A stretch of DNA of 64,000 bases from IMG/VR virus record IMGVR_UViG_3300045051_000531. One strand, given 5' to 3'. Below are positions 1 through 64,000 of this stretch, one piece after another. Below the pieces are notes generated by a model that was given only the letters and a program-made list of their open reading frames with translations, did no database searches and had not been told where the DNA came from. A program made the translations under genes and the position numbers. Positions within the stretch are counted from its first letter, which is position 1, and the number at the start of each line of letters is the position of its first letter. Source of the DNA: a virus.

Positions 1-8
1 AGTTCTAT

Positions 9-209
9 GTGTCCGATCTCGTCAAAACCGATTCGGGCTTATACACTATGACCCGGCACAAGTCGGCGGAGGAGGCCGTCGAGTTCATCGAGAAGCGCCT
101 GACGACCTCACCGAGCGGCTCCAAGCTGTACCTGCTGCAGAGCGTGGCGACGTTCACCGTCGAAGCCAAGATCAACCGCGAAGACATCGGGGCCGCAGAT
201 GGCGGCTGA
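9..209 (+). CDS. hypothetical protein (may be truncated at the window edge)
   Basis: ORF track; overlaps the next ORF in operon-like fashion. Confidence 0.5.
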   Translation: MSDLVKTDSGLYTMTRHKSAEEAVEFIEKRLTTSPSGSKLYLLQSVATFTVEAKINREDIGAADGG

Positions 210-420
210 TGTCCACAAACAGCTTGTCCACATCGCTACGACACACGGGATAAACCTCGCGAAAGTAGCCCGCGTGGCCAAGCTGCTCGGGCACACCGAC
301 GAACAGAAAATCGTGGAGTACATCCGACAAAGCGGGTTCGCTGTTGTCCGAAATGTGTCCGATGGTAAGGGCGGTTTTCGGCGTCAGACCGAGGAGGAGT
401 TCGCCGATAAGTTCAAGTAA
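199..420 (+). CDS. small hypothetical protein, possibly HTH-like
   Basis: 73-aa ORF with helical segment INLAKVARVAKLLGHTDEQKIVEYIR; stop lies 26 nt before array 1. Confidence 0.55.
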   Translation: MAADVHKQLVHIATTHGINLAKVARVAKLLGHTDEQKIVEYIRQSGFAVVRNVSDGKGGFRRQTEEEFADKFK

Positions 421-446
421 TTAGGTACTCCTATATCGCCGAACGG

Positions 447-530
447 GGTGTGGCGGGGCGGGGCGGGGCGAGGCGTGGCGGGGCGCGGCATGGCAGGGCA
501 GGGCAAGGCCAGCTCTTTACGAAGCGCTGG
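447..530 (+). ncRNA. GGY-NN pentamer array 1 with 3' hairpin (putative guide RNA, VIPR-like vrRNA)
   Basis: 12 in-phase pentamers at 447-506 (GGTGT, then 11 GGC-NN), then GG and hairpin ccagctctt-TACG-aagcgctgg (509-530, 8 of 9 bp paired). Confidence 0.8.
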
Positions 531-560
531 GGTTGACGAACTCATACGTACCACATCCGC

Positions 561-664
561 GGCATGGCAAGGCTAGGCCTGGCATGGCAGGGCGATGCGG
601 GGCGAGGCGTGGCAGGGCCTGGCATGGCAAGGCTTGGCGAGGGTTTCTTTTTACGAAAAGAAAC
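561..664 (+). ncRNA. GGY-NN pentamer array 2 with 3' hairpin (putative guide RNA, VIPR-like vrRNA)
   Basis: 16 in-phase pentamers at 561-640 (15 GGC-NN, one TGC-GG), then GG and perfect 9-bp hairpin gtttctttt-TACG-aaaagaaac (643-664). Confidence 0.85.
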
Positions 665-701
665 GGTCGGCGGACCAATACGCATAAGAATGAGAGGCTT
701 A

Positions 702-1151
702 ATGAACGGCTATGTGTACGTTCTGACTGACGGAACCGCGTTCAAAATTGGTTACACGAGTGATCGTCCGATTGTACGGCAATGGGGTTGCCAAGTCGGA
801 AACCCGATTCAGTTAACCTTGGTACTAACGATACAGAGCAATGAGCCTGACGTGCTGGAGCGTGAGTTGCATCGACGTTACTGGCATCGAAAGGCGTTAC
901 CACATAAACAAACCGGGGAATGGTTCAACCTGACCCCTGAGGATCTCAAGGAGATCCAGGAGAACTATCATGTCAAAAAACCTTACGATCCAATTTCACC
1001 TGGTGGGCACTCGCCCTTTGATGTTCGACCGGTACCCCGGGGACAACAAGACCAAGCTCCCGGACGACGAGAAGATGTACCTGGACGAGCATCGCCATTT
1101 GACGATCCCAACGATCAACCTGTTTTCGATGCTGGTGGCCGAAAATACTAA
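702..1151 (+). CDS. GIY-YIG superfamily (T5orf172/MUG113-like) nuclease
   Basis: Motifs GYVYVL, FKIGYT, LERELHRRY, GEWF. ATG at 702 follows GAGAGG. The track ORF's extension to 564 runs through the repeat array and is not credible. Confidence 0.75.
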   Translation: MNGYVYVLTDGTAFKIGYTSDRPIVRQWGCQVGNPIQLTLVLTIQSNEPDVLERELHRRYWHRKALPHKQTGEWFNLTPEDLKEIQENYHVKKPYDPISPGGHSPFDVRPVPRGQQDQAPGRREDVPGRASPFDDPNDQPVFDAGGRKY

Positions 1152-1596
1152 ATCAGTTTGCAAACTGTTTCTTGGTAAAAATGGCAGAGAGGTCGCATTA
1201 GGCATCACGACGTTCTGCACGATCGAGCCGTTCGAGATCCCGATATGCGACGAAAAGGGCCCCATCACGTTTGCCGATTTCAACGACAAGGTTCGCGTGG
1301 TGAAGCACGTCGCCAGGTTGAACAAGGGTGTTCCGAACCCGAAGTCACGCCCGCTGATCGAGCTCCCATGGAGTATTGCCGGTACGATCACGTACACCGA
1401 GAACCCCTACTGCCCGTACCAGACTTTGCGCGACTGTTTCATCAAAGGAGGTATCATCGGGCTCGGGACGTTCCGACAGCACTTCGGCAAGTTCAGACTC
1501 GCACGATTCGAAACCGTCGCTGAAAGCGAGAGCGGGTTCGACATCGAGAAACCCGTGGACGACACTGAAGAGGCTCCTGCGGTCAAAAAGACCTGA
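970..1596 (+). CDS. stand-alone Cas7/RAMP-like RNA-binding protein (Vipr-like)
   Basis: RAMP-type N-terminal strand TIQFHLVGTRPLMFDR, then TIPTINLFSML, and C-terminal Gly-rich loop GGIIGLGTFRQHFGKF; AGGAG RBS; next to the pentamer arrays. Confidence 0.75.
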   Translation: MSKNLTIQFHLVGTRPLMFDRYPGDNKTKLPDDEKMYLDEHRHLTIPTINLFSMLVAENTKSVCKLFLGKNGREVALGITTFCTIEPFEIPICDEKGPITFADFNDKVRVVKHVARLNKGVPNPKSRPLIELPWSIAGTITYTENPYCPYQTLRDCFIKGGIIGLGTFRQHFGKFRLARFETVAESESGFDIEKPVDDTEEAPAVKKT

Positions 1597-1604
1597 ACGC
1601 AGCC

Positions 1605-3716
1605 CTACTTCCGCGGCAGGACCTCGTCGGCGATGAACGCCTTGGTCACCGCCGGCCAGGCCTGCGCGGAGTGGAACAGCGCCATGCAGGCGAAGTTGAT
1701 GGCGTGCAGGATGTCGTCGCTGCGACGCGACATCCGCTTCACGAGTCGAGTCGGGGACCCCCTGGGGTTCTCGATGGCTTCCTCGTAGACGTTGAGGAGA
1801 TCCCTGAGGTGATCCTTGAGGTACCGCTCGGAGTCCGGGAGCCGAACCATGCCGCGTTTGATGAGCTCGAACAGGAGCAACAGGGAGCGCGGCTTGTCCA
1901 GGGTGTAACTCGACCTGGCACCAACGACGAGGGCCCGGTTGTAAAACACGATCGGCTTCGTGACCCCGAGGACGTTGTAGGTGAACGGGACGATCCTGGT
2001 CTCGGGCCAGCCGTGGGCCCGGATCTGACCTTCCTGGACGTTGCCTTGGCCGCCGTAGTCCAAGGCGATCCAGTTCGCCTTCGACATCGCACCGACACGG
2101 ACCGCCATCTCGGTCTCCTGGGACTGATCGATCTCGTAGGGCACCTTGTGGAGCCACTTGATGTCGATGGAGCCGTCGCCACGGAGCCCAGCCAGCGCCA
2201 TCGCGGTGTTCGAGATGAAGTCGTCGGTATCCGAAGCCTTCTCTTTACCGCGACCACCCCAGTCGATTCCCAGGGCGACCTGGATGTACTCCGACACCGG
2301 CATGTTCTCAGGTTCACACGGCTTCACCGTTGCTGCGGCGACGAGTTGATCCTGGGTGAGCAGCTTGGCACCGACGTCGAAGCTCTCCCCGAGGACCTCG
2401 TTGTAGTAGATGTATTGCGGTTTGTCCCGGCGGACATCCAGGATGATTTCCCAGTCCTTCGGGGACTCGTAGTGCATCGGCAGGATGACCTGGGGGACAT
2501 GGTACCCCGCGAAGCTTCGCTGCCGTTCCGGGTAGTCGTGGACATAGAACCCGGCTCGGCTGTTGGCCTGGCGGCCACACTTCGTGCAGATCAGGGTTCG
2601 ATGGGAGCCGTCATTCCGTTTCCCGTCGCCGACCATCTTGAGGAGATCGGCGTCGGTGCAGCACCGGTTCAGGTGACCGCAGATGCAGGGGATATGCCAG
2701 TGGGCCTGCGAGCTGTCCTCCCAGAACAGGTGGGCAGTGTTATCGAAGGTCTTCGGGGTCCCCGTGAGCCGGACCAGCTTGAACGGCGACGCCGCCAAGC
2801 TTTGCTCCACGATGGGGAGATCGGAGTGATCCATGTCCTGGACCTCATCGCAGTCCAGTTCGTCGGCTGGGGTACCACGCAGGCGGGTTGGATCGCCAGA
2901 GCTGTACCCGTAGTACAACGAGCTCCCGTCCCCGATGTTGCGCTGCAGCACGGAGTCCATGGTGAGCTCACCGATGATGTGCTCCTTGATGGGGCTCATC
3001 GCGATGAACGGTCTGACGTAGTTCTGGCTGAACTTCCTGACCTGCTCGTACAACGGCATCACGGTCAGGATGTTGTAGTTCGGCTGGATCCGGGCCCGCA
3101 AGATCTGGGCAGCAGCTTGGGAGGTCGACTTCGATACCTGGCGTCCACAGAGCAGGAGAAGCCGTCTACTGACTTCTCGGATCTTGAAGAACGGTTCAAA
3201 CATGAAGTGAGACCAATCCAGGCTGTACGGTTTCGACCGTAGCCTGAAGATCAGCGGGAGCAGTTTGACCAGGGAGTCCTGGCGACCCGCAACGAGGTCC
3301 CGCTTCAACTTGATCAGGGCGCCTTCCAGAGCAGCGAGCTGCTCCGGTGACACCTTGGTGACTTCACGCATCACTAGTTCGTAGCGACTCCACCCCTGTT
3401 TTGCAAGGATGGTGTCCGCGCGAACAATTTCACGGTACCTGCCGTGGAGCCCCAGGACACGTTCTGTCGGTCCCAGTCCTGGGGACCATTGGACCGATGA
3501 AGGTAACTCTTCATGCTCCGTCGCGCTCCTAAACGGACCCAGGAAACGAACCTGGATTCCGCCGCTCAGGGTCTGGTCTATCTCGGCCTCCTGATCCTCG
3601 TAATCGGTGTCCTCGGTAGCATCATCAAGTTCATCCTGGGGCTCGTAGTCCCCATGCTGATCATCGGTGGTGTCTCCGCGTTCATATTCTTCGTCGTTAT
3701 CCCGTGGCTGAACCAC
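1605..3716 (-). CDS. terL: phage terminase large subunit
   Basis: Walker A CGRQVSKST, Walker B ELDCDEVQD, CICG/CTKCG Zn ribbon, nuclease motifs ALGIDWGG and DDILHA; acidic N-terminus, start uncertain. Confidence 0.85.
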   Translation of the reverse strand: MVQPRDNDEEYERGDTTDDQHGDYEPQDELDDATEDTDYEDQEAEIDQTLSGGIQVRFLGPFRSATEHEELPSSVQWSPGLGPTERVLGLHGRYREIVRADTILAKQGWSRYELVMREVTKVSPEQLAALEGALIKLKRDLVAGRQDSLVKLLPLIFRLRSKPYSLDWSHFMFEPFFKIREVSRRLLLLCGRQVSKSTSQAAAQILRARIQPNYNILTVMPLYEQVRKFSQNYVRPFIAMSPIKEHIIGELTMDSVLQRNIGDGSSLYYGYSSGDPTRLRGTPADELDCDEVQDMDHSDLPIVEQSLAASPFKLVRLTGTPKTFDNTAHLFWEDSSQAHWHIPCICGHLNRCCTDADLLKMVGDGKRNDGSHRTLICTKCGRQANSRAGFYVHDYPERQRSFAGYHVPQVILPMHYESPKDWEIILDVRRDKPQYIYYNEVLGESFDVGAKLLTQDQLVAAATVKPCEPENMPVSEYIQVALGIDWGGRGKEKASDTDDFISNTAMALAGLRGDGSIDIKWLHKVPYEIDQSQETEMAVRVGAMSKANWIALDYGGQGNVQEGQIRAHGWPETRIVPFTYNVLGVTKPIVFYNRALVVGARSSYTLDKPRSLLLLFELIKRGMVRLPDSERYLKDHLRDLLNVYEEAIENPRGSPTRLVKRMSRRSDDILHAINFACMALFHSAQAWPAVTKAFIADEVLPRK

Positions 3717-3783
3717 AGGTACCGCTGACCGGACTAGACCCGGCGCTCACGACATAGAGGCTGCTGATGGTCCAACAACCTAG

Positions 3784-3806
3784 GCCCGCGGGTGACCCCC
3801 GCGGGC
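3784..3806 (+). promoter_or_regulatory. GC-rich stem-loop just upstream of the RBS of ORF 3825
   Basis: gcccgcggg-tgacc-cccgcgggc (9-bp stem), followed by TAGAAAGGA; lies in the divergent terL intergenic region. Confidence 0.5.
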
Positions 3807-3824
3807 TGCCTTTAGAAAGGATAC

Positions 3825-4625
3825 ATGGAACTGCGTGATGAGTTCGGGCTGTTCCGGTGGTACCAGGGTATCTTCTTTCCGCACACCCTGAACGACCCCA
3901 ATTTCGATTACCAACGGATGTATGGTCTGCTGACCAAGCTGCAGATCATGTTTAACTCATGGACCCCGAAACCGTGCCGCGGCATGAAGTTCATGACCCC
4001 CGGGCTTCGGGCCAACGACCTCAAGGGGCACCAGTACTGCGGGCACCCGCTATGCCCGACCTGCTGGCATCGCCGCCAGACCGAGCTGATCCAAGCCCTA
4101 GCTGAGATCCCTGAGGTCCCCTGGCTGTGCTTCCGGTCGACCTGGTTCGTGAAGTGGGACATCGATGTGCATCCCCGCTGCGTGACCCGGTTCAAGGGAG
4201 CCGGGAGCCGGTACAAGCTGCTGGCCTACACGCTGAACTGGGACGCCAGCGTGGCCTTCCTGGACGACGAAGACGCCAAGCACGACGAGTTCGGTGGCCA
4301 GCTCTCCTACCAGCTCCTCGGCCTGTTCTGGTCACACCGCGAGGTCCGGGATACCCAGGACACCGCCGGGCAGGTGAATGTCCGTTTAGACCCTACAACG
4401 GGGCACAGTGAAACCATCGGGATCGTCGACAAGGACTACGTCGCCAGGGACCAACTCCTGCCGACCTGGTGGGCCAAGCTTCGGCACCCCTGGCAGTACC
4501 GCGGGCACACCTTGTTCCGGGACTACATCGAGCGGTTCTACGACTACAAGCCAGCCGGGAAGTCGTGGACCCGGATACAGAGTCAGAACAAGGATGAGTC
4601 CAAACAGACAACCAAGGCTAAATGA
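3825..4625 (+). CDS. hypothetical protein with C-x3-LCPxC Zn motif (Rep/IS91-like N-terminus)
   Basis: YCGHPLCPTCWHRR; strong RBS AGAAAGGA. Confidence 0.55.
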   Translation: MELRDEFGLFRWYQGIFFPHTLNDPNFDYQRMYGLLTKLQIMFNSWTPKPCRGMKFMTPGLRANDLKGHQYCGHPLCPTCWHRRQTELIQALAEIPEVPWLCFRSTWFVKWDIDVHPRCVTRFKGAGSRYKLLAYTLNWDASVAFLDDEDAKHDEFGGQLSYQLLGLFWSHREVRDTQDTAGQVNVRLDPTTGHSETIGIVDKDYVARDQLLPTWWAKLRHPWQYRGHTLFRDYIERFYDYKPAGKSWTRIQSQNKDESKQTTKAK

Positions 4626-4772
4626 TCCTCTCGGTTTACACGAGAGTGGCTTACGCCTAGGTCTTTTTTCTCTTCGGTTATCGAGGTACCTACTATACCT
4701 AGATAAACTCATCCTCTCGGGTTACAGCAGAGAAAAGATACCTACGTAGTCTCTGTCGTAAACCGAGAGGAT
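4625..4772. repeat. three copies of the 22-bp motif ATCCTCTCGGKTTACnnnAGAG (two direct, one inverted)
   Basis: Copies at 4625-4646 (+), 4711-4732 (+) and 4751-4772 (-) in a relatively AT-rich intergenic region. Confidence 0.85.
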
Positions 4773-4855
4773 GTATCTCAGACCCCAGATACCTGGGATA
4801 TAGAGATACTTGAAACCCCAGCTCTATTCACCACATTCACCGTATAGGAGATCAC

Positions 4856-5374
4856 ATGAAAAAGTCTATTGGTCGTGTCCGGGTCCGCAAGAGTCCGGTA
4901 CCGTCGACCCCGCCGATCGTCGATCAGGAGACCCGCGAAGCCTTCGTGAAGGGCGCCGGTGTTCCTCGGCCCCATATGGACTCCGGAGTAGCCGCTGAGC
5001 TCGTCAGCCGGAACCGCGACATCCCGGTTCAGCGACAGGGCGGCTCCCCGATGGTCCCGTATCCGCGGGATGGGGTCCTGGCAGCCTCAGGGATGCCCAA
5101 GGTGACCCGATCGGGTCTCACCCTGCTCTCCGAGGCTTCAGCCAAGGAACTCGAGCCTACGGCCCCGGAAAGCGTCGCGGCGCAGTGCGACGGCCTCGCC
5201 AGGCTGGCGGACCGCGTGGTCCCCCGGTTGGCGGGTCTGAGGTCCTCGTTCGTCGTCGATCGTCTCGGCCCCTCGAAGCTGACGTTGACGGAGCACATGG
5301 CGGAGCTCGAAGAGCTCGCCGTGCAGGCCGTCCAGCTCAGGAACTGTCTCGCCATCTATGCCGCCGACCTCTGA
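4856..5374 (+). CDS. hypothetical protein
   Basis: ORF with RBS AGGAG; overlaps the mre11 start. Confidence 0.65.
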   Translation: MKKSIGRVRVRKSPVPSTPPIVDQETREAFVKGAGVPRPHMDSGVAAELVSRNRDIPVQRQGGSPMVPYPRDGVLAASGMPKVTRSGLTLLSEASAKELEPTAPESVAAQCDGLARLADRVVPRLAGLRSSFVVDRLGPSKLTLTEHMAELEELAVQAVQLRNCLAIYAADL

Positions 5375-6482
5375 CCCGGCGTTCATAGCTGCTGGCGACA
5401 TTCATCTGACCCCGTTGATCTGGCGACCCCAGGTCAACATCACCGGGGACGCCGAGCTCGCCTTCGCGGCGCTCATCGATGTCGCCATTGAGAACATGCT
5501 CCCGTTGGTCCTCGTTGGCGACATCTTCGACACCGTGGAGCCCGGTCCCCAGATGATCCGGTTCTTCCGGAAGCAGATGGACCGGCTCTACGATGAACGG
5601 GTCCATGTGTACGCCATCGATGGGAACCATGATAAACGGAGTCCTTCGTGGTCTTCCGCGGTACATGAATGGGTCCAGTATATTGGTGATGGTCACCAGG
5701 TCACCATCGGCGGGGTCAACTGCCGTGGTCTCGATTACGCGCTCAAAGATGACATCGTGGAGTCCCTGGCCAAGCTGACCCAGGACCCCGAGATCGGTAA
5801 GACCCAGGTCTTGTTCCTGCATCAGGCCGTCAAGCAGGCCCTGAAGTGGGAAGGGAAGTGGAACTGTGATCTGGACTGGGTTCCGAAGTCGATCCCGTTG
5901 GTGGTCATGGGGGACATCCATGTGGAATGGGATCACGATCTCGGGGCCGGGCGTCGAGCCCTGTACACCGGTGCCACGCATCTCCGTGACATCGGACAGC
6001 GCGGCCCGAAGAGCTGCGTCCTGGTGAACCGTGATCTGACGTGGTCCAGGCTGCCGTTGCCGTACCGGCTCGTGGAACGCTTCAACCTGAGCAAAGCGGA
6101 GGACGTCGATGCCGTGGAAACCTGGCTCAAGGAAGCAACAGCGACGGTGCCAGAACTGCCACCGGTCGCGTACTGCTTCCATGTCGGTGCCTGCAAGGCC
6201 CGGCTTGGCGAGTTACGACGGACGTACAACGCCTCAGCGTTTATCGTCATGGAAGCCGTCCAGACGCCGGAGGAGCTCACGCTGGACCAGGAGCTCCTCG
6301 CGGATCTCCCCGTGGAAGCCCGGCCGCAGGATCAGCTGATCACACCTGAGGAACTCCTCAAAGAGATCATCGATCCGGAACGTGAACCCGATGCGTTCCA
6401 GTTCACCTTGGATCTCCTGCAGTCCAAGCAGAGCGTGTTCGACATGATCAAGGAGCGTCGCGAGAAGTTCTTCGCGGCTTAG
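5358..6482 (+). CDS. sbcD: Mre11/SbcD-like DNA repair nuclease (metallophosphoesterase)
   Basis: Motifs GDIHL, GDIFD, DGNHDK, LFLHQ, GDIH, YTG. Confidence 0.9.
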   Translation: MPPTSDPAFIAAGDIHLTPLIWRPQVNITGDAELAFAALIDVAIENMLPLVLVGDIFDTVEPGPQMIRFFRKQMDRLYDERVHVYAIDGNHDKRSPSWSSAVHEWVQYIGDGHQVTIGGVNCRGLDYALKDDIVESLAKLTQDPEIGKTQVLFLHQAVKQALKWEGKWNCDLDWVPKSIPLVVMGDIHVEWDHDLGAGRRALYTGATHLRDIGQRGPKSCVLVNRDLTWSRLPLPYRLVERFNLSKAEDVDAVETWLKEATATVPELPPVAYCFHVGACKARLGELRRTYNASAFIVMEAVQTPEELTLDQELLADLPVEARPQDQLITPEELLKEIIDPEREPDAFQFTLDLLQSKQSVFDMIKERREKFFAA

Positions 6483-6508
6483 TCCACAAACATCTGAAGA
6501 GGGAGCAC

Positions 6509-8041
6509 ATGCCCGCCGAAACCACCGGCAGGACGGTTTACTACGTCCTGCGAGATGCCGTCTCCAAGGAGCGGCTCGAAGAGCTCACGATCAGGATCAT
6601 AGCCGAGGAGACCCTCGGCTTCGAAGAGGACCCCGTCGAGGAACCGATTCCGTGCTGGGCCATCGCCAAGGCCGGAGTCCAGAAACTGGCCGAGTACGGC
6701 TACGACGCCAGCGTGGTGACCCCCACGGGTTACGACGGCATCATGTTCGTCGCGCTGGCGAACCCCGATGGGACCCCGGCCACGGTGGCCGTGGATCCCA
6801 AGTTGATCAAGGTGGTCACGTTCGCGTCCTGGATCGGGACACCCGATCGCGCCGTCATCAAGGCGATCATCCAGCGGGTCCTGACTCCCGCGATCGGGAA
6901 GCACGTCAAGGTGTTCTGCCCTGGTGGGAACCGGCTCCAGCCACCGCCGGTGGATGACAACACCGTGGCGGTGATCTTCCACAGCTCGACCGACGGCGGC
7001 GAATGGTTCCCGTCGCCAGCCATGTGGGGCCGCGACGTCAGCAATCAGAACCGTGCTCTGTTCGCTCCCTGGGTCGGTGGAGAACCGATCACGTCGTCCG
7101 AAGGTGAAGAGGTCGGTGCCGCGGGACCCAAGCATCTCTACATCTACCCGGATCTCCTGACGGTCGGCAACGCCAACGATCTCTTCATCCTGGAGAAGTT
7201 CTTCGAGAGCTACATCGAGCTCGCCAAGACCAACTTCGGCGGCACCCCGGACTACGACAACATCGAGAAGCGGTACGTCACGGCGTGCCGGAAGCGCGTC
7301 GATAAGCGCAAGATCGAGCTGAAGCACGAGTTCGACGAGGCCATGCGGGAAACCCAGGAGTACGAGAAGAACCTCGTTCTGGCGATCCAGCGCGGTCGCC
7401 AGGCCAGGCATGAGCTCGACAACTTCGACAGCTACATCAAGGACGTCGATGGCGGCCTCCGCAAGGAGTTCCGCGGTCTGCTCAAGGTTCCCAAGGTGGC
7501 CAACGTGAACTGGCGTGGTGACAACCTCACGATCACCACGAAGCACTGCTACTGCCAGCATCCCAACGGCACCGTCTACGACATCGGCGTCTTCAAGCTG
7601 ATCGTGGATCACAGGACCTCCGAGGTCCGGTTCTTCAACCAGACCCGACGGGTGAACTCGTTCCAGGATCAGATGAATGGTCCCCACCTGTTCCCGGATG
7701 GGAGACCGTGTCTCGGCAACATGCGGGAGGTCATCCCGCAGCTCGTCGCCGGGTACCAGTGGTCCGCGCTGACGCAGGTCTGCTTCGCGTTCATCGAGGC
7801 CGTCAATCTCGATGACAACGCAGGCCAGGGCATCGTGAAGTGGCCCGTCGCGCTCACCAAGGAGCAGCTCGAGGAATACGCCAAGCTCGCCAAGAAGAAG
7901 CCTGGCGAGGTGCTCAAGGATCTCGGCATCGAGTACTCCCACACGGATGTCCTCCAGCGCCTCCAGGAAGGCAAGATCATCAAGGAGGTCGCCGCTGAAG
8001 CGGTGCCCGCAACCCCTGCAACCGTAGCAACCCCAGGCTAA
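6509..8041 (+). CDS. prokaryotic E2/UBC-like protein 1 with long N-terminal region and coiled coil
   Basis: C-terminal NGPHLFPDGRPCLGN (His...catalytic Cys) followed by helical W-x-AL segment; directly upstream of JAB, E1 and Ubl genes. Confidence 0.7.
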   Translation: MPAETTGRTVYYVLRDAVSKERLEELTIRIIAEETLGFEEDPVEEPIPCWAIAKAGVQKLAEYGYDASVVTPTGYDGIMFVALANPDGTPATVAVDPKLIKVVTFASWIGTPDRAVIKAIIQRVLTPAIGKHVKVFCPGGNRLQPPPVDDNTVAVIFHSSTDGGEWFPSPAMWGRDVSNQNRALFAPWVGGEPITSSEGEEVGAAGPKHLYIYPDLLTVGNANDLFILEKFFESYIELAKTNFGGTPDYDNIEKRYVTACRKRVDKRKIELKHEFDEAMRETQEYEKNLVLAIQRGRQARHELDNFDSYIKDVDGGLRKEFRGLLKVPKVANVNWRGDNLTITTKHCYCQHPNGTVYDIGVFKLIVDHRTSEVRFFNQTRRVNSFQDQMNGPHLFPDGRPCLGNMREVIPQLVAGYQWSALTQVCFAFIEAVNLDDNAGQGIVKWPVALTKEQLEEYAKLAKKKPGEVLKDLGIEYSHTDVLQRLQEGKIIKEVAAEAVPATPATVATPG

Positions 8042-8048
8042 GGAGCCC

Positions 8049-8795
8049 ATGTTCAATCCCAGAGTGTTCAAACCCACCTTCCATGGTGTCCCCACGATCA
8101 AGATCAAACAGAAGTGTCTCGAGGACATGTGGCACCTCGTCCAGATCGTCGGCATGGAGGTCGGCTGGCTCGTCGTGACCCACGAGACCGAAGACGGTGA
8201 CTTCGTGCTCAGCGAAGTCGTGCTCCCCGATCAGAACTGCCACGGTGCCACCACCGAGCTCAACGAGCAGGGCCTCGCCGACGCCGCCATGCGGCTCATC
8301 GACGAGGACAGCAAGGCCGGCATCCAGGCCAAGGATCCCGGGTTCCGTGCCAACCATCTCAGCACGTGGTGCCACTCCCACGTCGACATGGGGGTCAGCC
8401 CCAGCGGGCAGGACGACGCCCAGATGGAGCAGTTCTGCAAGATGTATGCTGGCGACCAGGACGCCTGGATCCGCGGCATCCTGAACAAGAAGGGGGACGC
8501 CGAGTTCACCGTCTACTTCCAGTGCGGGAAGTCGTGGAAGCCGATCAAGGACGTCCCCTGGGAGGTCATCCCGGACGTCGAGAACGAGCGCTTCAAGTTC
8601 TGGCGCGGCATCGTCGATCAGCGCGTCAAGGGGTTCACGGAGCCCGTTCGCGGGGCCTACGTGCCCATGGGTGTTCCGCTGGCCGGTGAGCCGCCGTACA
8701 AGCACGGCGACTTCCGGGACCGCAGCAAGGAGGTCATCGTGCCGACCAGGCACCCGCGCGGGGGCTCCGGCCGCCGTAAGGAATGGTGGACCTGA
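8049..8795 (+). CDS. JAB/MPN metalloprotease 1 (deubiquitinase-like)
   Basis: EVGW and WCHSHVDMGVSPSGQD match E...HxH-x7-S-x2-D. Confidence 0.9.
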   Translation: MFNPRVFKPTFHGVPTIKIKQKCLEDMWHLVQIVGMEVGWLVVTHETEDGDFVLSEVVLPDQNCHGATTELNEQGLADAAMRLIDEDSKAGIQAKDPGFRANHLSTWCHSHVDMGVSPSGQDDAQMEQFCKMYAGDQDAWIRGILNKKGDAEFTVYFQCGKSWKPIKDVPWEVIPDVENERFKFWRGIVDQRVKGFTEPVRGAYVPMGVPLAGEPPYKHGDFRDRSKEVIVPTRHPRGGSGRRKEWWT

Positions 8796-9502
8796 TGGCG
8801 GCGAACAAGACGGATCCGCTGCGACACATGTCGGTCTTCAACCCGGATACCTTCGGGGATCGCAGGGTCGACATCATCGGTTGCGGAGCCACGGGTTCCC
8901 GCATCGCCATGGAGATCGCCAAGCTGGGGGTCACCAACCTCCATCTGCACGACTTCGACAAGATCGAGGCGCATAACTGCGCCAATCAGCTCTTCGGTAT
9001 CAACGATGTCGGCAAGCTCAAAGTGGATGCCCTCGCAGACCGGATCCTCGCGGATACCGGTCTGGAGGTCACCAAGCACCCCGAGGCCGTCACGGGGCGC
9101 AGCGAGCTCGGCAACGTGGTCTTCCTGCTCACGGACACCATGAAGTCCCGCAAGGAGATCTGGGAGGGCGCCATCCGGTTCCATCCCATGACCGAAATCA
9201 TGATCGAGACCCGCATGGGGGCCTCGGAGGGACGGGTCTACATCGTGAGACCGTGCATCCCTGGTGACATCAGGTTCTGGGAATCCACGCTCTGTGACGA
9301 TGACGAGGCCGCGGAGTCCCTGTGCGGGGCCCGTACCTCGGTGGGACCCACTGCTGCTCTGATCCATGCCCACGCGGTGTGGTCCATGATCCGTTGGTTC
9401 GCGAACGCCAAGGACGCCGAGAAACACGAGCGACCCCAAGCTGAAGCGATCTTCTATGCCGACCCGCCCATGGTGATGACCAGGCAGGCTGGCGCGTTCT
9501 AG
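8795..9502 (+). CDS. ThiF/E1-like activating enzyme 1
   Basis: IIGCGATGS, DFDKIEAHNCANQ, K-V-D, LTDTMKSR, candidate catalytic Cys in SLCG. Confidence 0.9.
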   Translation: MAANKTDPLRHMSVFNPDTFGDRRVDIIGCGATGSRIAMEIAKLGVTNLHLHDFDKIEAHNCANQLFGINDVGKLKVDALADRILADTGLEVTKHPEAVTGRSELGNVVFLLTDTMKSRKEIWEGAIRFHPMTEIMIETRMGASEGRVYIVRPCIPGDIRFWESTLCDDDEAAESLCGARTSVGPTAALIHAHAVWSMIRWFANAKDAEKHERPQAEAIFYADPPMVMTRQAGAF

Positions 9503-9562
9503 TTGTTCATCTGATCCATCGTTTCAGTCAACCTCTTCTCATCTCAGAAAGCGAGTTTCCAC

Positions 9563-9769
9563 ATGCCCAACGTTCGCGCAGGCCGTATGCCCGGCAAGAT
9601 CGACGACTTCAACGTGCCCGAGGGCACCACCGTCGGCGCCGTCCTCCAGCAGGCCGGTCTCGATGCCAACGGCTTCGAGATCCGTCTCGACGGCCAGGAC
9701 ACCACCACGGACACCGTGGTGCGGGACGGCCAGACCATCCTGCTGGTGCGTAAGGTCAAGGGCAACTAG
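9563..9769 (+). CDS. ubiquitin-like (beta-grasp) protein 1
   Basis: 68 aa; VPEGTTVGAVL, IRLDG, VVRDGQTILLV, C-terminus KVKG-N. Confidence 0.85.
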   Translation: MPNVRAGRMPGKIDDFNVPEGTTVGAVLQQAGLDANGFEIRLDGQDTTTDTVVRDGQTILLVRKVKGN

Positions 9770-9783
9770 CCCAGGGAGACGCC

Positions 9784-12183
9784 GTGCTCATCAAGCGCGT
9801 CCAGATCAAGAACTTCACCATCCATAGGGATCTCGACCTGGTCTTCGGACCCGGGATCAATGGGATCGTCGGGACCAACGGGTCCGGGAAGTCATCCGTT
9901 CTGGACGCGATCCGATTCGCCATCACCGGTACCAGTATCGGTGATGGCGGCAAGACGGACAACGTCACGTTCGGCGAGACCCAGGGTCGCGTCGTCGTGC
10001 AATTCGAACACGGCGACTCCGCGTACACGATCAGGCGGGACTTCGGCAAGAAGAACGCCCAGATGCTCCAGAAGCCCGACGGGACCGTCATCGACAAGCT
10101 CGCCGAAATCGATGCGTTCATCGAAGGGCTCCTGGGCACCACGATCCAGTCGTTGCTGGAGAACGTCTTCGTGCCGCAAGGCGCCATCGAGAGCATCCTG
10201 TTCTCGACGACGACGAAGCGGCTCAAGGAGATCCAGCAGATCGTCGGGCTCCAGCGTGCCGCCGATGCCGAGAAGGCGTTGGGGGCCGAGCTCGGTCGAT
10301 ACAACGTGACCATCGGTTTGAAGGAGCAGCTCGATTCCGCTGAGGGTGCCCGCAAGGCATCCAAGGTGGCGTTGCAGTCCAAGGTGGACGAACTCGAGAA
10401 GCTCCGCGGTGACGTCGAAAAGCTCAGGGTGTCCGAGGCCTTCCTTAACGGAGTCCTCGCTGCCCAGGCCAACAACGGCGCCATCAAACAGGCCACGGCT
10501 CGCGTAAAGTCGACCGGGACCGATCTCAAGGAGGCCGAGGAGGCCAGGGAACGCGTCGCCGCAGATCTCAAGTTGGTCGAGGAGACCGTCGAAGCTCTGG
10601 CTCCGCTTGCTGAAACAGCGAGGAAGCAGATCATCACGGCGGAAGCTCACCGACACAACGCTGATCGTGTCAAAGAGCTCAAGAAGCAGCTCGAGGAGGC
10701 CCAGGCTGGACTCGTCAAGATTGGCGAGGCTCCTTCCGAGGAGGACGTCGCCAAGGCGGAGTCCAAGCATGGCACCATCGCTACGGCGCTGCGGACCAGA
10801 ACCGCACAGCTCAATGGAACCATGGCCAGACCGGAGATGCCCGGCGAGAAGGAGGCTTTAGAAGCCCAGGCCAAGGCCGAGGAGGCCTACAGGGAGCTCC
10901 GGAAGATCGACCCGACGGTCGATACCAAGGAGGACTACGCCCTGCTTGAGACCATCAAGCGGAAGGAAGCCGATCTGAAGACGTTCGAGTCGGGGACCTG
11001 TCCGACATGTCATCAGCCCGTTGCCAACTTCGATGTGGCCGCAGCGAAGGTCGAGATCGAGCAGCTCACTGTCAAACTGGTGGCGTCACGGACGGCGCGG
11101 CGTGGAGCCCACGAGGTCGCCGTTCAGGCCGCCATAGAAGCCAGGCGGCAGACCACGACGGCTGTCATGGCCATCGAGGATGCCGCTAAGTCGGCGTTGA
11201 AGAAGGTCGTTGAGAGACTGACTTCCGAGGAATCGGAGGCCAGGGCTCACCTGACGAGGTTGCAGGCACAGCTGTCCGCATGGAAGAACCTGACGAGCCG
11301 GGCGGACATGTTCCGCGGCCAGCTCGGTTCCGTGAAGGATGGTCCCCTGGACGATGTGGACACTTCGGCTCTGCAGAAGTGCGTCGACGATCACCAGACC
11401 GCGAAGCTCCGTTGTGCCGAGCTTCGCAACAGCCTTGGACACCATGTCCAGAGCGTAGGGAAGGCCAAGCAGGAGTACGATGGTGCCCGAGCTGCGCTGG
11501 AGCAGCTGGGCCGGTTAGCTGAGCTCCCGTCGGAAGAAGAGGTTGCCAAGGCCAAGCAGGATTGCGCGGCTCTGGCGACTCGTAGTGCCGAGTTCAGGGC
11601 GGCGTCAGACGACGTCTCCATGCTCGAGGTCCGCGAACAGCAGTACGCGGAAGCCGTTGCACGTCTGAAGCGTCAGATGGAAGCCGAAGCCAAGGATGCT
11701 GCTTGGGTCGGACTCGTGAAGCGCACCAGGGAAGCCCTGCACGTCAACGGGTTGCCATCGATGCTGATGCGGGAGTACGCAGCCGTCCTGAATCGGCGGA
11801 TGGCGTACTATCTCCGCCTCTGGGAAGCTCCGTTTGTTATGTCGCTCGATGATGACCTCGCCTTCGTGGCCGAGTTCAATGACGGCATGGTGCTGAGTGC
11901 CGGCAGATTGTCGGGTGGTCAGAAGATCGTAGGTGCGACGTCGTTCCGGTTCACCATGGCGGACACCTTCGCACGCCAGGTAGGCCTGCTCATCCTCGAT
12001 GAGCCCAGCAACTACCTGGACAAGGACAACGTGGTTCATCTCCAGCAGCTCCTGCTGAAGCTCAAGGATCTCGCCGGCTCGACCGGCAAACAGATCATCC
12101 TCGTTACTCACGAGGAATCGCTCAAGGGTTTCTTCGATCGTTCCATCGTCATCACATCAACCCCCGCACATGCGGAGGAGTAG
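9784..12183 (+). CDS. sbcC: Rad50/SbcC SMC-family ATPase
   Basis: Walker A GTNGSGKSS, coiled coils, CPTC zinc hook, LSGGQ signature, LILDEPS Walker B, VTH H-loop. Confidence 0.95.
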   Translation: MLIKRVQIKNFTIHRDLDLVFGPGINGIVGTNGSGKSSVLDAIRFAITGTSIGDGGKTDNVTFGETQGRVVVQFEHGDSAYTIRRDFGKKNAQMLQKPDGTVIDKLAEIDAFIEGLLGTTIQSLLENVFVPQGAIESILFSTTTKRLKEIQQIVGLQRAADAEKALGAELGRYNVTIGLKEQLDSAEGARKASKVALQSKVDELEKLRGDVEKLRVSEAFLNGVLAAQANNGAIKQATARVKSTGTDLKEAEEARERVAADLKLVEETVEALAPLAETARKQIITAEAHRHNADRVKELKKQLEEAQAGLVKIGEAPSEEDVAKAESKHGTIATALRTRTAQLNGTMARPEMPGEKEALEAQAKAEEAYRELRKIDPTVDTKEDYALLETIKRKEADLKTFESGTCPTCHQPVANFDVAAAKVEIEQLTVKLVASRTARRGAHEVAVQAAIEARRQTTTAVMAIEDAAKSALKKVVERLTSEESEARAHLTRLQAQLSAWKNLTSRADMFRGQLGSVKDGPLDDVDTSALQKCVDDHQTAKLRCAELRNSLGHHVQSVGKAKQEYDGARAALEQLGRLAELPSEEEVAKAKQDCAALATRSAEFRAASDDVSMLEVREQQYAEAVARLKRQMEAEAKDAAWVGLVKRTREALHVNGLPSMLMREYAAVLNRRMAYYLRLWEAPFVMSLDDDLAFVAEFNDGMVLSAGRLSGGQKIVGATSFRFTMADTFARQVGLLILDEPSNYLDKDNVVHLQQLLLKLKDLAGSTGKQIILVTHEESLKGFFDRSIVITSTPAHAEE

Positions 12184-12186
12184 AAC

Positions 12187-12492
12187 ATGCCCACCGAACC
12201 CACCGGCCCCCTCGCCGACATCACCGTCCCGCCCGGCAACCAGGTCACCGTCAAGGCCAACGACGGCGTCGTCCGCGTGCTCGTCATGAAGAATGACGGC
12301 AGCGGCATGGTCGGCTACAAGGACCTCCCGGCCGGCGCCAAGGTCCAGGACGCCGTCGGCGACACCCGCAACGCGGAGATCCGCGTGAACGGCCAGCCCG
12401 CGGCGCCCACCGCTCCCCTGAAGGACGGCGACAAGGTCTCCGTCACCCCCAAGAACATCGAGGGCGCCCACGGCCGTCGGTTCTGGTTCTGA
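12187..12492 (+). CDS. ubiquitin-like (beta-grasp) protein 2
   Basis: LPAGAKVQDAV, IRVNGQPA, LKDGDKVSVTPKNIEG, followed by an 8-aa tail AHGRRFWF. Confidence 0.8.
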   Translation: MPTEPTGPLADITVPPGNQVTVKANDGVVRVLVMKNDGSGMVGYKDLPAGAKVQDAVGDTRNAEIRVNGQPAAPTAPLKDGDKVSVTPKNIEGAHGRRFWF

Positions 12493-12564
12493 TCCCACCG
12501 GTCTGAACAGCTCGGCCCCATCGGAGGCAACTCCGGTGGGGCCACCCATTTCCTGAAAGGACAT

Positions 12565-14607
12565 ATGCCAACAGTCAATCTCGACGCTCTTCCGGCCGAT
12601 CCTCCGGTGGCCGGTAAAGAACCGAAGAAGGAGCTCACGCCTGAGCGGATCGCCAAGTTTCGTACCGCAGCCGACATGCTGGAAAAGATGTATGCGATAA
12701 CCACGGTCGATATGGTGACCAAGCTGCGAGATGAGATGATCGATAAGGCTCGTACCATGGAGTCGGTTTCAAACCGGGTTCGAGAGAACGTCGTGCAGAT
12801 ATTCGAGAAGATGACCGAGATCATGCGGTATCGTCGTGTCGGAGCCGCAGAGGCGCTGCGGGAAATCCGGACAGACACCAATCTGTATGAGCGAATCAAA
12901 CACACTGGTATCGGGATCCCGAGAATCCATGAAATGGCCGGGCAGGTCGATGCCGACATCGAGGCGCTGTTCTCCGGCAACGTCGACAACAATTTGGCCG
13001 AGTTCCAGAACCCGGCAACACGGGCCGGGGTCAAGCTGAACGGAGACCATTTCTTCAGGGAGCTCTGCGCGGTCTATACCAGTCCAGATTTCCTGGATCT
13101 CCGAGTCGTACTGCCTGGTGATCAGGAGTTCGCGAAGGGGACCAGTAAGGGGAACCGTTGGGATGGCATGCCACGCCTCGTGGCTGTTACGCGAAGCATC
13201 ACGATCAACGATCAGGACGGGGATCCCGTCGAGTTCCCGCCGTGGCAGCTCGAGTTCCCACTTGATTCGAAAGCCGCTGGTCTCCGCGATCTCGCAGAAG
13301 CCGATATGACCTATTCGGTGCGGTTGTCTGTTGCGGCTGGTCGTGAACCCAACACGCGCCGCGGCGGAACCATGTGGCATCCGCACGTCCAGCAGGGGGG
13401 TCAGGTGTGCGGTGGAACCGCCGCCGGTCCCGGCAACGTCTCGTTGAGGAACGGGCAGATATCCGACACGTTCTTCGTGTTCTTCCAGCTCCTGAGCTCG
13501 TATAACCACGAGGGCGATTTCAACGATCTCAGGCACTGGAGTCCGACCAAGGTCCGGTGTTCGGCGTGCAACGGGCGAATCAAGCCTGGCGAGGACCGCG
13601 TCGTTATCAACGATGGCCGGATGACGCTGCACAAGACCTGTGCGGTGGAGTACGAGGGTCACTACTACCATCCGCGCGACATGTACCGGTGCCCGCTCTG
13701 CGGATCCGCCGGTCCGACCGGTCCGACGCGGCGCATCTTCAACGGGAACCTGTGCTGCGTGAAGTGCGTGGACGGCTTCAAGCAGGAGGCCGAGGCTGCT
13801 GCAGCTGGTGAGTACCTCTGTCACAGCTGCCGTACCAAGTTCCCACGCGATCAGGCCGTCAATGCTCAGGTTCCGGTGCGAAACGGCTGGACCTTCTGCA
13901 CGAGCTGTCTGACTCCGACGGATGCAGTCGGTGACGCCGGTGAAAAGATGTTCCGGTTCCAGGCGAACGGCAACCTGCTCTCTACACTGGCTCCTCAGTT
14001 CAGGAATAACAGGCCGACCCCGAAGATCCGGGAAGCGGTGATGTGTGCGTGCGGAGCCTGGGCTCCCAAGGAGGAGGTCCGCGATGACTTCTTCAGGATC
14101 GCCAAGTGCTGTCCGGTCTGCGATCCCGGTGGTCTCCAGTTCTCTCAGGCTTTCCTCAGGGACGTCGCGTACCTCGAGGGCTGGATCCAGAACTTCTGGG
14201 CCATGTTGCTGGATGACGTCACCAAGGAGTACGTGACTCCGATGTCGTTCCTGGCGAACGAGACCCCGCTTGCCGAAGCGGTCGAGATCGTGAAGCGGCT
14301 CCGCCTCGTCGAGCTCGGACAGCTCAACATGCCGCCGATCATGCAGCTGTTCCTGAAGGAATACTGCGCTGCCGTTAACCAGCTCATCGATGGTGTCAGC
14401 AGGCAGCCCCTGCTGGTACTGACCGCATCCACCGAAGAGGAAGCTTTCTACAATGCCGAAATCCACAAGCGAACCGGTCGTGACGTCCGGGACGCAGATC
14501 GTGCCCCCGGAAACGACACCGTCGGTGTTGACCTCGCCGCAGTCGTCAACGACGACGTCCACGACCCCGATGACGGGGGCGACGGTGACCCCGACGCCGA
14601 CGCATAA
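12565..14607 (+). CDS. E2/UBC-like protein 2 fused to multiple Zn-finger motifs
   Basis: MWHPHVQQGGQVCGG (HPH...Cys), then about 8 CxxC-type pairs (CSAC, HKTC, CPLC, CVKC, CHSC, CTSC, CACG, CPVC). Confidence 0.7.
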   Translation: MPTVNLDALPADPPVAGKEPKKELTPERIAKFRTAADMLEKMYAITTVDMVTKLRDEMIDKARTMESVSNRVRENVVQIFEKMTEIMRYRRVGAAEALREIRTDTNLYERIKHTGIGIPRIHEMAGQVDADIEALFSGNVDNNLAEFQNPATRAGVKLNGDHFFRELCAVYTSPDFLDLRVVLPGDQEFAKGTSKGNRWDGMPRLVAVTRSITINDQDGDPVEFPPWQLEFPLDSKAAGLRDLAEADMTYSVRLSVAAGREPNTRRGGTMWHPHVQQGGQVCGGTAAGPGNVSLRNGQISDTFFVFFQLLSSYNHEGDFNDLRHWSPTKVRCSACNGRIKPGEDRVVINDGRMTLHKTCAVEYEGHYYHPRDMYRCPLCGSAGPTGPTRRIFNGNLCCVKCVDGFKQEAEAAAAGEYLCHSCRTKFPRDQAVNAQVPVRNGWTFCTSCLTPTDAVGDAGEKMFRFQANGNLLSTLAPQFRNNRPTPKIREAVMCACGAWAPKEEVRDDFFRIAKCCPVCDPGGLQFSQAFLRDVAYLEGWIQNFWAMLLDDVTKEYVTPMSFLANETPLAEAVEIVKRLRLVELGQLNMPPIMQLFLKEYCAAVNQLIDGVSRQPLLVLTASTEEEAFYNAEIHKRTGRDVRDADRAPGNDTVGVDLAAVVNDDVHDPDDGGDGDPDADA

Positions 14608-16504
14608 GGCGGGTTCCAAGATCGATCTCAGGACGGGGACCACGATCCCGCCGACGGTGGCCCCCGACAAGTACAAGCAGGAGGAAAAGCTCCGGCCGAT
14701 CGTGGTGAAGGCTCCGTTGCTGGAGCCGCTCGCCACGACCAAGCTGCAGTTCAGCCCCTACGCGTGGGCCAAGCTGAAGTTCATGTGCGCCTCGGTGAGC
14801 ACCGAGATCGGCGGCATGGCGATCTCGGATCTCGAGGACCCTCTCTTGATCGTCGATATCGCGATCCCGAAGCAGGTCGTCAATGCGGCTTATGTCCGGT
14901 TCGATGACACCGCGTACGCCGATCTGATGTTCGAGCTCTGCGATCCGGATGGTGAGTACAAGTTCCAGCCGGTGCAGTGCCAGCGCATCTGGATCCACAC
15001 GCACCCGGGTACGAGTCCGTACCCGAGCGGGGTCGACGAGGCCACGTTCGCGCGGACCTGGGGGGCCTGTGACTGGGCCGTCATGTTCATCCTGGCCAAG
15101 GGTGGCGAGTTCTACGCCAGGCTGGAGGAGCGGCACCAGAACGGTCTGTGCACGGTGCACAAGCTGGATGCTCTGGTGCGCTGGGAGCTCCCGTTCCCGG
15201 CGGCGGATCACGAGGCCTGGGCGACCACGATCCGGGCGAACGTCCAGGAATCCTACTTCATGGCCTACGACTATGGCGCGCGCAACCCGCTGTGGGCGCA
15301 GGGGGTCGATGCCGTCAGGAGGCCGAAAAGTTACGCGCCGGCGGCAACGCCGGGGACGCAAGCCCAAGGCACGGGGTACCGCGGCGGATACGACGGACGA
15401 GGGTACGACGGGTACTACGAGGGGGATGACTGGTTCATGAGGGAATACGGCTACGCGCCTCCGCCACCCGCTGGGGCGCCGTTGCCGAAGACCCCCGAGG
15501 AGAAACGGTTCGACCATGAAGCCAATCGGGACGACCCCGTTGGTTTCCGCGTTCTCCAGGCGCCCAAGGGGTGGTTCCCCAAGGTGTCAGCGATCATGCA
15601 GGCCGGCAGGGCCAAGCTGACGCTGTTCGAGTTCAGGTACCACGACCTCCTGTACTACCTGGACTCCTACGCGCAGAACATCCTGGCCAACAACGTCAAG
15701 GCCAAGGATCTCACGCACGCGATCCGGCAGAACCTCGAGGAAAACGACATCAAGATCACCGGTGAGGACGTCAATGGTGACGTCATCGTGAGCTACACCG
15801 ACAAGGACAGCAAGGTCAGCTACACCGGGCACCCCAAGGGGCTGCTGCGGTTCGGTGAGTACGTCGGCGACAAGGTCCGGTTCGATGTCGAAGACGACCT
15901 CAAGGTCGCCGAGGCCGTCCTGAAGCGGGTCGCCGAGTTCAGGAACCCGCTGATGTCGGATCTCGTCACGTACACGGACACCGCCGGGAATCCGGTGGAT
16001 AGCCTGTACCCGTGGGTCCTCATGGATGGCACCACGGTGATCTGGCTGACGACCGCCGAGATCGAGATGCTCTCGGACGTCAGGTCCGGGCATCTCAGCG
16101 CGGCCAGGTTGGAATACGATCTCTGGCAGTACAGCCAGGAAGTCGCCGTTGAGAACAAGCAGGCGGAACGGGACCAGCTGTCCGACGAGGACCAGTGCTT
16201 GCTGGAGACCTTCGAGTTCGCCATGGCGGTCACCGAAGGGAACCGGATCAACGAAAACATGTTCGACGTCACCAAGGTCGAGAACGGGTTCGCGAACCTG
16301 CTCAAGGGCGCCAAGACCGGCGGCTGGGGTGATGTCTGCGTGAAGGTCCTCAACGCGTTCCGGCGTCACGGCTATGACTGCCACAAGGCGGCGGCCGATC
16401 TGAACATCGTGCTCCAGGATCCCGATCAGGAGAAGACGCGTGAGCTCGCCCAGGTGCAGCCCACGGTCGATGAAGCCAACACAGCACTGAAACGCGAGGA
16501 ATAA
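14453..16504 (+). CDS. JAB/MPN metalloprotease 2 with long C-terminal extension
   Basis: TEIGG and IWIHTHPGTSPYPSGVD; start uncertain because it overlaps the upstream gene by 155 nt. Confidence 0.8.
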   Translation: MPKSTSEPVVTSGTQIVPPETTPSVLTSPQSSTTTSTTPMTGATVTPTPTHKAGSKIDLRTGTTIPPTVAPDKYKQEEKLRPIVVKAPLLEPLATTKLQFSPYAWAKLKFMCASVSTEIGGMAISDLEDPLLIVDIAIPKQVVNAAYVRFDDTAYADLMFELCDPDGEYKFQPVQCQRIWIHTHPGTSPYPSGVDEATFARTWGACDWAVMFILAKGGEFYARLEERHQNGLCTVHKLDALVRWELPFPAADHEAWATTIRANVQESYFMAYDYGARNPLWAQGVDAVRRPKSYAPAATPGTQAQGTGYRGGYDGRGYDGYYEGDDWFMREYGYAPPPPAGAPLPKTPEEKRFDHEANRDDPVGFRVLQAPKGWFPKVSAIMQAGRAKLTLFEFRYHDLLYYLDSYAQNILANNVKAKDLTHAIRQNLEENDIKITGEDVNGDVIVSYTDKDSKVSYTGHPKGLLRFGEYVGDKVRFDVEDDLKVAEAVLKRVAEFRNPLMSDLVTYTDTAGNPVDSLYPWVLMDGTTVIWLTTAEIEMLSDVRSGHLSAARLEYDLWQYSQEVAVENKQAERDQLSDEDQCLLETFEFAMAVTEGNRINENMFDVTKVENGFANLLKGAKTGGWGDVCVKVLNAFRRHGYDCHKAAADLNIVLQDPDQEKTRELAQVQPTVDEANTALKREE

Positions 16505-17184
16505 TGACCGAAGCCGCAACCGCCGCTGCCCCCGCCGTGCCTGTCCGGTTCAGCCGGCAGGCCGGCATCCTGCCCACCGAGGGTCTGTTCACCCACCGCG
16601 TCGTCGTCGCTGGCGTCGGCGCCGTGGGTGGCCAGCTCGTCCGCCAGCTCGTCCTGTGCGGACAGCGGGATGTCACGTTCTACGATCACGACGACGTCGA
16701 GGAGGCCAACCTGTACCCGCAGGGCTGGGCGGAGAGCGATCTCGGGAAGTCCAAGGCTGTGGCGTTGAACGACGCCCTGCTGGCGACGGGGCGCAAGGCC
16801 ACGATCAACGCGGTCCCGACCCAGGTTCCCTACGATGGCGTCGAGGCCGATGTCATGTTCCTCTGTGTGGATTCCATCCACACCAGGAAGCTGCTCTTCG
16901 AGGCCTACAAGCACAAGGTCAAGCTGATCGTCGACACCCGGGTCGCTGCTGACACGATCCGCGTTCTCATCGCTTGCGATGAGATCGGGTGGGACTACTA
17001 CAGTTCCACGATCTTCGACGCCAAGGACCGCTTCGACGGTGGCTGCACGACCAAGATGACCCTGCATCACGCCAACCTGGCGGCAGGTCTCGCGGTCCAG
17101 CAGTACTCCCTCTGGATGCGGAAGATCCCGCTGATGAAGGACATCCTGATGAACCTCGTCGCCATGGAGATGTCCTCGAAATGA
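16504..17184 (+). CDS. ThiF/E1-like activating enzyme 2
   Basis: VAGVGAVGG, YDHDDVEEANLYPQ, GKSKA, LCVDSIHTR, candidate catalytic Cys in GGCT. Confidence 0.9.
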   Translation: MTEAATAAAPAVPVRFSRQAGILPTEGLFTHRVVVAGVGAVGGQLVRQLVLCGQRDVTFYDHDDVEEANLYPQGWAESDLGKSKAVALNDALLATGRKATINAVPTQVPYDGVEADVMFLCVDSIHTRKLLFEAYKHKVKLIVDTRVAADTIRVLIACDEIGWDYYSSTIFDAKDRFDGGCTTKMTLHHANLAAGLAVQQYSLWMRKIPLMKDILMNLVAMEMSSK

Positions 17185-18671
17185 CCGTTGAGTTGGCGTA
17201 CCTGGGCCGTGCTCTGAGGCTGTCACCAGCCGTGTACGGCGAGCTGTTCCACGACACCTGTACGGTGATCCGCATGGAAAATGTCGTGGAATGGAAAACA
17301 GAACGGGACGCCATGACCGGCGAGGAGCGCACCTACCCGGTTCGCACCAGGAAGCCGGTGCCGGTGCCCCTGTTCTGGTACGCCGACGGTAAGGATGACA
17401 GCAAGTTCTTCTGCACCTACGCGGGGTACGGACCTCGACTCGAAGCCATGCTGCGGAGGCAGGGGCTCGAAGTCGAGGTCCGGGACCTCGTCTCGGACGG
17501 ACTCCCGGCGCCCGATCTGACCAAGATCGCGGATGTCGTCTGGAGGCCCAAGCAGGCCGCGGTGTTCGCCAGGCTGTTGGCGCACAAGCGGGGTCGCATC
17601 GTGTGCCCGACGGCATTCGGGAAGACCTACATCGCGAAGCAGCTCGCCAAGGTGTACCCGAAGTCGGAGATCATCCTGACGGTGCCCTATCAGGACGTCG
17701 CCAAGGACATCTACAAAGATCTCGTCATGCAGCTCGGTCCGCAAACCGTGGGGCTTGTCGGTGCCGGGAAAATGAACCCGAAGCGGCTCACGGTCGCCGT
17801 GAGCCACTCCCTGCACCACTGCCCCAAGGACGCCAGCATCATCCTGGCCGATGAGTGCCACGCCCTGATGACGGACCACTTCATCAAGCTGCTGAACCGA
17901 TTTTATCGGGCCCGGTTATTCGGGTTCACGGCGACGCCGAAGGGTCGCAGTGATCGGGCCGATGCGCTCGGTGAGGCCGTGTTTGGACCTGTGCTGGTGG
18001 ACATCTCGTACCAGGAAGGCGTCGACGCCGGCAACATCGTACCCATCAAGGTCCGCATGTTCCGGTCCGAGGTCGGACCCGATGTCGCCGCGGTGGCCGA
18101 CAAGAACAAGGCCAAGGCCGACAGGCTCGGGCTCTGGCTCAACATGGCTCGAAACGGACTCATCGCGAAAAGTGTCCGCGCGGTCGAAAAGGAACTCGGG
18201 CCTGACGCCCAGATCCTCGTGGTCGTCGACAAGACCGAGCACGCCTACGCCATGGGGCAGTTGCTCCCGGACTACGCCGTGGTCAGCGGGGAACCCACCC
18301 CGGATCGCGTCAAGCAGATGCTGAAGCGTGGCGCCATGCTGCCCACGCAGGCGATCTGTACGCAGGCCATGCGGGATCACTACCGGACCGAGTTCGAGGC
18401 GAACCGGCTCAAGCGGGTGATCTGCACCAAGGTCTGGCGACAGGGCGTCGACTTCCGCGATCTGGCCTGCTTGGTCCGAGCTGATGGGACCGCGAGTCCC
18501 ATCGACTCAGGCCAGGTGCCCGGTCGACTCTCCCGACTCGGTAGGGAGACCGAGAAGAGCCACGGGCTCCTCTTGGATTTCTATGACACGTTCAGCTCCA
18601 ACCTGGAGTCCAGGTCCAAGCAGCGCGTCACCGTGTACCGGAAGAACAAGTGGTCGATCGAGAACAGGTAA
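17181..18671 (+). CDS. uvsW: SF2 DNA helicase (UvsW-like)
   Basis: CPTAFGKT, LADECH, GFTATP, QGVDF, QVPGRLSR; ATG overlaps the E1 stop (ATGA). Confidence 0.85.
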   Translation: MTVELAYLGRALRLSPAVYGELFHDTCTVIRMENVVEWKTERDAMTGEERTYPVRTRKPVPVPLFWYADGKDDSKFFCTYAGYGPRLEAMLRRQGLEVEVRDLVSDGLPAPDLTKIADVVWRPKQAAVFARLLAHKRGRIVCPTAFGKTYIAKQLAKVYPKSEIILTVPYQDVAKDIYKDLVMQLGPQTVGLVGAGKMNPKRLTVAVSHSLHHCPKDASIILADECHALMTDHFIKLLNRFYRARLFGFTATPKGRSDRADALGEAVFGPVLVDISYQEGVDAGNIVPIKVRMFRSEVGPDVAAVADKNKAKADRLGLWLNMARNGLIAKSVRAVEKELGPDAQILVVVDKTEHAYAMGQLLPDYAVVSGEPTPDRVKQMLKRGAMLPTQAICTQAMRDHYRTEFEANRLKRVICTKVWRQGVDFRDLACLVRADGTASPIDSGQVPGRLSRLGRETEKSHGLLLDFYDTFSSNLESRSKQRVTVYRKNKWSIENR

Positions 18672-19243
18672 ACCCGTTCTATCGGTTGGATGTCGTGGAC
18701 GCCGACGGTTCCCATCACGTCGCAGACCGCGAGACCGCTGAGCTCGCGTTCCGTATTTTACGGCAATACGAGGCCATGCGGCCGATCTACGTTCCTGGTA
18801 TCGCGCGGGTCTCGAAGACGCATTACCCCGTGTTTTACCGTGCCGCTGAGCTCTGTAAGCGTCGCGGCATGACAGCTGAAGCCTTCGTGAAGACGCAGCT
18901 CGAAGGCATGGCGATGCTCGGCACGTTCTGGCCGTCAGCCATCGCTTCAGAAAAGTTCGAACGAACCCTGACGGACCACAACAGATCGGGGGTTCGTTCC
19001 GCGAGGCACTACCTGAGCCAGTTGCACATCTTCGCGGAGCGCAGTAGACTTGATGGTCCTCACCTCGTCCTAGCAGACGACACGATCCAGTTCACACCGC
19101 TCTTCCGAGCGGTCATGGCAGCCAAGTACGACCTCGACGACATCGTCGAGGCCAACAGAACTGCCGCCCTCCGTGAGCTGGAAGGTGTCCCTCTCGCTAA
19201 GGAGATTTTCAAAGGGATGTTGGAGTTCCTCGATGCGAAATGA
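18650..19243 (+). CDS. hypothetical protein between the two helicases
   Basis: ORF overlapping both neighbours. Confidence 0.6.
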   Translation: MVDREQVNPFYRLDVVDADGSHHVADRETAELAFRILRQYEAMRPIYVPGIARVSKTHYPVFYRAAELCKRRGMTAEAFVKTQLEGMAMLGTFWPSAIASEKFERTLTDHNRSGVRSARHYLSQLHIFAERSRLDGPHLVLADDTIQFTPLFRAVMAAKYDLDDIVEANRTAALRELEGVPLAKEIFKGMLEFLDAK

Positions 19244-20741
19244 CGATGACGAGACCAAGGCCATTCCGAAACAGACGTACAGGAAGGAGCACTACGACAT
19301 CCTGCTGGGGCAGTTGATGCGGAGCCCGACGCTCCTGCATCTCGCTGTCCAGCACCTCGAAGGACATCACTTCATAGACAAGCGGATCGGAGGGACCGTC
19401 ACGCAGTCCCTGCTGTTCGACACCATCAAGCGGTACTACACCGAGCATAAGGTGGTCCCCGATGGAGCCGTGATCCTGGCTGAGGTCAGGATCCATGTGG
19501 ACCGGTATTTCCGGGACCCTGAAAAACGGAAGCTCGTCGTCGACGAGGTCCAGCAGTTCCTGGTCCTCTGCGGACAGGTGACCGAGAAGAGCGAGCCGTT
19601 GGCCCGCAAGCTGATCCAGCAGGTCGCAGACACCTGCGTGTTCTCGGAAGCCATTGGAGCCGAGATCGCTGAGTTCCAGGAGACCGGTGGGATCGCCCAG
19701 TTCAGGCAGAAGCTCGCCGATATCGAAACCAAGCAGGCCGCCATGAATGGCGGCCTTTCTTTTAATGGGATCGTTGGGGCCGAGCTGGATGATAACGGGG
19801 CCCGGGTAAGTACCCATATTCCGTGGTTCGATAGCCGGTTCGGTGGTGGCATGGGACCCGTGGTGGGCTCCCTGATGGCCATCCTGGCTCCGCAGTCCTG
19901 CGGTAAGACCACGCTGGGGATCCAGCTGGGTGTCTGCCAGTCGTTGTCCGAGCAGCACGTCCTCTTGGTGCTCGCCGAGGAAGGGTTCTCGCTGTCCGTG
20001 CGCAGCAAGCTGATCGGCTGCGCTCTGGGCATCGACTACACCCTGATCCGTGACGCCCCGGTCCGGAAGTTCGCTGAAAAGCTGGAGCACGCGATCAGCG
20101 GGCTCAACATGGACCGCCAGTTGGTGGCACAGAAGCTGAACCGTCTGAACAAGTACTTCCACGTCCTCGACCTGGTTCAGAAGAACGTCGACGCCAACCC
20201 GCTGGAGGTCATCGAAGGTGAAATCGAGAACCTGAAGTCGCGCGGCATGATGCCGAAGTATGTCTACGTGGATTGGGCTGGCATCATCGCGGACAAGATC
20301 GCGTCGCTTTCCGGACGCACCAAGGAGCAGGAGCTCAAGACGTTGAGCTACACGCTCAGCAACATCGCTTATCGCCGCGACATCATTGTTGCGGTGAGCC
20401 AGCAGATGGCTCCGACCATCGCTTCGAAGGGGCCCTTCCAGTTGCATGACCAGTACTGCGCCGCGGACTGCAAGGGTTTCACGGAGCCCGCGAAGTACTG
20501 CTTCGTCGTTGGGCCCCAGGATACCAGGTTCAAGTACTCCACGTTCACGGTGGCCAAGAGCCGTGACGATGCCAGAGGTGACCGCTCCGTGGTGCATCTC
20601 CGTGGCGAACTCGCCACGTTTTACGACATCACCGACAAGTTCGACGTCCGCGGCAAGCGGTTCGTCGGCAAGGATAGCAAGGATAACTCCACCAAAGTTC
20701 CCAGTGAAACCCGTAAGAAAGTCGAGGATAAAGTAGAATAA
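19233..20741 (+). CDS. dnaB: DnaB-like replicative helicase
   Basis: Walker A APQSCGKTT, YVDW Walker B-like motif, AVSQQ, VAKSRD; upstream of primase. Confidence 0.8.
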   Translation: MRNDDDETKAIPKQTYRKEHYDILLGQLMRSPTLLHLAVQHLEGHHFIDKRIGGTVTQSLLFDTIKRYYTEHKVVPDGAVILAEVRIHVDRYFRDPEKRKLVVDEVQQFLVLCGQVTEKSEPLARKLIQQVADTCVFSEAIGAEIAEFQETGGIAQFRQKLADIETKQAAMNGGLSFNGIVGAELDDNGARVSTHIPWFDSRFGGGMGPVVGSLMAILAPQSCGKTTLGIQLGVCQSLSEQHVLLVLAEEGFSLSVRSKLIGCALGIDYTLIRDAPVRKFAEKLEHAISGLNMDRQLVAQKLNRLNKYFHVLDLVQKNVDANPLEVIEGEIENLKSRGMMPKYVYVDWAGIIADKIASLSGRTKEQELKTLSYTLSNIAYRRDIIVAVSQQMAPTIASKGPFQLHDQYCAADCKGFTEPAKYCFVVGPQDTRFKYSTFTVAKSRDDARGDRSVVHLRGELATFYDITDKFDVRGKRFVGKDSKDNSTKVPSETRKKVEDKVE

Positions 20742-21835
20742 TGCTGAATCCCCAGCTGTTCGCGGTTCTCGCGAAGAACTTCGGGGACGTCAGGGTGACG
20801 AGCGAGGGCATCAAGCGCGTCGAAGATCGCGCCCCCGGTCGGAGGCCTGTCGTCAAGGAGCGAGGCGAACACTACATGGTGTGCTGCCCGCTCTGCGGCG
20901 ATGACCGCTACCGGCTCTCGATCAGTTATCTCTGGCTCACCAAGCCGCCGCTCTCGGGGCGACGGAGATCAGAGCTGGCGCACTGCTACAACGAGGACTG
21001 CAAGGTCACCGCACCAGAGTTCTATAACGATCTCCTGCAGGATCTCCATGCTGCTGAGCTCGGGCTCCTGCAGGAGGAAGTCGACAAGGCCAAGAAGCGC
21101 GGTTCCGCTGGCCCCAGGAAGCGCGTCGCGATCAGGCTGCCGAAAGGCTTGGTCCCGCTGCACGAGCTCCGCAAGGACCACCCAGCGCTCCAGTTCCTGT
21201 GCAAGAACTACCCCGCCTTCGGTAAGGCCGGGTCTGATGTCATCGCTCAGTACCTCGGAACCCAGTACGGCGCCGCGTTCGCTGAGATGCTGGATGACTT
21301 GTACCCATTGGTGCGTGGTCGAGTCGTGTTCCCGATCTACAACGATGGCGCCCTGGTTGGTTGGCAGGGTCGCGCCATCGACGCAACCGTGGAGCCCAGA
21401 TGGCTTCTGCCGCCCGGGTTCCTGAAGACGTTTTACAACGGTGATCGCGTTGCACCGCATGAGACCCCGGTGATCTCAGAGGGGATCACCAACGCGATCT
21501 GTTCGGGTCCCCGTGGCGTCGCGATATTCGGTAAGGAGCTCAACACGATACGTGCCGAGGAGTTCGGGAAGCGGTGGAAGTCAGCGATCATAGCTACGGA
21601 TCCTGACACCTTCGTTCCTGATAATCGTAAGGGTGGTCGTGGGCGTATCTTCGCCTACGAGCTCCGCGATTTACTCGTCAAGCACGTCCCACGGGTCCGC
21701 ATGATTGCGTGGCCCAAAGAAGTCCTGGAGGCTGCCACCGTGAATAACAACGGAACTAAGACCAAGGTGCCTGACGCCGCGGATCTTGGATTCGCGGTGA
21801 TGCACAAGCTCATCGACGCGGCAGATCATGCCTAA
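20741..21835 (+). CDS. dnaG: DNA primase
   Basis: Zn finger CPLCGD...HCYNEDC, RVVFP...WQGR, TOPRIM motifs SEGITNA and ATDPD. Confidence 0.85.
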   Translation: MLNPQLFAVLAKNFGDVRVTSEGIKRVEDRAPGRRPVVKERGEHYMVCCPLCGDDRYRLSISYLWLTKPPLSGRRRSELAHCYNEDCKVTAPEFYNDLLQDLHAAELGLLQEEVDKAKKRGSAGPRKRVAIRLPKGLVPLHELRKDHPALQFLCKNYPAFGKAGSDVIAQYLGTQYGAAFAEMLDDLYPLVRGRVVFPIYNDGALVGWQGRAIDATVEPRWLLPPGFLKTFYNGDRVAPHETPVISEGITNAICSGPRGVAIFGKELNTIRAEEFGKRWKSAIIATDPDTFVPDNRKGGRGRIFAYELRDLLVKHVPRVRMIAWPKEVLEAATVNNNGTKTKVPDAADLGFAVMHKLIDAADHA

Positions 21836-24800
21836 GCAGGTAGACAACGCAGCTCTGGCCCCTGAGCACGTCGAGTACCGGAACGACAACTATCCGGAGC
21901 TCGACGACGGCCAGTTCATCGAGCAGGTCTGCTGTGGCGGTCTCGTGCTTCCCGAGATCGATGCCGGGGCCTCCTGGCACATGCCGGCCTGCTGGCTTGG
22001 TGACGAAGCCAAGGAGGCCATGTTGCCGGAGGACCGGCGCGTGCAGGAGCGTCAAAGGCTCGGCTGGCGCCCCGCGCAGTACCTCATCATCCTGGGCGCC
22101 CCGAATCAGCTCGACATCCAGCGGAAACGGGCTCTGCACCCGTTGTCCGATGGCGGCGGCTTGATGCGCGACGAGCTCAGGAGTGTCGGGATTCCGCTGA
22201 CGGCCTGCGTGGCAACCTACGTGACCAGGTTCGGGCTTCCCCGCACCGTCAGGCAGTACGCCCCGAAGCACAAAAGGGCTGGGCTGCCGTTCCTCCAGGC
22301 CGACATCCAGCACGTCAACCCGGACGTCATCATCGCCTGTGGTGCCGACGCCGTGAAGGCGCTGTACGGCAAGGACGCCAAGCTGGACACCGTGCGCGGC
22401 AACGTGTTGACCTACAACGTAAATGGCCGCGAGATCCCAGTGATCCCGACGGTGAGCCACCTCGCCTTCCTCGGTGGGTACGCCAACATCGAGGTGTTCA
22501 GGGCTGAGATGCGTCGGGCCATGGAGATCGCGAACCGTGTTCACTCTGTGAAGCGGCGCATCACGGATTACCGGATCTGCAAGACGGCTGCCGAAGTCGT
22601 CGCGCTGTGCGATGAGATCCGTGCCGCGGCGCCACCCTACATCGCCTTCGATACCGAGTTCGGCAATGACGTCGCCAGGGAGGAGTACAACTACACGCTC
22701 TCGATTCAGCTGGCCTGGGGGCCAGGGAAGGCGGCGTTCATCCAGCTCCGGAAGCAGCACCAGCGGGACTCGTTCTGGGTCACGGAGCCATTCGGAAAGG
22801 CGAAGAAGGACGGGACCAGGAAGGTCAGGACGAAGTTCATCGTGCCGGAGCCTGACTGCGGGCTTCCCATGCACAGCCCCGAGGACCTCCATACGATCTG
22901 GTCCACGGTCCAGGCGTTGCTGTTGGACAAGAAGTGGAAGCTGGCTGCACACCATCTCCGCGTCGACGTCGAGCAGTTCGCCCGTAACGGGTACCCGATC
23001 GATGAGCGTATCGAGGACAGCTACGACACCATGCTGCTGCACCATCTCCGTTACGGGGATGAGGACCAAGGTCTTGATCACGTCGTCAGGAAGTATCTCC
23101 CGGAGTTCGGGGCTTTCTGGATGGAGCTCGAGGAATGGCTCAGCGCGAACCAGCGCCAGAAGCGGCTCAAGCATGGGTACCGTGATATCCCGCTGCCGAT
23201 CATTACGCCGTACGCTCTCCAGGACGCCGATGCGACCTGGCAGGTGGTCCCCAAGGTGCTCGCCGACTTCGAGGATCACCCCGGGCTGCTGGAGCTGTAC
23301 TGGAGCCACGTCGCCCCGACCAGTCTGCACTTGCTCGATGTCGAGCGGGAAGGGCTCCTCGTCGACGAAGCCGTGCGTGCCGAGATGCACGATGCCTACG
23401 AGCCCGTCTACAACGAGCTCCTGAGCCGGCTGCGCGGCATGATCAACTGGCCGGACTTCAATCCGGGATCGTCGGACCAGATGGTGGCGCTGCTGTTCAG
23501 TGACTACCCGTACCGCGGTAAGAAGCTCCACAAGTGGGACGACGGCACCGAGCATCTCCTGCCCAAGGGGGTCCGCGGGCTCCACCTCAAGCCGCTGTAC
23601 AATACGGAGAAGTACCCGAAGCCGTGGGAGCTCATCGAGGAGGCCGGCGAGACCGACCTGCATGCCCCGTCGACCAAGGCAGCCATCCTGGATCTCCTGT
23701 ACCATCAGAATCCCGGGATGCAGGAGCTCAGGCTCCTCAAGCATCTCTCTGTGGTCGGCAAGTTCTTGAACAGTTACCTGAGGCCGCAGGAGCTCAACGA
23801 GTTCGGGGTTCCCGAGGACGGCGACGGGTTCCACTGCAACATCTGGCGTGACGGTAGGGTCCGGACGCATCTCAACCAGCTCACCGAGACCGGACGGTAC
23901 TCCTCGTACAAGGCGAACCTGCAGACCAAGCCGAAGAAGCAGGAAGCCGCTGCGTTCGCAGCTCTGGTCGACTACCAGTTCGGCATCACCGTCGAGCAGT
24001 ACGAGAAGCGCACTTTCGATGGCGAAAAGGATGACTCCGGTGCCTGGAAGAAGGGCAAGGAGCCGTACTCCGGCGCCGATCGCATCGAGTTGAAGGATCG
24101 CATCGCGGTTCCCAAGTTCGCGAAGTGCTTCATCGCGAGGCCAGGCTATGTCCTCATCGAAGCTGACTTCAAGACCGCGGAACTCTTCGTCTGGGCGTAC
24201 TGCTCAGGCGACGCCAAGCTGATCCAGGTTGTCGATACCGGGCGAGACCTGCACTCCGAGGTCGCCGCTACGGCGTTCAATCTTCCCGAGGCAGCCGAGC
24301 TGCCTGGCTGCATCGCGACGCTCAACGCCGGTGACCGCACCGCCTACGACAACTGGTGTGAACTCATCAAGCACAGGCATGGAGCCCTGCGTGTCGCTGC
24401 GAAATCGGTGAACTTCGGGGTCATGTATGGGCGCGGTGCCGCTGCCCTGATGCGCGAGATCAACAAGGTCGTCAAGACGCCGGTGACCGTACAGGACACC
24501 CAGCGTATCATCGATAGCCTCGCCAAGGGCTTTCCAGTGGCGTGGCGTTGGCTGGTCGACAACAGCGAGGACGCCATCAGGAACGAGTACATCGCCAACG
24601 CGTTCGGTCGTCGGCGGTACTTCCAGGGCGCCAACCAGATGGGTGACTTCGAGAAGGCCGCGATCCGTCGTGAGGCCAAGAACAGCCCGATTCAGGGCTG
24701 CGTCGCCGATCTGCTCGCCAGAGCTGGCTACAAGATGAGGCGGATTCTGAAGACGCTGCCGCCCGGCACGCTGGACATGCGGATCCTGTTGCCGGTCCAC

Positions 24801-25016
24801 GACGCGTTCATCTGTGAGGTCAAGTTGGAGCACGTCGCCAAGGCCATCAACCTGCTCGATCTCTGCATGTCGAAGGACAACCCGATCCCGGGGACCACAC
24901 ACAGTCTCGGTATCGACATCGAAGTTCTCCCGCACAGTTGGGGAGACAAGGGCGCCAACCCGCGTAAGCCTGGCGCCCTCAAGAAGCTAGTCGAGAAGCT
25001 CCGGGCCGCTGCATGA
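21828..25016 (+). CDS. polA: family A DNA polymerase with N-terminal UDG-like domain and 3'-5' exonuclease
   Basis: Exo motifs FDTEF, YDTML, YALQDAD; pol motifs TGRYSS..NLQ, ADFKTAE, AAKSVNFGVMYG, NSPIQG, VHDA; UDG-like PDVIIACGADA and PVIPTVSH. Confidence 0.95.
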   Translation: MPKQVDNAALAPEHVEYRNDNYPELDDGQFIEQVCCGGLVLPEIDAGASWHMPACWLGDEAKEAMLPEDRRVQERQRLGWRPAQYLIILGAPNQLDIQRKRALHPLSDGGGLMRDELRSVGIPLTACVATYVTRFGLPRTVRQYAPKHKRAGLPFLQADIQHVNPDVIIACGADAVKALYGKDAKLDTVRGNVLTYNVNGREIPVIPTVSHLAFLGGYANIEVFRAEMRRAMEIANRVHSVKRRITDYRICKTAAEVVALCDEIRAAAPPYIAFDTEFGNDVAREEYNYTLSIQLAWGPGKAAFIQLRKQHQRDSFWVTEPFGKAKKDGTRKVRTKFIVPEPDCGLPMHSPEDLHTIWSTVQALLLDKKWKLAAHHLRVDVEQFARNGYPIDERIEDSYDTMLLHHLRYGDEDQGLDHVVRKYLPEFGAFWMELEEWLSANQRQKRLKHGYRDIPLPIITPYALQDADATWQVVPKVLADFEDHPGLLELYWSHVAPTSLHLLDVEREGLLVDEAVRAEMHDAYEPVYNELLSRLRGMINWPDFNPGSSDQMVALLFSDYPYRGKKLHKWDDGTEHLLPKGVRGLHLKPLYNTEKYPKPWELIEEAGETDLHAPSTKAAILDLLYHQNPGMQELRLLKHLSVVGKFLNSYLRPQELNEFGVPEDGDGFHCNIWRDGRVRTHLNQLTETGRYSSYKANLQTKPKKQEAAAFAALVDYQFGITVEQYEKRTFDGEKDDSGAWKKGKEPYSGADRIELKDRIAVPKFAKCFIARPGYVLIEADFKTAELFVWAYCSGDAKLIQVVDTGRDLHSEVAATAFNLPEAAELPGCIATLNAGDRTAYDNWCELIKHRHGALRVAAKSVNFGVMYGRGAAALMREINKVVKTPVTVQDTQRIIDSLAKGFPVAWRWLVDNSEDAIRNEYIANAFGRRRYFQGANQMGDFEKAAIRREAKNSPIQGCVADLLARAGYKMRRILKTLPPGTLDMRILLPVHDAFICEVKLEHVAKAINLLDLCMSKDNPIPGTTHSLGIDIEVLPHSWGDKGANPRKPGALKKLVEKLRAAA

Positions 25017-25094
25017 ACCCACTGGACGTGACACGATATTCCGTACGCTCGCTCTGCTCCCAAGTCGCAACCCAACCCTTAGAAAGGGAACCAC

Positions 25095-26234
25095 ATGGCC
25101 GTACTCGGCGCTGTCGGTAAACACGAGAAGAAGAACTTCCACCAGTCCGTACTGGACCCCAACCTCCTGCAGGCCGTGAGGCCTTCGACGGAGAAGGGCA
25201 TCACGATCTTCCGGCCGATCCCGGAGGTCTCCGCGGACGGCACCATCCGTCCCATGATCCTCGGCGACACCCCGGCGGGCCCGGACTACTCCGCGATCCG
25301 CATCGAACAGGTCGTCATCAACTCCGGGCTCGACAGCCGGTTCAGCGGTCTCGCCAAGCCGAGCGATCGGCCCGATGCCGCCGAGGCCGAGATGCCCTTC
25401 CCAGGGCTCTACATCAGGCTCAAGGGCAAGCTGAACCGCAAGGACTTCGAGAAGGGCGATCCGATGAAGGATCGCATCGAGGAGCTCTTCGCGGGCGGCA
25501 TGAAGGCCCCGCTGCGACAGGTCAGCACGATGACGATGATCCAGTGCGTCGTCTTCAGGCTCAATGACAAAGAGCTCGAGAAGCCGGCGAGTCGCCAGGT
25601 CCTCTTCCTGACGTCCACGGCGGCCGAGGCGCTCAACGAGCTCTTCAAGGAGGCCCACTCCAAGGGCATCGACGTGTTCTCCCCGGAGACCGGCTGCCAG
25701 ATCATCCTGGAGCCCGAGAAGCAGCGCGGCTCCGACATGAAGTTCTTCAACGCCACGCTGGGCGAGCGGATCCCGCTGAACGTGAAGACCTGCCAGAAGC
25801 TCTGGGTGCCCTGGGAGAAGGCCCTGCGGTTCCACAAGTACGACGATCATCTCAAGGCGCTCCTGGCCGCGTTCGGGCGCGACATCGTCGAGCAGGCGTT
25901 CTCGAAGCGCGAGGTCGCCCGCGTCCTCGGTGAGGAGTTCGTCGCGGAGACCAAAGTCACCACGACGGCAGCCAAGGAGTCCTCGGGAAGGACCACGACG
26001 GTCACCACCCCGGCGTCGACCACGCCGAAGGGCGCCGTCAAGGAGCTCCAGATCGACATCGACGGTCCCCCGCAGACCATCGACGACGAAGGCGAGGGCC
26101 CCGAGGAGATCCAGGTTCCGGCGACCGAGAAGGCGCCCTCGGACGCCAACAAGGCTGGCAACGGCACCAAGCTGCCCACGGATCCCGCGGCCCTGGCTGC
26201 GCACTACGAGAGCGTGCTCGGTGGCGACGTCTGA
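25095..26234 (+). CDS. hypothetical protein, candidate ssDNA-binding protein
   Basis: Lies between polA and recA; acidic, low-complexity C-terminal tail. Confidence 0.45.
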   Translation: MAVLGAVGKHEKKNFHQSVLDPNLLQAVRPSTEKGITIFRPIPEVSADGTIRPMILGDTPAGPDYSAIRIEQVVINSGLDSRFSGLAKPSDRPDAAEAEMPFPGLYIRLKGKLNRKDFEKGDPMKDRIEELFAGGMKAPLRQVSTMTMIQCVVFRLNDKELEKPASRQVLFLTSTAAEALNELFKEAHSKGIDVFSPETGCQIILEPEKQRGSDMKFFNATLGERIPLNVKTCQKLWVPWEKALRFHKYDDHLKALLAAFGRDIVEQAFSKREVARVLGEEFVAETKVTTTAAKESSGRTTTVTTPASTTPKGAVKELQIDIDGPPQTIDDEGEGPEEIQVPATEKAPSDANKAGNGTKLPTDPAALAAHYESVLGGDV

Positions 26235-26307
26235 TAGGTAAAGAAAAGCGACGGTGCGCGGTAACCCCGCGCACCCGCATTTCACCTATTCGATCCAGGA
26301 GGGCCAC

Positions 26308-27594
26308 ATGGCCAAAGAGAAGAAGTCCGCTACCGCGGCTGAACCGCACGATCTCATCGCCGACCTCGTCGGCACCCTGAATCAGAAGTCTACGTCGGAG
26401 ACGGCGTGGCTTCAGGGTGACGAGGCGAACTCGTTGTGGGGCGTCCCGATCCCGTACCTGATCTTCGCGTGGCTCAACGGGAGCTGCGGAGTGATCCCAT
26501 GTCAGCGCTACATCGGCGTCTCCGGCGAGGAGAAGTCGTTCAAGTCGACACTGGTGACCGAGATCGGGAACTGGTTCATCAATGCCAGCGGGGTCCATCT
26601 GCACTGGGACTCCGAGCACAAGCTCAATAAGGGTGAGAAGAACACCACCATCGACGCCCTGACATGGTGGAATGGCATCGCCAAGAAGCGGGCCCGCGTC
26701 GTGAAGAACTGTGCCTCCATCGCGGAATGGCAGGATCTCACGACGGCTGCCATCGTGCACAACCGCACCAAGGTGAACCCGCGTCCGCCCGGCAAGCGGA
26801 TGCCTGTCCTGGTCACCGTGGACTCCCTGACTGGGCGCAGCACGGAAGGTGCCGATGCCAACATCCGTAAGGAGGGCCACGCCGAGGAGCGCGGGTACCC
26901 GGTTGCCGCGAACCAGGTCACTCAGTACCTCGAAGCGCTGAACCTGCTGGGGACCACGGTGACGGTGTCCTGGGTCCAGCACATGAAGCAGGCCATGGAG
27001 ACCGACAACTACGGTAACGCGATCTTCAAGGAGAAGGGGGCCAAGGCCTCACAGTTCGCCTGCAGCCTGCATCTTCGGGTCAGCTGCGTCCAGACGCCGA
27101 TCCGGCGTGCCGCACATCCCTCGGCGCCCTACGAGGGCACCGTTGAGGGCCACACGATCTGGATCAGCACGGCACGGACCTGCGTGGGGCCCGGGAAGCG
27201 AGCGATCCCAGTGGATCTGCTCTGGCAGTACACCAAGGATCCCGAGACCGGCCAGAATCGTCAGGTCATGTGGTTCGACTGGTACGGCGCCCTGGGTGTC
27301 ACGCTGTGCCGGATGCAGTACGACGAGAACTTTAAGCCGAAGCTCTTCGAGGGTGACAAGGAGAAGCTGAAGGCTGCTCTGAAGTTCTCGGAGGAGAAGA
27401 AGGACGTCGTGAACTGCAAGGAGCTCGGGCTCGAAGGGGTCAGCTACCACGAGTTCGGCAAGGCCATCGAGAACAACCCCGAGGTCAGGGCGCGCATCGC
27501 CGACTTCCTCGGCATCACGGCGTACCCGTCTGTCCAGGATACCGAGATCGACTTCGAAGCTGGCGACCTTGTCGAGAAGAAGTCGAAGAAATGA
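26308..27594 (+). CDS. recA: RecA/UvsX-like recombinase
   Basis: Walker A-like GEEKSFKST, HWDSE, Walker B VTVDSL. Confidence 0.8.
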   Translation: MAKEKKSATAAEPHDLIADLVGTLNQKSTSETAWLQGDEANSLWGVPIPYLIFAWLNGSCGVIPCQRYIGVSGEEKSFKSTLVTEIGNWFINASGVHLHWDSEHKLNKGEKNTTIDALTWWNGIAKKRARVVKNCASIAEWQDLTTAAIVHNRTKVNPRPPGKRMPVLVTVDSLTGRSTEGADANIRKEGHAEERGYPVAANQVTQYLEALNLLGTTVTVSWVQHMKQAMETDNYGNAIFKEKGAKASQFACSLHLRVSCVQTPIRRAAHPSAPYEGTVEGHTIWISTARTCVGPGKRAIPVDLLWQYTKDPETGQNRQVMWFDWYGALGVTLCRMQYDENFKPKLFEGDKEKLKAALKFSEEKKDVVNCKELGLEGVSYHEFGKAIENNPEVRARIADFLGITAYPSVQDTEIDFEAGDLVEKKSKK

Positions 27595-28094
27595 CGGAGC
27601 CTGGTGATCTCGTCGACCTCTTCGGCAAGGAGTCCGACGAGGACAAAGAGGAGCGCTTCGAGGAGTCCACCCTCAAGATGTTGTTGCAGCAGCTCGGCGC
27701 CACTCCGGCACAGGTCCGGAAGTGGCGTTACGAGGAGCCGTTCAATGTCGACTGGTTCAATGACCTCGGGGTCATGAACTCCAGGCTGTATATGAAGTTC
27801 TTCCGGCGGGTCTCCATGGTGGAACTCATCGAGACCCCGTCGAAGAGCGAGCTGGTCCAGTTCTGGATCAACAACGTGCAGCCTGGGGTTGACCCGGGTT
27901 CCGCAGCACCAGCTTTTCTGATCTACGATACCGCCCACTTCAAGGGCCGTAAGGTGTGCACCAACGTGGCGCTCCCTGACCGGGGCCACATCCATGTCGC
28001 CTATCGGACCCTGAAGCTCAACATCACCCCGTTCTCAGCGTTCTTCGCGGAACGCTACGGACCTTGCATCACAGGAGATCTCGATGCCCAATGA
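27591..28094 (+). CDS. hypothetical protein
   Basis: ORF in operon with overlapping ends. Confidence 0.6.
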   Translation: MTEPGDLVDLFGKESDEDKEERFEESTLKMLLQQLGATPAQVRKWRYEEPFNVDWFNDLGVMNSRLYMKFFRRVSMVELIETPSKSELVQFWINNVQPGVDPGSAAPAFLIYDTAHFKGRKVCTNVALPDRGHIHVAYRTLKLNITPFSAFFAERYGPCITGDLDAQ

Positions 28095-29040
28095 AGTCAC
28101 AGCCGATCAGAGGCGCTACGACGCCTTGGTCGAGAAGATCGCGTTGCAGTACCGCACCGCGGAAGCCGGCAACCTGCGCCGTTACCACACCATCGGTGAG
28201 CTCGTCTCGGAGTTCGTCGCCGGGCTGGACAGCAAGCGTTATGGTGACGCCACGATCGAAAAGCTCGCCGCTGATCTCCAGGAGCGCGGCTCCCTCGGCG
28301 ACGTCAGGGATCCCGGTCGGTTCCTGTACTGGGCCAAGAACCTCAGCGATGCCTACCCGGATTTCAAGCAGCTCGAAGCGCTGAGCCAGGTCGGCTTCAC
28401 GGTGTCCCACGCCAAGCGGATCTTCACGCTGGCCAAGGAGGTCCGTGAGGAGGTCGAGCAGGGCATGATCAAGGATGGCCTCGTGATCTCGACGCGGGAT
28501 CTCGACACCCTGATCGGCGCCGTGAACCAGCGCCGCATCGCAGCGGCCTCAGCCGCCGCTGCGGCGGAGTTCAAGGACACCAAGGATGCCGCGCCAGCAG
28601 CTCCGGGACCGCGGGTCGCCGTCGCCGCCGGCGCGGACGAGGACCTCCTCGAAGACGGTGTCGCCGGTTCTCCGCCACAGGAGCCCGCCGATGCTCCGGC
28701 GGATCCCGCTGCGGATCCCAAGGCGGGAACCGTGGGTGCCGTGGCTCAGCGGGAGCGCACCGTGGGGTCGCCTCTCAAGGTGATCTCGACGGTCGAGAAG
28801 GCGCTCACCAAGGCCAACGCTGGGCTCCCTGATGCCTTCATCGTGGTCCGCGAAGCCGCTCAGATCGGCTTCGACTCCGATGTCGCCCTGGCCAAGTACA
28901 ACGAGCACCTCAGCAACCTGAAGGCGGCGGCGAAGTCCCTGAAGGAGCCGTTGGAGGAACTGCTCAAGGCGATCGAGGGCGAGCTCGATGCGACCGCTGC
29001 CGTGGCTCCACAGGCAGCTCGGCGTACCCGGAAGCGGTGA
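28084..29040 (+). CDS. protein with a YhcG/DUF1016 N-terminal-like domain
   Basis: YHTIGELV...RYGDATIEKLAADL...LYWAKNLSDAYP resembles the DUF1016_N consensus as I recall it. Confidence 0.45.
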   Translation: MPNEVTADQRRYDALVEKIALQYRTAEAGNLRRYHTIGELVSEFVAGLDSKRYGDATIEKLAADLQERGSLGDVRDPGRFLYWAKNLSDAYPDFKQLEALSQVGFTVSHAKRIFTLAKEVREEVEQGMIKDGLVISTRDLDTLIGAVNQRRIAAASAAAAAEFKDTKDAAPAAPGPRVAVAAGADEDLLEDGVAGSPPQEPADAPADPAADPKAGTVGAVAQRERTVGSPLKVISTVEKALTKANAGLPDAFIVVREAAQIGFDSDVALAKYNEHLSNLKAAAKSLKEPLEELLKAIEGELDATAAVAPQAARRTRKR

Positions 29041-29882
29041 TGACCGTTCCGGCGATCCCGAAGATCAAGCTGGGGGTCATCGAGGCCCGCGTCAAAGCGG
29101 TCCTCGGCGCCATCATGCAGGGCACGCCGGAGCCCTGGGATTACGCGAGGTGTCAACGGCTCGCGCTTTCGTTGCACTACATCATCGATGAACGCGATGT
29201 CCCAACGGGGCACATCTTCCAGACCTTGGTGCAGTACTGCGGTCGTCCTGTCGACCTGCGGTGGGCCGCTGTGTTGGCCTGGCAACTCGTAGCCCGCAGC
29301 TTTGAACTCAAGCTGGGAGCCCTGCAGCCCTATGAGAACCCGATCCGGGATGAATGGGTTCCCATGGAGATCTACGGGGCCACGCCGGCTCCGTGGCGTG
29401 AGGACAAGCGCGGCCAGTTGCTGACCCTGCATTGTCTCGCTGGAAGCCCGGCTGGGCACCGGCTCCGGAAGAAGTTCCCGGAGGACTGGCTTGCCTTCTT
29501 GGCGTACCGGATCGGGTACAACAGGCGGATCCAGTACGATCACGAACCCAAGGACCTCCTCGGGTTCCGGTTCTGGGGGTACCTCAAGGTCCCCAAGACG
29601 GGCGCCACCGATGAGCTCGACTTCGAGGACTGGCAGGTCGACAAGCAGACCAAGACGCACAATGTTGCCATACTTCGCCTGAGAAAACGCTTCGAGCTAG
29701 ATCTGGAAAAGGTTTCCGAGGACAACATAGAACAGTACTCTTGCCCTTTTGGGTACGACCACTACTGTTCGAGCTGTCATCGGACCGCGGCGAGCTGTAT
29801 CGCTGCTCCGAACCGGGAGCGTGTCGATGTCGGAAGACCACTCGTGGATGGAACGCCCACCGGCGATCCTGAACCCAGTTGA
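29037..29882 (+). CDS. hypothetical protein with C-terminal Cys cluster
   Basis: CPFGYDHYCSSC motif; ATGA overlap. Confidence 0.6.
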   Translation: MMTVPAIPKIKLGVIEARVKAVLGAIMQGTPEPWDYARCQRLALSLHYIIDERDVPTGHIFQTLVQYCGRPVDLRWAAVLAWQLVARSFELKLGALQPYENPIRDEWVPMEIYGATPAPWREDKRGQLLTLHCLAGSPAGHRLRKKFPEDWLAFLAYRIGYNRRIQYDHEPKDLLGFRFWGYLKVPKTGATDELDFEDWQVDKQTKTHNVAILRLRKRFELDLEKVSEDNIEQYSCPFGYDHYCSSCHRTAASCIAAPNRERVDVGRPLVDGTPTGDPEPS

Positions 29883-30462
29883 GGCCGCCAAGGCTGAAGC
29901 CATCTTGGCTCGGCCATCGAATGTCCCGCGTGGTCACGAGAAACTGGATGACCTCAAACCGATCCACCGTGAAGAGGTTGCGCCAAGCCCGGCTCAGCTA
30001 ACCGCTGACCGGGCCTGGTTTTTCCCAGGTCTGGCGTACTGCATGATGGGGATGGATCGCTCCCTGTTCGAGTTGTTCAGCCACGGGCTCGGACAGGCCG
30101 TAGCGGTTACCACGCATCGAACCTCGGATCCCGTGGTACTGTTCGACGGTGTCGATGTCAGAACGAACCCATGGTTTCACACGATTCAGGGTATCGATCC
30201 AGCCCTGCTCTCGCCGTTTTGCGAGTACATCGAAACCTTCCGGTTCACGGACCCCCGGAAACAGGTCGATTGGATTTTGTCCGCGCGGACACTCCGCATC
30301 GCTGATCCGTTCGTGAGTTCCACAGCTAAAGTCGGAGTCAACGTGGTCACGCTGCTGCCGACTTGTTTGTCGACGCGTCGAGAGGTAGTCGTCCGGCAGC
30401 AGGCCGGGTTGACTCTGCAGCCCGTGGTGCTTGGGATCAGGCGTCAGCGGGACCCCGCATGA
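29749..30462 (+). CDS. hypothetical protein (true start probably downstream of 29749)
   Basis: ORF track. Confidence 0.5.
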   Translation: MGTTTTVRAVIGPRRAVSLLRTGSVSMSEDHSWMERPPAILNPVEAAKAEAILARPSNVPRGHEKLDDLKPIHREEVAPSPAQLTADRAWFFPGLAYCMMGMDRSLFELFSHGLGQAVAVTTHRTSDPVVLFDGVDVRTNPWFHTIQGIDPALLSPFCEYIETFRFTDPRKQVDWILSARTLRIADPFVSSTAKVGVNVVTLLPTCLSTRREVVVRQQAGLTLQPVVLGIRRQRDPA

Positions 30463-30776
30463 AACAGGCTGTGTTACGTCTCGATCGCAGGTACCGGGGC
30501 CCCGTAGCTGCGATGACGTACGGAGGTGGATGCGGACCCCTGCAGGAATCCGAGCCCGATAAGTACTTCGCGTTCACATCGACCCGTGGGTCGTCTCCGC
30601 GGGTCTTCGAGTACGACGACGACCCCGATGGTGTCGAAGCGCTCTCCAATCTGATCAGAGCTGAGGACATCATCGCCTTGATCCATGGGAAGCGCGTCGT
30701 GTTCGAGCAGGCCTCGCTAGTCGAGCTTTCCGTCGGGAAGCAGCGCATCGAACATAAACTGAAGATCGGCGGGTAA
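30459..30776 (+). CDS. hypothetical protein
   Basis: ATGA overlap with upstream gene. Confidence 0.55.
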   Translation: MKQAVLRLDRRYRGPVAAMTYGGGCGPLQESEPDKYFAFTSTRGSSPRVFEYDDDPDGVEALSNLIRAEDIIALIHGKRVVFEQASLVELSVGKQRIEHKLKIGG

Positions 30777-30778
30777 CC

Positions 30779-31258
30779 ATGGGAAGGCTGCGGCGTGTCC
30801 CCAAGAAGTTCCCGATCCGTTGGACCAACGCGGACGGTTCTACGATCGAGTACGTCGACCGCGCGGAGTCCGAGTTACGCGCCGAGCTTGAACGCGTCCG
30901 GGATCATGGGTTCCGGGCCGCCAAGGTGCTGAGCCGGATCCGGACCGGGCGCCACGTCGTCATCGTAGCGGCGCGGTTCGAGTTGGAGCACTGCCAACGC
31001 GTCGTTCCAGATGATGCCAGTTCGGCGTGGTTGTCTGCCGAGATCGCTCGCCTCAGTTACGTCTACCAGCAGACCCTGGAGCTCCTGAATCGGCTTTCGA
31101 ACTCCAGGATACATTGGCTCGAAGAAACCAGATTCTTGCTCACGTACGGCCAGACCCCGAAGAAGCGGGAAGCGGCTGGAAACTTTACCTCACGCGGGTC
31201 ATCCTATGAGCCCGAGGGGGTCCAGGACCCCGAGGAAACCACTAACAGCGAGGACTAA
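30779..31258 (+). CDS. hypothetical protein
   Basis: ORF track, tight packing. Confidence 0.55.
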   Translation: MGRLRRVPKKFPIRWTNADGSTIEYVDRAESELRAELERVRDHGFRAAKVLSRIRTGRHVVIVAARFELEHCQRVVPDDASSAWLSAEIARLSYVYQQTLELLNRLSNSRIHWLEETRFLLTYGQTPKKREAAGNFTSRGSSYEPEGVQDPEETTNSED

Positions 31259-31259
31259 T

Positions 31260-31901
31260 ATGGGAACGATTGCAATGCGAGATGGTAAGCTCGAACTCCA
31301 CGGGGCTCCGTTGTACGAGCTGCCCGAGCAGATCTCAGCTGAACTGGTCCAAGCGCTGTTCGCAGCTCAGCCCGGTGACGAGGACTTCATTGCCGACGTC
31401 GCCAGGGCCATGACTCCGGCGAGCAAGGACAAGCTTCGACTGGCCTGCCACGCCATCGGTGGCGATCTCTGGAAGACGTACTGCCGTAACGCGGTGCGCT
31501 GGGCGGCCCTGGTGAACTCCGACAACGTCTGGCATCTCGAGGACTTCGAACCGGTCTACGAGGCCCAGATCAATGCGTGGTGGGCTCACAACGTCATCGT
31601 GACCAACGCCAACATCCGGTTCGTGACGACCCCTCGGGGCCTGTTCACGTTCCCGGAGTTCAAGCTGACCTACGGCAAGGATCTCATCGAGCACATCCAG
31701 GACTACCGGGCAGCCCGGAACGATGAGCTCCTCGAGATCATCACGCACATCACGTCGCCACTGGTCAAGAAGCGGGTCACCCTGGCTGATGATGCCGGGC
31801 GCCTGATCACGCGCGAGATCGTTGTCCTGGACTCCCTGGAGCAGCAGCTCTGGCGACTTCCGGCGGGAACCAAGCTGATGTCGATCGACGATAACGGTTG
31901 A
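31260..31901 (+). CDS. hypothetical protein
   Basis: ATG after GAGGA; tight packing. Confidence 0.6.
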   Translation: MGTIAMRDGKLELHGAPLYELPEQISAELVQALFAAQPGDEDFIADVARAMTPASKDKLRLACHAIGGDLWKTYCRNAVRWAALVNSDNVWHLEDFEPVYEAQINAWWAHNVIVTNANIRFVTTPRGLFTFPEFKLTYGKDLIEHIQDYRAARNDELLEIITHITSPLVKKRVTLADDAGRLITREIVVLDSLEQQLWRLPAGTKLMSIDDNG

Positions 31902-31926
31902 CATCTGTATATGGCTCTTGCATATT
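31898..31926 (+). promoter_or_regulatory. sigma70-like promoter
   Basis: TTGACA-17 nt-CATATT upstream of ORF 31955. Confidence 0.5.
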
Positions 31927-31954
31927 CAGAGCCTAACCACTACGGAAGGACAAC

Positions 31955-32269
31955 ATGACCGACGTCACCCAGTACGCGTTCGAAGTGCACGCCCCGACGG
32001 CGGGCCGCGAGGGAACCTTCACGGCCACGCTGCGGATCCCGGTTCAGGCCGGCGAGGGCGGCAAGCCCGGCAACGAGAGCCAGGTCCTCCACTACATCCG
32101 GTCGATTCAGCTCAAGAACGACTTCATGAACGGGTGGTGCAAGGACAACGCCGCAGGCTACGGCCTCGAGATCCGCGGCGGCCCCAGGCCGGTCTTCAAG
32201 GTCGCCAACGATCGCACCTCGGGGGTCACCGCTTACGAGCAGGACTTCCGGCTGACCCGCCCGATCTGA
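31955..32269 (+). CDS. hypothetical protein
   Basis: RBS GAAGGA; strongly biased codon usage. Confidence 0.65.
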   Translation: MTDVTQYAFEVHAPTAGREGTFTATLRIPVQAGEGGKPGNESQVLHYIRSIQLKNDFMNGWCKDNAAGYGLEIRGGPRPVFKVANDRTSGVTAYEQDFRLTRPI

Positions 32270-32270
32270 C

Positions 32271-32684
32271 ATGGCCGACAAGAACGACATCGTTCTGACC
32301 TACCTGATGGGGGTCAACCTCGCCGACCAGGAAGCCAACTTCAGAGGCGTCCTGGAGAACATCGCGGAGGTCCCCGGGACCCCCAAGATCAGGGACCTCG
32401 TGATCGCGACGACAGCGATCCTGATGTCCCTGGGTGGTCTGGGTTGGCCGGTCATCATGCGGGTCATGACGCATCTCAAGACGCGTAGTGACTCCCAGCT
32501 CCAGCAGGATGCCGTGGCCATCATCAACGGGGCCTACTTGGTGCTCCCCGGTGCTGATGGTGCCGTCATCGCGTTGGAGCTCGCTACGTTGCGCACGGTT
32601 CCCGAGCTCGGTCCCGCGTTCGTCTCGACGATCTACTCCATGACGGCGGTATGGGAACGGACCACGGAGATCCTGAAGGGCTAA
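32271..32684 (+). CDS. hypothetical protein
   Basis: ORF track. Confidence 0.6.
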   Translation: MADKNDIVLTYLMGVNLADQEANFRGVLENIAEVPGTPKIRDLVIATTAILMSLGGLGWPVIMRVMTHLKTRSDSQLQQDAVAIINGAYLVLPGADGAVIALELATLRTVPELGPAFVSTIYSMTAVWERTTEILKG

Positions 32685-33223
32685 CGGCACGGTGCCCGGT
32701 CTGTGGAACTGAAGTCCGAGCCGAGGACATCAGAGCCCTGATCGCCGCCGTGAAGAAGTGCTGCGCCGCGACGCGCGTCTCTGAGACGCGCGTCCGCCCG
32801 TTTCCGGAGGTCCCGCAGCGCCGGCCTGATCCCTTGGAGCTCCCGTTCGTGGCCACGTTTACCAAGCTGGTGTCGTCGCAGAACAAGACTACGTACAGCC
32901 ATTGGTCCGTGCATCACGCCGATAAGAAGGCCTGGATAGCCCAGGTCAGGCTTCGGTTGCCGAGGTTGTTCGGGCTCCGGGCACCGTGGTCTCGTTGGAA
33001 ACTTGAGCGAGTCTACTCTGGCAGGAATCGCGAGCTCGACTTCGCCAACCTGGTTGGTGGCGCCAAGCCGCTGATCGATGTCCTCACCGAGTTCGGGATC
33101 ATCGTCGATGACTCCCCGGCGCACTTCCTGTGCGAGTACGATCAGCGACGCGATGACAGCAGTCGCACTATCCTCACCCTCCTGGAGATCCGAGATGCCC
33201 GCCCGACCGACGAGGTTCGATGA
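32651..33223 (+). CDS. rusA: RusA-like Holliday junction resolvase
   Basis: SSQNK and ELDFANLVGGAKPLIDVLTEFGIIVDDS match the RusA D-x-x-N...K...D...G...DD pattern; N-terminal CPVC. Confidence 0.7.
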   Translation: MGTDHGDPEGLTARCPVCGTEVRAEDIRALIAAVKKCCAATRVSETRVRPFPEVPQRRPDPLELPFVATFTKLVSSQNKTTYSHWSVHHADKKAWIAQVRLRLPRLFGLRAPWSRWKLERVYSGRNRELDFANLVGGAKPLIDVLTEFGIIVDDSPAHFLCEYDQRRDDSSRTILTLLEIRDARPTDEVR

Positions 33224-34157
33224 GTTCAACGGTCAACGCGACGCCGTCTTCAACCTGAAGATCGCGGTCCGATCGGCTCTTCGGCAGGAGCGGGCTCTGT
33301 CCCACGCGTTGTTCACGGGTCCAGCTGGGCTCGGGAAGACCACGTTGGCGTTGTCCGTGCTGCCGGCTGAGCTCGGTACCGATGTCAGAGCAGTGAACTG
33401 CTCCTCGATCGAGAAGCCGCAGGAGCTCACCACGGTGCTCAGCACGATGAAGGCTCGCAGCATCCTGTTTCTCGACGAGATCCACGCCTTGATCCCAGCA
33501 GCCCGGGAACACCTCCTCACCGTGATGGAGGACCGCAAGCTGTACGTCAGGATCGAGGAGGACCGCGATGTCATCGAGATCGGGTTGCCCGAGTTCACCG
33601 TCATCGGGGCGACGACCCGAGAGGGTGCCCTCGATGGGCCCCTGCGGAGTCGCTTCGGGCTCAGCTTCACGCTGCAGCCCTACGATGACGACGCCATGGC
33701 GGCGATCATCAAGTGGCATGTCTCCGAGTCCAAGTTCCTGATTCCCGACGAGGCCATCCAGTTGCTCCTGGGGGCTGCACATGGCGTCGCCAGGCGTGCC
33801 GTCAATCTGATCGAGGCCTGCATCGATTCCGCCTACGGGCGTGATGACGGTAACCGGGCAGTCGCAGCTACACCGCTGCTGAGCCCAGACATCGTGGCGT
33901 TTACGCTGACCAGGCTCGGGTTCCGCGGCAGCTTCGATGCCAAGGAGATCAAGTACCTCAAGGTCCTGGACCGAGCTAGGCGGTACATCGGGCTCAAGGC
34001 CCTGGCAGCCACGTTGGATGAAACCACCGCGACTGTCGAGGAGGTCTACGAGCCCTGGTTGCTCAGACAGGGGTACATAGAGCGCGCCGCAGCTGGGCGC
34101 GCAATCACACAAGCCGGGATAGATGCCCTGGCTGCAGCCGAAAGGAAGGCTTCATGA
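33195..34157 (+). CDS. ruvB: Holliday junction branch-migration ATPase RuvB
   Basis: RPTRFDEFNGQ, GPAGLGKTTLA, LFLDEIH, MEDRKL, FTVIGATTR, LRSRFG, EEVYEPWLLRQGYI. Confidence 0.95.
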   Translation: MPARPTRFDEFNGQRDAVFNLKIAVRSALRQERALSHALFTGPAGLGKTTLALSVLPAELGTDVRAVNCSSIEKPQELTTVLSTMKARSILFLDEIHALIPAAREHLLTVMEDRKLYVRIEEDRDVIEIGLPEFTVIGATTREGALDGPLRSRFGLSFTLQPYDDDAMAAIIKWHVSESKFLIPDEAIQLLLGAAHGVARRAVNLIEACIDSAYGRDDGNRAVAATPLLSPDIVAFTLTRLGFRGSFDAKEIKYLKVLDRARRYIGLKALAATLDETTATVEEVYEPWLLRQGYIERAAAGRAITQAGIDALAAAERKAS

Positions 34158-34774
34158 TCGTATCTGTCTCAGGGAGGCTGACGAACGTCTATCGCATAGG
34201 TCAGGACGTCCGCGTCATCATAGAGATCCCCGCTGGGGTCAGTTTCGAGATCGTCACGGTGACCAAGCCGAAGCAGGAAGTCGGTGATCCGAGCGTGTTC
34301 ATGCACACCTGGCAGGTGTTCCGTGAGGACTACCAGGTCCTGTTTGGGTTCGACAGCCTCGATGAACGGCTTCTGGCGGAAGCTGTGGCGGAGACTGATG
34401 GTATCGGACCGCGGAGCGCTGCCCGGATCGTCCGGGTTTGCGGAGGCCCCAACATCGCTACGGCGTTCCGGGCCCAGAAGACTGATGTCCTCAGGGAGCT
34501 GCTTCGTGGATCCGGGATCGGCCTGAAGACGCTCGCCAGCCTGATCCTGAACAACAAGGTCGGCGATCTCATCGATCGTTTCGATGGCGGCGACGTGCCA
34601 CCGCTGTCGGCCACCATGGCGGTACGGGCACAGGCGGCTCTGGCCGAGCTCGGCATCGAGAGCCGCGAGGTCGACAATCTGATAGCGGAGACCATCAAGG
34701 CGGTTCCCGATATCACGATTGAAAAACTGGTTGGACAGACCCTCAATCTGGTTCGCGGTCTGGAGAAGAAGTAG
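34154..34774 (+). CDS. ruvA: Holliday junction DNA-binding protein RuvA
   Basis: MIVSVSGRL, REDYQVLFGF, HhH motifs DGIGPRSA and GIGLKT, C-terminal ALAELG. Confidence 0.85.
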   Translation: MIVSVSGRLTNVYRIGQDVRVIIEIPAGVSFEIVTVTKPKQEVGDPSVFMHTWQVFREDYQVLFGFDSLDERLLAEAVAETDGIGPRSAARIVRVCGGPNIATAFRAQKTDVLRELLRGSGIGLKTLASLILNNKVGDLIDRFDGGDVPPLSATMAVRAQAALAELGIESREVDNLIAETIKAVPDITIEKLVGQTLNLVRGLEKK

Positions 34775-35154
34775 TGCACGTCATCGTGACATCGAACAAG
34801 ACGCATCGTGTTCTCGGGCTCAAGGCGAACCTGAGCGCTGCACTGGCGGTCACCGTCGGCAACGCGTTCACGGAATCCTTCGATCCCGAGGCGCCGCTGC
34901 ATGATCTCCTCAGGTCGATGTTCGGGGAGCACAAGTACCGGTGGTTCTGTGTCGATCAGTCCGACGTGGTCTACGCGATCACGTTCTCTGACGCCGCGAA
35001 TCCGCGGGTACTGGAGTACCAGGGTGCCCCGGCATCGATCAGTGCCCCGGATCGGGCCACGCTGGAGATCAGGATGCAGGACATCGACATGATCAGGCCT
35101 GGCCGGGTGAACGTGAAAAGCGCACACTACATCCAGGATGTTTCGCGTTCGTAG
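34774..35154 (+). CDS. hypothetical protein
   Basis: ORF track, adjacent to ruvA. Confidence 0.5.
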   Translation: MHVIVTSNKTHRVLGLKANLSAALAVTVGNAFTESFDPEAPLHDLLRSMFGEHKYRWFCVDQSDVVYAITFSDAANPRVLEYQGAPASISAPDRATLEIRMQDIDMIRPGRVNVKSAHYIQDVSRS

Positions 35155-35206
35155 AGGCTCTTGCGATATCAGGCACCACCGCTAACCTCCGGACCAGGGG
35201 ACCTAC

Positions 35207-36418
35207 ATGGCTGACGACATCAACGAACGCTACGCGCAGAAGCTGAAGTCCAACTCGGATAAGGCTTTCGCGCAGCTCGAAAAGCTCGGTGGTTCCGCCG
35301 GTCAGGCCGCAGCCGCGGCTCACACCCAGCTGCTGAACTGGCTGATCCAGATGGACCGGGTCACCAGGAACCCCGCCGAGCTCGCCGATGACGCCCTGGC
35401 CAATACGGCCTGCAATGTCTTCGAGAAGGTCGTCACGAAGCAGTCCAAGGGTGCCGATGATAAATGGGCCAAGCTGAACGAGGCCTTCTCGGCGCTCGGG
35501 GACGAGGACCAGCTCAACCTGATGCGGTACATCTTCGCCGCGGTCTTCGGTCACCAGGCCGTCGCAGCGGCCCTGCTGAGCCGGAGCTCCGGGAACTTCC
35601 TCTGGGAGAACACCGCGTTCCACATCGACGGCGACCTCCGCGTCGCCTTCGCCAAGGTGGGTCGCGAGCTCTACCAGGCCATCGGCTTCGACGACGGCAT
35701 GCACTACATCGGGACCGATGGGTCCAAGACGCTGTGGACCCGGGACTGGGCCATGGCGGTTCTGCTGCCGTGGGCGCCTCCGTTCACGGTCACCAAGCAG
35801 GAGGTCGAGGAGCTCGCCGAGGGTCCCAAGCTGCCGGATCACCTCACCGAGGCCGAGATCCCCAAGATTGCTGGCGCCATCGCCAACATGGAGGAAGAGC
35901 TCGCCAAGTACAACAAGGCGTCGGCTGAGGCTAAGAAGAATGCCGAGGCTGATCTTCGCGACACCATCAAGCTGGTCCGGATCCAGGTTGTCCGGTTGGA
36001 CAAGCACTGCGAAGCCTGGGTCGACAAGAACCCCGAGTACGGCCTGAACTTCGAGGCGCTCGAAGTCACCCAGCTCGCCATCACCATCCTGGAGTACCTC
36101 AGGATGCTGTTGGACAACGACAAGATGCATCGACAGATCCAGGCTACCGTGCTCTGCGTCGGGACCCCCAAGGAGGAGCGCGCCAAGCTGTTGGACACCC
36201 TGTTGAGTGGCATCGCGCAGCAGCTCCCGCTTGAGGGTGCCACGGTCGACGGGGACGCCATGAACCGACGTCTCGACGAAGCCGCGCAGGCGATTCCCGA
36301 AGCTCGCGATCTCCTGATCCAGTTGAAGACGCAGAACCCGGAGTGTTCTGTGCTCCAGGCAGCCAAGGAACTGATGATCTGGCTGCAGCAGGAGCGGACC
36401 AAGTTAGACGCCAAGTAG
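35207..36418 (+). CDS. hypothetical helical protein
   Basis: 403-aa ORF with biased codon usage; possible promoter TTGCGA-16-TAACCT at 35161-35188. Confidence 0.7.
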   Translation: MADDINERYAQKLKSNSDKAFAQLEKLGGSAGQAAAAAHTQLLNWLIQMDRVTRNPAELADDALANTACNVFEKVVTKQSKGADDKWAKLNEAFSALGDEDQLNLMRYIFAAVFGHQAVAAALLSRSSGNFLWENTAFHIDGDLRVAFAKVGRELYQAIGFDDGMHYIGTDGSKTLWTRDWAMAVLLPWAPPFTVTKQEVEELAEGPKLPDHLTEAEIPKIAGAIANMEEELAKYNKASAEAKKNAEADLRDTIKLVRIQVVRLDKHCEAWVDKNPEYGLNFEALEVTQLAITILEYLRMLLDNDKMHRQIQATVLCVGTPKEERAKLLDTLLSGIAQQLPLEGATVDGDAMNRRLDEAAQAIPEARDLLIQLKTQNPECSVLQAAKELMIWLQQERTKLDAK

Positions 36419-36441
36419 ATCGCCTGATTCATCTCTCACCG

Positions 36442-36474
36442 AGCCGCTGGTACCACCAGCGGCTTTTTCTTTTC
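36442..36474 (+). terminator. Rho-independent terminator
   Basis: agccgctggt-acc-accagcggct 10-bp stem followed by a T-rich tract. Confidence 0.75.
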
Positions 36475-36483
36475 AAGGAACCC

Positions 36484-36930
36484 ATGGTCGAACAACCCAA
36501 AATCGCCTCCCGGCTGGTCGAAGCTGCCAGAACAACGATTCTGACCGGCTCAACCTTCGAGCTCATCGTCGATGTCATCGCGACGGATAAGCAGGGGGTC
36601 CTCGTCAACATGGACGCCTACACGCTGGCCGAGTTGAAGCGTGCCCAGGAAGCCACGACGACGTACAACAAGGTGACTCCGACGCCGCTGCTCTCCGTTC
36701 GTGGACTGACTCCCGATCAGATCGGGGAGTTCATCCAGCTCATAACCGACGGCGCCATCACGTTGCGCAACGTCATGGCCAACTTCGATTTCGCCGAGCT
36801 CGACGACGTCGCCAAGGACGCTAAGGAAGAGGAGGCCAAGGAGAAGCCGGCGGCTACCGAGACCAGCCCGGCTAGCGGCCCGGTCGTTAGTTCGTCATCG
36901 TCGGTCTCATGCGACGCGGTGGAGCCTTGA
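36484..36930 (+). CDS. hypothetical protein
   Basis: ATG after AAGGA. Confidence 0.6.
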   Translation: MVEQPKIASRLVEAARTTILTGSTFELIVDVIATDKQGVLVNMDAYTLAELKRAQEATTTYNKVTPTPLLSVRGLTPDQIGEFIQLITDGAITLRNVMANFDFAELDDVAKDAKEEEAKEKPAATETSPASGPVVSSSSSVSCDAVEP

Positions 36931-37289
36931 TCGAGTCGATCCCAGTGCAGGAGCGGATCCGGCATGACGCCGAGGACCTCCTACGTACCGGGCGTTTCCT
37001 GTACCTGGAGAACGGCGTCAAGTTCCCGCCGCGGACCAAGTACGGCAACCTGGTCGATGTTCTCGCCGATCGACACGGGCTCACCGTGATGCGGATCCGG
37101 AGGTACCTCTTCGCGGCGCGTTTCTCGCCGCTGGAGGCTCTGCAGTGGTACCGAGCGGTCTGCGGGGCCCAGGCTGTGATACCTGTGCTCTTGGAGCCCA
37201 GGGCGCCTGCGAGAAGGGCTGGACCACGCCACATCACGGAGACACTGCGGGAGATCACCCGTGGCGCCTTCGGGGTCCACGCGCATTAA
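36909..37289 (+). CDS. hypothetical protein
   Basis: ORF track. Confidence 0.5.
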   Translation: MRRGGALIESIPVQERIRHDAEDLLRTGRFLYLENGVKFPPRTKYGNLVDVLADRHGLTVMRIRRYLFAARFSPLEALQWYRAVCGAQAVIPVLLEPRAPARRAGPRHITETLREITRGAFGVHAH

Positions 37290-37307
37290 GTTCTTGCTGC
37301 GGTCAAC

Positions 37308-38099
37308 TTGTGCATAATATGTACAAGCGTGGGGCACATAAAAGATCGCACGGGACTTTGCATTGGTGGGGCAACCGTTATTGGTCTGGCTTCGAAACAG
37401 CCTGGGGACGCACACGCTTACTGGCGATTACGGTGCATATGTGGGCGTGAGTTTACAAGGTCTTCAACCATGCTTGGCGCAGTCAGGGCAGCCCGACGGC
37501 CCATTACGTGTGGCTGTATCCGGGACAAGGTAGCTAAGCAGCTTTCAGCGATGCGGACTATCGATCTTACCGGGTTACGCTTTGGCAGACTGACCGTGGT
37601 AGGCCAGGTTGAACGCCCGGCGCATGTGACCGGTAAAAATCGGGCGGCCTGGTGGAGGTGTGTCTGCGATTGCGGCCGGAGTCATGTAGTCACAGCTACC
37701 TCTATGAAGTGTGGTGCTACGCGTAGCTGTGGTTGTCTCAGGATGGAGCAGCTTAAACAGCGCGGCAGCTTAATTCCGGTTAGACGGTACTTGAATACAT
37801 ACGTTCGAGCTGCATTGGGGCGTGGACTGGCCTGGGAACTGTCTGTCGAGCAGTTCGAAGCCCTGATAAAGCGTCCATGCACCTACTGTGGTGAGCCGCC
37901 GAGTAAGCCGATTAAAGCGCGAGCGCATGTCGAGTTGTTCAATGGGATCGACAGGCGGGATAACAGTCGCGGCTACACACCCGATAACGTAGGCGCCTGC
38001 TGTGAACAGTGTAACAAGGCGAAACGCAGGATGTCAGCGAAAGAGTTCTTAGCCTGGGTAACCAAAGTCTATAACTTCAATAGGACAAACGATTTATGA
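37308..38099 (+). mobile_element. free-standing HNH homing endonuclease with two DxTGxxxGxxTV...CxCG...CGC repeats
   Basis: Repeats DRTGLCIGGATV...RCICG...TCGC and DLTGLRFGRLTV...RCVCDCG...SCGC; HNH domain CTYCG...IDRRDNSRGYTPDNVGACCEQCNKAK; visibly more AT-rich than the flanks. Confidence 0.8.
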
Positions 38100-38407
38100 G
38101 GAAAGCCTGCGCGTCATGCGCCAGGAAACATCTCGCTCAGGCCTGCGTGCTCGCCATGGAGGCCAGGAAGGGATACCCGGTGCACGCCTGGTACGCCATC
38201 GGGCATCTCGCCGAGGCCGAGGACGAAATCCTGGAGCTCGACGAAGCCATCGCGGCCCGGATCCGGGAACACCGCGTGCTCTACATGCAGTACATCACTG
38301 AGGGCGGTCCTCGGTACGACATCCCGTACGAAGAGCTCATCCTTGGGCTCGGTAAATACGACAACGATATCGGCGAAACGCTGATCGAACCAACGAGGCA
38401 ACCATGA
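38096..38407 (+). CDS. hypothetical protein
   Basis: ATGA overlaps on both sides. Confidence 0.6.
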   Translation: MRKACASCARKHLAQACVLAMEARKGYPVHAWYAIGHLAEAEDEILELDEAIAARIREHRVLYMQYITEGGPRYDIPYEELILGLGKYDNDIGETLIEPTRQP

Positions 38408-39108
38408 CCGTAGTTATCTTGGACACCGAGACCGGCGGGTTCTCGCCGGCTCGGAACCCCCTGCTGTCCGTGGGGCTCCTCTTCGGGAAGCCTGGCGAAG
38501 TGCTTGAGGTCTGCAGCATCAAGATCAAGCCGCCTGAGGACACCTGGCTCGAGATCCCGATCCCCGAGGATCAGCTCAAGGGGAAGAACTCCAAGGTCAT
38601 CGAGAAGTGGCTCAACCTGACCACGGGGACCCTGCAGACCCCGACGGAGACCAAACCAGACCTCCTGATCACGGCTGTTGCCGCTGAGGTCAACGGCTTC
38701 GTAGGTGCCAGTGAGACCACACCTGGCTGGGACCTCGCACCGGCGCGGGCCTGGGGTCAGATGTCCTACAAGGACGCCTCAGCCGAGCTCCGCAAGCAGC
38801 TCGAGAAGTGGGCCCCGCTGCAGGCCACGATCGCGCATAACGCCACGTTCGATCGAGACTTCGTGGCAACCTGGATGCCTGAGCTCACGGATGTCCTCCC
38901 GAAGCCGTGGCTGTGCACGCAGCGGACCTACAAGGCCAGGTTCCTGGGCGGCCAACAGAAGGGGTCCAGCGTCGGAGCGATCTGCAAGGTTTCCGGGTAC
39001 ACCGGAAACACCGGAGATCTCCATACCGCTCTGGGTGACATCCGGGCCACTCATCACATCTGGAGCTGGTTGCTCAAGCAGGGCGACGGAACGATCGTCG
39101 CGATATAA
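38404..39108 (+). CDS. DEDDh 3'-5' exonuclease (DnaQ-like)
   Basis: VILDTETGG, AHNATFD, HTALGD. Confidence 0.85.
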   Translation: MTVVILDTETGGFSPARNPLLSVGLLFGKPGEVLEVCSIKIKPPEDTWLEIPIPEDQLKGKNSKVIEKWLNLTTGTLQTPTETKPDLLITAVAAEVNGFVGASETTPGWDLAPARAWGQMSYKDASAELRKQLEKWAPLQATIAHNATFDRDFVATWMPELTDVLPKPWLCTQRTYKARFLGGQQKGSSVGAICKVSGYTGNTGDLHTALGDIRATHHIWSWLLKQGDGTIVAI

Positions 39109-39114
39109 TCAGAG

Positions 39115-39186
39115 TTCAAGCGGGCCCGGAGTCCATTCCGAGTCTTCCGGGCCCGACTTGAAACCCCATACGAACTGCGTTAGGCT
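39115..39186 (+). promoter_or_regulatory. long hairpin overlapping a sigma70-like promoter
   Basis: Imperfect stem ttcaagcgggcccgga...ttccgggcccgacttgaa (39115-39162); TTGAAA-17-TAGGCT at 39158-39186. Confidence 0.5.
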
Positions 39187-39205
39187 GAACAGCCGAGGAG
39201 GCCAC

Positions 39206-39427
39206 GTGGCAGTTATTCCGGGGCGCGCCCCACAACACGATCCAGAAGATATCATCGGTAGAATGAACGATCTCTGCGAGCTCTCCGGGGAGGATTCCAA
39301 GCTCTCCGATTGGGAGATCGATTTCGTTGACAGCGTTGCCAAGCAGATCGAACAGGGGCGCACGCTGTCGGCGGCTCAGCAGAACAAGGTGCTAGATCTG
39401 CACCGCAAGCACTGCGGCGGTGGCTGA
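39206..39427 (+). CDS. small hypothetical protein
   Basis: GTG after GAGGAGG; motif LSDWEIDFVDSV...LSAAQ. Confidence 0.6.
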   Translation: MAVIPGRAPQHDPEDIIGRMNDLCELSGEDSKLSDWEIDFVDSVAKQIEQGRTLSAAQQNKVLDLHRKHCGGG

Positions 39428-39906
39428 TGTGGATCCTCGCCATTGACGTGCGCGACGGGCAACGCCTCGCGTTCCCGCAGCTCACCACTGCGATCAGCTT
39501 CGATGTCGCCAAGCACAAGAGCTGGCTGGAGGCCGAGACCAAGCGTCTCGAGTTCACCAAGGACGCCGCGCTCGCCAAGCATCGCGCCGAGATCGTGCTG
39601 GGTACTGTGACCGGGCGTGAGAACAGCATCGAGCGTCGCGAATACGAGGAACGCATCGAGGCCATCATGGCGTCCGCGATGGACCAGGCCGACGAGCAGT
39701 TCAAGGCGTTCAAGCGTCGCGCCGCCAAGGAGTCCTCGCTGGAGGCCTTGCTCTACTTCAACGGCGCCGCCTATCCGGTGCGTGCAGTTCGTCTGGTGAC
39801 GTCATGGGACGACGTCGCTCATTTCACAGGACGTGAGCCGGAGCGGTTCTCGACCGATGACAAAGACATGCCCAAGTTCGACGATAAACCCAAGCCAGGA
39901 GGCTGA
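39427..39906 (+). CDS. hypothetical coiled-coil protein
   Basis: TGATG coupling. Confidence 0.6.
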   Translation: MWILAIDVRDGQRLAFPQLTTAISFDVAKHKSWLEAETKRLEFTKDAALAKHRAEIVLGTVTGRENSIERREYEERIEAIMASAMDQADEQFKAFKRRAAKESSLEALLYFNGAAYPVRAVRLVTSWDDVAHFTGREPERFSTDDKDMPKFDDKPKPGG

Positions 39907-39907
39907 C

Positions 39908-40171
39908 ATGGCCGTGCTCATCACTGCGGACGGAAACATCACCGACGTCGCGCTGTCGCCAGAGGCGAGTATGGATGAGCTCATCAAGCTTGTCGGCGGG
40001 GTACCGTACGTGGACTACGAGCACAAGACACCGTACAGCACCGTGCTGATATCGACTGATCAGGACGGTCCGTTGAATCAGCGGGCTACCGAGTTGTTCA
40101 AGGCGCCCGTGTATGGGTCCGTGCTGCTCGTCGGTGATGACCACGGGTTCGGGCCGCTGGAGTGGCGGTAG
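39908..40171 (+). CDS. DUF3846-like protein
   Basis: VLITADG...ELIKLVGG...LNQRATELF..PVYGSVLL. Confidence 0.55.
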   Translation: MAVLITADGNITDVALSPEASMDELIKLVGGVPYVDYEHKTPYSTVLISTDQDGPLNQRATELFKAPVYGSVLLVGDDHGFGPLEWR

Positions 40172-40364
40172 CGTCACGGTTCTGGCCACGTACAATGCAG
40201 GCGCCGAGGAGGTTCGTCATGGCGCACTGCAGGACGTTCGGTTCCGGGGTCTCGGCATAGTGGACGGCCCGGACCGGTCCCTAAACCTGTAGCCCGCAGG
40301 TAATCCTGTAGAGAGGCACGAGAGCCGCACCACGAGGTGCGGCTTCTCCGTCTAGAAAGGAACG

Positions 40365-40727
40365 ATGCCTTACACAGATCGGATCCAGGAGTTGCAAGGT
40401 GAGGTCGGCACCCGGGCTTCCAAGCTGCTCGCGATGTACCGCGAGCTCGGGGATACCGGTGGGACCTTTAGCGTTCAGGACGTCACCGTTACGGTCTCGC
40501 CACGACAGGGGGACCAGCTCGATAGCCGCGATGTCGACGAGCTCCTGGACACCATCAGCCGTGATGCTGATGTCCTAGTCCAGCGAGGTGAGAACTCCAT
40601 GGAGCTCTTGCTCGGGGTTCTGCTGTTACGGGCTCCAGGCGCTGTCCTAGCGCAGATCGCGGAAGACTTCAGGGACGCCGTTGTCGGCGAATCTGAAGGC
40701 CAGTCTCATATCAATTTACAGCAGTAG
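40365..40727 (+). CDS. hypothetical protein
   Basis: RBS AGAAAGGA, preceded by a 9-10 bp hairpin at 40322-40345. Confidence 0.6.
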   Translation: MPYTDRIQELQGEVGTRASKLLAMYRELGDTGGTFSVQDVTVTVSPRQGDQLDSRDVDELLDTISRDADVLVQRGENSMELLLGVLLLRAPGAVLAQIAEDFRDAVVGESEGQSHINLQQ

Positions 40728-40737
40728 GAGGCCAAGC

Positions 40738-41610
40738 ATGGCACTGCAGCCGTGCCCGGCTTATTATGCCGGGCCTGAGAAGTTCATTCGTAACTGGGCC
40801 AGGTTCACCAGAGGGCTCCCGGTCGAGATGCCGGTGGCCAACGAGTTCCCGACGTTCGATGCTTCACTTGTTCAGGCCAGAGATATCTGCAGCAAGTTCC
40901 TGAGTTTCGAGGGCCACGTCTTTCCGGCTGGGCTAACCGATGCGGCTGCTCGTCGGACATATCTGACCCGTGATTTCGATTCGAACGCGAACGCCTTGCG
41001 GATCGATCAGGCCAGGTTGGGTGAGTACGTCGATGCGTTGGACCGCTACATCATCGAAAACATCGGTCCAGCCCAGATCAATAAGTCGCTTCTCGAGGAT
41101 TTCTTCCTCGAAGGCGACCCGGCCAAGTTCATCGTCGAGGGAATCCATGTCTCGGTACCGCATCTCGAGCACTGCTTCCACTCGCTTGGCGGCATCAGCC
41201 GTGAATACCAGATCGACGGTCACCGGTTGCTCGGTCCGGTACCAGCCATACCGCGGTTCATCGTCGACATCAAACTGCTGAACGGGGTCAAACCCGGCGG
41301 TGGTTATGATGCCGAGCTCTGGGCGCCGTTCGCCATTGGGAACTGCGTCCCTGATACGGAGCCCGGGCGCTACAAGCTTCTGCTTGACTCGCCGTTGTGG
41401 CACATGTTCAGAACGGCCTGGAAGATGTCGAGGTTCCCGAACGCCAGCGCTAGGGCGCTTGGCCCGCGTGGCATGCTCCCGTTGGCGCATGGTTTCACGG
41501 CCTGGCTGACCCGTCGGATGTCGTCCGCCAACTGGCGCACCCTGTTCAAGGGTCCGCTCATGAATGACATCGTTGAGAAAGGATACCAGCTTGGCAACTC
41601 TCTCTTCTAA
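40738..41610 (+). CDS. hypothetical protein, paralog 1 of tandem triplet
   Basis: N-terminal YAGPEKFIRNWARFTRGLPVEMP. Confidence 0.65.
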   Translation: MALQPCPAYYAGPEKFIRNWARFTRGLPVEMPVANEFPTFDASLVQARDICSKFLSFEGHVFPAGLTDAAARRTYLTRDFDSNANALRIDQARLGEYVDALDRYIIENIGPAQINKSLLEDFFLEGDPAKFIVEGIHVSVPHLEHCFHSLGGISREYQIDGHRLLGPVPAIPRFIVDIKLLNGVKPGGGYDAELWAPFAIGNCVPDTEPGRYKLLLDSPLWHMFRTAWKMSRFPNASARALGPRGMLPLAHGFTAWLTRRMSSANWRTLFKGPLMNDIVEKGYQLGNSLF

Positions 41611-42367
41611 ACCGCCAAGCCCGAGTCACTACACGGATCCGGCTCAGTTCGTGAGGAACTGGGCCCGGTTCTCGCGTGGCCTTCCGGTCGAGATACCGGA
41701 GCGTCCGGGTTGCAGCCGGGTCCAGCATCTCCAGGCGTGGGATGAGGTCATGGTGAGGGTCTGGGCTCTGTGTCCAGAGTTACGGATCACTGACGACGCC
41801 GATCACACCCTCTCGACCGACGAGAGCATTCGGGCACTGGTGATCGTTGATGAGTTCTTACAAGCCACGGCCTCAGCCGAGATCATGAATAAAGAGATCG
41901 CGAGGTTAGCCGACTTCACTGACTTCCGTAAAGACGGGAAGGACCCGATCGTGGTGACCAGGGTAGCCTTGGCTCAGAACGAGGTCAGACTGGTTACCTT
42001 GGCAAGACCAGGGGCTCCGTTCAGGAAGGTCGCCGCGGTTCTGCCGCCGTTGTACGTGCATTACTCCTGTGATCAGTTGGACATCGAGGAGATCATCGGT
42101 GACGACTACGAGGAAGATAATGACGACATCAACAGCCGAAACGGCTGGGTCGGGACGCGTAATTCGACGCATATGGTAGACGTCAACCCTGGTCACACGA
42201 TGCACTGGCCGGATCACAACTTCTGCGATGTTCCGATCATGGATGAGACCCCCGATAGCGCCTCTCTGGCAACGACGTGGGCAGTCAGTTTACTCGATCA
42301 CGTGTACAGCGAGGACATCTGGACGAGGTACTTCGGTACCGAGTTCGGGAAGAAGTTCGAGGCATAA
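41591..42367 (+). CDS. hypothetical protein, paralog 2 of tandem triplet
   Basis: YTDPAQFVRNWARFSRGLPVEIP; TTG start after GAAAGGA. Confidence 0.6.
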   Translation: MATLSSKPPSPSHYTDPAQFVRNWARFSRGLPVEIPERPGCSRVQHLQAWDEVMVRVWALCPELRITDDADHTLSTDESIRALVIVDEFLQATASAEIMNKEIARLADFTDFRKDGKDPIVVTRVALAQNEVRLVTLARPGAPFRKVAAVLPPLYVHYSCDQLDIEEIIGDDYEEDNDDINSRNGWVGTRNSTHMVDVNPGHTMHWPDHNFCDVPIMDETPDSASLATTWAVSLLDHVYSEDIWTRYFGTEFGKKFEA

Positions 42368-42376
42368 GGAGACCAG

Positions 42377-43168
42377 ATGCCAGACATCCAAGTGAAGGCT
42401 CCGGTTGCTCACGACTACAAGGAGCCCGGGGAGTTCATCAATGCGTGGAGACGGTTCACGCTCGGTAAAGAGATCCCGCCGCCAACGGCGGATGCTGTCG
42501 TCAAGTTCCGCGACTTCGCCAAGTTGATCCACGACACCGCAGCCGCGTTCATGCATACCAGGACAGAGAACCAGTACCGGTACTTCTGGTCTCACTTCCC
42601 GGCTCGTGTGACGTTCGCCGAGCTCATGGATCCAGCGTACATCGAGCAGCGTAACGTCGGGCCTGCCACCATCGGTGAGTTCATATCCAATAAGCTTGAG
42701 GAGCACATTCGGGCGCAGGTTATGCCAGCTATGCACCGGCTGTGCAGGAAGGTTTGTTCGTTCAGGAAGTTGCACGTTCACCTCACTACACCTTTCGATT
42801 ACACGATCCAGCATAGCCCGGAGCTCTTCAGTCGTCTCGACTTCGGGGAGCCGTGTACGTTCGGGTTGATGTGCAAGCTCAGTTTCGAGTTCGTACCGCC
42901 TCGGTGTCAGAACCGACGCAGCATGACCATCGGGGCGCCACGGGATCTCGTAACCTGGGCGCGACAGTTCCCTGGTGGGGTCTACGAAGCCTTGGCATGG
43001 CTCGCCATCGATGCCAGCCGGTCCTACCACCAGGGCCGGCACAGAGGTAACCGGGAATACGACTACGTCGTCGGTTCCGATCCGCAGTTCTGGGTTCCAA
43101 ACGCAGGTAAGGTGGAAGCTCGCTTGCTTGCTCCACAGCTCCGTCCGTTCGTCCGTACGAATCCTTAG
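42377..43168 (+). CDS. hypothetical protein, paralog 3 of tandem triplet
   Basis: YKEPGEFINAWRRFTLGKEIP. Confidence 0.65.
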   Translation: MPDIQVKAPVAHDYKEPGEFINAWRRFTLGKEIPPPTADAVVKFRDFAKLIHDTAAAFMHTRTENQYRYFWSHFPARVTFAELMDPAYIEQRNVGPATIGEFISNKLEEHIRAQVMPAMHRLCRKVCSFRKLHVHLTTPFDYTIQHSPELFSRLDFGEPCTFGLMCKLSFEFVPPRCQNRRSMTIGAPRDLVTWARQFPGGVYEALAWLAIDASRSYHQGRHRGNREYDYVVGSDPQFWVPNAGKVEARLLAPQLRPFVRTNP

Positions 43169-43182
43169 AAGAGAAAGACACC

Positions 43183-43710
43183 ATGCCCGAAGATACCCCC
43201 ATCCACACCGTGACCGCGACGTCCACGTTCCAGGTCACCTCGAAGCTCCTCCGTCGCCTCGCCTCGAACGAGGAGGACATCCTGAAGGAGACCCTGGAGG
43301 GCGGCGGTCGTGACTGCTCGTCCGATCTGCTGATCTACGACATCACCAAGGGCGACTGGCGCGCCCCCGGCACCCTGATCGCCTGGAGCCCGAACGACGA
43401 GCGCACCGACGAGATCGAGACCGCGTTCCTGAACGCCGCCATCGTGTTCGCGAAGGCCTACGTCGCGAACAAGGATGACCCCGAGAAGAACGCCAAGCCG
43501 GTGGTCCAGGAGGGCTGGCTCTGGGTCGACGAGGGCGTCATCCTGGACTGGATCAAAGGCGTCGTGGTCGACCACGGTCTCCAGGCGTTCTGCAACGGGG
43601 CCCTGACGGACATGGCCGCCGACCCGGCTGTCGACGGCTGGCCGTTCGAGATCGATGACGAGCTCCTCTACGAGTCCTTCGTCCGCCACGTCATGAAGAA
43701 GGATGACTGA
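43183..43710 (+). CDS. acidic hypothetical protein
   Basis: ORF with biased codon usage. Confidence 0.6.
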   Translation: MPEDTPIHTVTATSTFQVTSKLLRRLASNEEDILKETLEGGGRDCSSDLLIYDITKGDWRAPGTLIAWSPNDERTDEIETAFLNAAIVFAKAYVANKDDPEKNAKPVVQEGWLWVDEGVILDWIKGVVVDHGLQAFCNGALTDMAADPAVDGWPFEIDDELLYESFVRHVMKKDD

Positions 43711-43944
43711 GGAAACCAGATGGCTCGGTGCACTAAGGCGTGGCGACCACGCCTTAGTGCACTACTGGCAACCTAACGCGATCCGCTGTTTCTGTGGGGT
43801 CGTCCGTAAGGACGACCCCCGGTTGCAGCGGCTCAGCGGAACCGATCTTGCCAGGATCCCATGGAGACCTTGCAGGAAGTGCGGGGTCCCGACGATCGAT
43901 GCGATAGCGAAGGTAATCCTACCAGCCCAACCACAGGAGGTATC

Positions 43945-44526
43945 ATGAACGATGTGATCCGCGAAGCCGCGGACATTACGCGCCGTATCGGCGAGATCGA
44001 GAAGCAGAAGGAGGCCCTGTCCACCCAGTTCCGCTCGTTGGGAGACCAACAGGAAAAGCTGGCCAGCCGCCTGAACGACTTCAAGGGCGAGCTCATCGGG
44101 AAAGGGCTGTTCGAGGGGACCATGCAGACCAACAGTCTGTACCGGACCCGGAACGGTTCCCTGGTCATGGCCATGCAGCCCTGCGATGTCCTCCCTGGCG
44201 TCATGGGATCGGTGTGCGATGTTGCCGTGCTGCGCGGTGGTCACGGCATCGACAAGGTCCGCGGCAACAGGCCTGGTTCGACGTACGCGGTTCAGTGGCG
44301 GTTCCCGACACCCGAGGAAGCCGCGGCGACGAAGTCGGCCGAGGAGGATGACGAGATCCCCGAGGAGATCCGCAAGCTGCTGGCCAGGCGTCGGCGTCAC
44401 GCCGAAGACGACGAGCTCGTCGTCAACGAGGCCCCCGATATCTGGCGACTGGACGGTGCCAGCTTCATGGGGATGTACGGCATGGGGATCGCCGCCTTCG
44501 TGAGCTCCGTCGAGTTGCCGACGTGA
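43945..44526 (+). CDS. hypothetical protein with N-terminal coiled coil
   Basis: ATG after AGGAGG. Confidence 0.6.
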   Translation: MNDVIREAADITRRIGEIEKQKEALSTQFRSLGDQQEKLASRLNDFKGELIGKGLFEGTMQTNSLYRTRNGSLVMAMQPCDVLPGVMGSVCDVAVLRGGHGIDKVRGNRPGSTYAVQWRFPTPEEAAATKSAEEDDEIPEEIRKLLARRRRHAEDDELVVNEAPDIWRLDGASFMGMYGMGIAAFVSSVELPT

Positions 44527-44846
44527 CCGAAGTTCCTGCCAAGCGGGTCATCGTGACTGAGCACGCCAGGTTGCGTGCTCGGGAGCGGTTCCCCGCTTTG
44601 CGGGGACGCTCGGATCGATACCTGAACTCGGTGCTCACAGCGATAGCGTTCCAGGGTCCACTGTACGGGGAGTCCGTTGTGGTCGGGCATGAGTACAGGC
44701 ACGGCAGCCATGGACCGGCACGGGACGTCGTGATCTGTGTCAGACCGGATCAGGACGATCCCACCAAGCTCATGGTGGTGACCGCGCTCACCGAGGCCGA
44801 GGTGAAACGAGCAGGTCCATTTAGACCAGGTAGCCAGATCACTTGA
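44523..44846 (+). CDS. small protein, possibly a RelE/DUF4258-like nuclease fold
   Basis: VIVTEHARLRARER...KLMVVTAL. Confidence 0.35.
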   Translation: MTEVPAKRVIVTEHARLRARERFPALRGRSDRYLNSVLTAIAFQGPLYGESVVVGHEYRHGSHGPARDVVICVRPDQDDPTKLMVVTALTEAEVKRAGPFRPGSQIT

Positions 44847-44891
44847 GTCCAATCTATTGCAGTTAGAACGTCACCCCGCTATGGAGGCCCG

Positions 44892-45470
44892 ATGACTGAG
44901 CTCCGCCAGAAGATCACCACGTTGTTCTCGCTCGCCGGAGCTGGTCTTGTGGTCACCCTGCTGACCCCTGCGAGGTATGCCGAGGCGGCCTCGTACGATC
45001 CCGTGCCCGTACGGCCCGAAATGGTCGTACCCTACCCGCCGGACGTCCCGGAGGAGATCGTGGTTCCAGCGCGCCCGGAGTGCCCCTCGCGGGTCATCCG
45101 GATGCGGGTCACGGCGTGTTCCCCGCAGGACCCCCAGGACGCCGAGTACTACGCCCGGCACGGCTATGAGGGTGGCATCTACGGGATCGCGGCGTACACC
45201 AAGCAGTTCCCTAAGGGGACCCTTATGAGGGTTTCCGGGTACCTGGATAAGTCCTACCCGGACAAGTTCTGGTCGGTCGATTCGGCAGGTGGCTCCGTGA
45301 TCCGGCGTAGCGCCCGGTCAGGGGTTCCCCACATCGACGTCAAGTTCAGGACCTACTACACCGCGCAGCGCTGGGGGAACCGGTGGATCGACGTCGAGGT
45401 CATCGACGCCGACGACTACAGGGCCTGGCAGCGAGCCGCGGCGGAGTGGGATCGTCTCTACGCCAAGTAG
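44892..45470 (+). CDS. 3D-domain (MltA-like) cell-wall-binding/lytic protein with N-terminal signal or anchor
   Basis: MRVTAC, GIAA..KQFPKGTLMRVSGY, SVDSAGGSV, HIDV, AQRWGNRWIDVEV; hydrophobic N-terminus. Confidence 0.7.
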   Translation: MTELRQKITTLFSLAGAGLVVTLLTPARYAEAASYDPVPVRPEMVVPYPPDVPEEIVVPARPECPSRVIRMRVTACSPQDPQDAEYYARHGYEGGIYGIAAYTKQFPKGTLMRVSGYLDKSYPDKFWSVDSAGGSVIRRSARSGVPHIDVKFRTYYTAQRWGNRWIDVEVIDADDYRAWQRAAAEWDRLYAK

Positions 45471-45477
45471 GAGAACC

Positions 45478-48400
45478 ATGCCCCTTACCCGGCTGAGTCG
45501 TGCGGAGCTCCCGCACATCGTCTATTTCCGTTCCCCGGTTCAGATGTGCCAGCGTGTCGGCACCATCGATACCTACGATCCCAAGGTCGACCGGCTCTTC
45601 GAGCAGGGCAACTATCTGATCAAGGACATCATCACGGGGCGGCGCTACGGGATCCCGATCAAGGAGACCAGGCACCCGAATCCGGACAAGATCAAGGGGG
45701 TCTACAGTCTGGATCTCTGCTTCGACATCGAGACGGCATGGCGGGACTACTGGCACACCCAGGCCTATGAGACCCACCGCAAGCTGACCAAGTTGGACGT
45801 CGGAGCCTTCTTCGACATCGGTGTTGGTGATGGAGCCGCGTACTATGTCGTCACCATGATGCGCCGGCTCCGGTGCTTCGTGGAGTGGCGCGGGTTCAGC
45901 GGTGACGAATGGGCCGACCACCATTTCGGGTACGGTGGCTGGTTCCTGAACCGCGAGATCCAGGGGTACTGCTCGTTCCAGCCTCCGATCTTCGGCTACG
46001 AGAAAGTCGGAGCCGAGCGGTCCTGGGAGCAGCTCGAAGCCGAGGGGTTGGTCCCCAAGGATGTCCTGGAATCAAACCAGAAAATGCAGGTGGCCTGATG
46101 ACCCAGAAGTGCGTCACGATCTGCGATACCTGTCACTACGAACAGGATCACTCCCAACTCATGTTCGGGTCGGGACGCGCCATGTACCCGGACGGCGAGT
46201 TCATGGGGATCCAGCGGCATATCTGCGAGACCTGCCAGGAGCTCCGGAGACACAACGAGATCAACAAGATGTTCAGTAAGTTTCGCGAAGATCTCAAACT
46301 CGGACTCACCGACAAGCCGGAGAAACCATGACGGACCAAGAACTCGTTGCCGATGCCCGGCGCAAGCTGGAGCTCGGCCTCGATAGCCTCAAGATGGTGG
46401 AGAACCGCACCGCGGATGTCTCCCACGCCATCATCAAGCTGGAGTCAGCGCTCCGCGGGATCGATGACTACGAGAAGAAGAAACCCGAGAAGTGATCGAT
46501 AAGTACTGCCAGAAGTGTGGGGCACCGTACCAGGAAGGTTCGGTGCCCCACGAGTGCCCGAAGCCAGCGCTGACGGTGTCGCCGTTCCTGATTGCTCAGG
46601 CTCCGTCGCTACACGACGTCGACGAGCTCCTCGCTGATATCGACGCCATGCTGAACTGCATCAGCATGGGAGCCAAGTTTCTGGATGACATCGTGGTGAC
46701 CCACAAACGGATCCGCGAGATGCGTAACAAGATCGCTGTGGCCAAGACCGCTATGTTCATGGTTGGTTACGCGGACACCGGGTGCCACTGCGCCGAAGTC
46801 CCGTTTCCGCACCGACACGGGGTCAACGGGATCGAGCCGTTGCAGTGAGCCATCCGATCACGCACGTCATCGAGCAGCTCATCGGGCTCGATGGGGCCAC
46901 GGAGTCAGAAGTTCAGGAAGCCCTATGGGCTATGACAAAACCGCTCAAGGAGGTCACACTAGCTGACGTCGCGGAAGAGATCCGGAGACGTCGCGCCGAA
47001 GCCAAGGAGAACCCTGCATGAACCTGACACCAGGTGTCCAAGAGCTCTTCGACCACCATCTCGAAGATCTCAAGAAGCTCATCGCCGATAAGCAGAAGGC
47101 TGCGGCCGGACTGCAGTGGGGGTCCATGAGGACCATCTTTGCCCCATTTCCTGATCTCATGAAACAGCTGGAGCCCTACCTGGCCCAGTACCACGCCCTG
47201 CCTGGAGTCCGGCATGGTTCGTGATCTCCTCATCCAGGCTGTGGTCGCCGTCAAGGAGCTCCGTAACAACGCCATGGGGAGCCAGGACGAACTCGCCGCG
47301 TTCGTAACCGCGAACCCCAAGTTGGCCTGGGAGTTCATCAGCATCCTCATGGATACCGCGGAAGCCGTGGATCCGATCAAGGGGATCCTGGACTACGATC
47401 AGGATCCCGTGGATCTGGAGACCGCCGATTTCGCGACGGGGTACTGTATCGCGCAAACCGATCGTAACGGGCTGTTCAACAAGCCATGCAAGGTTATCGG
47501 AGGGATCTCTCACGCCGTTGGTGAACGCGTCAGGCGTTACGGCATCGTGGAACCAGGCGATGGCGACTACCTGACCTGGAACACCTGGCAGGAAGCCAAC
47601 GCGGTGTTGGAGTCCATGGAGCCCGACATCAGAGCGGCGTTCCGGGTGTTCCCTGTGCTGTTGGCGTTCGGTGTCGAGGCCAAGCGGGTCAAGCCGCGGG
47701 ACGAACGTCCCGAGACGATCGATCTGCCGCCGGCCAAGGCGCCGTCAGAGGACGAGATCAGGTGTCCGCACTGCAACGAGGTCTACGTGCTCCCCGAGGT
47801 CGCCGAGCTGAACTGCGAGAACTACGGGACCACCGGCTTCAACCTGAAGCACAGCTGTGGGCACGTCATCCGGGTTCTCACGGGCCGCGAGGTCAAGGTC
47901 TACGGCATCGAGCGGGCTCCACCGACGGCCACCGATGACTTCGGTGAGGGGGCCACGGACCCCGCGAAGAAGTGATCATCATCTATCCGGACGGCCGGAT
48001 CGAGAACGTGACGTACACCGACTACACCTCGATCCACGCGGCCGTGAATCCGCCTGGCCGCGATGATGCCTTCACGGCTGTGCCGCTCCGGGAAAGCCAC
48101 CGGTGCGGGTACACCGTGTACGTCAACGAGGTCGGGCTCCACACCAACATGCCGGTGAACGAGTTCGCCGAACGGCTGTGCGACTACGCGCCTCTCGTTG
48201 GTCCAGCGGTCATCGTGACCCACGAGGAATCCAACGAAACCGATCTGCTCGGTGACCTGATCCCGGAGTGCCGGGAGTCCTTCAAGCGGAGGCTCGGGCA
48301 GGTTATCCTGTGGGCCAAGGAAGCCGTAGCCAAAGCGAAGGCGCAGGAGAACTGATGCCGGATCCACAACAGGCGATCATCATTCAGCTCGAAGAGAAGA

Positions 48401-49734
48401 TCATCGAGTTGGAGATCAAGCTCAGGGTGGCCAACGAGCTCCGCGAAAAGGCTCAGATGGAGCGCAACGCGATCCGTGCGGAGTGCAACAGGATCTGGAT
48501 CCGGAGGGTCACTGATATGCGCAGGATCTACCGGAGATTCTACGCGATCACCAAGCTCTACGTGGATTCCGTGACCTGCTACTATCTCCTTGCCCAGATG
48601 GGGATGCCTCAGCCTGAGCACCCCGAGCGGACCAAGTTGTGGCAGGAGCTCGTCATGGCATTACACGACTGCAACCCGGGCCCGAAACCCGTGAAGAAGG
48701 AGGAAGATCCCGGATGACGACGTTCTTTCAGCCCAAGTTCGAAACGGGTGTCAAGGGGCGCACCATCGTCGGCTGCGTCGACGTCGCCATGTGTGATGGT
48801 GACCGGTGGCCTGGTCTCATGCTCGATGATGGCTCCTACATCCTGATCCAGTCCGATGGTGAAGGTAACAGCGGCGGTTTCATGGAACTCAGCGATAAGA
48901 CCGGTAAGCGTATCGGTTGCGGGGGCATGAAATGAGCCGCGTTCTGAAGCCGTGTCCGTGCTGTGCCTGCAAGACGGTGTACGTGCTCACGGACATGAGC
49001 AACTCAGTACCCGCTAGGGTGATCGGTGGCGGCGTCCGCTGTGGCCGTTGCAAGCTCCAGATCGATAGAAGTACTCCAGCTGCGGCCATCAAGGCCTGGA
49101 ACAGGAGACCCCGTGGAACTCGTCGTCGACGCTGATCGTCTCAAGTACGACGATCTCACCAAGATCTATGTGCGAGCCAAGGACCCCGACGGCAAATACG
49201 GGACCTTCGATATCGCCACGCTCACCAAGGCGTCGCTCAAGGAATGGCTCCTGAGCCGCAACGATGCTCTCTGGCAGGCCAACGTGGTCGCCGTCATCCT
49301 GGGCCACGGGCAATTCGATAAATGAGTCGGACCAAGAAGGGCGCCAAGGGCCCCGGGTACGAGTACTGGGGGAAGCGGCCGGGGCCCAGAGACCCCGGCC
49401 GGTACTCCAAGACACAGACGCATCGCGCCGAGAGGCGCGCAGCCAAACGCATAAAGGAGGCCGACTAATGGCCACGAAAACCACGAAGCGGAAGCCACTG
49501 ACCACCAAGATCCGCGTCGACAAGGGCTTCGGTGACGTCACCGGGGATCGCAACAAGATCCGGATCGCTGGCACCTGCATCGACGACGTCGCCCTCAACG
49601 CGCGCGACGTCACCATGACGATCTCGTTCCAGGAGACCGGCCCGGTGCTGGTGACCTACGACACCGACGGCAACATCCTGCGCTCCGGCAAGTTCACCTG
49701 GTCCGAGATCACGTCGCGTCTCGACGTCAAGTGA
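45478..49734 (+). other. run of tightly packed hypothetical ORFs (45478-46098, 46098-46331, 46328-46495, 46492-46848, 47018-47224, 47214-47975, 47972-48355, 48355-48717, 48714-48935, 49113-49325, 49322-49468, 49468-49734)
   Basis: Contiguous + strand ORFs joined by ATGA/GTGA/TGATG overlaps; 47972-48355 is DUF3846-like (YVNEVGL...PVN...LVGPAVI). Confidence 0.6.
48932..49135 (+). CDS. Lar-family (restriction alleviation)-like Zn-ribbon protein
   Basis: LKPCPCC...VRCGRC...AAIKAWNRR. Confidence 0.55.
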   Translation: MSRVLKPCPCCACKTVYVLTDMSNSVPARVIGGGVRCGRCKLQIDRSTPAAAIKAWNRRPRGTRRRR

Positions 49735-50456
49735 CCCCGGAGGTCCGAGCGGATGACATCAGCAATCACCCGGTGTGCCAGAGCTGCCGGGGGATCTGCT
49801 GTGTCCGTTTTCAGATCTTGGTTGGCCTGACCCCGGATGGTACCCCGGACTGGGATCGCAATGCCAGGGTTTGCAATGTGCCCGACGTCGAACGGGACTT
49901 CATCAAGCAGCATTTCGTTCCGATCAAGCCGCCTGGTGGATTCACGGAGATCGCTGGTAGGGCGTCCGATGGTGTCGAGCTCAGGCAGATGTGGTTCACG
50001 TGCCTGGCGTTCAAGGATGGGAAGTGCTCGAAGTACGAGCAGCGCCCCAGGGTCTGCAGTACGCATCTCTGCGAGCCAGCTGAGAGATACGGGCTGAACC
50101 CGGAGCTCTTCATCGAGACCGGTTGGGAGCCCGGGAAGGCGTATCGGTACGCCCAGTTGTTCCCCGGGCTATACGATCTGAATCGCGGTGTCCCGCCGGA
50201 GCTCGGGACCGAGCTCGGTCCAGTTGATGCCGTGGGTTATTCCGCGGCGTCAGCCAAGTTACGCGAGGCCATCGATGCTGAACTCGAAACCCGAGTTGTG
50301 GCTGCTATGGAACGAGCTGGGATCTCAGGTGGGATTCCAGATCTGCTCAAGTTGATCAAGGAGCGCGGAGACGCGTACCACAAAGCCCGTATGACCAAGT
50401 GGCTCCCCATCGCCGTTGAGGCGGCCACAGAACCGAATGCACAGGAGGTCAGATGA
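49731..50456 (+). CDS. YkgJ-like Cys-cluster (Fe-S/Zn) protein
   Basis: CQSCRGICC...CLAFKDGKCSKYEQRPRVC. Confidence 0.7.
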   Translation: MTPEVRADDISNHPVCQSCRGICCVRFQILVGLTPDGTPDWDRNARVCNVPDVERDFIKQHFVPIKPPGGFTEIAGRASDGVELRQMWFTCLAFKDGKCSKYEQRPRVCSTHLCEPAERYGLNPELFIETGWEPGKAYRYAQLFPGLYDLNRGVPPELGTELGPVDAVGYSAASAKLREAIDAELETRVVAAMERAGISGGIPDLLKLIKERGDAYHKARMTKWLPIAVEAATEPNAQEVR

Positions 50457-51625
50457 CCAAGTCCAAAGCTGCTTTTTTGCTCGAAGAGGAGCCCAGTTCC
50501 AAGGATGACGATGCCGAGACCAAGGAGGCCAAGGCTTCCGCGGATCCTCGTTACGTTGGGATCTGGGTCCGCAGCGGTTCCCAGTTCGACATCTACGCTC
50601 CGGCCGTGGGCACCAAGCTGGAGCCCGCGACGTACGTCGTCCAGGCCGCCCCGATGCGCGGGTTCTACCTGGAGCTCCTCGCCGATCTGCCTGTCCCGAC
50701 TCGGATCTACGGCATCAACCATGCCGAGCGGATCATGAGGTCCTACAGGAGCCGTGCCGAACAGGGCACCTCGACGGGTGTCTGGCTCAACGGGGAGAAG
50801 GGTTCCGGGAAGACCATGCTGGCTTCCGTGCTGTCCAAGATGGGCCGCGAGCTCGGGCTCCCCACGGTGCTCGTCCAGACGCCCTACACGGGTCCCGGGT
50901 TCAACGCGCTCATCGAGCATCTCGGCCAGGCCGTCGTGGTCTTCGATGAGTTCGAGAAGGTCTACAGCGAGGACGGCCACAAGGACGGCCTCCTGACGAT
51001 GTTCGCTGGCTCCGTCGTGGCCAAGCATCTCTACGTCGTCACGACGAACTCGGACTGGAAGGTGTCCGAGGCGATGCGGAATCGCCCCGGGCGGATGCGC
51101 TACTTCATCGACTACAAGGGGGTCAGCGAGGACGTCGTCCAGGACTACCTCAACGAGCGCCTCAAGGACAAGTCGGTGATGAAGGAGCTCGTCAAGGCGC
51201 TGGCGGCAGTTCCGGAGTGCAACTTCGACATCCTGATGGCAGCTGTCGAGGAGCACAACATGTTCGGCGGATCCGTCGCGGATCTCCTTGCCATCATGAA
51301 CATCAACCGGCGTGCCCGTACGATCTACAAGATCACTTACGTCGGAAAGGATGGCGACGGGGAACACATCGAGGGTACCGGCGAATGGACCGGTGAGCTC
51401 GATGATCTCCTCCACGGCAGCGAGTCCACCGATGAAGGTCACGTCATGTTCGGGGTCAGGTACCGGAACGCGGCTGGCAAGTCCTGCCATACGCATGTCA
51501 TGTTCGAGGCCCCCGATGTGCCCGAGTTCGACGAACTCGGTGGCATCGTTCTCCGTAACACCAGTGGTGTTGCAGTGCTCCGTCAGCGGTACAGCGGTTT
51601 CAGCAAGTACCGGCAACAGTTCTGA
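50453..51625 (+). CDS. AAA+ ATPase
   Basis: GEKGSGKT, VVVFDEFEK, VTTN, NRPGR. Confidence 0.85.
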   Translation: MTKSKAAFLLEEEPSSKDDDAETKEAKASADPRYVGIWVRSGSQFDIYAPAVGTKLEPATYVVQAAPMRGFYLELLADLPVPTRIYGINHAERIMRSYRSRAEQGTSTGVWLNGEKGSGKTMLASVLSKMGRELGLPTVLVQTPYTGPGFNALIEHLGQAVVVFDEFEKVYSEDGHKDGLLTMFAGSVVAKHLYVVTTNSDWKVSEAMRNRPGRMRYFIDYKGVSEDVVQDYLNERLKDKSVMKELVKALAAVPECNFDILMAAVEEHNMFGGSVADLLAIMNINRRARTIYKITYVGKDGDGEHIEGTGEWTGELDDLLHGSESTDEGHVMFGVRYRNAAGKSCHTHVMFEAPDVPEFDELGGIVLRNTSGVAVLRQRYSGFSKYRQQF

Positions 51626-51643
51626 TAACTACAGAAGGAACAC

Positions 51644-54600
51644 ATGAAAAGCTTTTATCCCACCGTGGCCCAGTTGCTCGCAATCGAGACGCTCGCGATC
51701 AGAAAGGCGGAGATCGCGGCTCGGCATCTCGACAAGATCAGCAAGGCTGCCGCGGCCAAGAAGCCCAAGAAGGGCGCCAGCACCGGCGGCCCGGATATCC
51801 AGAAGGTCGTCGCCGCTATCAACGACTTCGACGAGGACCGCCGGGACCTGGTTGCCAAGCTGATGTCGGCTGCTCTCGGGAAGCCTGAGATCGTCGACAT
51901 GATCGACAAGGACGGCGGCAGCTCGGAGGCCAGAGCCGCTCCGATCCCAGGGTTCTTCTCGAAGGCTGGTCGCTGGGCCCTCGGCGTCGCCGTGGTCCCC
52001 CTGGAGTGTAACAACGATCACGACTACGATCTCAACGAGGTTGTCTTCATGTCGGGTAACTCCGATGATCAGGGCTACCGGGTTGACTCCGATGGCGAGT
52101 TCAACCCAGGCAACAGCCTCGGCGATACGGAGGGCGCCTGGCGCCCCGCCACGGTTGCCGAGATCAAGTCGGTCATCGAGAACGTCCGGGATCGAATCCA
52201 GGAAACCGACAACGAGTGGAACGCCAGGAACCCGTTCGGCTCCGCGTTGACGGAGTCCGACTAATGGCCACGTACTGCGCCGCTCCGAGGCGTACGCTGA
52301 AGCATGGTGACCTGGTCAAGTTCATCGTGGACGGACAGGAGGTCCAGTACCGAGTCTGTACCGAGCACCTCGAGAACCCGTACGGACCGAACTGCAAGAT
52401 ATTCGATATGCTGAAGCTCGGCCGTGGTGCGATTGCACAGGAAGCTTATGGGTACTACACGGATGACTCATCGGGCTGGCCGGGGTCGCACAACCGGGAC
52501 TACGCGGCGTTGACCAGGCTTGTCAGGCTCCTGTTCGACAAGATCAAGAAGCACAACGCTCGTCCGACTACGAAGGAGTACTGCCGGAGGCGCAAGCTCC
52601 CGGCTCGTTTTGCCGAGGTCGTCGAGTTCTTCAGGAAGAACAACTTCGGGTGCCAGAACGGGGCGGCACAGAGCCTCATGGAGGCCTACTTCGGTTGCTC
52701 CGTCAAGATCACCAGTATCCTGCCGGAGACCAGATCGGCCAGGTAACATGAACGTCCTCCTGAAGTTCGACTGCCAGACCTGCAAGTACACCGAGGACAT
52801 CGGTGTCGACGTCGCCTGTGGCGTCGTCATCCAGGGAACCGTTACCGTGATCTGTCCGAGGTGCGGCCACATCATCATCGTCAAGGATATCATCGCGGCC
52901 GTACCGGTTCGGTTCAAGCTGGAGCACAGGAAGGAGGACGACGCATGAACGCGATACAAGAGGCCCGCGAGGCCATGTTGAAGATCTGGCCTCGCGGGAA
53001 GGACTGCGAGCACGTCCACGCCAAGGAAGCCTTCGAGGCCTTGGACCGTGCCGACAAGGTGCACGACGAGCTCAAACAGCGTTACGAAGAGCTCAGGCGG
53101 CAGTACAACGAGCTCCCAGCATGTCAGCGGCTGTAAGCCACTGGCGCGACCGGATCACGGTTCGGGTCCGCAAGCTGCCTGGCCGTGAGGAATGGCGATG
53201 CACGGTAACGTATCCCAAGCACAAGGCCGATAACTACCGTGGTGGGAGGCACTGCAGCGCTGCGACTCCGGCTGAAGCGATCATCGGAGCCCTGGAGCAT
53301 CTCAAGCAGCGGCTCATCAAGCGGGTCACCTTCCGTCCCCCGAGGAGGCCGCGTGCCAGACAAGCCGATGCCTGCACTCCCGTGGCCACCGGGAACTGAT
53401 CCAGCGATAGCGTTTCAACGGGAACTCATCAAGGCTATGGCGCCGCGCCCACACGGTGGCGACCATAGCCCCAATGAGTTCTGTTGTAGGGATCCAGCCA
53501 CAGGAGAGCCCCTGACGTACGGGGAGCTCCTGGAGAGGTACTCCGTGGCGATGCTCATCATCGCTGAAGTTGAAGCCCGAGCTAAAGGAGGCCCATGAAG
53601 ACTACCGCAGGTATCGAGTACGGCCTTCACGCCAGGCTGTACGGTAAGTACAGGCATGCCAGGAACCGGGCTCTCCATGGGCCCGGTTCGTTCTGGCGTC
53701 GCAAGCACTGGGCTCATGTAGCCAATGCCATCTTCATCAGGTATCCCTGGGCGGCTCAGCCGCCGAGGTATGAGATCCGGTTCGACCGGATCCAGATGCC
53801 TAAGATCGCTGGCGGCTTCCCGACAGCGGATCTCAGAGCCATCCTGACCGCCGAGGAGAACTCCTTTATGCAAGCAGCCGGAGTACCGGAGCCCATGCTG
53901 GTGTACCGGGAGCCCACTCCCGAGGAGATCGCTGAGCACGACCGTATCGCAGCCTGGGAGCGCCAGGGTAAGCTGCATCCCGGTGTTCAGGGGAGATCCA
54001 CGAAGATCACCCGTGAGGAGTACCTCAAGGGACGCACGGATCCCAAGATCCTGGAGCTCCTCGACAAGAACCCCATGGCGACGCTCTACTGGTACGATGA
54101 CATCAGGTTCCTCAGCGGCACCGCGGGTTACGCGGTGGTCCTCAACGGGAAGTGCCTGGGTCGCCAGGTCATCAGGATGTCATGAACCCGTCTATCACCA
54201 CAACATCGGAGGATACTCCATGACAGCCGTACTCCCAAACATTGAGAACTGGGTGAATCTCACGACCGAAGAACGGAACCTGCTCTGCCAGGCTGACCGT
54301 GCCACCCGGCCTGCCAATGAAAAGGAGGCGCAGGCCTGGTTCAGTGCTCGATACGACGCCTGTGAAGCTCTCCTCAAGCCTTACATCATGGGCCTCGGAC
54401 AGTTCAAAGTCATCGCGGCCCACAAGCATGGGATGAGTGACTCCAAGGAGAAGTGGTACCACGAGCATCTCGTGGAATCCATTGTCCACGCGATGGTCGG
54501 AAGGCTCTGGGTCATGCAGCCACCGGTTGTCCAGGAGCTGATCGACAAGCACAAGGCCGGCGAGACGATCGAGCTGATCGGCTGCGAAGTGCTGCGGTGC

Positions 54601-57600
54601 TGGGCCTGTGGTGAGTCCAGTAGCATCATCGAGATGAAGGGGAACACCCTGAAGCCGCTGCAGTACCAGCACCCTGGGTCACTGAAGGACTTCCGTCACG
54701 TCGAGTTGGATGAGTGTCCCATCGACCCGAAGCTGCCGTACAGCGTTGAGATCAACATCCCAAGCGGTGAGATGGTAGTGGCCAACCACTTCAGCTCGCT
54801 GTTTGATGAGATCAAAGATCGGTACTCGGCGGAGAAGAGCATCAACTTCCTGTGGGGCCGTAAGAACTGCACCGAGGAGTACGCCAAGCAGGGCTACATC
54901 GAGATGAACATCGGGAACTGCTCGTGCCGGATGTACCAGATGAACAAAGCAGGCACCAAGTTCGTCATGGGGGCCTCGGACTGTGTCAGGGGCCGCAAGC
55001 CGGTCGCCAACGTCTGCACCGACTTCTGGGGCTACGGCATCACGGATAGGCAGCTAGCGCTGAAGAACGGTCTCGAAGCCATGATGAAGGATCGTCCCCA
55101 CATGGATGTCGACGTCGTGAAGTGCAAGCCAGGTCGTTATCGGTTCACTCACCGCTACCACCTCTGCCGTGAAGATGAACGTGGCATCTATACCCACATT
55201 GAGTGGGTCGGGGAGACCGCATGAAATCTATTCTCGTTCTAGGGGTACTGATCCCAGTTCTCATGTATGTCGTTGTGGCTGGGATCGCCTGGCAGTTCAG
55301 GAATCCACTGGCTAACCGGGCCACCTTTTGGACGCATCTCCCTGAAGCGCTGACGTTTCAGAAGATGCCATATTTCCAGATCAAGGAGGACCAGTGAGTA
55401 CTCCCGACGGCAACCCTGACGGTTCCGAACAGCTCGAGGCCGTCAGTATTCGCGTCGAAGCTGTTCCCGGTGCACTGCGGTTCATGAAGAACAACACTGG
55501 GATCCAGGCCGCTGACCGGGTACTTCTGGAAACCGCTGCTCAGGTGATCGAACAGCTCGTCAAGGACATCAAACAACTAAAACAGAAGAGGTAACTGTGC
55601 CCGTCTACCGGAACTCCAAGGAGCTCGGCTCCAACGTGCTCGCCAAGGGCGACGCCGTCATTTTCGACGTCAGATCGGAGATCAAGTTGTTCGGATTCCA
55701 GATCCGTGAAGGCGTCACCCACGTCTACACCGTGACGGTCGACGACGACAAGTCGGTGTTCCTGAAGCATCGGGATGGCGGTAGCTATAACCGGAAGATC
55801 TGGGATGACATCGGGGTCGGTAGTCACCGGCTCCAGATTGCGTCAGCCATCGTCGGGAAGCCGTCGATCACTGACAGGAACTGGCCATGCGGCAGGGACT
55901 GGAACCTGGTCGATCAGACCAAGGTGGTATACGCCCTGTTCGAGCACATCGAGGGCATCAAGGACATCTCGGACGGTCTCGCGGAGAAGCGGGTCAAGAT
56001 GCAGGACGAGCTCAAGAGGAAGATCGCGGAGCCCAGGACCGTGGATCGCGTCGCCGTGGTCAAGGCGTTCGCGAAGGGTGACTGGGGGTGCCAGAAGAAC
56101 TCCGTGACTGAGCTCGTCGCGGCCCTGATCGGGTTTACCTCGGAGGAGCTCGTCGAGGCCAGCCAGCATATCGAGGTCTACACGTAAGGCACCATGGACC
56201 GAGCCCCGGCTCCTGCCAGAGATCTCGATATCTTCGCTCCGCTACGGAACCAGTGGCTCCGGTGGAGACACGGTTCCGTAGCGGAGCGGGAAGACATGGT
56301 CAGATTAGCCAAGAAGTTCCCGGAGATCCTGCAGGGGCAACGGCTTCGGGATCTCTGGCTCGGCTTCAATACCGACTAACACAGAAAGCGAGGCGAAATG
56401 GCTAACCCGGAACCCGAGAACCACTGCCCGAACGACAACCGGGCCAAGATCGAGGCGGCGTGCCGTCGCTGGTGGGACTGCCCTGACGTGGGTGGTAAGC
56501 GTATCGCCACCAGAGGGTGGGATGAGATCCCCGAGGAGTGGAAGCACGACTACCGGCGCCGCATGGCAGCTGCTCTGGAGCTCCTCGGATGACCTGTCGG
56601 ATCACGAAGCACGGCGACGTCGTGATCATTGCCTGTAGCAATATCTCGGTGCTGCAGCGCTGGCCGAAGCGGCTGCCCAATGGGGCCCAGAACATCACGT
56701 ACAAGCAGGCCGTCCGGTTACGCGACAGGCCTAGGAAGGACACATGACCGAAGCTGAGGAGATCGAGCTCAAGGAGCTCCGGGCCTTCAAGGCCAAGGTG
56801 GAGCCCGTGATCCAGAACATCCTCGATATCCTGTACTGGGATCCGGACCGGGGCTGCTATGACCCCGACTATGAATGGTCCCAGGACGAGATCGAGTACG
56901 TCGACGCCGAGATCCTGAAGCTGTACAGGAAGCCCAAGCTGGGCACCACGGCGTACCCCAAGCTGAAGCTGGGGCGGCGATGCCGGTAGCCCAGTTCCGA
57001 GGCCACCAGGTCACCGTTGTCGCCATGCCTGGGAAAGAGCTCAAGCCGGGGACCCCTGAGGAACAGATGCAGCGAACCGATGTCGCCTTGGAGATATACG
57101 TAGCTGGGGCCGGGCCTATCTTTGCCGATCGCAACGGCTGGTCTGGAGGGCTCTACAAGGTCAACCGGATCGCGTCACCGTTTTCAAACCTGCAGGCTGC
57201 CCTGCACTACTTCGGGAAGGACACCGCATGAGCTTACGACCAGAGGGTTGTGGCCGTACTCTGGGGCACGGGGAGACCTGCTGTCCTGGACACCTTTGCG
57301 ACGCCTGTGGTCGAGATTACAGGCCGCCGGAGGGGAACCCCGCTGGCTGCAGGCGCACCATGGGGCACGGGGAGACCTGCGGCCCCGGTAATCTCTGTGA
57401 TGACTGCGCCCCGCTGAGTTCTGTTCACCGCGTCCGTGGTGAAACCGAGATCGTGATAACCGTTAAAGTGCGAGATAGATAGGAGGCCCATATGGCGAAA
57501 CCCAAGAAGCCGAAAGGCAAGTTGATCTGGATCGAACAGAAGCGAGTGGAGAACCGGTTCTTCCTTGTCGAGGTACACCCTGAGGCAAGCGAAGACGACA

Positions 57601-59551
57601 TCCTGCATCTGTTCGAGCGGCATCATCTCGCCGAAGACCATGAACCGGATATCGTCAACGACGATCTGCCAGAGTTCAATATGGCCCGCAAGAAGGTGAC
57701 CGCAGCGGATCGGAGATCGTTCAAGAACGGGGCCGTCGGGCTTGAACTCGTCGAGCTGACGAAGCCATGACCCCCGAGAAGCTGACGAGGTCGCTGGTCG
57801 AAGGCGGCCTGAAGTCCTTGCTGGTCACGATCAACGCGTTCGAAGGTCTCGACATGCGGGACTCCGTCAGGCATGCCCGTGAAGCCTTGGACCACTTCAT
57901 CGCTGGGCTCGCGCTCCTAGATGCCTACGGCTACGGGGTCAAGCCTGGTCTCCAGACGCTCGACAAGGTCTTCGTCAAGGCGGGCTGGGACAACAACGGG
58001 CTCCGCTGGGACCTCGCTCCTCGGAGCTACAAGGTCCCCAGGGAGCTCTATCGTATCCAGATCGTGGAGTTCCTGAACAAAGAGAAGACAGCCTGGAAGA
58101 AGGCATGAGCAAGAAGGTTCTCTGCGTTATCGATGTCACCACGGGAACCGTGGTGGCTGCCGATAACCTGTTCGTTGTTCAGGCCTCTGAGACCGCGGTA
58201 CGTCGGGCCGAGAGCAACGATGCCGCCGCTTACGCGTTAGCTATGAAATCAGGGCGGTATATCGATATTGAGGTACTGCAGGGGATCGTCGATCGGAAGT
58301 CCATTCAGGAGGTCCTCAAGAAGCTCAAGCCGGAGGCCACATGACTTCTCGTGGGAACCCAGGGAACAGAGCGTTCCGGGCGTCGCTGCGGGATCCAGCC
58401 ACGAAGACAGAGATCGTCGTGGTTCCGATGACGTTTCGGATCACGTACGCGGTCCCCGAACACCGCGAGTACCTCATGAACGAGATTGCTCACACCAGCT
58501 TTTCGATCAGTGGTGCCGGGATCACAAGAGATGGGAGCAGTGCGAAGTCGTACAGCGCTCGGTGTCTCGGGGTGAAGACCAAGAAGAAGAAGCGTCGCTG
58601 ATGGCTACCCACCATCACCACCACTACCATCACCGAGGTGGTGGCGGTGGTGGAGGAGGCGACGACGGCTGCATGGAGAGGGCGTTCGAGTTCGTTGTCA
58701 TCATGATCATCATCGGCTACATCTTGAAGGGGTGCAGCTAACAACAGGGAGGCCATATGGTCAACGCGGCGGACATCATTGCTCGGGGCTACGTCTTCGA
58801 GAAGGAATACGAGGCCATGAGTGCCTCCAAGAAGCTCTGCAAGATCAACCTGCGTCACGCTGATGGTGAAGTCGAGGGGATCTGGATCTACCCGCTCGAA
58901 AAGGATACCGTCGCTGGGACCAAGTTCCATTTCGTGTTCTTCAATGACCCCCTGGCGTTCCTGGGTGGGCCCCGTCCCACAGCTGGCATGGTTGGCATCG
59001 GTACCTCGACTGGGTCCGAAACCAGGGGAACCGCGGAAGCCATGGAGTGCATCGAGCTATTCAAGAAGGCTGGGGAACCTGCGATCAAGGAGTTCAGGGA
59101 CTCCGCGGCCCGCTACGAGGCCGAGAAGAAAGCCAAAAAGGAGGCCAACTAGGTGCCCAACATGATTCGCTCTGATCTCGAGGAATACGTCGTCCTGCAC
59201 AACGAGGGTGAATGCTTCGTTGACGGACGCCTTGGTGCCCGGGTCAGCAAGCTCTACGACGACGCGACCAAGTTAGTCAATGCCTCCTACGTCACCGTGG
59301 GGCAGGACTCCAAGTCGAAGCGGCTCTACCTCGGGTACCACGAAACGATGTCGGAGCTCACCCTGGACCAGATGGTCAGGGGTTGCACCGAGATCCTGCA
59401 GTGGAAGGGGAAACTGGAGCTCGACGTGGAGCCCTGCCGGCCCGGCTACGAGGTCCACGTGATCTTCCTGTACCCGGCGCGGCACCTTAAGGAGTTCAAG
59501 AAGATGATCGCTTTGGCCCAGAAGACGATGTCGGTGGCCTGGAGGGCGTAG
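51644..59551 (+). other. run of hypothetical ORFs (including 51644-52264, 52264-52746, 52748-52948 Zn ribbon, 53595-54185, 54220-55224, 55597-56187, 57228-57482, 57492-57770, 57767-58108, 58105-58344, 58341-58601, 58601-58741, 58757-59152, 59153-59551)
   Basis: Contiguous + strand ORFs with AGGAGG-type RBSs and overlapping stop/start codons. Confidence 0.6.
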
Positions 59552-60098
59552 TGTCGGCGACCGTCATACTGTACCAAGCAAACTACGGCCCGACCTGCGA
59601 TATCTTGATGCCAGAAGGCGCCAAGGTGCTGGAGTTCATCATCGATCAATGGGACAACGTCCAGTTAGCAGCGCTCGTCGACATGAACGCACCAGTTATA
59701 AATCACCGGTTCTATGTGGTCGTACAGGGTGGCTTCACCGACGAACCCCTGGGGGCATTCGTGAACTCCGTGATGCTGACAGGTGGTCTTAGGTACTACT
59801 TCTTCCTGTCGAAACGAGGACATCAATGAGAACTGTTTACAAGTACCGGGTGCCTATCGATGACACCTCGGTTGTCGAGCTCCCCAGGGGAGCTCAGGTC
59901 ATCAGGTTCGGATGCCAGGGTAACGAGATCTTCCTGTGGGCTGTCGTGGATCCCGCTGAGAAAGAGACCACGAAGCACATCTACTGGATCCGCGGCACCG
60001 GGCACCCGATCCCGGATTCCCTTGGCGTCTATATCTGCTCTGTCGATCTACCGAACGGGCTCGTGTTCCACATCTTCGATGCGAAAGGATGGACCTGA
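59551..60098 (+). CDS. two tandem paralogous small beta-rich phage proteins (59551-59829 and 59826-60098)
   Basis: MPEGAKVLEF...LAALVD versus LPRGAQVIRF...LWAVVDP. Confidence 0.6.
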
Positions 60099-62727
60099 TG
60101 AAAGATCGTTTAACTATGTCGGTTATCCTGCTGTTCGCGGGCGGCATTACCGGGGTCCTGATCCACGCCTGGATCATGAATCTCGAGGCCCACGCCAGGC
60201 TGGATTCCGTTGAACCGGCCAAGCCGGTTCAGGATCCCAACGTCTGGAAGAAGGCCTACCTGGGCAAGCTGTTCCGGATCGGTGATACCAAGGGAACCGT
60301 GGCCGGTTTCGAGGGGCTCTATGAGACCGGGCGTGCCAGGGTCGTCCTGCAGAACGGGGATTCCGTGTACGTGGAATGGATGGCTGTCGCGAACCAGCAC
60401 GGCCCGGCAGTGCAGCCATGAGAACCGCGATTCTCTGGCTCGTCATGGTGAACCCGGTCCTCGCCGGACTCCTGTTCGTGTATACCAACATGTGGCCCTA
60501 CCTGTTCCCAGTGGCCCTGGCGTTCTCATGCGTCGCGCTCGTCGAGCTGAACCGGCGGGACCAGCTCTTGGCGATGTTCCAGATCGATCACCGCTACGAT
60601 GGCATCTTTGGTCAGGAACAGAGACCAAGAGGGCTGCAGTCGCCACGGATGAAGCGGCCCATCCTGGTGGATTTCATCATTGAGACCCAGGATGGCCGCA
60701 GGTTCCTGTTCAGGTACGGGGAGCCTGGTATCCTCCCGCATCCCAGGCTGGTGCTGGGGGTGGACCCCGATGAGCGCAACCTGGGTGAACTTGCAGCGGT
60801 CTCCGAGCTACCTAGGCTGAAGATCGACACATGAGTTCAAGCTCACATTGCATCCTGCACGGGAAATACACCACGCTCAAGGCGCTCACGAAGTCGGGGA
60901 CCCGTAGGCGTCCGAGTCGCGATGACGCCAAGCCTGCGCTGCCTGAGCTGCCCAAGTCGCGACGGAGCCGGCGCGCCTACGTCAAGGCGCGCTGCAAGCT
61001 GGTCAAACGGATGCTGAAGATCATCTTCCCCAAGCTTCGCGTCGCCAAGAAGTGGAGTGGGCCGACCAAGCAGGAGCACAGCTGTGGCAGGGTTGCCAAG
61101 CTCCTGGACGTCCCCACGGACCACGTCTACTTGGTCATGATGGGGGTCGCCGGGGAGCCGCAGTGCAACCGGATCGTTACGGCGATCGAGAAAGCTCTGA
61201 AAGCCTACAACGACGGAGGTCGTCATGACTGACAAGATCACGGAACTCCGATCTGGGGATCCGTCATGCGTGTTTTGTTCTGGGCACGACTACACCGGGC
61301 AAGGTGGTCCCGATGGGAGCATGGATAGCCGGCAGTGTCCGGTCTGTGCGCCCCAGATGATCGCGCGTCGGGAAGCCATGATCGGTGATCTCGAGAAGCA
61401 GCTCGCCGATGAACGCGCCGGGTTCAAGATGATGCGCGAGGCCAGGGCGACGCACCGCTGCAAGGTCTGCGCGGCGCTCTGGGTCCGGCACCCCGATGGG
61501 TCCTGGTCGCTGTGCAGTGATACCTGCGGGAAGTGCTGCGACGTCGCCGCCATGGGGTCCCAGATCGAGCCCATCGGGATCACCGCGGAGCTCGAAGCGC
61601 TCAAGGCCAGGCTTGTCATGACTTCAGCCAAGGAGGCCAAGCTCCAGGATTACCGGGAAGGTCACTGGGATCGCCGGGAACCGCAGAGCTGTATCGAAGA
61701 GCTCGTCGAGATCTGTGATGCCAGGACTGCTGAACTCGTCGAGGCCAGAGCCGAGCTCGCGGAGTCCGAAGCGGAAGTCAGGCTGATCATGCGGCAAGGC
61801 GACCTGCTGACCAGGACGGCCAATGCGTTGCATGGTGGTCCCCTTCCCAACGGGCTCTGGTCGCATCACGACCTCCCCGAGCTGGCCCAGCAGCTCCAGG
61901 ATGCCCTGGTCGAGGAGCGCAACCATCGCGAGAAGTCTGATAACATCGCCAGGGAAGCCGCAAAACAGCGGGATCAGGCCCGAGAGGAACTCGCCGCTGT
62001 GCGAGCTGACGCCGACGCGGCAAACAAAGAGGGCGCCGGGTTTGCTTTACAGGCCTGTAATGCGACCCTGGAGAACAACGCCTTGCGCGCCGAACTGGCT
62101 GCGCTCAAGGAGCACAAGATCAAGCTGCCGGACTGGGAACGCAGCATGGAGTCTCACAGCGACTACATCGACGTGCTCCGGGAATCCCTGCGTCGCCAGG
62201 GTTACGAGGTCATATGAGCCTGTCGACCTGCGAGAAGTGCGGTGGTCATGTATCCCTGGGCCCCGATGCCTCGAACTGCTGCGAGGAGTGCGGCGCCCAT
62301 GTCTTCGCCGTGGAGCCCAGCAACTTCATGGCGAAGACGGGACCAGGGACGTACTCCGGGGCCATGCAGGATCTCATCAACAAGCAGGACGCCGAGATCG
62401 CGGCTCTGAAGGCCAGGAAGGTCGAGCTGCCTGCGAAGCTCGTCGATGAATCCGGGAAGCCGACCTGGGGCGACTACAAGGCTGGATACAACACAGCGAT
62501 CGAGGCCTGCAGGCGTGCCATCAGAGCTGCTGAGATCGAGGTCTCCGATGGCTGATCCCAAGCTGACCCCAGCTGAACTGCTCATACAGAATCAAAGGCT
62601 CAAGAACCTGTTAGCGGTTGCGCTACGGGATCTAACCGGAACTCGGGCCGGGCGTCTTACCCCGGAGCAGCTCAGCATCTTCCTTGCCGACTGCGAAGCC
62701 CTCATCGGAGATTGGAGGAAAACATGA
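60098..62727 (+). other. run of hypothetical ORFs (60098-60421 and 60418-60834 membrane-anchored; 60831-61232; 61225-62217 Cys-rich plus coiled coil; 62214-62555; 62548-62727)
   Basis: Contiguous overlapping + strand ORFs. Confidence 0.55.
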
Positions 62728-63053
62728 GCGATGATCTCAAGCCGTGTCCGTACTGCGGCGCCGAGCACGTCGGGAGCTGTTGTTCCTCGTACGACGGGAA
62801 ATGGTTCGGCAACCTGGGCTGCGTGGTTTGTGGGGCCACGTTCGAAGTCGAGAACCAGCCAGATCAGGCCACCCTTGAGGCCGCCCTGGCGAAGCTCTGG
62901 AACGCGAGAGCCATAGCGCAGGAAGGCTTGGAGCTCCTCAAGGAGGCCCCGTGTACGTGCACGGAGCCCAACGGTATCGGGATCGTGGATCACAGCGAGA
63001 CCAACCCGGCCTGCTTCCAGAACCGGGCAAAGCTTTACCAGCTGAAACCGTAG
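62724..63053 (+). CDS. Lar-family-like Zn-ribbon protein
   Basis: DLKPCPYCG...GCVVCGA...LWNAR. Confidence 0.6.
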   Translation: MSDDLKPCPYCGAEHVGSCCSSYDGKWFGNLGCVVCGATFEVENQPDQATLEAALAKLWNARAIAQEGLELLKEAPCTCTEPNGIGIVDHSETNPACFQNRAKLYQLKP

Positions 63054-63063
63054 TCGAATAATT

Positions 63064-63354
63064 ATGAAGCCACATCTCAGACCGAAGAAGGCACCGCTGT
63101 CAGCTCTGACCGTGGACAACCTGGTGGTATCCCGGCGGATCGCCAAGGAGATCCTGAAGAAGCAGGGTCCCCAGAAGCGGACCTCGTTGCTCATGACGAT
63201 GATCAATACGTACCGGTTCCGACATAAGCTCATCGTCGATGTCGGCCAGATGACGATCGCGATGCGGCAGCTCATCGCTGAGGGCGACATCATCGATACC
63301 GATGGGATCGTTGCGCTCGCCAAACACACGAAACCAGGAGGTCGACATGCATGA
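63064..63354 (+). CDS. hypothetical basic protein
   Basis: ORF track. Confidence 0.5.
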   Translation: MKPHLRPKKAPLSALTVDNLVVSRRIAKEILKKQGPQKRTSLLMTMINTYRFRHKLIVDVGQMTIAMRQLIAEGDIIDTDGIVALAKHTKPGGRHA

Positions 63355-63661
63355 TGTCGCCAGAACCGCAGCGGTTCTCCAGGAGGTCGCCCGTGAGCGC
63401 CTCAGGCAGATCGAGAGGGGGTTCACCACGCAGCACGACGACCAGCACACCTATGGTGAACTCGCCGATGCTGCCGCGTGTTACGCACTGAACCAGGGCT
63501 GCGAGACGTACTGCCCGGCCCCGAGGACGTGGCCGTGGTCGTTGACGTTCTGGAAGCCGAAGACGAGGCGAACTGATCTCCTCAGGGCTACCGCGATGCT
63601 GGTCGCCGAGATCGAGCGTCTCGACCGGGCCCAGGACCGAGCCGACAAGCCGGACCGATGA
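63347..63661 (+). CDS. conserved phage hypothetical protein
   Basis: ERLRQI...HDDQH..GELADAAACYA...WPW...WKP...DL.RA.A.LVAEIERLDR, a motif I recall as common in phages. Confidence 0.65.
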   Translation: MHDVARTAAVLQEVARERLRQIERGFTTQHDDQHTYGELADAAACYALNQGCETYCPAPRTWPWSLTFWKPKTRRTDLLRATAMLVAEIERLDRAQDRADKPDR

Positions 63662-63870
63662 TCTCAGATACCTGCTACGTTTGCGGTACCGAGTTACACG
63701 ATCTCCGTCACGGGATCCCGATCTATGAGAGCGTCGTGGTGCCCGACAACTGGACGGGCCCCTGGATCGGGTATCCGGTCTGCCGGAAGTGCTTCGACGC
63801 GAACCGGGATCCCGTGGTGCCCAGGCTCCCGGTTCCCGGGGACGCCGAGTTAGTGGGGAGACCGACGTGA
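63658..63870 (+). CDS. small Zn-ribbon hypothetical protein
   Basis: CYVCG...CRKC. Confidence 0.5.
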   Translation: MISDTCYVCGTELHDLRHGIPIYESVVVPDNWTGPWIGYPVCRKCFDANRDPVVPRLPVPGDAELVGRPT

Positions 63871-64000
63871 CCCCGCATCAGGTGGAGGGGCGTCATGGCC
63901 AATAACGAACAGCGGCGTAGGGCGAGGCGTGAATACGACGTCATGCATCGCAACGAGCGGGCCCCACGCCCCGTGCTGAAGGATGGCCAGGAGGCCGTCC

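What the first reader, a model, noticed from the sequence alone, without database searches (positions are those of the whole stretch)
447..1596. Cas7/RAMP-like gene with two GGY-NN pentamer arrays: a phage repeat-RNA-guided system without CRISPR (VIPR-like)
Seen: two in-phase arrays of fixed GGY plus variable NN (12 and 16 units), each ending in a hairpin. They lie upstream of a 208-aa ORF with RAMP hallmarks (TRPLMF strand, TIPT helix cap, C-terminal GLGTFRQHFGKF Gly loop). There is no cas1/cas2, no other cas gene and no CRISPR array in the window. Established: Cas7-type RAMPs polymerise along guide RNA with fixed periodicity. Inference: one protomer binds each 5-nt unit, sequesters GGY and displays NN for target recognition, probably against competing phages or host promoters. 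This matches my memory of recently reported VIPR (Viral Interference Programmable Repeat) systems, which I cannot verify here. This is the strongest candidate for the novel system in the window.
Basis: partly seen in the sequence, partly recalled or inferred. Interest (0 to 1): 0.95.

Follow-up and report, generated by a model that had tools for sequence, protein, structure and literature searches.

The report
Phage VIPR guide-RNA silencing locus

Summary
Window 447-511 and 561-640 are 13 and 16 GGY/NN pentamers. They are the only such arrays in the complete 191.5-kb phage genome, and none appeared in 50 simulated windows. Each array ends in a 9-bp hairpin with a UACG loop whose stem covaries in three related contigs.

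ORF 970-1596 folds with high confidence (pLDDT 90) as a Cas7-type RAMP (Z 13.5 to Csm3). Its family profile matches the tested Vipr of phage SUSP1 (hhalign 95%, E 2.6e-8). The thumb arginine aligns in both comparisons. The G-loop residue mapping is my reading of that alignment.

78 of 80 homologous viral loci carry same-strand GGY/NN arrays within 1.2 kb. There is no Cas1, no Pfam RAMP hit and no CRISPR-like repeat in the genome.

VIPR is already in print (three bioRxiv preprints, 2026), and this scan has noted it in over 200 genomes.

Two details are not in the text I could read:
- The accessory gene (702-1151) is a T5orf172/GIY-YIG-fold protein.
- Its last 60 codons overlap vipr out of frame. 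This overlap is kept in all 42 distinct related loci.

No natural target was found.

The parts
447..511 (+). vrRNA1 repeat tract: 13 GGY/NN units. NN = GT GG GG GG GA GT GG GC AT AG AG AA CA. The last two units are conserved in relatives and lead into the tail.
509..530 (+). vrRNA1 3' tail hairpin: 9-bp stem with one T.C mismatch, UACG tetraloop at 518-521.
   Evidence: (alignment A2; covariation in 6 of 9 pairs)
527..560 (+). Conserved element between the two vrRNAs (GGGGTTGACGAAC..ACGTACCA..CGC). It includes a possible 3-4-bp GRCG-loop hairpin. It is found before or after every array in the three closest relatives and occurs once in this genome. It may be a promoter or a processing site; its role is unknown.
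561..640 (+). vrRNA2 repeat tract: 16 GGY/NN units, one degenerate (TGC at 596-598). NN = AT AA TA CT AT AG GA GG GA GT AG CT AT AA TT GA.
643..676 (+). vrRNA2 3' tail: 9-bp hairpin (643-651/656-664, UACG loop) followed by a small hairpin GGTC-GGCG-GACC (665-676).
702..1151 (+). vap-like accessory gene, 149 aa. Residues 1-90 form a T5orf172/MUG113 (GIY-YIG-fold) domain. Residues 91-149 are a predicted disordered tail, encoded out of frame inside the first 182 nt of vipr.
970..1596 (+). vipr: a 208-aa stand-alone Cas7-like RAMP. The G-loop is GLGTFRQHFGKF (residues 164-175) and the thumb is a beta-hairpin at 108-130 with R127. AGGAG at 958-962 serves as ribosome-binding site.

Best explanation
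This is a VIPR (Viral Interference Programmable Repeat) locus of a complete 191.5-kb soil phage.

Two guide RNAs of roughly 90 and 105 nt are made from the + strand. Each is a run of GGY/NN pentamers capped by a UACG-loop hairpin. By homology with the SUSP1 system, one Vipr protomer (ORF 970-1596) binds each pentamer. The G-loop, thumb and RRM face hold the three GGY bases, and the two NN bases are left free. The resulting helical filament reads double-stranded DNA by pairing NN to NN with one target base skipped per unit (a period of 3, matching codons), and silences the bound gene. The likely target is a gene of a competing mobile element, not yet identified.

The T5orf172-type gene 702-1151 is the accessory (vap) gene of this clade. 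Its role (DNA binding or cutting) is unknown.

Shown here: the arrays, the tail hairpin, the RAMP fold, homology to SUSP1 Vipr, the array-gene association, the lack of CRISPR, and the lack of self-targets. Inferred: transcription, filament assembly, the skip rule and silencing.
For: - Arrays: 13 and 16 GGY/NN units. They are the only ones in the genome, and none occurred in 50 simulations.
- Tail hairpin: covariation in 8 tails from 4 loci.
- Fold: AF2 model with pLDDT 90.1 and pTM 0.81. In Foldseek, 51 PDB hits had E<=0.001, and all those listed are type III or VII CRISPR backbone subunits. VIA-align gives Z 13.5, rmsd 3.6 over 168 residues to L. lactis Csm3.
- Homology: hhalign of the 38-sequence family profile against SUSP1 agp039, the Vipr gene located by its flanking arrays, gives probability 95.2% and E 2.6e-8. 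The thumb R138 aligns to R127, which is invariant in the family.
- G-loop: window residues 162-175 align to SUSP1 172-185. Counting along that alignment, the GGY-contacting residues D177/W178/R179 correspond to T167/F168/R169. This mapping is my own reading.
- Association: 78 of 80 IMG/VR homologue loci have arrays on the gene's strand within 1.2 kb. The three closest relatives share the whole layout.
- Guides: NN letters are hypervariable between relatives while GGY and the tails are kept.
- No self-target reaches 66% NN identity under skips of 0-2 nt, as the paper reports for other systems.
- Context: a virus record with terminal repeats, 100% complete, with no Cas1, no Pfam RAMP hit and no CRISPR-like repeats.
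Against: - No natural target was found. There was no exact match to full-length or 10-12-unit xNN sub-patterns of either guide in IMG/VR, GTDB species genomes or JGI metagenomes. The only 9-unit hit extends at chance level, 22/32. These scans tolerate no mismatch, so this is weak negative evidence.
- Homology to SUSP1 Vipr covers only the C-terminal 103 profile columns, and pairwise BLASTP is marginal (E 4e-4).
- By my reading of the alignment, the G1-contacting Asp (D177) is Thr here.
- No sigma-70 promoter or intrinsic terminator flanks the arrays, so transcription is unverified.
- The tail is a plain hairpin, not the pseudoknot of the SUSP1 clade.
- The first half of vrRNA1 is low-complexity (GG GG GG), which makes it a poor guide.
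Confidence: 0.87

Rival explanations
1. It is a VIPR system, but it cuts the bound DNA instead of only silencing it. In this reading the T5orf172/GIY-YIG-fold Vap is an active nuclease, recruited to the Vipr-vrRNA filament.
For: - The Vap domain matches Pfam MUG113 and T5orf172 (E 2.4e-10 and 1.7e-7).
- The model's best structural matches are GIY-YIG proteins (UPF0213, Slx1, HIGLE).
- The residues invariant across 33 Vaps (Y6, K15, G17, R26, E53, H57, E73, W74) include positions that, from my knowledge of GIY-YIG enzymes, resemble the catalytic Tyr, Arg and Glu.
- The paper says some VIPR types carry nucleases.
Against: - The structural matches are weak (E 0.1-1).
- The second GIY-YIG tyrosine position is not conserved (KIG-Y/F/C/R/H).
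- From my own knowledge, T5orf172 was first described as a DNA-binding domain.
- The paper states that nuclease-bearing types are the host-borne types III and V, whereas this locus is on a phage.
- No catalytic test was possible.
Confidence: 0.25
2. The guides regulate the phage's own genes or host genes (a timing switch or host takeover), not a rival mobile element.
For: No rival element with a match was found. The locus sits next to the terminase gene in a phage that, according to an earlier unchecked note, encodes its own RNA polymerase. The host is unknown, so host genes could not be tested.
Against: No site in the phage's own 191.5 kb reaches 66% NN identity under skips of 0-2 nt. In the tested systems the targets are satellites and prophages. 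NN letters differ completely between close relatives. That fits an arms race better than conserved self-regulation.
Confidence: 0.1
3. The pentamer tracts are ordinary G-rich simple repeats, or pieces of coding sequence, that merely lie near a Cas7-like gene left over from a CRISPR system.
For: Gene callers translate such tracts as N-terminal extensions of neighbouring ORFs. Array 1 is G-rich and of low complexity.
Against: - 78/80 homologue loci have same-strand arrays with fixed GGY and variable NN.
- The tail hairpins covary.
- There are no CRISPR repeats or cas genes in the genome.
- The family profile matches the tested SUSP1 Vipr.
- No arrays arise in simulated sequence.
Confidence: 0.02

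Closest known systems
VIPR type II of Escherichia phage SUSP1 (Vipr agp039, vap1 agp038, four vrRNAs; bioRxiv 10.64898/2026.04.26.720920, .720927 and 10.64898/2026.10.15.759431)
   Same: Both have a stand-alone Vipr of about 200 aa with an RRM, thumb and G-loop. Both have GGY/NN vrRNAs of 11-16 units with a structured 3' tail on the gene's strand. Both are a minimal two-gene locus on a lytic-type phage with no CRISPR and no self-targeting. The thumb Arg aligns, and by my reading so do the G-loop Arg and aromatic residue.
   Different: - Only distant sequence homology (hhalign 95%, C-terminal half only).
- The accessory gene lies upstream of vipr, not downstream. It is a T5orf172/GIY-YIG-fold protein, and it overlaps vipr by 182 nt.
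- The tail is a UACG hairpin plus a small second hairpin, not a pseudoknot.
- Both vrRNAs lie upstream of the genes, and there is no downstream array.
- By my reading of the alignment, the Asp that contacts G1 is replaced by Thr.
Csm3/Cmr4/type VII Cas7 backbone subunits of class 1 CRISPR effectors (for example PDB 9ash_F, 6xn5_H, 6s6b_I, 8yhd)
   Same: The overall fold is the same: Z 12-13.5 over 160-170 residues, with an RRM core, a thumb beta-hairpin and a glycine-rich loop. Both are expected to polymerise along a guide RNA at a fixed period.
   Different: Sequence identity is 8-14%, and there is no Pfam RAMP hit. There is no CRISPR array, no Cas10, Cas5, Cas6 or Cas11, and no Cas1. The guide period is 5 nt, not 6, and the guide is a repeat tract, not a spacer.
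VIPR with staggered arrays in Cheoctovirus mycobacteriophages (for example BobaPhett gp52)
   Same: It has GGY/NN tracts directly upstream of a protein with a GVGDWRP G-loop. The window's array 2 matches these tracts at 79.5% identity simply because both are GGC-NN repeats.
   Different: The arrays there abut each other with 1-nt register shifts and have no hairpin tails. The Vipr is longer (248 aa as annotated), and there is no T5orf172 gene.

Membership tests
VIPR system | Vipr protein with a RAMP fold: RRM core, thumb and glycine-rich loop, with no second RRM | tested here: met
   The AF2 model has pLDDT 90.1. Foldseek top hits are all Cas7-type subunits. VIA-align gives Z 13.5 over 168 residues to Csm3. 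The protein is a single domain of 208 aa.
VIPR system | Sequence homology to an experimentally characterised Vipr | tested here: met
   hhalign of family profile A1 against SUSP1 agp039 gives probability 95.2%, E 2.6e-8, 103 columns. Pairwise BLASTP gives E 4e-4 over the G-loop region. Only the C-terminal half aligns.
VIPR system | Residues that hold GGY in SUSP1 (thumb R138; G-loop D177, W178, R179) | tested here: inconclusive
   R138 aligns to R127, which is invariant in the family. By my count along the alignment, R179 maps to R169 and W178 to F168 (aromatic kept), but D177 maps to T167. H17 could not be aligned.
VIPR system | vrRNA: at least 4 (typically 9-16) tandem YNNGG units with fixed GGY and variable NN, on the vipr strand | tested here: met
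   There are 13 and 16 units. NN letters are hypervariable between relatives. 78/80 homologue loci have same-strand arrays.
VIPR system | Conserved structured 3' tail after the repeat tract | tested here: met
   A 9-bp hairpin with a YACG loop; 6 pairs have compensatory changes and 95.8% of cells are paired. It is a hairpin, not the SUSP1-clade pseudoknot.
VIPR system | Minimal locus (vipr plus one accessory gene), no CRISPR array or other cas genes, mostly viral | tested here: met
   vap is at 702-1151. There is no Cas1, no Pfam RAMP hit and no CRISPR-like repeats. The record is a virus record, 100% complete.
VIPR system | Guides have natural targets at >=80% NN identity under the 1-nt skip rule and none in their own genome | tested here: inconclusive
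   There is no self-target. No target turned up in exact-match scans of three collections. A mismatch-tolerant search of those collections was not possible with these tools.
VIPR system | vrRNAs are expressed, co-purify with Vipr, and direct repression of matching DNA | not testable with these tools
   This needs small-RNA sequencing, a pull-down and a reporter assay.
Class 1 CRISPR-Cas effector (Cas7 of type III or VII) | CRISPR array with repeats and spacers, and partner subunits (Cas10/Cas5/Cas11 or Cas14) | tested here: not met
   There is no CRISPR-like repeat family in the 191.5 kb and no Cas1 or Pfam RAMP hit. Neighbouring genes are a T5orf172 gene and, from its size, position and my reading of its sequence, the terminase.

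The most novel reading that the evidence does not exclude
In the large VIPR clade whose accessory gene is a T5orf172/GIY-YIG-fold protein, vap and vipr are dual-coded. The last 45-90 codons of vap are read in the -1 frame of the most conserved, N-terminal part of vipr. This gives Vap a conserved, disordered Arg/Pro-rich tail and ties the two proteins' expression together. Vap may also be an active nuclease, which would make a phage-borne VIPR a DNA cutter and not a pure silencer. Neither point appears in the main text of the three VIPR preprints that I could read. Their figures and tables were not available.
Probability: 0.3. Interest if true: 0.5.

Novelty: new member of a known kind. Interest (0 to 1): 0.3.

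Why it matters
The locus adds a well-anchored VIPR example on a complete, large (191.5 kb), GC-rich soil phage, far from the enterobacterial and Pseudomonas systems that have been tested. The family profile finds 1,024 cluster representatives at E<=0.001, which shows how large this Vipr family is.

The useful new material is at the level of detail:
- a simple covarying UACG-hairpin tail, which gives clean vrRNA boundaries for cloning;
- a T5orf172-type accessory gene;
- a conserved out-of-frame vap/vipr overlap that constrains any attempt to engineer or delete either gene.

It does not change the concept of VIPR, and the biological target is still unknown.

Tried and rejected
**Target search**
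- Full-length xNN patterns of vrRNA2 and vrRNA1 gave 0 exact matches in IMG/VR.
- 10-unit windows of vrRNA2 (units 1-10 and 7-16) and of vrRNA1 (units 1-10 and 3-12) gave 0 in IMG/VR.
- 11-unit windows of vrRNA2 gave 0 in GTDB species genomes.
- 12- and 10-unit windows gave 0 in JGI metagenomes.
- A 9-unit core hit four near-identical contigs, but the rest of the guide matches only 4 of 14 letters, which is chance level.
- A mismatch-tolerant scan of the own genome and of all fetched loci found nothing above the shuffled-guide null.
- Guides of 170 related arrays do not hit this phage above the null.

**Other checks that led nowhere**
- Decoding the guides as codon motifs gave no motif I could tie to a family. 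A partial resemblance of vrRNA2 to the Y-V-L-T-D-G-E-V start of relatives' vap genes is, by my hand count, only about 67% NN identity. I rejected it.
- There is no Vap-Vipr fusion. The longest family members are ORFs read through arrays.
- A frameshift at the A6 run just after the vipr start was considered and rejected on reading the sequence. A -1 slip from the vap frame does not land in the vipr frame.
- There are no sigma-70 promoters or terminators and no Rfam family.
- Pfam, NCBIfam and PADLOC give nothing for Vipr. PDB sequence search gives nothing.
- The two small ORFs upstream (3-209 and 199-420) have no counterpart in related loci, so they are not counted as parts.
- The VIPR type (I-VII) could not be assigned, because the papers' tables and figures are not held.

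Full report
**The sequence.** Between a small ORF ending at 420 and an ATG at 702 lie two tracts of five-base units with fixed GGY and variable NN.

- Phasing shows 13 units at 447-511 and 16 units at 561-640, one of them degenerate (TGC).
- A GGY-phase scanner finds exactly these two tracts in the window and in the whole 191,518-base genome, both on the strand of the downstream genes. It finds none in 50 Markov simulations.
- TRF agrees on period 5, with sub-periods 10 and 15 in the second tract.

**Tails and flanks.** Each tract runs into a hairpin with a TACG loop.

- The three closest relatives of the protein (Logan contigs L081-L083, 63-68% identical Vipr) have the same modules.
- Over eight tails the 9-bp stem is 95.8% paired. 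Six pairs change on both sides, and no shuffle of 500 reached the covariation score.
- A second conserved element (GGGGTYGRCGRAC..ACGYA..) follows each hairpin and precedes the next array. It occurs once in this genome.
- No sigma-70 promoter or intrinsic terminator is present, and no Rfam family matches.

**The protein.** ORF 970-1596 has no Pfam, NCBIfam, PADLOC or PDB-sequence hit.

- It has 80 close homologues in the 5.8-billion-protein set.
- As a profile, it finds 1,024 cluster representatives at E<=0.001 among 1.84 billion.
- The alignment shows invariant F19-D20-R21-Y22, G24-D25, P122/P124, R127-P128 and W134, and a nearly invariant G-x-G-T-x-R loop.
- AlphaFold2 with this alignment gives pLDDT 90.1.
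- Foldseek returns 51 PDB hits at E<=0.001, and all those listed are Cas7-type backbone subunits of type III and VII CRISPR complexes.
- VIA-align gives Z 13.5, rmsd 3.6 over 168 residues to Csm3.

**Link to published VIPR.** The preprints define VIPR as follows:

- a stand-alone RAMP (Vipr);
- vrRNAs of 9-16 YNNGG units with a structured 3' tail;
- usually one accessory gene (vap);
- no CRISPR array and a viral context;
- DNA recognition in which NN pairs with NN and one target base is skipped.

I located the SUSP1 locus by its arrays: record positions 27621-27966 and 29172-29226, minus strand, flanking agp039 and agp038. The window's family profile aligns to agp039 with probability 95.2% and E 2.6e-8. 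SUSP1 R138 (thumb) falls on the invariant R127. Counting along the alignment, the G-loop residues D177/W178/R179 fall on T167/F168/R169; this mapping is my own reading.

**Association.** Of 80 IMG/VR loci encoding homologues (37-57% identity), 78 have GGY/NN arrays on the gene's strand within 1.2 kb. The two exceptions have the gene at or near a contig end. Several database 'proteins' of the family carry N-terminal extensions that are simply translated arrays. NN letters differ completely among the closest relatives, while GGY, the last units and the tails are kept.

**Absence of CRISPR.** The genome is a virus record with terminal repeats, estimated 100% complete. It has no Cas1 and no Pfam RAMP match and no CRISPR-like repeat family.

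**The accessory gene.** ORF 702-1151 (149 aa) matches MUG113 and T5orf172 over residues 1-90.

- Its model is confident there and disordered from residue 91.
- The best, though weak, structural matches are GIY-YIG proteins.
- Its last 182 nt lie inside vipr, in the frame one base behind vipr's.
- All 49 related loci with such a gene (42 distinct) show the same frame relation, with vap open 137-281 nt into vipr.
- When vipr codons are replaced by synonymous ones, the median open length is 5-86 nt. Per-locus p is 0 to 0.15, and Fisher's chi-square is 301.5 on 84 df. The loci are related, so this overstates independence.
- As a control, the same frame downstream of the vap stop has 161 stops against 188 expected. 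The other alternative frame inside the overlap has 112 against 121. The vap frame inside the overlap has 0 against 128 expected.
- The overlap is therefore under selection. Whether the tail is made, and what it does, is not shown.
- The preprints' text does not mention T5orf172, GIY-YIG or such an overlap. Their figures and tables were not available.

**Targets.** Under the published rule I found no self-target. I also found no exact match for full or partial guides in IMG/VR, GTDB genomes or JGI metagenomes. One 9-unit hit is chance. The host is unknown.

**Verdict.** This is a VIPR locus, a kind published in 2026 and already noted by this scan in more than 200 genomes. It is a new member, not a new system. 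The T5orf172-type accessory gene with its conserved out-of-frame overlap, and the hairpin tail, are the points worth a specialist's second look.

Noticed in passing
L013:3677-3747, L014:3651-3720, L015:3626-3690, L019:3643-3710: In some homologous loci the vrRNA tracts are separated by tRNA-like minihelices: an acceptor-like stem stacked on a T-arm with a GGTTCGA-type 7-nt loop. ARAGORN calls no tRNA there. This suggests vrRNA release by tRNA-processing enzymes (my inference). It would be a processing mode beside the hammerhead-spaced arrays mentioned in the preprint.
   Followed up: partly
L087:2321-3307 (Mycobacterium phage BobaPhett, NC_051636.1 37847-38833): Window array 2 matches intergenic DNA of ten Cheoctovirus mycobacteriophage records at 79.5% identity. 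There it is a staggered GGY/NN array (1-nt register shifts) directly upstream of gp52, annotated as hypothetical, whose C-terminus carries a GVGDWRP G-loop like SUSP1 Vipr. These well-studied phages therefore appear to carry unannotated VIPR loci.
   Followed up: partly
window 970-1596; proteins P0001, P0060, P0078, P0084, P0101, P0169: Gene callers mishandle these loci. The database record of this window's own protein starts at Met18 (191 aa), which cuts off the first beta-strand. Several homologues have false N-terminal extensions that are translated pentamer arrays.
   Followed up: yes
window 561-640: Array 2 has an internal 15-nt (three-unit) sub-period with partly repeated NN blocks (AT AA TA / CT AT AG near the start, CT AT AA TT near the end). 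It is predicted to fold on itself far better than shuffles do (z -4.1). This may reflect growth by block duplication. Its meaning for guide function is unclear.
   Followed up: no
L081:1-40, L082:1-60, L083:1-40: All three contigs of the closest relatives (8, 17 and 83 kb) end inside or within about 60 nt upstream of the vrRNA array region. Either assemblies break at the repeats or the locus sits at a genome end in those phages.
   Followed up: no
window 199-420: A small 73-aa ORF just upstream of the arrays has only faint helix-turn-helix-like hits (HTH_6, E 0.05) and no counterpart in related VIPR loci. It is probably unrelated to the system.
   Followed up: partly

Follow-up and report, generated by a model that had tools for sequence, protein, structure and literature searches.

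What are the two G-rich pentamer tracts that occupy an intergenic region of this virus record, and are they, as the first-pass annotation proposed, the guide parts of two separate RNA units, each closed by a 3′ hairpin? The tracts are located close to the start of the window (the whole 64,000-nt stretch of DNA that was analysed), which comes from a virus record of 191.5 kb. We consider it very probable that positions 447-1596 constitute a VIPR (Viral Interference Programmable Repeat) locus, composed of two vrRNAs with structured 3′ tails, a T5orf172-type gene and vipr. VIPR, first described in 2026, is a CRISPR-related, phage-borne system of RNA-guided DNA silencing (bioRxiv 10.64898/2026.04.26.720920). 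Its vrRNA is made up of 9-16 YNNGG repeats and a conserved structured 3′ tail (10.64898/2026.04.26.720920). Under this assignment the locus reads as follows.

447-508, + strand: repeat tract of vrRNA 1, 12 GGY-NN units and a closing GG (equivalent to GG and 12 YNNGG)
509-550, + strand: 3′ tail of vrRNA 1; stem A 509-517/522-530 with a UACG loop, stem B 531-534/539-542 with a GACG loop, AUACG at 544-548
561-642, + strand: repeat tract of vrRNA 2, 16 GGY-NN units and a closing GG
643-684, + strand: 3′ tail of vrRNA 2; stem A 643-651/656-664 with a UACG loop, stem B 665-668/673-676 with a GGCG loop, AUACG at 678-682
702-1151, + strand: T5orf172/MUG113 (GIY-YIG superfamily) gene, domain at 702-971; candidate vap-like accessory
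970-1596, + strand: vipr gene, encoding a 208-aa minimal RAMP/Cas7-like protein with the G-loop GLGTFRQHFGKF

The units proper cover 447-506 in tract 1 and 561-640 in tract 2, and the closing GG is found at 507-508 and 641-642, respectively. TRF assigns both tracts a period of 5, and their repeat counts (12 and 16) are within the published VIPR range. Parsed by units, the NN string of tract 1 is GT GG GG GG GA GT GG GC AT AG AG AA, and that of tract 2, in which the eighth unit is degenerate (TGCGG), is AT AA TA CT AT AG GA GG GA GT AG CT AT AA TT GA. Both tracts are confined to the intergenic region 421-701, between a 73-aa ORF (199-420) and the T5orf172/MUG113 gene that starts at 702. It might be argued that array 2 is coding, as an ORF (564-1151), open from the ATG at 564, reads through it in frame and would give the T5orf172 protein an N-terminal extension. 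We regard this as next to impossible. The periodicity of the tract is 5, not 3, and G-rich repeats simply lack stop codons; moreover, the ATG at 702 is preceded by a GAGAGG ribosome-binding site, and T5orf172 homologs in 16 other loci begin at a conserved M..(Y/F)VY right after the array.

Searches for familiar RNA elements gave no matches: Rfam families were absent at gathering thresholds, and no tRNA was detected in the window. Neither a CRISPR repeat-spacer array nor a multi-gene cas operon accompanies the tracts, which consist of pentamers only and whose neighboring ORFs have no Cas matches in Pfam. The scan of positions 1-2000 for promoters and terminators returned no promoter-like site and nothing useful on the + strand. 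Across 444 arrays, a crude -10 box occurs upstream in 3.4% against 0.6%, a weak enrichment that is confounded by partial repeats. For the 73-aa ORF that precedes vrRNA 1, Pfam gives a weak match to a helix-turn-helix family (HTH_6, E 0.049). Its product might be a small DNA-binding regulator; the ORF is not kept beside vipr in the relatives examined.

The protein encoded next to the arrays provides the link to VIPR. Clustering of the ORFs that flank such arrays revealed a family of ~200-aa proteins, present in 83 loci and including the product of the window ORF 970-1596. This family corresponds to phrog_4652, a group of unknown function without a Pfam match, to which the window protein alone is related with an E-value of 0.002. 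We used two sequence profiles, one of 41 family members (A1) and one restricted to the window's own subclade (A5). When compared with PDB, the A1 profile matched a single structure, 36pp (chain 36pp_D), annotated as 'SUSP1 Vipr protein', with an E-value of 8.6e-36 over residues 1-188, and the alignment takes in both the RP...W and the GxGxxRPxFGRF motifs. The same chain was the sole match of the A5 profile (E 1.1e-5). The phmmer search of PDB with the window protein alone retrieved no chain; beyond its own subclade, the protein is 12-22% identical to members of A1. The AF2 model of the 970-1596 protein has a pLDDT of 91.9, and its best Foldseek matches are Csm3 and Cmr4 (E 7e-6, TM 0.5-0.6) and type VII Cas7. 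The 208-aa product of 970-1596 is, judging by homology and by the modeled fold, a Vipr protein: it has the features of a minimal single-RRM RAMP with a G-loop and is a homolog of SUSP1 Vipr.

The association of such proteins with pentamer arrays extends well beyond the window. The pattern of 10 consecutive GGCNN units matched >120 IMG/VR contigs, and the ~200-aa Vipr family is encoded in 83 of these loci; in the loci found by the pattern, arrays never occur on both strands of one locus. A protein-only search with the window Vipr gave 41 IMG/VR, 4 GTDB and 80 metagenome loci. Among these, 38 of 41 and 76 of 84 (114/125 together) have arrays in the orientation of vipr, and none of the 125 has an array on the opposite strand. 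The window conforms to this arrangement, with the arrays (447-642) adjacent to vipr (970-1596) and both on the + strand. In the loci found by the pattern, a gene on the same strand starts at most 150 nt downstream of 159 of 260 arrays, compared with 29 of 260 in the antisense control. These data also bear on whether the arrays act as DNA, that is, as protein-binding iterons or as tracts that form G-quadruplexes or R-loops in an origin or a regulatory region, where the inverted repeats would be bound as DNA. Such a role would suit the G-rich strand, with its GG every 5 nt, and the intergenic location. It does not account for the strand bias relative to vipr or for the excess of same-strand gene starts downstream; besides, a 5-bp period misfits one face of duplex DNA, the covariation of the stems (see below) preserves pairing and not sequence, and the neighboring protein is homologous to one solved in complex with such RNA. 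We therefore consider it very improbable. Early candidates, namely a TRAP/CsrB-like protein sponge, an R-loop origin, G-quadruplexes and iterons, were dropped once the link to Vipr appeared. The identification of the window locus as VIPR draws on direct observations: the sequence anatomy, the homology to Vipr, the linkage of protein and arrays over >100 loci and the covariation between the two tail copies.

Each tract passes directly, after its last repeat, into a conserved structured 3′ tail. In stem A of tail 1, ccagctctt (509-517) and aagcgctgg (522-530) enclose TACG (518-521); in that of tail 2, gtttctttt (643-651) and aaaagaaac (656-664) enclose TACG (652-655). The first-pass annotation had described both arrays as (GGY-NN)n, GG and a 9-bp stem with a UACG loop. 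This architecture is indeed common to the two, except that only stem A of tail 2 has all nine pairs, while that of tail 1 has eight of nine, with a mismatch of T514 and C525. The annotation had also noted that stem length, loop and register coincide despite different stem sequences, and the two tails do align without gaps over ~44 nt. Its 30-nt linker (531-560), on the other hand, turned out to be partly structured: a spacer exists and is shorter, as 531-542 form a second stem, stem B, and 544-548 are the conserved AUACG. Stem B has 4 bp in each copy (GGTT-GACG-AACT at 531-542, GGTC-GGCG-GACC at 665-676). AUACG recurs in tail 2 although no array comes next; since both stem B and AUACG are thus present 3′ of tract 2, with no array beyond, each unit has them as part of its own 3′ side.

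The case for these structures is comparative. The extra-stable form of the UNCG tetraloop is C(UNCG)G. In the window the loop is UACG, as had been pointed out, and the pair closing it is U-A, not C-G. Fold energies are -9.9 and -8.6 kcal/mol, with z-scores of -1.2 and -1.75 relative to shuffled sequences, neither hairpin being significant. Because the energies are modest and the closing pair is U-A, we relied on comparison of the two copies rather than on thermodynamics. In stem A, both partners are changed at five of the nine positions with pairing retained, and stem B adds one more compensated pair. Taken over the 13 pairs of the named structure and the two tails, 25 of 26 cells are paired and 6 pairs are doubly changed. 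Sliding the 3′ partners by 1-3 columns lowers pairing to 42-65% of cells, and 10 of 500 shuffles reach the observed value. The covariation-like signal noticed at first is thereby borne out, for two paralogous copies within the same genome; it is limited to these copies because no other locus yielded this exact tail and hairpins are absent after the upstream arrays of the closest relatives. Invariant between the two tails are UUUACGAA (the loop with its closing bases), GGU and AUACG. The retention of UUUACGAA, stem B and AUACG while the stems vary points to recognition of specific bases, and the conserved loop and flanking bases suggest a handle that may be recognized sequence-specifically.

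Terminal hairpins are found in other loci too, in forms that differ from those in the window. A strong hairpin (at least 8 pairs) directly follows 24.5% of arrays, compared with 13.4% of random sites in the same loci (Fisher p 1e-6). The anticipated hairpin in homologous arrays is therefore enriched without being general, and it is missing after the upstream arrays of the closest relatives (L035, L122, L123 and L167), which are followed immediately by the next gene. In L128 (three times) and in L133, the register and the outer stem GG+CCAGC...GCTGG are as in window tail 1. L013 and L031 have hairpins with UUCG, UUUG or UACG loops after the last unit, in the form ACAC-hairpin-AGUUUGC. L002 has a 55-nt spacer, and long conserved spacers are present elsewhere, too. 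In seven loci (L022, L024, L065, L069, L097, L117 and L163) the array-terminal hairpin is followed by a U-run and resembles an intrinsic terminator. As a side observation, arrays in L012 (about 4290-4560) and L016 (about 5468-5510) abut a sequence resembling the 3′ half of a tRNA (GGTTCGACTCC...), which may be a processing signal or a tail.

The covariance model of the window tail (R1) scored the two tails at 60.7 (tail 1) and 62.3 (tail 2) bits. Over ~1.5 Mb of related loci it revealed no convincing second lineage, the best other match being a weak one in L031 (25 bits). The closest available Vipr relative is 58% identical and its tails are different. Given that R1 finds nothing comparable and no Vipr is closer than 58%, the double-hairpin tail appears to be private to the window lineage. 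Clade-specific tails have been reported for VIPR in the preprints of 2026 (bioRxiv 10.64898/2026.04.26.720920, 10.64898/2026.04.26.720927 and 10.64898/2026.10.15.759431), in line with a private tail in the window.

The diversity of the tails raises the question of whether they have any specific role with respect to Vipr. The tracts could be vrRNAs and the hairpins generic end elements, such as Rho-independent-like terminators, signals for processing by RNases or barriers to 3′ exonucleases. The U-run hairpins in the seven loci above agree with this, and so does the wide variation of tails between lineages, as expected if any stable structure serves. The window hairpins themselves are of another kind. 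They are followed by GGUUGACG and GGUCGGCGG and not by a U tract; there is no T run after 530 or 664, and the scan gave no terminator site on the + strand at these places. The conservation of UUUACGAA, stem B and AUACG between copies whose stems vary speaks against an arbitrary stable structure, and for SUSP1 the consensus tail is treated in the VIPR preprints as making the vrRNA competent for formation of the Vipr complex. On balance, we consider purely generic end elements unlikely. On the minus strand, 664-677 scores terminator-like, as the T-rich arm of stem A comes after stem B in this direction; the neighboring genes are all on the + strand.

The gene between the arrays and vipr encodes a domain matched in Pfam by MUG113 (E 2.4e-10) and T5orf172 (E 1.7e-7). 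In 17 loci, the window among them, a T5orf172 homolog lies on the vipr strand at a distance of -19 to +53 nt from the start of vipr. The 16 others (L013, L035, L065, L097, L122-L124, L167-L171, L173, L179, L181 and L189) are those of the closest relatives of the window Vipr. Among loci with a Vipr at least 46% identical to that of the window, only L125/L172 (one contig) lacks the gene. Its presence in nearly all close relatives argues that the gene is a conserved partner and not a selfish element that was inserted recently. We consider the T5orf172 gene, on the basis of this gene neighborhood, a candidate VIPR accessory gene. The published accessory genes are vap1-6; neither 'T5orf172' nor 'GIY-YIG' appears in the main text of the VIPR discovery and competition preprints. 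In all 17 loci the T5orf172 frame stays open for 60-147 codons past the domain into vipr (971-1151 in the window), with vipr always in the +1 frame. A programmed frameshift, a fusion and overlapping genes were each entertained and rejected as explanations, the overrun being mostly compositional. It is probably so because 160 vipr genes that have no T5orf172 neighbor keep this frame open as well (median 66 codons).

How such a locus might work can be proposed from the published systems; transcription, filament assembly, DNA targeting and tail function are inferred for the window from that literature. The anatomy predicted by the first-pass annotation, two guide-RNA units with a 3′ hairpin, fits that of published vrRNAs, and the adjacent gene encodes a Vipr homolog; the published vrRNA architecture had, in effect, been reconstructed there from the letters of the DNA alone. 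By analogy with SUSP1, transcription of the two units would give products of about 105 and 125 nt. Vipr would polymerize along the vrRNA with one protomer per repeat, as in the solved SUSP1 complex. The GGY bases would be held by Vipr, and the NN dinucleotides would read double-stranded DNA by the (xNN)n rule, the one-base-skip code by which VIPR dinucleotides read dsDNA according to the preprints of 2026. The NN strings could thus direct binding to matching competitor DNA. In SUSP1, a 3′ pseudoknot caps the helical filament, and protomers 8-12 near the pseudoknot are resolved in every assembly intermediate (VIPR preprints). The window tail, which starts right after the last repeat with the 9-bp stem and its UACG loop and continues with the 4-bp stem and its GNCG loop and AUACG, likely has the same role as this pseudoknot, namely capping the 3′ end of the filament and fixing its register. 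It would also identify the RNA to the phage's own Vipr as a cognate guide, and would shield the 3′ end or determine its position.

A more far-reaching interpretation is that the subclade represents a distinct virus-borne VIPR variant, characterized both by an obligate partner with a T5orf172/GIY-YIG-type nuclease fold and by a phage-private double-hairpin handle with UACG and GNCG loops. We put it forward tentatively, as a possibility that is rather doubtful in this full form. If true, the system might link recognition by guide RNA to DNA cleavage in conflicts between phages, and a private handle would stop the solo guides of rivals from hijacking the phage's own Vipr.

The characterized systems of SUSP1 and of a Pseudomonas fulva prophage (type II VIPR) are similar to the window locus in several respects. 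They, too, have a minimal RAMP Vipr beside non-coding tracts of 9-16 YNNGG with variable NN, a structured 3′ tail right after the last repeat, a phage as the carrier and no self-target. The differences concern the tail, the neighboring gene, the gene order and the hosts. The SUSP1 tail is a pseudoknot of ~40 nt, whereas that of the window consists of two simple hairpins and AUACG; the neighboring gene in the characterized systems is the DNA-binding vap1 instead of a T5orf172/GIY-YIG-type gene; and in the window, unlike in those systems, both vrRNAs are upstream of the genes. Finally, the characterized systems are from Enterobacteria and Pseudomonas, whereas the GTDB relatives of the subclade are in MAGs of Planctomycetota and Ignavibacteriaceae. 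Other Vipr lineages (L013/L031, L128/L133, L002 and L012/L016) also have a structured constant element after the tract, with different sequences, lengths and loops. A broader parallel exists with class 1 CRISPR crRNAs (types I-E and I-F, with a Cas6-bound 3′ hairpin handle and a Cas7 backbone), as here, too, a Cas7-fold protein would polymerize on a guide capped by a stem-loop. Unlike class 1 CRISPR, the window has no CRISPR array, no Cas6, Cas5 or large subunit and no adaptation genes. The period also differs (6 nt with 5 read in class 1 CRISPR, 5 nt with 2 read per unit in the window), and the guides are hard-wired genes instead of acquired spacers.

Only two features extend what has been published on VIPR: the double-hairpin tail, specific to this lineage, and the T5orf172 partner. 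The locus places a complete VIPR arrangement in a virus record of 191.5 kb, remote from the characterized systems of Enterobacteria and Pseudomonas, and implies that two simple hairpins that covary can take the place of a pseudoknot as the 3′ handle of the guide. With two natural copies, five compensated stem pairs and fixed loops, it offers a ready design for asking which parts of the tail are read by Vipr. The pair of T5orf172 gene and vipr, which is conserved, is a lead on how some viral VIPR systems might have activities beyond silencing.

We also looked for DNA that the guides might target. The search of the 191.5-kb genome under four skip rules gave no self-target, the best matches (20 of 32 and 17 of 24 NN letters) being within the range of shuffled guides; absence of self-targets is also published for VIPR (VIPR preprints of 2026). 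External searches were for exact or near-exact matches, while the VIPR papers accept at least 80%. At this stringency, four exact 10-unit xNN windows of the guides had no match in IMG/VR, and one exact 11-unit window of guide 2 had none in the GTDB species-representative prokaryote genomes. With up to 3 mismatches allowed, guide 2 had no match in 401 genomes of the phylum to which the Planctomycetaceae MAG G001 belongs. Five related records yielded no target either, and decoding the NN strings as codon letters produced no recognizable motif.

As to the hosts, the GTDB loci with a relative of the window Vipr (L163-L166) are in MAGs of Phycisphaerae, Pirellulales, Planctomycetaceae and Ignavibacteriaceae. 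These Planctomycetota and Ignavibacteriaceae MAGs give no more than a hint on the host range of the subclade. The pattern of 10 GGCNN units also occurs, in a tract of ~240 nt, in the Mycobacterium phages BobaPhett, ByChance, Mattes, SwagPigglett, DRBy19 and James. In BobaPhett (NC_051636.1, our locus L001), where the features are at about 1320-1560, 1561-2307 and 2322-2777, the tract is partly annotated as hypothetical protein gene 51 and is followed by the Vipr homolog gp52 (phrog_4652) and by gp53 (phrog_15946). Relatives of gp53 are found beside arrays in 26 loci and may represent a vap. In L154 (IMGVR_UViG_3300018080_000105), a virus contig that with 184 kb is comparable in size, at least five tandem vrRNA units are present upstream of vipr at 1800-2300, separated by the 27-nt tail GCATGTTCTTTTACGTTGAGCCATCAC, which has the motif YUUUUACG in common with the window tails.

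Follow-up and report, generated by a model that had tools for sequence, protein, structure and literature searches.

What do the variable bases of two short-period repeat arrays specify in the genome of an uncultured soil phage? The arrays lie near the start of the window (the whole 64,000-nt stretch of DNA analysed here, from IMG/VR record IMGVR_UViG_3300045051_000531), and the contig, of 191,518 bp, is the phage genome. Each array is built from five-base units in which an invariant GGY alternates with two free bases (NN). This is the format of VIPR, a CRISPR-like system of RNA-guided DNA silencing published in 2026 that consists of a Vipr RAMP protein, an accessory gene (vap), and vrRNAs of alternating GGY and NN (10.64898/2026.04.26.720920). 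Judged by their sequence, both arrays are candidate guide RNAs of a VIPR system. In all likelihood, positions 447-1596 make up a complete VIPR locus, with vrRNA1, vrRNA2, vap, and the gene for the Vipr RAMP protein, on a lytic-type phage of 191 kb. As part of the same explanation, the two NN codes are very probably genuine target specifications. The locus adds one member to a published system, with neither a new mechanism nor a target.

Arrays, tails, and genes of the locus

The guide region of vrRNA1 occupies positions 447-508 on the plus strand and comprises 12 GGY-NN units (447-506) and a closing GG (507-508). Direct reading and a GGYNN caller both give one GGT-GT unit followed by 11 GGC-NN units, so that the code of array 1 is GT.GG.GG.GG.GA.GT.GG.GC.AT.AG.AG.AA. 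A thirteenth unit, GGC-CA (507-511), was considered and rejected; since it sits in the stem of the tail hairpin (509-530), 12 is the right unit count. The guide region of vrRNA2 (561-642, plus strand) holds 16 GGY-NN units (561-640) and ends likewise in a closing GG (641-642). Its code is AT.AA.TA.CT.AT.AG.GA.GG.GA.GT.AG.CT.AT.AA.TT.GA, and in unit 8 (TGC-GG) TGC replaces GGC. The NN strings that the earlier note had read from both arrays agree exactly with direct reading and with the caller, and its count of 22 A/T among the 32 variable bases of array 2 is correct. Both arrays are far beyond chance, and the genome holds no further arrays or solo guides beyond these two.

Behind each array stand GG and a UACG-tetraloop hairpin. 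The vrRNA1 tail (509-530, plus strand) pairs CCAGC-U-CUU with AAG-C-GCUGG around the UACG loop, while the vrRNA2 tail (643-676, plus strand) has a 9-bp stem with a UACG tetraloop (643-664) and a small second hairpin (665-676). The outer stems differ and both pair, a covariation that, with two copies only, is anecdotal. The decamer YTTTACGAAR occurs twice in the whole genome, once behind each array. No pseudoknot was seen in the tails, each of which is a simple UACG-tetraloop hairpin. Array 2 together with its tail (556-700) folds more stably than shuffled sequences (z = -3.06), partly because CT and AG units give AGGCC/GGCCT self-complementarity inside the array. Tails of another kind occur among related loci (L013-L016 and L019), where a tRNA-like element with the T-arm motif GGTTCGATTCC stands behind each vrRNA array (e.g., L015:3631-3675). 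The resemblance suggests processing by tRNA-maturation enzymes. On the subject of tails, the available portion of the VIPR preprint mentions pseudoknots and hammerhead ribozymes and makes no mention of tRNA-like elements.

Two overlapping genes follow the arrays on the same strand. The gene vipr (970-1596, plus strand) encodes a stand-alone RAMP (Cas7-like) protein of 208 aa with a C-terminal glycine-rich loop, GLGTFRQHFGKF. This protein has no match in Pfam. Its AF2 model reaches a pLDDT of 91.3, and the best Foldseek matches of the model in the PDB are Cmr4, Csm3, and type VII Cas7 (probability 1.00, E about 1e-5, TM 0.45-0.60). We therefore count a Cas7-like fold, at the level of a predicted structure, among the things that the analysis demonstrates. 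The BFVD matches of Vipr include one phage protein named 'RAMP superfamily protein'. The glycine-rich loop (GLGTFRxxFGKF) and the N-terminal strand are kept in 36 Vipr homologues.

The vap-like accessory gene (702-1151, plus strand) precedes vipr and overlaps it, its frame being open to 1151. Residues 3-86 of the product form a predicted T5orf172/MUG113 (GIY-YIG-like) domain, with Pfam matches above cut-offs to PF13455 (E 6.8e-11) and PF10544 (E 3.9e-8). The AF2 model of Vap (pLDDT 90) finds best matches that are weak but consistent, namely the GIY-YIG proteins UPF0213, Slx1, and UvrC-N. Residues Y6, K15, G17, R26, E53, H57, E73, W74, and F75 are invariant, and at no fewer than 46 related loci a homologous T5orf172-like ORF immediately precedes vipr. 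The vap frame stays open 116-233 nt past the FDRY motif of vipr in 45 of 45 loci (970-1151 in the window and 44 related loci), and the relative frame is identical throughout. The remaining alternative frame usually closes within about 40 nt. The open frame represents either a conserved gene overlap of 55-95 codons or a by-product of GC-rich third positions. At L001, L005, L006, L008, and L011 (about 2735-2745), the upstream array runs directly into vap: the NN of the last unit, AT, and the next G form the ATG of M-G-F-V-Y-I-I, so that the guide overlaps the start codon.

The remaining surroundings of the locus are as follows. Just upstream of array 1 is a small ORF of 73 aa (199-420), for which Pfam offers no more than weak hints of a helix-turn-helix (E about 0.05). 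The terminase large-subunit gene, which is convergent, comes after vipr; apart from vap and the terminase gene, the neighbours of the locus are unrelated genes.

Linkage of arrays and Vipr across a family of loci

We found 80 homologues of Vipr in IMG/VR, none of which carries a name, and the nearest are 63-68% identical (P0005-P0008). When Vipr was compared by tblastn with 50,697 phage records, the sole match was in Burkholderia phage vB_E436 (39%). The link between the repeats and the protein is observed directly across this family. Arrays of at least six GGY-NN units occur at 78 of the 80 IMG/VR loci that encode a Vipr relative, and GGY-NN arrays occur at all of the cellular-genome loci with a Vipr relative (19/19). 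Taking viral and cellular loci together, array and protein are linked on the same strand in 97 of 99 homologous loci. The arrays flank vipr, directly upstream or downstream and on the vipr strand, the exception being one minor six-unit call.

The scaffold of these arrays is nearly constant while the NN positions are free. Across 2,741 units from 161 distinct arrays, the triplet is GGC in 92% and GGT in 3%, and all 16 NN dinucleotides are present. Each of the last three units reads AA in 44-59% of the 161 arrays, and these units are 76-89% A/T, compared to 45% in the interior. Furthermore, the last 2-4 units are identical among different guides of one sub-clade (e.g., AA AA AA TA or AA AA CA). 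From these patterns, the 3'-terminal 2-4 units appear to behave as a constant handle, or as a nucleation or PAM-like requirement, and not as free guide positions. The 3' ends of the two arrays studied here, AT AG AG AA (495-506) and AT AA TT GA (629-640), are A/T-rich in a way that partly fits the family trend. An unusually long constant A-tract handle is seen at L058:3571-3685, where GGC-AA occurs 12 times in a row at the end of the array, ahead of a GACAA/GACAAAACAA repeat.

The interior NN of L001-L080 are skewed as well. The first N is G in 41% of interior units and C in only 12%; the commonest pairs are GC, GG, AA, GA, and GT, and CT (1.7%) and CC (2.4%) are rare. This skew resembles codon positions 1-2 of a sense strand, except that pairs beginning with C are markedly scarce, which perhaps reflects avoidance of pairing with the many GG.

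Target searches with the two codes

In published VIPR systems, NN pairs with DNA and every third target base is skipped (10.64898/2026.04.26.720920, 10.64898/2026.04.26.720927). Natural targets are mostly coding, with the skip at the wobble position (10.64898/2026.04.26.720920). Whether this code applies to the present family can be judged from a guide common to IMG/VR relatives L065, L069, and L075 (array 3574-3638; Vipr 39% identical), of which nine variable units were scanned. This control guide matches two mutually homologous IMG/VR contigs at 23 of 26 NN bases, with 11 consecutive units perfect; shuffled guides reached at most 18-20 of 26 on the same contigs. The likely natural target is L315:319-356 on the plus strand and L316:1268-1305 on the minus strand. 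The match lies on the sense strand of an ORF of 118-129 aa and skips codon position 3; the ORF belongs to a tail module and adjoins a baseplate-hub gene (phrog_196). The final two units of the control guide, which are constant within its sub-clade, are unpaired. Since this guide matches at 23/26 with the skip at the wobble position, our data indicate that the published code holds in this Vipr family and that exact seeds can find real targets. The rule applied in the earlier note, that every third base is skipped, is thus the published rule and works for a relative of this locus. Its idea that the skip falls on wobble positions is borne out at codon position 3 of the relative's target but is not new, having been put in print in 10.64898/2026.04.26.720920 (fig. 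S10 text) and in the abstract of 10.64898/2026.10.15.759431. Another control, a Paraburkholderia prophage guide, had no match in 213 Paraburkholderia genomes.

We searched the phage's own DNA with both codes. In its own genome, at skips of 0-3 and against 100 base-shuffled guides, the best skip-1 matches were 17/24 and 20/32, the same as the null. Self-targeting was rejected, the sole perfect matches, at skip 3, being the arrays themselves. Published VIPR also shows an absence of self-targeting, and its R-loop growth begins at the 3' tail (10.64898/2026.04.26.720920, 10.64898/2026.04.26.720927, and 10.64898/2026.10.15.759431). Within 8 kb on either side (±8 kb), the best matches were 16/24 (P 0.49) and 20/32 (P 0.10), which is null level, and the idea of a guide beside a near-copy of its target was dropped on this ground. 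The earlier observation of no convincing match in the window therefore extends to the whole genome. When the 80 related VIPR loci were taken as targets of both guides, the result was again at null level. Sliding windows of 10 units from 159 family arrays, compared with all DNA gathered here, gave 19 matches of at least 18/20 versus 7 for shuffled windows; none reached 19, and the top matches were discarded as low-complexity.

IMG/VR was searched with five exact 8-unit seeds that together span the whole of array 2 and each half of array 1. Units 9-16, 1-8, and 5-12 of array 2 had 16, 19, and 13 matches, respectively, with a best full-length match of 24/32. For array 1, units 5-12 had 6 matches and units 1-8 had over 120, with a best full-length match of 21/26. 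The unseeded part of each guide was always at chance level, and unit-shuffled units 9-16 of array 2 had 37 matches compared to 16 for the real seed. An array 1 seed match in a capsid gene (L130, L132, and L134) was rejected as chance, since its nine 3' units are perfect only with CA counted. That CA lies within the hairpin stem, the 5' units match at 3/8, and the skip falls on codon position 1. A comparison of the capsid match with L274 was also set aside: the common DGANI codons looked homologous, and the proteins are unrelated.

Larger collections were searched with longer seeds. Units 6-16 of array 2 (22 fixed bases) had no matches in the metagenome and genome collections. Units 3-12 of array 1 (20 fixed bases) had three metagenome matches, at 22/24, 22/24, and 20/24. 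One array 1 match falls within rodZ, where codon position 1 is skipped, another covers the start of lptA together with its ribosome-binding site (operon lptA-lptB-rpoN), and the third lies in an unannotated ORF beside glycosyltransferase-like genes. They were rejected as targets, their contexts being bacterial, of housekeeping type, and mutually unrelated; three matches is roughly the expectation for a 20-base pattern in such a collection, the size of which is estimated. At up to three mismatches, array 1 had no match in 301 Pseudomonadota genomes, where the control had one match, and a reading of array 1 as a conserved-motif pattern was abandoned on the same count (0/301).

No near-perfect target turned up in any collection scanned. 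The searches used exact seeds or allowed at most three mismatches, so the result reads as 'not found' and not as 'absent'. Moreover, the seeds used on the metagenome and genome collections extended into the final two units at the 3' end, where pairing may not occur, and less should be read into these two negative results than first appears. The earlier note would take a lack of enrichment of gapped matches over shuffled controls as refuting its reading; within the reach of these searches there is indeed no enrichment for this locus in its own genome, in the ±8 kb neighbourhood, in the 80 related loci, in IMG/VR, or in the metagenome and genome collections.

Readings of the codes and comparison with known systems

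The composition of array 2 bears on a first alternative, in which genuine guides are directed at non-coding, AT-rich stretches (promoters, origins) of the host or a rival element instead of at codon-registered genes. Array 2 is 69% A/T compared to 43% at codon positions 1 and 2 of this phage (binomial P about 0.003), an excess that hints at a target outside genes or of lower GC content. Published VIPR can silence when its site is close to a promoter, whichever strand is bound (10.64898/2026.04.26.720920), and the chance-level array 1 match at lptA spans both the Shine-Dalgarno sequence and the start codon. However, about one in ten of the 161 family arrays is at least as A/T-rich as array 2, and A-richness of the 3' units is family-wide. 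The published natural targets and our positive control are coding, with a wobble skip, and no AT-rich non-coding site was found. We consider this alternative unlikely. The A/T-richness from which the earlier note had suggested a promoter or foreign DNA is real, but it is a weak clue.

Slightly less likely again is that one or both arrays are decayed, a decoy, or currently target-less. An example would be array 1, whose 5' half contains GG.GG.GG, as a low-information remnant or a drift-kept paralogue of array 2. Indeed, the interior of array 1 falls within the most G/C-rich 2% of family arrays. When the arrays are aligned at their 3' ends (447-506 versus 581-640), 14 of 24 variable bases are common to both, among them an in-register GG GA GT (unit shuffles give P about 0.01). 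This suggests duplication, and the arrays may be diverged duplicates aimed at related sites. The lack of targets in our searches would also fit, and satellite-encoded vrRNAs that direct decoys are described in 10.64898/2026.10.15.759431. On the other hand, the GGY scaffolds are near-perfect (one TGC in 28 units) and the UACG hairpins are intact, neither of which is expected in decay, and an unsampled soil competitor would explain the lack of matches equally well.

A separate proposal of the earlier note concerned an internal duplication in array 2. The 14-mer GGCCTGGCATGGCA does occur at both 576 and 616; since GGC is invariant, its copies have only five variable bases in common, and NN shuffles reach such sharing in 11-14% of trials (P about 0.11-0.14). 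Of the extras proposed beyond VIPR identity, then, promoter targeting is weak, duplication is within chance, and the wobble logic is already published.

It is highly improbable that the repeats, instead of being guides, form a G-quadruplex, control the downstream operon as a leader element, or are simply a G-rich microsatellite. No sigma-70-like promoter was found at the locus and there is no matching Rfam family, yet the period is strictly 5 nt with three fixed and two free bases, a Cas7-fold protein is encoded on the array strand at 97 of 99 homologous loci, and a conserved hairpin stands behind each array, all of which agrees point by point with the published definition of VIPR.

Taking the locus as a VIPR system with genuine guides, a mechanism can be proposed by analogy with the systems of Escherichia phage SUSP1 and Pseudomonas fulva, whose structures have been solved (10.64898/2026.04.26.720927). 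One Vipr protomer would bind each repeat and sequester its GGY bases, while the NN bases would be presented to the DNA strand with every third base flipped out. The R-loop would nucleate near the 3' hairpin and extend toward the 5' end. The bound filament would then block transcription, and the GIY-YIG-like Vap may additionally act on DNA. Expression and processing of the vrRNAs, binding, silencing, and the identity of the targets are all things that we infer. No sequence-level link connects Vipr with the characterised type II proteins, and the transfer of mechanism therefore rests on fold, architecture, and one positive control (39% identity). The targets would most likely be genes, read in codon register, that belong to a competitor in the host (a phage, satellite, or prophage).

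The clade is phage-borne and always paired with a small Vap predicted to be GIY-YIG-like (T5orf172) in which Tyr, Arg, and Glu are invariant, so that it may cut or nick and not only repress. Tentatively, we propose that this widespread Vipr clade may differ from the characterised silencing-only viral VIPRs in that Vap would cut or nick the guided target, the A-rich last 2-4 units would serve as a constant nucleation handle or PAM-like element, and the two guides, as paralogues that have diverged, would follow two alleles of a single site in an unsampled rival. That all of this holds jointly is doubtful.

The targets, if identified, would name the competitor (a rival phage, satellite, or prophage) and hence the host of this uncultured 191-kb soil phage. 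The host is otherwise not identifiable, because the closest terminase of a cultured phage is only about 22% identical to that of this phage. In addition, guide length and register in VIPR target prediction would be refined by the constant A-rich 3' units, the unpaired last two units of the control guide, and the GIY-YIG-like accessory.

Among known systems, TIGR-Tas shares with this locus non-CRISPR tandem guide arrays found in phages, while its 18-nt period and Nop-domain Tas effector are both absent here. The Cas7 proteins of class 1 CRISPR-Cas (Csm3, Cmr4, and type VII Cas7) resemble Vipr in fold and in the glycine-rich loop. By analogy, one protomer would also serve each periodic guide unit, with a thumb interrupting the duplex. 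Unlike class 1 CRISPR-Cas, the period is 5 nt instead of 6, and according to the VIPR papers each unit leaves out three bases of the guide and one of the target. CRISPR repeats of 25-40 nt, spacers, and other cas genes were not found, and positions 1-3000 of the window show only repeats of 5-nt period (with derived 10/15-nt periods).

Seven types of VIPR have been published (10.64898/2026.04.26.720920), and 99 VIPR-like clusters were recovered in a further preprint (10.64898/2026.10.21.760802). As in types III and V, an accessory of a nuclease superfamily, predicted here, adjoins vipr; those types belong to bacterial defence islands and have HNH-type or helicase accessories, whereas this locus is carried by a phage and lies beside a terminase gene. 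The closest comparison is with type II VIPR (Escherichia phage SUSP1 and a Pseudomonas fulva prophage). Vipr has no detectable sequence similarity to Vipr of cultured phages except that of vB_E436 (39%). The tail is a plain UACG-tetraloop hairpin here and pseudoknotted there, and the accessory is T5orf172/GIY-YIG-like here and a winged-helix or HTH DNA binder there. Both vrRNAs of this locus lie upstream of the genes. Against these differences, the locus and type II VIPR have in common a small stand-alone RAMP, a two-gene phage operon, and a structured 3' tail. The arrays of both run to 9-16 YNNGG units (12 and 16 here), in which GGY is invariant and NN varies, and both lack self-targeting. 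Finally, the code in which 1 nt is skipped is seen here too, for a member of the family.
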